The notes under the pieces are model-generated. The model had not been told where the DNA came from and ran no database searches. It saw only the letters and a program-made list of their open reading frames with translations. 11,056 bases of DNA from Candidatus Thorarchaeota archaeon (lineage in GTDB: Archaea > Asgardarchaeota > Thorarchaeia > Thorarchaeales > Thorarchaeaceae). Where the stretch lies: assembly GCA_016839605.1 (NCBI GenBank), contig JAEOTX010000174.1:1-11056 (forward strand). The letters run 5' to 3'. Below are positions 1-11,056 of the stretch, in pieces (the first letter of the stretch is position 1; each line of letters begins with the position of its first letter). Position numbers and translations under genes: made by a program.

Positions 1-2
1 TC

Positions 3-737
3 AAACAACATCCAGACCGCTATGGAGGATTTGCATCTGTACCTCTGCCAGATATAGATGGAGCATTTGCAGAGCTTGAGTACGCATTAGACGAGCTCCA
101 TCTTGATGGCGTCGTTCTTCTGTCAAATTCTAAAGGAATGTACTTGGGAGACCCTGAGCTCGAGGAGTTCTTTGCTGAGCTGAACAGGCGCAAGGTAGTG
201 GTCTTTGTTCATCCTGAAGATCCGCCCTTTGCAGACATGAGAAAACCTGACGTTCCAATTCCCTTCATTGAGTGGCCCTTTGACACAACACGAGCGGTTG
301 CGAACATGGTCTACAGTGGGGTGCTTGACAGGTGTCCAAACATCAGATTCATCCTCTCACACGGTGGTGGAGTAGTACCATATATGGCGTGGAGGATCAG
401 TATTCTGGAATACCGACAACGGGACAAGGTCAAGAAACTGCGGTCTCTCTATGACCTGATTCTCCGCAAGCAAGGGCCATCTACCGGCATGAAACTCCTG
501 AAGAACATGTACTATGACACAACTGCTGTGACAGCCCGAAGTTCTCTGACCACCCTCAAGGAGCTGTTAGAGCCATCTCACATTGTACTCGGGACCGACC
601 TGGGCGCGGCTCCAAAGCTAATGGCCTCACTTGTCTTGAATGACTTGAAATCATTCCATGGGTTTGATGAAGAAGACTTGAGGACTATCGCACGAAAGGG
701 TGCACTTGAGCTATTCCCCAGACTAGCGTCTGTTTGA
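3..737 (+). CDS. Amidohydrolase family 2 protein (ACMSD/aromatic-acid decarboxylase-like metal-dependent TIM barrel), 5'-truncated by the window edge
   Basis: The frame is open from nt 3 (KQHPDRYGGFASVPLPDIDGAFAELEYALDELHLDGVVLLSN..) into the ORF-track ATG at 138. Family motifs are HPDRY-GFA-VP, YLGDP, VFVHP, FDTTRA, ILSHGGG, YYDT and LGTD. The N-terminal metal-binding HxH would lie upstream of the window. Confidence 0.9.
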   Translation, partial: KQHPDRYGGFASVPLPDIDGAFAELEYALDELHLDGVVLLSNSKGMYLGDPELEEFFAELNRRKVVVFVHPEDPPFADMRKPDVPIPFIEWPFDTTRAVANMVYSGVLDRCPNIRFILSHGGGVVPYMAWRISILEYRQRDKVKKLRSLYDLILRKQGPSTGMKLLKNMYYDTTAVTARSSLTTLKELLEPSHIVLGTDLGAAPKLMASLVLNDLKSFHGFDEEDLRTIARKGALELFPRLASV

Positions 738-778
738 AGGTGTGACAATAGACAAGTCAGTGGTCAGAGTGATTTGCT

Positions 779-1528
779 CTACACTGAATCTACAATCTCT
801 GCAATCTGAGCTGCTTGCCATTTTTCAGTGACACCCACTGTCACAGTACATACATTTGGAATACCAAACACATAATCCAGCGCTTCCTGAGGGGGTATTT
901 TTCCCGCAGCAAGTGTCTTCATGCCCATCACAGGGTGACGACTGTCTAGTGCACGGAGCAGGTCTTCCATCTCAGCTGTAGTTCCACCGATACTATAGCC
1001 AGTACGATTGATCGGGAGGAGGAGTCCGAATGACTCGTCGTGAAGAGGATTTTCCTCTGACTGGAGCACTTTGAGGGTATGGCAGGTGTCATGTGTCGCT
1101 AGGCCTGGAAACGAATTTGCATTCCTGATGGTATCGAAACATGCCTTTAGGTCATCCAATCGCTTGTCTAGGAACCTGTCAGTCATTGCTCCATGGACAA
1201 AAACGACCTCGGGATCCAGCACCAGTACTGCCTTGAGGTTGTCCTCCCAGTTCTCAGGTAGGAGTGATACGGCGACCTTGAAATCACGATTCTCCTTTGT
1301 CAGTCGTGCCGCCTCAACTATCGTCGGATAGCCTGTCACATGGGCCCCCGGGTATCCTAGTCTGCAGAAATGTTCAAACATCTCACTCATTCTTTCTGGG
1401 TGGTTGAAGAAGCGTCTGTGCCATTCTTGTCCGGCCAGTCCAAACTGCCCGGCACCCATGAAAGGGCTTGTCCCACATAGGAGGCGAGGAAGAGTTGCTG
1501 TACCGAACTTGACCTCTGACAATTGCAT
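779..1528 (-). CDS. Aldo/keto-reductase-like TIM-barrel protein (archaeal conserved hypothetical)
   Basis: The N-terminal LPRLLCGTSPFMGAGQFG and C-terminal VMGMKTLAAGKIPPQEALDYV...VTVGV segments match AKR-fold ends. Start moved from 1564 to ATG 1528, which follows AAAGGTGT (RBS-like) and avoids overlap with the upstream stop. Confidence 0.7.
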   Translation of the reverse strand: MQLSEVKFGTATLPRLLCGTSPFMGAGQFGLAGQEWHRRFFNHPERMSEMFEHFCRLGYPGAHVTGYPTIVEAARLTKENRDFKVAVSLLPENWEDNLKAVLVLDPEVVFVHGAMTDRFLDKRLDDLKACFDTIRNANSFPGLATHDTCHTLKVLQSEENPLHDESFGLLLPINRTGYSIGGTTAEMEDLLRALDSRHPVMGMKTLAAGKIPPQEALDYVFGIPNVCTVTVGVTEKWQAAQIAEIVDSV

Positions 1529-1563
1529 ACACCTTTCTGATGAGTTTGAGAATAGCGCTTGCA

Positions 1564-2259
1564 CTATCTTCTCTTACGTACCTTATCGGTGTATCTCCTT
1601 AGATACCAGTATATCATCCAACCAAGTAGCCGTTCAACTATTCGTGGCGGGATTCCCTCTTCACCTCTTGATTTGTCCATCATCTCATAGATGTCATCAT
1701 ATGATGCTAGGGTTCCTCTATCCTGCACAATCCAAGGCTTCATGACAGTCAGGTCTGACTCACCATCCCAGTCGATTGTAGGAATTTCCTCGAGTTCGAT
1801 TTGCCCTTTCTCAAGCAGGCTTTCATAGAGTGGGCGATCCAACATAGCTTCACATGACACCCATTTGCCTTCCAAGAAGCACTCACACCAGAAGTGCGAT
1901 ACCACGGGAGGCATCCTATTTGCCAGCCAGTCTGGCACTATTCCTCTGAGTGCTTCGCTCTTGCATTTTGTGACGCGGAATCTTGCTGGTATTCCAACAG
2001 CACGCAGAAGGGCAATCTGAAGGTTGGTCTTGGTGCCACATTCTCCAGTTCGAAGTCTGAGTACCCCTGTCGCCTTTGTCTTCATATTGTTGATTCCGAA
2101 GTTTATCTCATCCCGAATGAAACTAAAGATTCTCAGCGCTCTCTCCTTCTTCGTGAAAGCACCCTGGCATATTTCTTCGGCAAGACCTAGAATCTCAGGT
2201 GCCTGCCAGTCGCAAAATGCCGTTGCTTGAAGATATTCTTCCATTTTTCCTTCCATCAA
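1564..2259 (-). CDS. Transglutaminase-like (Cys-His-Asp) domain protein
   Basis: Motifs are GECGTKTNLQIALLRAVGIPAR (catalytic Cys), HFWCECFLEGKWV (His) and a downstream acidic position in SCEAMLD, plus a typical N-terminal YL-AT-FCDW-APEI and IFSFIRDEI. The exact start is uncertain (2259, 2256 or 2244). Confidence 0.85.
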   Translation of the reverse strand: MMEGKMEEYLQATAFCDWQAPEILGLAEEICQGAFTKKERALRIFSFIRDEINFGINNMKTKATGVLRLRTGECGTKTNLQIALLRAVGIPARFRVTKCKSEALRGIVPDWLANRMPPVVSHFWCECFLEGKWVSCEAMLDRPLYESLLEKGQIELEEIPTIDWDGESDLTVMKPWIVQDRGTLASYDDIYEMMDKSRGEEGIPPRIVERLLGWMIYWYLRRYTDKVRKRR

Positions 2260-2361
2260 CTATCCACGCATCTAGAGGCAGTTTCAGTACTAGCGTACTA
2301 CTGAACTATGATGATATTGCAGCATAGATACTTAACCTAACTCTCCAACGCAAGCACACTC

Positions 2362-2847
2362 ATGGAAATGGAGATGAAGATGAAACTTGAGGACCGGATC
2401 TTCAAGAGGGCCATTGAGATTCGCAACAACTGGAATGATACTGAGAAACTCAAGAACCTCCTAGACGCGTGGGATAAGGAGTTTAGACATGACCATGATG
2501 GTGTCGTTGAGAGGGTTCTTGGCCCGTTCCTAGAGGAAACCTGGAAGAAGAAGGCCGAGGAGCATGGAAGTAATTCCTTGGAAGACTTGCTCAATATCCT
2601 ACTTGATTGGCCAGAAGCAAAATACACCAAGGAAAAGATAGAGGGTGGATACAAGGTGACTACCACTCACTGTCCGATTGCTGCAAGCTATAGATCAATT
2701 GGTCGTGGGGATTACGGTGCCACTTTTCACTGCATTTCAGACCCGTACATCTGTAGAGGATTCAACAGCAGGATTCAGCATCGAAAGATAAGCAGTCGTA
2801 TGCAGGGTGATGATGCATGTGTCCACTTCTATACGATAGATAGATGA
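2362..2847 (+). CDS. L-2-amino-thiazoline-4-carboxylic acid hydrolase-like / V4R-related small-ligand-binding protein
   Basis: The pattern THCPIA..YR..G...G..FHC.SD....GFN..I......MQGDDAC.H.Y is characteristic of the ATC_hydrolase/V4R-like clan. There are several in-frame ATGs (2362-2380). Confidence 0.75.
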   Translation: MEMEMKMKLEDRIFKRAIEIRNNWNDTEKLKNLLDAWDKEFRHDHDGVVERVLGPFLEETWKKKAEEHGSNSLEDLLNILLDWPEAKYTKEKIEGGYKVTTTHCPIAASYRSIGRGDYGATFHCISDPYICRGFNSRIQHRKISSRMQGDDACVHFYTIDR

Positions 2848-2878
2848 GGACACTCGCCAAGGTATTGACTAGCACGTT

Positions 2879-2883
2879 GGAGG
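2879..2883 (+). promoter_or_regulatory. Ribosome-binding site GGAGG of the tautomerase gene
   Basis: GGAGG lies 7 nt upstream of ATG 2891. Confidence 0.7.
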
Positions 2884-2890
2884 ACAACTC

Positions 2891-3094
2891 ATGCCCATTG
2901 TAGATGTTAAGATGTGGAAAGGTGTATCAGATGAAGCTGCGGAGAAAATCATCTCGGGAATCACGAAGGTCCTTGTCGACTTGGGGATTCCAGAACGAGC
3001 TGTCGAAGTCGTTATTCATGAGATTCCCAAAGCCCACTGGGGAATCGGAGGAAAACCAGCTTCAAAAGTGATGCCAGACGAAAAGCCTCCCTGA
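2891..3094 (+). CDS. 4-oxalocrotonate tautomerase family protein (DmpI-like)
   Basis: 67 aa with the catalytic N-terminal Pro1 (MPIVDV), beta-alpha-beta pattern, VEVVIHEIP and HWGIGG motif, and a strong RBS. Confidence 0.92.
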   Translation: MPIVDVKMWKGVSDEAAEKIISGITKVLVDLGIPERAVEVVIHEIPKAHWGIGGKPASKVMPDEKPP

Positions 3095-3188
3095 TTCAAG
3101 AGCTGCTCTGCTCAGCGAAATGCAACAGTACTTCGTAAAAAGGCATAACTGCAATTGAATCTTCGACAATCAGTAATGTGGTGTTTGT

Positions 3189-4856
3189 ATGGTTCGGACC
3201 CTGTATCTAAACTTCTTGTTTAAGAAAGAAGGCACGAGAGTTGTGGCAGAGCCGGAAAGCGTCTGTCTAGCTGCGGCACTTGCATCTGCAGAATCTCAGA
3301 AGGGGAAGAAAGCTAGGATAATTGGTCTAAGTAGTGTTTCATTCCCATTCTGGATTGTGCAGACCTCGCCTACGAAATCGATTGCTTTAAACGCATCTAG
3401 TAGTGGGACTACGGAGTTTCACTTCAGCGGGATGAAGGGAGCAAGTGAAGTGAGGAGGATATTAGGTGCTGAATTATCTCAAGCAACAGACATCCCTGGA
3501 GTTTCATCAAAGATACAGCCACTTCTTGAGAATGTTGACCACCATACAACTAGCATTGCTGGTATAGCTGAGCCATCATTCATCAAAGCAATAGGGGATT
3601 TCGTTCTTGTTTCTGACCTTTCAGCTGAACCCAACAGAGTCGAAATCCGGTCTGAATCGGGCGCTGCTCTCAAGAGATCTGAAGAGTTCAAGAAAATCTC
3701 TGAATCCGCAAAGCTACGTATTGAATCAGCAGAAACGTTACAGAATCTACTCAGGGAGAATTACGGAGCTCAAACCACAATTCTAGAGAACATCACGAAA
3801 TTGGAACATGAGAGGGGAGACGGCCGCGTCAGTACGATGGAGGAAAGAACAAAGCAAGAGATTGCTAGTCTCAGGGAGAAAAAAGAGAACGAGATCTATG
3901 AGTTGCGTGAGAAGCACAAGATGAATCTGCGAGCTATGACAGCAGACTTCTCTAGAGCGATAAATGACCTTGAACAGTTCTTTGCTGAAATTGTTGGTGA
4001 GATAAGAAAAGCACAATCCCTAATCAGCCAGAAAGAAGCAGATACTGAAGGTGCGATTTCAGTCTACAGCAATCTTGTGAGCTCGCTGAAGTCGACCCTG
4101 GCAAATAGCCAACAGCCCTTGGATATGATGGATGCGAAGAAAGCGGATCTGGAGAGACGTGTTGCTGAGGCTCAAACAAGATTCGAATCGGACAAGATGA
4201 ACGCAGAGACCTCGTTGCAAACTGAGATCCAAGAACGTCAAAGAAGAATCGAAGAGTCGAGGGGTGAAAAGGAGATCAAGACCAAAGAACTTGATGACCT
4301 CAAGGCTCAGGTGAAGGCTGCAATAAGCAAGTCTGAACAGTCAATCGCGAAGAGAGTCTTGGATTTTCAACAGGAGTTTCTTAAGCTGATGAACTGGACA
4401 GTGGATAACAATTCAGTCAGAGAGCTTGCACCATTGACGCTTCTCGATGTACATACATATGTGGTCAAGTATGACGATCAGTCTCTTAACGTCCTCACTC
4501 CCTGTTTCTTGCCTGAAGAGAACATATTGACCATGGGAGAAGGAAATACATTGAGCAAGGAGTTTGATGATGCTTTTACAACCTACATAGACGAATTGCT
4601 CCAGAAAGACACATCCTTCAAAGGATCCTTCGAGCGCGCCTGTACGAAGGGCAACATGCTGTTAGCGGCTGAAGCTGAGGAATCACTAGTGCAGGGGCTA
4701 GAGGAGCTCCTAAGAAAAAGACTTCTTCAGACTGATGACATAGAGCGATTACTCACTGTTTGGAGTAAATACTCAGGAAAATGTCCCAAGTGCGGGGCTG
4801 GTGTTGATGCAGGTGCCCAGTTCTGTCAGAAGTGCGGATTGGAATTAACAACTTAA
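3189..4856 (+). CDS. Long coiled-coil protein with globular N- and C-terminal regions and a C-terminal zinc ribbon
   Basis: 555 aa. Residues ~157-402 form an E/K/R/Q-rich helical region that is almost proline-free. The C-terminus carries CPKCG-x8-FCQKCG. GTGGTG lies upstream of the ATG. Confidence 0.85.
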   Translation: MVRTLYLNFLFKKEGTRVVAEPESVCLAAALASAESQKGKKARIIGLSSVSFPFWIVQTSPTKSIALNASSSGTTEFHFSGMKGASEVRRILGAELSQATDIPGVSSKIQPLLENVDHHTTSIAGIAEPSFIKAIGDFVLVSDLSAEPNRVEIRSESGAALKRSEEFKKISESAKLRIESAETLQNLLRENYGAQTTILENITKLEHERGDGRVSTMEERTKQEIASLREKKENEIYELREKHKMNLRAMTADFSRAINDLEQFFAEIVGEIRKAQSLISQKEADTEGAISVYSNLVSSLKSTLANSQQPLDMMDAKKADLERRVAEAQTRFESDKMNAETSLQTEIQERQRRIEESRGEKEIKTKELDDLKAQVKAAISKSEQSIAKRVLDFQQEFLKLMNWTVDNNSVRELAPLTLLDVHTYVVKYDDQSLNVLTPCFLPEENILTMGEGNTLSKEFDDAFTTYIDELLQKDTSFKGSFERACTKGNMLLAAEAEESLVQGLEELLRKRLLQTDDIERLLTVWSKYSGKCPKCGAGVDAGAQFCQKCGLELTT

Positions 4857-4866
4857 CTCTGAATGG

Positions 4867-5061
4867 TCAAAAAACTATCAAGCCTGCCGTGTACATGAGG
4901 ACCATGAACATCACACACAGAATAAGCGAAGACGCTATCCGTACTACGCTTTTTGCTGCACCATCATATCTCAGTTCTACTGCAATCCAAATGCAGAATA
5001 CTACAGCCATAACCACCATCATTACTGAGGTCACCGGGATTGAATCGAATAGTTGAATCAA
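4867..5061 (-). CDS. Small two-TM membrane protein, unknown function
   Basis: 64 aa with two hydrophobic stretches (VMMVVMAVVFCIWIAV; IASSLILCVMFMVLMYTAGLIVF) and a TTG start preceded by GGTGG. It is convergent with the coiled-coil gene with a 10-nt gap. Confidence 0.7.
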   Translation of the reverse strand: MIQLFDSIPVTSVMMVVMAVVFCIWIAVELRYDGAAKSVVRIASSLILCVMFMVLMYTAGLIVF

Positions 5062-5196
5062 TTATACCACCACGCGCATTGAGTTGCATGAATCTTAGAT
5101 AAAGAACTATACATACGCAGAATGTTGCGTATATCCAAAGCAAATTCGACTCAGCTTTTGATGACGTCTGCGTTCACATTGGAAATTATAGACAGA

Positions 5197-5616
5197 TTAA
5201 CCGTCGCCCAACCAATCAGGCACTTCATGATCCAGCCAAACGGGATCTGGCGTGATCTCATCCTCTACGTCTCTACCGCGGCTGTCATGGATTATTTCGT
5301 TGAATTCCTCTGAAACAGATACGGTCATGTCTTTATCTACAACCATCTGACAAGACAGGAACACCTGAGGTGCATCGAATTGGGGCAAACCCGCTTCTAT
5401 CTTCCTATCAAAGAGCTCCTTCTGGGCTTGAGTCACCTTTCTTGGTATTCCTTTCCTTGCAGTGACTCTACAGGTGGTGCATCTCGCCTTCCCTCCGCAA
5501 GAATGGACTATGTCAATCTCATGCTCTATAAGAGCCTTGAGAAGCTTCGTCCCATTCTCAACGGTGAATTCCTTCACGACTTCTCCCATGAAGTCGACTA
5601 CCGTTACTGTTGGCAT
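5197..5616 (-). CDS. [2Fe-2S] ferredoxin (adrenodoxin/ISC-type spacing) with acidic C-terminal tail
   Basis: C40-x5-C46-x2-C49-x39-C89 (HSCGGKARCTTCRV...LSCQ), with a beta-grasp-type N-terminus. Confidence 0.9.
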   Translation of the reverse strand: MPTVTVVDFMGEVVKEFTVENGTKLLKALIEHEIDIVHSCGGKARCTTCRVTARKGIPRKVTQAQKELFDRKIEAGLPQFDAPQVFLSCQMVVDKDMTVSVSEEFNEIIHDSRGRDVEDEITPDPVWLDHEVPDWLGDG

Positions 5617-5763
5617 GTTTGACGAATGGCAAATTCCTGCTAAAATGCATTATGAAGAAACTGCTCTCATGAAATGAATCCAAAGAAAGTGAGAACTATG
5701 TCAATGAGTGTGATTGGGGTGGTGGAGCGATAAGATATTGGGAGTTGGGGGGTTGAAACCTGC

Positions 5764-7050
5764 CTACTCGTAAGGAGTAGCTTTCCCTTCAGCGACCTCC
5801 CGACTAAACCACTCCTTATAAGGTTCAAACTCAGGGGGCTTGAACTCGATCTCGTCCAGGTTCTCAGGTATGGGATACTTTCCATAAAGCCTGACTGCCT
5901 CAATATAGGAATGAACGTTTATCGGAGGAGTGTCCGCAGGGATTTGAATGGCATTGAACATGAGGCGACCCTCTCTCGCAAGCCCATCCATCACCCTCTT
6001 TACAAAGTTAGCTATCTCATACGGGGACGAGTCCCTAATATAGCTGGCACTGCAGGTTGCAGCAACTGGTGGCCAAGAGCCCTTCGCCTTGTTCACCTCA
6101 ACGAACTCCTGCATCACCTCCATCGGCCAAAGTTCTGGCTTTCCCATCCCCATCATTAGGAAAGGCATCCCCATCATCTCTTTTCCCATTCGGGACCAGC
6201 ACCACTTCATGAGGTCAGGATCGAATTTCTCAGGGTTGTCTTCGCAATAATCTCCAGATATCGCAACCATGGCTGACAGCCCCTTCTTCTTGGCCTGCTC
6301 CACCAAGTATTTGTTCCACGGGAATACAAACTCTTCAAGAATCTCTTTGCTAATGTTTGGAATAACCGCCCATGCATCAGCACCTATAGAATTCTTGGCG
6401 CCGGTTTCTTCTTTCAGCAACTGAAGGTAAGGTATCAGCACATCATCTATAGACCACTGAAGAAGTCTATGAATGAACTCGGGATTCTTTCTAGTGTTCA
6501 GAATGACTCTAGGATATGAGTGGACTCCACAGATAAAACTGAAGGGAGCACAGAAGACTCCACTGCAAGTCCCTGAATTCTGCTTATTTCTAAGAATACT
6601 ATCAATAACAAACCCTACTCTGCCCGAATCTCTCTCTATTGGCACCTTGACTTTGTCCATATCCTCTGGCTTCTTGACTAGTGGATCGCTCTGATCTATT
6701 GTGTTCATATGGTCTTTACTCCTGACCAGCTTTCCACCAAGCGCCTCAATTTCATAGTTATAGGCCTCTGGAGCCATTCCCATTGGGGTCTCAAATCCGT
6801 ACCACTTTTGGACACTAGTCTGTACATCAGTACAATACGCCCCATCCGTTTGATGAAATCTTTCAGGGTCTGCTCCGGCCACAGTCATTGTATGAACATG
6901 GATTTGAGCAGTCCCCAATGGCACGTAGTCGGGTTTCCCCATTATAGCCGCTACAGACCTGCTTCCAGAATTTAGATTGATGAATCGCAGTCCCTTTGCA
7001 TATAGCAGCCCTTTAATCGCATCTCCAGTTGATGGTCTGACAAAACTCAA
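5764..7050 (-). CDS. Uroporphyrinogen decarboxylase (UroD/MetE-like) family cobamide-dependent methyltransferase
   Basis: Motifs include PDYVP, YNYEIEALGG, DPLVKKPED, FCAPFS, KNPEFIHRLL, ADAW..P.IS..LEEFVFP and IPADTPPINV..YIEAV..YG. The TTG at 7050 overlaps the corrinoid gene stop (TTGA) and follows GGGGGTG, so the ORF-track start at 7110 is probably an over-extension. Confidence 0.85.
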   Translation of the reverse strand: MSFVRPSTGDAIKGLLYAKGLRFINLNSGSRSVAAIMGKPDYVPLGTAQIHVHTMTVAGADPERFHQTDGAYCTDVQTSVQKWYGFETPMGMAPEAYNYEIEALGGKLVRSKDHMNTIDQSDPLVKKPEDMDKVKVPIERDSGRVGFVIDSILRNKQNSGTCSGVFCAPFSFICGVHSYPRVILNTRKNPEFIHRLLQWSIDDVLIPYLQLLKEETGAKNSIGADAWAVIPNISKEILEEFVFPWNKYLVEQAKKKGLSAMVAISGDYCEDNPEKFDPDLMKWCWSRMGKEMMGMPFLMMGMGKPELWPMEVMQEFVEVNKAKGSWPPVAATCSASYIRDSSPYEIANFVKRVMDGLAREGRLMFNAIQIPADTPPINVHSYIEAVRLYGKYPIPENLDEIEFKPPEFEPYKEWFSREVAEGKATPYE

Positions 7051-7688
7051 CTCTGCACCCCCATCAACTTCAGGGCTTTCTCTGCAGTTTCTACTCCATC
7101 TCTCCCCCATGCATCCGCTCCCAGTTTCTTTACATATTCATCACTTGTCCTCACGCCCCCCATCATCACTTTCACATCATCTTTTAGCCCATTATCTACC
7201 AATGCCTGAACATAGTCCTTCATCGTTGACGCAGTGGTACTCATGTAGGCGCCTATCCCCACGATATCGGGTCTGAACTCCTTTGTCTTCTCAATGAACG
7301 TGGTGATTGGTACGTTTACGCCGAGGTCAATGACCTCGAAACCAGCCCCCTTTAGCATTGTCACAACAATCGATTTACCAAGATCATGCATGTCTCCCTC
7401 TACAGTGCAGATCAGGTACTTTCCGATCTTCTCTCGATTCTGGATATCCTGGTCTTTCTCCAGGATGTTCATTGCTGACTTGAAGGCTTCTCCGCACATA
7501 ACTACATCTGAAATGAAGTAGGCATTCTGTTTCCATAATTCTCCGGCTTGGTTGATGCCAGGAACGACGGCATTGTTGATCGCGTTCAGAACGTCAGCTC
7601 CCGAGTCCATTAGTCCCTTTGCTAACTCTTCGGCTAAGTCTGGCTCTCCTTCAACAATAGCATTCTTTAATTCCTCTAGATTCTCCAA
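7047..7688 (-). CDS. Corrinoid (B12-binding) protein of a methyltransferase system (MtaC/MttC-like: helical cap plus B12-binding Rossmann domain)
   Basis: The cap domain (LKNAIVEG...PGINQAGELW...FISDVV) is followed by TVEGDMHDLGK, GFEVIDLG.NVP and VKVMMGG. The likely start is TTG 7688, 9 nt after GGGTG, with ATG 7712 as the alternative. Confidence 0.93.
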   Translation of the reverse strand: MENLEELKNAIVEGEPDLAEELAKGLMDSGADVLNAINNAVVPGINQAGELWKQNAYFISDVVMCGEAFKSAMNILEKDQDIQNREKIGKYLICTVEGDMHDLGKSIVVTMLKGAGFEVIDLGVNVPITTFIEKTKEFRPDIVGIGAYMSTTASTMKDYVQALVDNGLKDDVKVMMGGVRTSDEYVKKLGADAWGRDGVETAEKALKLMGVQS

Positions 7689-7749
7689 AGCACGCAACAC
7701 CCTGAATATCATGAGCTGAACAATGTAAAATTCCTTTTCCTTTCTAGCG

Positions 7750-7755
7750 ATATAA
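7750..7755 (-). promoter_or_regulatory. Putative TATA box of the corrinoid-methyltransferase operon
   Basis: TTATAT on the minus strand, in the AT-rich spacer upstream of the corrinoid gene. Confidence 0.4.
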
Positions 7756-7793
7756 CAAATACTCAGCTCCGAATATCTCCCATGCCATGACGG

Positions 7794-8090
7794 TCAATCA
7801 GCTTGCTGAAGGTTTACCTTCTCTATCATCTGAAGCATTGCGTCCACCTCTTTCTGAGATAGAATTGCTCTGATAGCATCAAGTTCGTTCTGGTTTCTTA
7901 TGAGTGCCCCTACCTTATACATTGGATTCCCGCTTTGTCCAATCGGATTTATCTCAACGGCCAAATAGGCTGGTTCATCCTTTGATCGAGGTATCTTTCT
8001 GATGAATAGTCCAGGTTCATCCATCCTTAACCGTTCGAATTTCCTCCCGTGCTTGAGCATATCTCTCAGCGATTCTTCCATTACACTCAC
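7794..8090 (-). CDS. Conserved archaeal hypothetical protein, possible PC4-like ssDNA-binding fold
   Basis: 98 aa with GTG start. The pattern PGLFIRKIP...AYLAVEINP...GNP.YKVG..IR...EL reads as beta-strands followed by a C-terminal helix. Confidence 0.7.
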   Translation of the reverse strand: MSVMEESLRDMLKHGRKFERLRMDEPGLFIRKIPRSKDEPAYLAVEINPIGQSGNPMYKVGALIRNQNELDAIRAILSQKEVDAMLQMIEKVNLQQAD

Positions 8091-8111
8091 TCGTTCATTC
8101 TAGTTCATAGT

Positions 8112-8121
8112 CTTGATAAAA
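8112..8121 (-). promoter_or_regulatory. Putative TATA-like box (TTTTATCAAG) for the 8090 gene, probably a leaderless transcript
   Basis: It lies 22-31 nt upstream of GTG 8090, and there is no clear RBS before the start. Confidence 0.4.
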
Positions 8122-8155
8122 CATGCTGAATCTTGACTGGTTCTTACAATGGAAT

Positions 8156-8189
8156 AAAAAAAGAAGGATATGAAGGGGGCTATGCCCCC
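8156..8189 (-). terminator. Probable terminator: GC hairpin followed by a T7 tract
   Basis: The minus strand reads GGGGGC-ATA-GCCCCC (8189-8175), then TTCATATCCTTC, then TTTTTTT (8162-8156). It begins 18 nt after the stop of the RHH gene. Confidence 0.65.
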
Positions 8190-8207
8190 ATTCCTGAACA
8201 TATGGTG

Positions 8208-8591
8208 TCACTTAGCACTGACTATCTTGTCCACATCTCTGCATTTTGTCAGGACCTGCAATTTAGTCAAGGAATCAGGGATGATCACTGTCTTGGACTT
8301 TCTTATCTCGTCCACATACTGGTCGAACAATTCCCAATCAACATCTTTGCTTATTGTAAGGGTCTTAATACCGCTGAACCCAATGGGTCCCCCTACCGAT
8401 TCCAGTTCCTTCTTGTTTATGGTCAATTCATCCAGGTTCTCAACCCTGAACACCTTCTCACTTGTTTCCTCGAGAAAGATACGCATGACCTGAGTCACAA
8501 GCTCTCCAATTGGAACGCTTCTCCTTCTGGCCTCTGCTGAGAACAGGCTATAGACATTATCGTCAATGCCCCGTATCGTCACATCGGTCAC
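8208..8591 (-). CDS. Ribbon-helix-helix (FitA/Arc-like) DNA-binding protein with a C-terminal repeat-like domain
   Basis: The N-terminal DVTIRGIDDNVY..F.AEA.RR..PIGELV..VMR.FL is a textbook RHH pattern. The GTG start follows GAGGGTGA. Confidence 0.8.
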   Translation of the reverse strand: MTDVTIRGIDDNVYSLFSAEARRRSVPIGELVTQVMRIFLEETSEKVFRVENLDELTINKKELESVGGPIGFSGIKTLTISKDVDWELFDQYVDEIRKSKTVIIPDSLTKLQVLTKCRDVDKIVSAK

Positions 8592-8617
8592 ATAATCACC
8601 CTCGTAGCAATGCTAGA

Positions 8618-8935
8618 TCAGAGCTCCCGTAGGACTATGCCTGGGGAATTCCTGAGGAAGCAAGCTATGGCCATGAAGAAGGTACCAAAGAGGATCACTC
8701 CAGAGGCGATCAATATCTCCAGGGTCAACGGCACGATGCCAAGAAATGCTAGCATCATTAATGCTCCAACGAATGTGATCAGGAACCCGATGTAGCCGAC
8801 AAAGACCCATGCTGCGCTGGCTTCCTCTCTCTTCCGCTGTTGCTCATCTATCTCTTGGAATCTCTTCCGCATTCGATCTCGTACTTCACTATCATCGTTG
8901 TTAGGTGTTTCATCAGATGTAATATTTATCACCAT
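8618..8935 (-). CDS. Small membrane protein: charged N-terminal helix plus two TM helices
   Basis: Charged segment RDRMRKRFQEIDEQQRKREE, then hydrophobic WVFVGYIGFLITFVGALMMLAFLGIV and ILIASGVILFGTFFMAIACFL. The start is uncertain (8953, 8944 or 8935). 8935 fits both GGTGA and the TATA box at 8958-8964. Confidence 0.7.
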   Translation of the reverse strand: MVINITSDETPNNDDSEVRDRMRKRFQEIDEQQRKREEASAAWVFVGYIGFLITFVGALMMLAFLGIVPLTLEILIASGVILFGTFFMAIACFLRNSPGIVLREL

Positions 8936-8957
8936 TATCACCATACACAACATTTGG

Positions 8958-8964
8958 TTATAAA
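8958..8964 (-). promoter_or_regulatory. Putative TATA box (TTTATAA) for the membrane protein/RHH unit
   Basis: The minus strand reads TTTATAA, about 23-29 nt upstream of ATG 8935. Confidence 0.5.
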
Positions 8965-9040
8965 TGTGACGGTGATGACATACGAGTTCTCAGTAACTGA
9001 ATAACAAACAGCCCACCTGATCTCCACGAGTTTGCACAAC

Positions 9041-9047
9041 TATATAA
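9041..9047 (+). promoter_or_regulatory. Putative TATA box (TATATAA) of the nitroreductase gene
   Basis: It lies about 30 nt upstream of ATG 9078, in a divergent spacer. Confidence 0.5.
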
Positions 9048-9077
9048 TTGGAAAATTGCAGGAACTGAACGGGGAAG

Positions 9078-9689
9078 ATGATGAATCCAGTAATTGAAGC
9101 GATAAACAGCAGACGGTCTATCAGAGCCTATGAACCAACACCAGTTCCTAGGGACATCATCAATGCGGTCATCGAGGCTGGCAATCTGGCACCCTCAAGG
9201 GGACGGATGGAAAATGGAGAGATTCTTTTTCAGCCTTGGCGGTTTGTTGTTGTCGAAGGTCAAGAGTTCAAGCAAAAGCTCGTTCAGACTACGAATCCTA
9301 TCTGGAAACAATCGATGGAACGCATCAAGGAGACGCACCCCGAAACCTATGAGAATGCAATGAATCTCTACGAAACAATGGATGAACCAAAGGACATGGT
9401 CTACTATTCTGCACCTGTCGTCCTCTTTGTCATAGGTTTGGCCAGCTACGATGTAAGTTGTGCACTTGCCTGTGAGAACATCATGCTTGCGGCGCATTCT
9501 CTCGGTCTTGGAAGCTGCTACGTGGGATTTGGTTCAATGGTGAAAGGTAATACAGATGTCGTAAAAGCCCTTGAGCTAACGGATGATGAACGAATATTCG
9601 GACCTATCGTGCTTGGGTATCCAAAGGACCTCCCTGAAGAGCCGGTAATGCGGTCGGAGAAAAAGCCACCCAAGATTAAATGGATCTAG
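9078..9689 (+). CDS. Nitroreductase family (FMN-dependent) protein
   Basis: Motifs are RRSIRAY, AGNLAPS...QPWRFVVV, YYSAPVVL, ACENIMLAAHSLGLGSCYVG and IVLGYP. Confidence 0.93.
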   Translation: MMNPVIEAINSRRSIRAYEPTPVPRDIINAVIEAGNLAPSRGRMENGEILFQPWRFVVVEGQEFKQKLVQTTNPIWKQSMERIKETHPETYENAMNLYETMDEPKDMVYYSAPVVLFVIGLASYDVSCALACENIMLAAHSLGLGSCYVGFGSMVKGNTDVVKALELTDDERIFGPIVLGYPKDLPEEPVMRSEKKPPKIKWI

Positions 9690-9750
9690 AATCACACTGA
9701 CTGAAGCGGCGAAGCATTATTGACGGAATAATGAGTCAGCAGACAGGAAC

Positions 9751-10254
9751 ATGAAGAATAGGATTTCGGAAAAAGACGCACTCACACAATTGCACGATGG
9801 CATCAGGCTAGTGAGTGAGGGAAAGGCTGAGGAAGCTGAGACCATCCTGAGAGTGGTCTTGAACTCAAAACCAAGAAACGCAGATGCTTTGTGGCTCCTT
9901 GGGAGAGCTTTGGCACAACAAGGCCAACTTAAGGAGAGTATTGATGCCTACAGCAAAGCAACTCAGGTCGAACCAGACAGAGCGGTCTTTCACGAGTCCC
10001 TTGGTGTCATGCTTATTCAAATCGGAGATGTTCTTGGGGGAAAGAAAGCCCTGGCGAAGGCACTTGAGCTTGATTCAGAGGCTCTAAGACCCTCCGAGTA
10101 CACATTTGGCAAGCTCATTGAGGAGAGTCCAGAGAATAAGATATACTGGTATGGCCTTGGAATTGTGCTTGAGCTCCAGGGTAAGATGGACATGAGCCAG
10201 AAAGCGATGCTAAAGGCACGCCAGTATGATTCCACCCTTTCGAACGACACTTGA
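9751..10254 (+). CDS. Tetratricopeptide repeat protein
   Basis: About four TPR units (for example ADALWLLGRALAQQGQLKESIDAYSKATQVEP; AVFHESLGVML...G...GGKKALAKALELD; IYWYGLGIVLELQGK). Confidence 0.88.
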   Translation: MKNRISEKDALTQLHDGIRLVSEGKAEEAETILRVVLNSKPRNADALWLLGRALAQQGQLKESIDAYSKATQVEPDRAVFHESLGVMLIQIGDVLGGKKALAKALELDSEALRPSEYTFGKLIEESPENKIYWYGLGIVLELQGKMDMSQKAMLKARQYDSTLSNDT

Positions 10255-10281
10255 AATCATGATTTCTGATGCCATGGCATC
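10253..10281. repeat. Two adjacent perfect 14-bp palindromes
   Basis: GAAATCATGATTTC (10253-10266) and GATGCCATGGCATC (10268-10281) are separated by one T. Confidence 0.9.
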
Positions 10282-10362
10282 CATCCATAGAGCATGTAGT
10301 CAGGTCCGAATATCTCTCTGTGTTGTTTTATCAAGCAATATGCAGCTTCAGGTGTTTGCCTT

Positions 10363-11055
10363 TCATGATTCAGATTCCTGAATGAGCCACCGACACACTT
10401 TGAGTAGAAGACCCCATTCGGAATCCGGGTCGCTCAGAGCGTCGAAGTACGTGACCCCATCCCTGTCGGTGCCCTCCTCGAATTCAGGATGTGGACTGGA
10501 GAGGAATACTGTTCCCGCTCCATACTTGAACACAATCATGCAAGGTAAGTCGTTATCTGGGTATGTGACAATCGGAATTATGCCCGACATATTCTCTTTA
10601 CTGTAGTAACCAGAATTCCAATAGAATATCTCATAGGATTCTGGTTCCTCCGATAGATCCGGCCCAGTGGAACTCCTATTCACATTCATCTCTTTCAGGA
10701 ATTCACCGTAACCATCTACGGCAGGGCGATACTCGCCATCGAAGAGACTCAGCCCCATGTTGGTTGCAAATGTAGCACCTCCGCAGATGCCGAAGTACGA
10801 ACCTCCATCAGTAACGAATTGACGGATGGTATCCATCCCCTCACTTTGAAGATACGCTCCGAATCCGCCTCCAGCTGGCATGACTAGCATGTCGTAATCT
10901 GCAAGAGCTCCTTCTCGAATTGAGGTCTCATTCACGTGACCTATCTTTGCCCGCATCCAGGCAAACATGTTATCGACTGCTATCTTGCTTGATTCAAGAA
11001 CCCCTCCGCCGTCATAGATAGCTACTCTGACATCTTCCATTCCAGTCGGTGTTCC
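10363..11055 (-). CDS. BPL_N / class I glutamine amidotransferase-like domain protein, probably 5'-truncated by the window edge
   Basis: Motifs are VAIYDGGG, YDMLVMPAGG, IRQFV..GGSYFGICGGA (nucleophile elbow), YGAGTVFLSSPHPE. The frame stays open upstream of ATG 11040 (GTPTG) to the window end. Confidence 0.85.
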   Translation of the reverse strand, partial: GTPTGMEDVRVAIYDGGGVLESSKIAVDNMFAWMRAKIGHVNETSIREGALADYDMLVMPAGGGFGAYLQSEGMDTIRQFVTDGGSYFGICGGATFATNMGLSLFDGEYRPAVDGYGEFLKEMNVNRSSTGPDLSEEPESYEIFYWNSGYYSKENMSGIIPIVTYPDNDLPCMIVFKYGAGTVFLSSPHPEFEEGTDRDGVTYFDALSDPDSEWGLLLKVCRWLIQESES

Positions 11056-11056
11056 A

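Follow-up and report, generated by a model that had tools for sequence, protein, structure and literature searches.

A translationally coupled corrinoid protein/UroD-fold methyltransferase cassette without the canonical zinc site in a Thorarchaeota genome, adjoined by a probably unrelated ferredoxin gene

The four-component corrinoid methyltransferase systems, of which Mto, Cdm and the O-demethylases are examples, join a corrinoid carrier protein and a substrate-side methyltransferase (MT1) to a second methyltransferase (MT2) of the MtrH or pterin-binding type and an activator, RACo. In MtoABCD of Methermicoccus shengliensis and Archaeoglobus fulgidus, for example, MtoA is an MtrH-like MT2, and MtoD, which has a [2Fe-2S] domain at its N-terminus, is a RACo-like activator (PMC8630106). 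In CdmBCA of Acetobacterium dehalogenans, the MT2 is the pterin-binding CdmA and not MtrH, and the MT1, CdmB, is a UroD-superfamily enzyme encoded beside a corrinoid gene; CdmB and MtvB are published zinc-free MT1s of this superfamily, and homologues of CdmB, as well as mecE-like genes, have been reported in Asgard archaea (PMC13222342). The mec dichloromethane cassette encodes MecC together with a corrinoid protein, the MtrH-type MecF and the RACo MecH. MtaA of Methanosarcina mazei (PDB 4AY7) likewise works with a corrinoid protein, and has the thiol-activating zinc ligands H, C and C.

The window analysed here, a stretch of 11,056 nt from a Thorarchaeota genome, has the corrinoid protein and the putative MT1 only, followed by a ferredoxin gene in the same orientation:

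7047 to 7712, minus strand: corrinoid (cobamide-binding) carrier protein, 221 aa, with Pfam B12-binding_2 and B12-binding domains
7047 to 7062, minus strand: translational-coupling junction of the corrinoid and UroD-fold genes, read from the sequence
5764 to 7050, minus strand: UroD-fold corrinoid-dependent methyltransferase, putative MT1, 428 aa from TTG
5617 to 5763, minus strand: spacer between the UroD-fold gene and the ferredoxin gene, 147 nt
5197 to 5616, minus strand: stand-alone [2Fe-2S] ferredoxin, 139 aa, Pfam Fer2

This three-gene layout had been described in a first-pass annotation, whose coordinates and quoted strings all proved correct on recheck, and domain and family profile searches confirmed its further statement that the window contains no MT2 and no RamA/RACo activator.

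The corrinoid and UroD-fold genes meet in a TTGA overlap, where the TTG start (7050–7048) shares two positions with the TGA stop (7049–7047), and a Shine-Dalgarno-like box, GGGGGTG, lies upstream of this start at 7056–7062. The same arrangement, in the form GGGGGTG-N5-ATGA, is also found at homologous loci. Since ATG occupies the start position in 14 of 17 homologous junctions, and the N-terminus MSF is common to 13 of them, the TTG at 7050 can be taken as the correct start; a longer reading frame from the ATG at 7110 found no support.

In one-genome-per-species collections, 295 relatives were found, mostly in Asgard archaea and Chloroflexota. The clade spans a wide range of uncultured lineages from sediments and the subsurface, namely Asgard archaea, Anaerolineae, Dehalococcoidia, Actinomycetota and Methanoliparia. 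In 65 of 77 homologous loci, the gene immediately 5' of the UroD-fold gene encodes a corrinoid protein, and a UroD haem-biosynthesis context lacking a corrinoid partner was not encountered, the coupling being to a corrinoid gene instead. The pair is thus a conserved, translationally coupled two-gene cassette. Over 84 homologous loci, its partners included RACo (34), MtrH (21), Pterin_bind (15) and DUF1638 (9). In the 52 genome loci that are 9 kb or longer, an MT2 was present in 24, RACo in 23 and both in 16, while 21, this window among them, had neither nearby. Some of the closest orthologues (74–87% identity; loci L021, L022, L057, L058 and L060) show the order corrinoid gene, UroD-fold gene, RACo, and others (57–65% identity; L020, L061, L063 and L117) have MtrH in the third position. 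Several loci carry tandem corrinoid/methyltransferase duplications resembling MtoB1/B2, and one homologous cassette adjoins an MFS transporter gene.

The fold of the second protein is clear, in spite of its divergence. Pfam URO-D matched it with 47 bits over residues 56–257 only (profile positions 36–236 of 346), and an AlphaFold2 model with a pLDDT of 94.8 gave UroD and MtaA 4AY7 as the best Foldseek matches, with TM-scores of 0.59–0.76 and 14–16% identity; for MtaA the values were TM 0.62/0.76, E 3.6e-12 and 15% identity. As a single sequence the protein had no phmmer match among PDB sequences, whereas the family profile reached both UroD and MtaA there (MtaA E 5e-9). A feature search of the ESM Atlas returned generic URO-D clusters only. 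The protein scored below the cut-offs of both MtaA/MtbA/CmuA models, TIGR01463 and NF041608; its curated-model scores were 24.5 bits for the MtaA/CmuA NCBIfam model (cut-off 235.4) and 24.3 for a second model (cut-off 600). It shares with MtaA the ExEAxG and GRxP motifs and an Asp at strand 4; it differs in having about 40 aa inserted after strand 5, as well as an extended C-terminus.

The canonical zinc site is missing. In a profile-profile alignment (hhalign) that used as its reference a canonical MtaA-like paralogue from the same genome (HICGN ... STGCD), the MtaA ligands H, C and C align to A263, S265 and I368, the first two within AISGDYCED (residues 263–271) and the third within FNAIQIPADTP (365–375). 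Across the family these columns are without ligand-type residues, and the motif H.CG was found in only one of 102 family members. The N-terminal region, which in UroD would hold the substrate-binding motif PxWxMRQAGR, reads PDYVPLGTAQIHVHTM (residues 40–55) and lacks that motif. Profiles, the AlphaFold2/Foldseek comparison and hhalign agree with the earlier reading of a UroD fold that has neither the zinc ligands of MtaA nor the N-terminal motif of UroD. That reading had also called the module atypical, which is too strong a word, since MtvB and CdmB are zinc-free as well. What the family does have is a set of motifs of its own: Q49-x-H51-x-H53, Y97-N-x-E100-x-E102-A, D225-A-W227 and G266-D-Y-C269-E270. 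Three of these, QIHVH, ADAW and DYCE, had been put forward as candidate ligands from the single sequence, and all are conserved across the family, in which the mouth of the barrel retains numerous polar and charged residues.

The Pfam matches of the carrier are B12-binding_2 with 66.6 bits and B12-binding with 85.2 bits, the DxHxxG motif is present as DMHDLG (D107-M-H109-D-L-G112), and TIGR02370 gave 169.6 bits, under the model cut-off. A complex of carrier and UroD-fold protein, modelled with no cofactor, was predicted with a score of 0.70, against 0.00 for the best control; in a benchmark, 58 of 80 solved complexes and 2 of 110 mismatched pairs attained this mark. At least 93% of the contacts agreed between runs, and the partner had a pLDDT of at least 86. 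The predicted interface lies at the barrel mouth of the UroD-fold protein, beside H53, D119, P231/N232, R339/D340, Q369 and D373, and on the carrier side it includes the DxHxxG loop. The docking predicted here, with the Rossmann domain of the carrier on the barrel mouth, is similar to that described for CdmB (9RUI).

The layout recurring among the operons of the cassette homologues has the same four components as MtoABCD, and homologues directly adjoin MtrH and RACo genes and, in the one case given above, an MFS transporter gene. In a Sigynarchaeales MAG, the published MtoA homologue is NVM17555.1; the accession adjacent to it, NVM17554.1, falls into the 90%-identity cluster around the homologue P0022, which is 58% identical to the UroD-fold protein. 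The family MT1 nevertheless differs from MtoB in lacking the MtoB-type motifs and having YNxExEA, DAW and GDYCE in their place. PLDF[IL]xD, the clade motif of CdmB, MtoB and MtvB, was absent from all 303 fetched proteins, and no short MecC, MecE or CdmB motifs were found among them; the family tree was built from the fetched relatives and the canonical paralogues of this genome. Judged by these motifs and by the presence of separate proteins in one MAG, the family appears to stand apart from the CdmB/MtoB/MtvB clade. Comparison by eye suggests a partial likeness to MecC (PMC13222342 supplement), which also has no HxC, carries AW..VPN in place of the DPxAS segment of MtaA, and ends in a similar YG.FPI-type tail. 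MecC is without GDYCE, the strand-1 Q/H residues and the first two residues (YN) of YNxExEA, and it has retained a Cys close to strand 8. The Bathyarchaeia MtgB O-demethylases (~300 aa, PMC10989822) were considered and belong to a different family, as do the proteins of the Mlp clusters (PMC10418091).

Because MtrH- or pterin-type MT2 and RACo recur as partners of the cassette, and these four components are laid out as in Mto, Cdm and the O-demethylases, an MT1 role is the best reading of the UroD-fold protein, and the MT1 assignment of the first-pass annotation fits these family operons. We infer the role, the direction of methyl flow and the substrate, rather than reading them from the sequence. 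To the combined reading, in which the cassette is of the four-component type with the UroD-fold protein as putative MT1, and the ferredoxin is an unrelated housekeeping gene that came to adjoin it through a rearrangement specific to this genome, we would give a probability of about 0.7. The putative MT1 would bind a methyl donor at its barrel mouth and offer it to the corrinoid of the carrier in the Co(I) state, so that methylation yields CH3-Co(III). A separate MtrH-type MT2, or a pterin-binding one in bacteria, would then hand the methyl on to H4MPT or H4folate, where it enters the Wood-Ljungdahl pathway, and an ATP-dependent RACo would re-reduce any cobalt accidentally oxidised to Co(II). 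Catalysis or substrate binding would depend on the strongly conserved polar set H53, E100, E102, D225, W227, D267, C269 and E270, which may or may not bind a metal. The enzyme probably demethylates some methyl compound and feeds carbon fixation, and on analogy alone the leading guess for the donor is a methyl ether, for instance one of the methoxylated aromatics.

In this organism, the candidate MT2s and RACo would have to be supplied from other contigs. The genome, 80% complete, encodes a RACo on contig C219 and three MtrH homologues, all of them outside the contig of the window. The MtrH homologues are just 30–39% identical to the operon-linked MtrH and none is orthologous to it; the C219 RACo shares only about 66% identity with its counterpart at the loci of the 86–87% identical orthologues, and adjoins a different corrinoid protein.

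The ferredoxin (Pfam Fer2, 39 bits; ligand pattern C40-X5-C46-X2-C49-X39-C89) is a lineage-conserved Thorarchaeota gene that lies outside the methyltransferase module, its relatives forming more than 100 clusters at 60–93% identity, nearly all from Thorarchaeota. The first-pass annotation had taken it as a member of the module and a possible donor for reactivation, which would make it a dedicated Co(II)-to-Co(I) donor in place of RamA/RACo. It is indeed co-oriented with the cassette at a distance of just 147 nt; no strong oligo-T terminator is visible in the spacer 3' of the methyltransferase gene, so that read-through into the ferredoxin gene could occur; the window holds no activator; and the protein matched the N-terminal [2Fe-2S] domain of an AcsV/RACo-family model weakly, at 29.6 bits against a cut-off of 800. 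The linkage itself, which the first-pass annotation had proposed to check, was however absent at the homologous loci and in related genomes, and this largely refutes the donor reading. A stand-alone Fer2 gene was found at 0 of 84 homologous cassette loci, and small reading frames near homologues that show a [2Fe-2S]-ferredoxin-like Cys pattern had no Pfam match. In genomes G005, G011 and G015, the cassette and a ferredoxin orthologue of 84–88% identity are on separate contigs, and G014, G016, G021 and G023 carry the ferredoxin but lack the cassette. Five further contexts (L042, L045 and three more) have other neighbours, with no corrinoid genes in the last three, and in no context examined was the ferredoxin beside RACo. 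An origin as a split-off RACo N-terminal domain was rejected, as blastp gave no match to any of four RACo proteins at E 1e-3; the C219 RACo is merely cut by the contig end. When five ferredoxin upstream regions, from genomes with differing upstream genes, were aligned, about 50 nt of the spacer nearest the ferredoxin were conserved, including an invariant GCATTTTAG (5640–5648) that resembles a TATA box and precedes the ferredoxin ATG by about 28 nt. The remainder of the spacer is unique to this genome and appears to mark a rearrangement junction. With a conserved promoter-like box of its own, the ferredoxin is presumably transcribed separately from the cassette; and as the genome has RACo, the usual partner of the family, we regard a dedicated donor role as very improbable.

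The other two alternatives concern what the UroD-fold protein does. Methyl flow might be reversed, so that CH3-H4MPT or CH3-H4folate serves MtrH as the source for loading the carrier, and the UroD-fold protein is an MtaA-like MT2 that methylates some acceptor, such as a thiol or another nucleophile. In the Mtr complex of methanogenesis, MtrH works in this carrier-loading direction, and the conserved Cys/Asp/Glu/His set could activate a nucleophile. The N-terminal half is also nearer to the MtaA/UroD pattern (ExEAxG, GRxP, APFS) than to CdmB, MtoB and MtvB as printed in the supplement of PMC13222342. Reverse flow is unlikely all the same: the thiol-activating ligands of the MtaA-type enzymes are missing family-wide, Mcr and CoM metabolism is absent from these organisms as far as seen, and both the operon layout (corrinoid protein, methyltransferase, MtrH, RACo and sometimes MFS) and the tandem methyltransferase duplications match catabolic MT1 systems (PMC8630106). 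Within an MT1 role, the substrate might be a haloalkane, chloromethane or dichloromethane, dehalogenated in the manner of CdmB or MecC. The Asgard CdmB homologues and mecE-like genes, the zinc-free state of CdmB and the features shared with MecC would suit such an enzyme, yet the Asgard CdmB homologue NVM19014.1 is a protein distinct from NVM17554.1 in the same MAG, PLDF[IL]xD is found in none of the fetched relatives, and the CdmB cavity is hydrophobic and aromatic with a poorly conserved lining, whereas the residue set conserved at the barrel mouth of this family is polar and acidic. Haloalkane dehalogenation is accordingly a poor candidate, less probable still than reverse flow.

Neighbouring genes in a single MAG are not the same as linkage, and the ferredoxin is a caution in this respect. 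The reading of the cassette as part of a four-component system with a putative MT1 matters because MT1 enzymes determine which methylated compounds anaerobes can use, and this uncharacterised clade has its own active-site signature, which is sharply conserved. More tentatively, the clade with YNxExEA, DAW and GDYCE might be an MT1 family for methyl donors new to UroD-fold enzymes, perhaps with a new Asp/Cys/Glu/His metal or acid-base site replacing the H-x-C...C zinc; methyl groups would then have an unrecognised entry to the Wood-Ljungdahl pathway in Asgard archaea and subsurface Chloroflexota. The biochemistry of one member would show whether UroD-fold methyltransferases can function with a metal site of another kind or without any, and characterising it would extend the metabolism predicted for Asgard archaea by one substrate.

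The Thorarchaeota-type Asgard MAG to which the window belongs as contig C110 (3.08 Mb, 259 contigs, 80% complete) carries the genes considered here as follows:

7712-7047, minus strand: corrinoid protein, 221 aa, with B12-binding_2 and B12-binding domains and a DxHxxG motif that reads DMHDLG
7050-5764, minus strand: UroD-fold protein, 428 aa
147-nt spacer between the UroD-fold gene and the ferredoxin gene
5616-5197, minus strand: [2Fe-2S] ferredoxin, 139 aa, with ligand pattern C-X5-C-X2-C-X39-C

The first-pass annotation had read these genes as one methyltransferase module, the corrinoid and UroD-fold genes being translationally coupled and the ferredoxin possibly serving as electron donor for Co(II)->Co(I) reactivation. 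What it observed was confirmed: the genes do overlap by TTGA at 7047-7050, and every motif string it quoted is present in the sequence. The TTG has a GGGGGTG box 5 nt upstream. At 14 of 17 homologous junctions an ATG stands at the matching position, the exceptions being TTG in the window and at locus L057 and a GVG-type GTG at locus L020, and an MSF N-terminus is common to 13 of the 17. Because the junctions agree on both, the TTG start is fixed and a longer ORF from the ATG at 7110 is excluded. Elsewhere in the window, four minus-strand ORFs with no Pfam match (779-1564, 7794-8090, 8208-8591 and 8618-8953) have counterparts of 72-90% identity in genomes of related Thorarchaeota.

The ferredoxin did not hold its place in the module. 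Across Thorarchaeota its orthologues make up a family of ~139-aa proteins (>100 clusters at 60-93% identity), and in all three related genomes with both (G005, G011, G015), the ferredoxin and the corrinoid/UroD-fold cassette lie on different contigs. Four others (G014, G016, G021, G023) have the ferredoxin and no cassette, and no stand-alone Fer2 gene was found near the cassette in 84 homologous loci. Its recurrent neighbour, seen in G005, G014, locus L134 and a JGI contig, is a convergent gene, in the window at 3189-4856 on the plus strand, for a coiled-coil protein of 555 aa whose C-terminus carries a DUF7577-like zinc ribbon. The 50 nt that precede the ferredoxin ATG are conserved in five genomes whatever stands further upstream, with an invariant GCATTTTAG ~28 nt before the ATG, and probably constitute the gene's own archaeal promoter. 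Similarity among these upstream regions ends beyond about -60, which may mark a rearrangement junction. The ferredoxin is not similar to RACo, the ATP-dependent activator. Being unlinked in homologues and having a promoter-like region of its own, it is refuted as a part of the methyltransferase module.

The UroD-fold protein matches Pfam URO-D over residues 56-257 only (47 bits) and scores 24.5 bits against the MtaA/CmuA NCBIfam model, below the cut-off of 235. Its AlphaFold2 model, from an input alignment of 55 sequences, is confident (pLDDT 94.8), and among solved structures it matches UroD and MtaA 4AY7 best (TM 0.59-0.76, 14-16% identity). The canonical H-x-C...C zinc site is missing, as had been noted: in a profile-profile alignment with a canonical MtaA-like paralogue from this genome (HICGN ... 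STGCD), the three MtaA zinc ligands fall opposite A263, S265 and I368, columns without ligand-type residues anywhere in the family. The nearly invariant residues are instead Q49, H53, Y84, D/E95, Y97, N98, E100, E102, D119, R144, D225, A226, W227, P231, T374, P375 and H380, and of 102 full-length relatives 100 have DAW, 86 YNxExEA, 79 G[DE]YCE and 1 H.CG. By these columns and counts, the candidate residues singled out from the sequence match the conserved set, with metal binding putative. An insertion of ~40 residues after strand 5, starting with a conserved G-D-Y-C-E-E motif, and a conserved C-terminal extension complete the protein.

The proposal that this enzyme is an MT1, passing methyl groups from a putative donor to the corrinoid carrier, is supported by operon context (corrinoid protein, MtrH or pterin-binding MT2, and RACo). 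Of the 77 homologous loci (of 84) with enough upstream sequence, 65 have a corrinoid-protein gene directly upstream, and MtrH immediately follows the UroD-fold gene in 20 of 74. Neighbour clustering at the 84 loci gave RACo (34), MtrH (21), pterin-binding methyltransferase (15) and DUF1638 (9; L097:5934-6611 and eight other bacterial loci). In the 52 genome loci that span 9 kb or more, MT2 was present in 24, RACo in 23, both in 16 and neither in 21. Some closest orthologues show the order Corr-UroDx-RACo (Corr, corrinoid protein; UroDx, UroD-fold protein), with a 535-aa RACo that has its own Fer2 domain; others show Corr-UroDx-MtrH or RACo-Corr-UroDx-MtrH-MtrH, and at the locus of one distant relative there is an MFS transporter as well. 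Within one genus the cassette is found in at least four different contexts. The window's own genome has three MtrH homologues and a RACo on contig C219, its 5' end cut by the contig end.

Complex prediction for the enzyme and the corrinoid protein gave a score of 0.70 (best control 0.00), a value that 58 of 80 solved complexes attained, as did 2 of 110 mismatched pairs. Contacts agreed between runs at 93% or more, with partner pLDDT of at least 86. In this model, built without cofactor, the B12-binding face of the carrier rests against the barrel mouth beside the conserved residues, and the prediction supports binding of the two proteins.

Other genes recur beside the cassette. In many Chloroflexota loci a Crp-type regulator (cNMP_binding and HTH_Crp_2) fused to B12-binding_2 and B12-binding domains (L069:2776-4077, L075:4021-5322, L090:5948-7237) lies upstream of RACo-Corr-UroDx and may control transcription of the operon in response to cobalamin. 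An ICMT/PEMT-like membrane methyltransferase gene adjoins the cassette in four to five of the genus's genomes, divergent upstream or downstream (L041:4716-5357, L043:5708-6343, L046:3231-4100, L056:6596-7231); in G005 it is followed by two Mo enzymes of the sulfite-oxidase type and by an AMP-binding ligase.

An exhaustive search of 1.84 billion cluster representatives returned no more than 242 clusters at E<=1e-3, of which 26 reached E<=1e-30. The close homologues, 425-430 aa long and 57-89% identical, are Asgard without exception, and relatives at 33-42% identity come from Asgard and also from Chloroflexota and other anaerobes. A one-genome-per-species scan yielded 295 relatives, whose best 78 loci comprise 28 Asgard and 34 Chloroflexota, the rest being Actinomycetota, Thermodesulfobacteriota, Bacillota and one Methanoliparia. 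In a quick-search tree of 111 proteins, without named reference enzymes, the window's protein falls in a 7-member Asgard clade within a 31-member GDYCE clade, itself nested in a 77-member clade (SH-aLRT 100) where YNxExEA and DAW are common; this is separate from the clade of H-x-C-G MtaA-like proteins and four of the five other own-genome paralogues.

At C18:26656-28335 (L051) the same genome encodes a second corrinoid protein followed by a canonical MtaA-like gene (HICGN ... APGCD), and so has both zinc-type and zinc-motif-free UroD-fold methyltransferases. Another cluster, C76:177-7460 (L052), holds a TrmB-MEDS (DcmR-type sensor) regulator, a corrinoid protein, a GH94-like 915-aa protein and two adjacent UroD-family genes, one with canonical HxC...C and a MecE-like N-terminus, the other with HxC only; this is possibly the cdm/mecE-like Asgard cluster that PMC13222342 discusses.

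O-, S- and halogen-demethylating MT1s are already known from the UroD superfamily (PMC13222342). Zinc is present in the veratrole and vanillate O-demethylases and absent from MtvB and CdmB, and the solved CdmB structure has no metal and a hydrophobic cavity (PMC13222342); lacking the H-x-C...C site therefore does not by itself set an MT1 apart. MecC, of the dichloromethane cassette, is likewise without HxC, with AW..VPN and a similar C-terminal tail, as judged by eye rather than computed. In the Mto system, MtoA is MtrH-like and MtoD RACo-like (PMC8630106), the same layout as in cassette loci with corrinoid protein, MtrH and RACo. The supplementary table of the CdmB paper (PMC13222342) gives NVM17555.1 as the MtoA homologue in a Sigynarchaeales MAG, and the adjacent accession number, NVM17554.1, falls in the 90%-identity cluster of the homologue P0022, which shares 58% identity with the window's UroD-fold protein; the CdmB homologue in that MAG is a different protein, NVM19014.1. 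The cassette is a further member of an already known kind of corrinoid methyltransferase system, and its clade, in which no characterised member was identified, is distinctive by its own polar signature, insertion and C-terminal tail.
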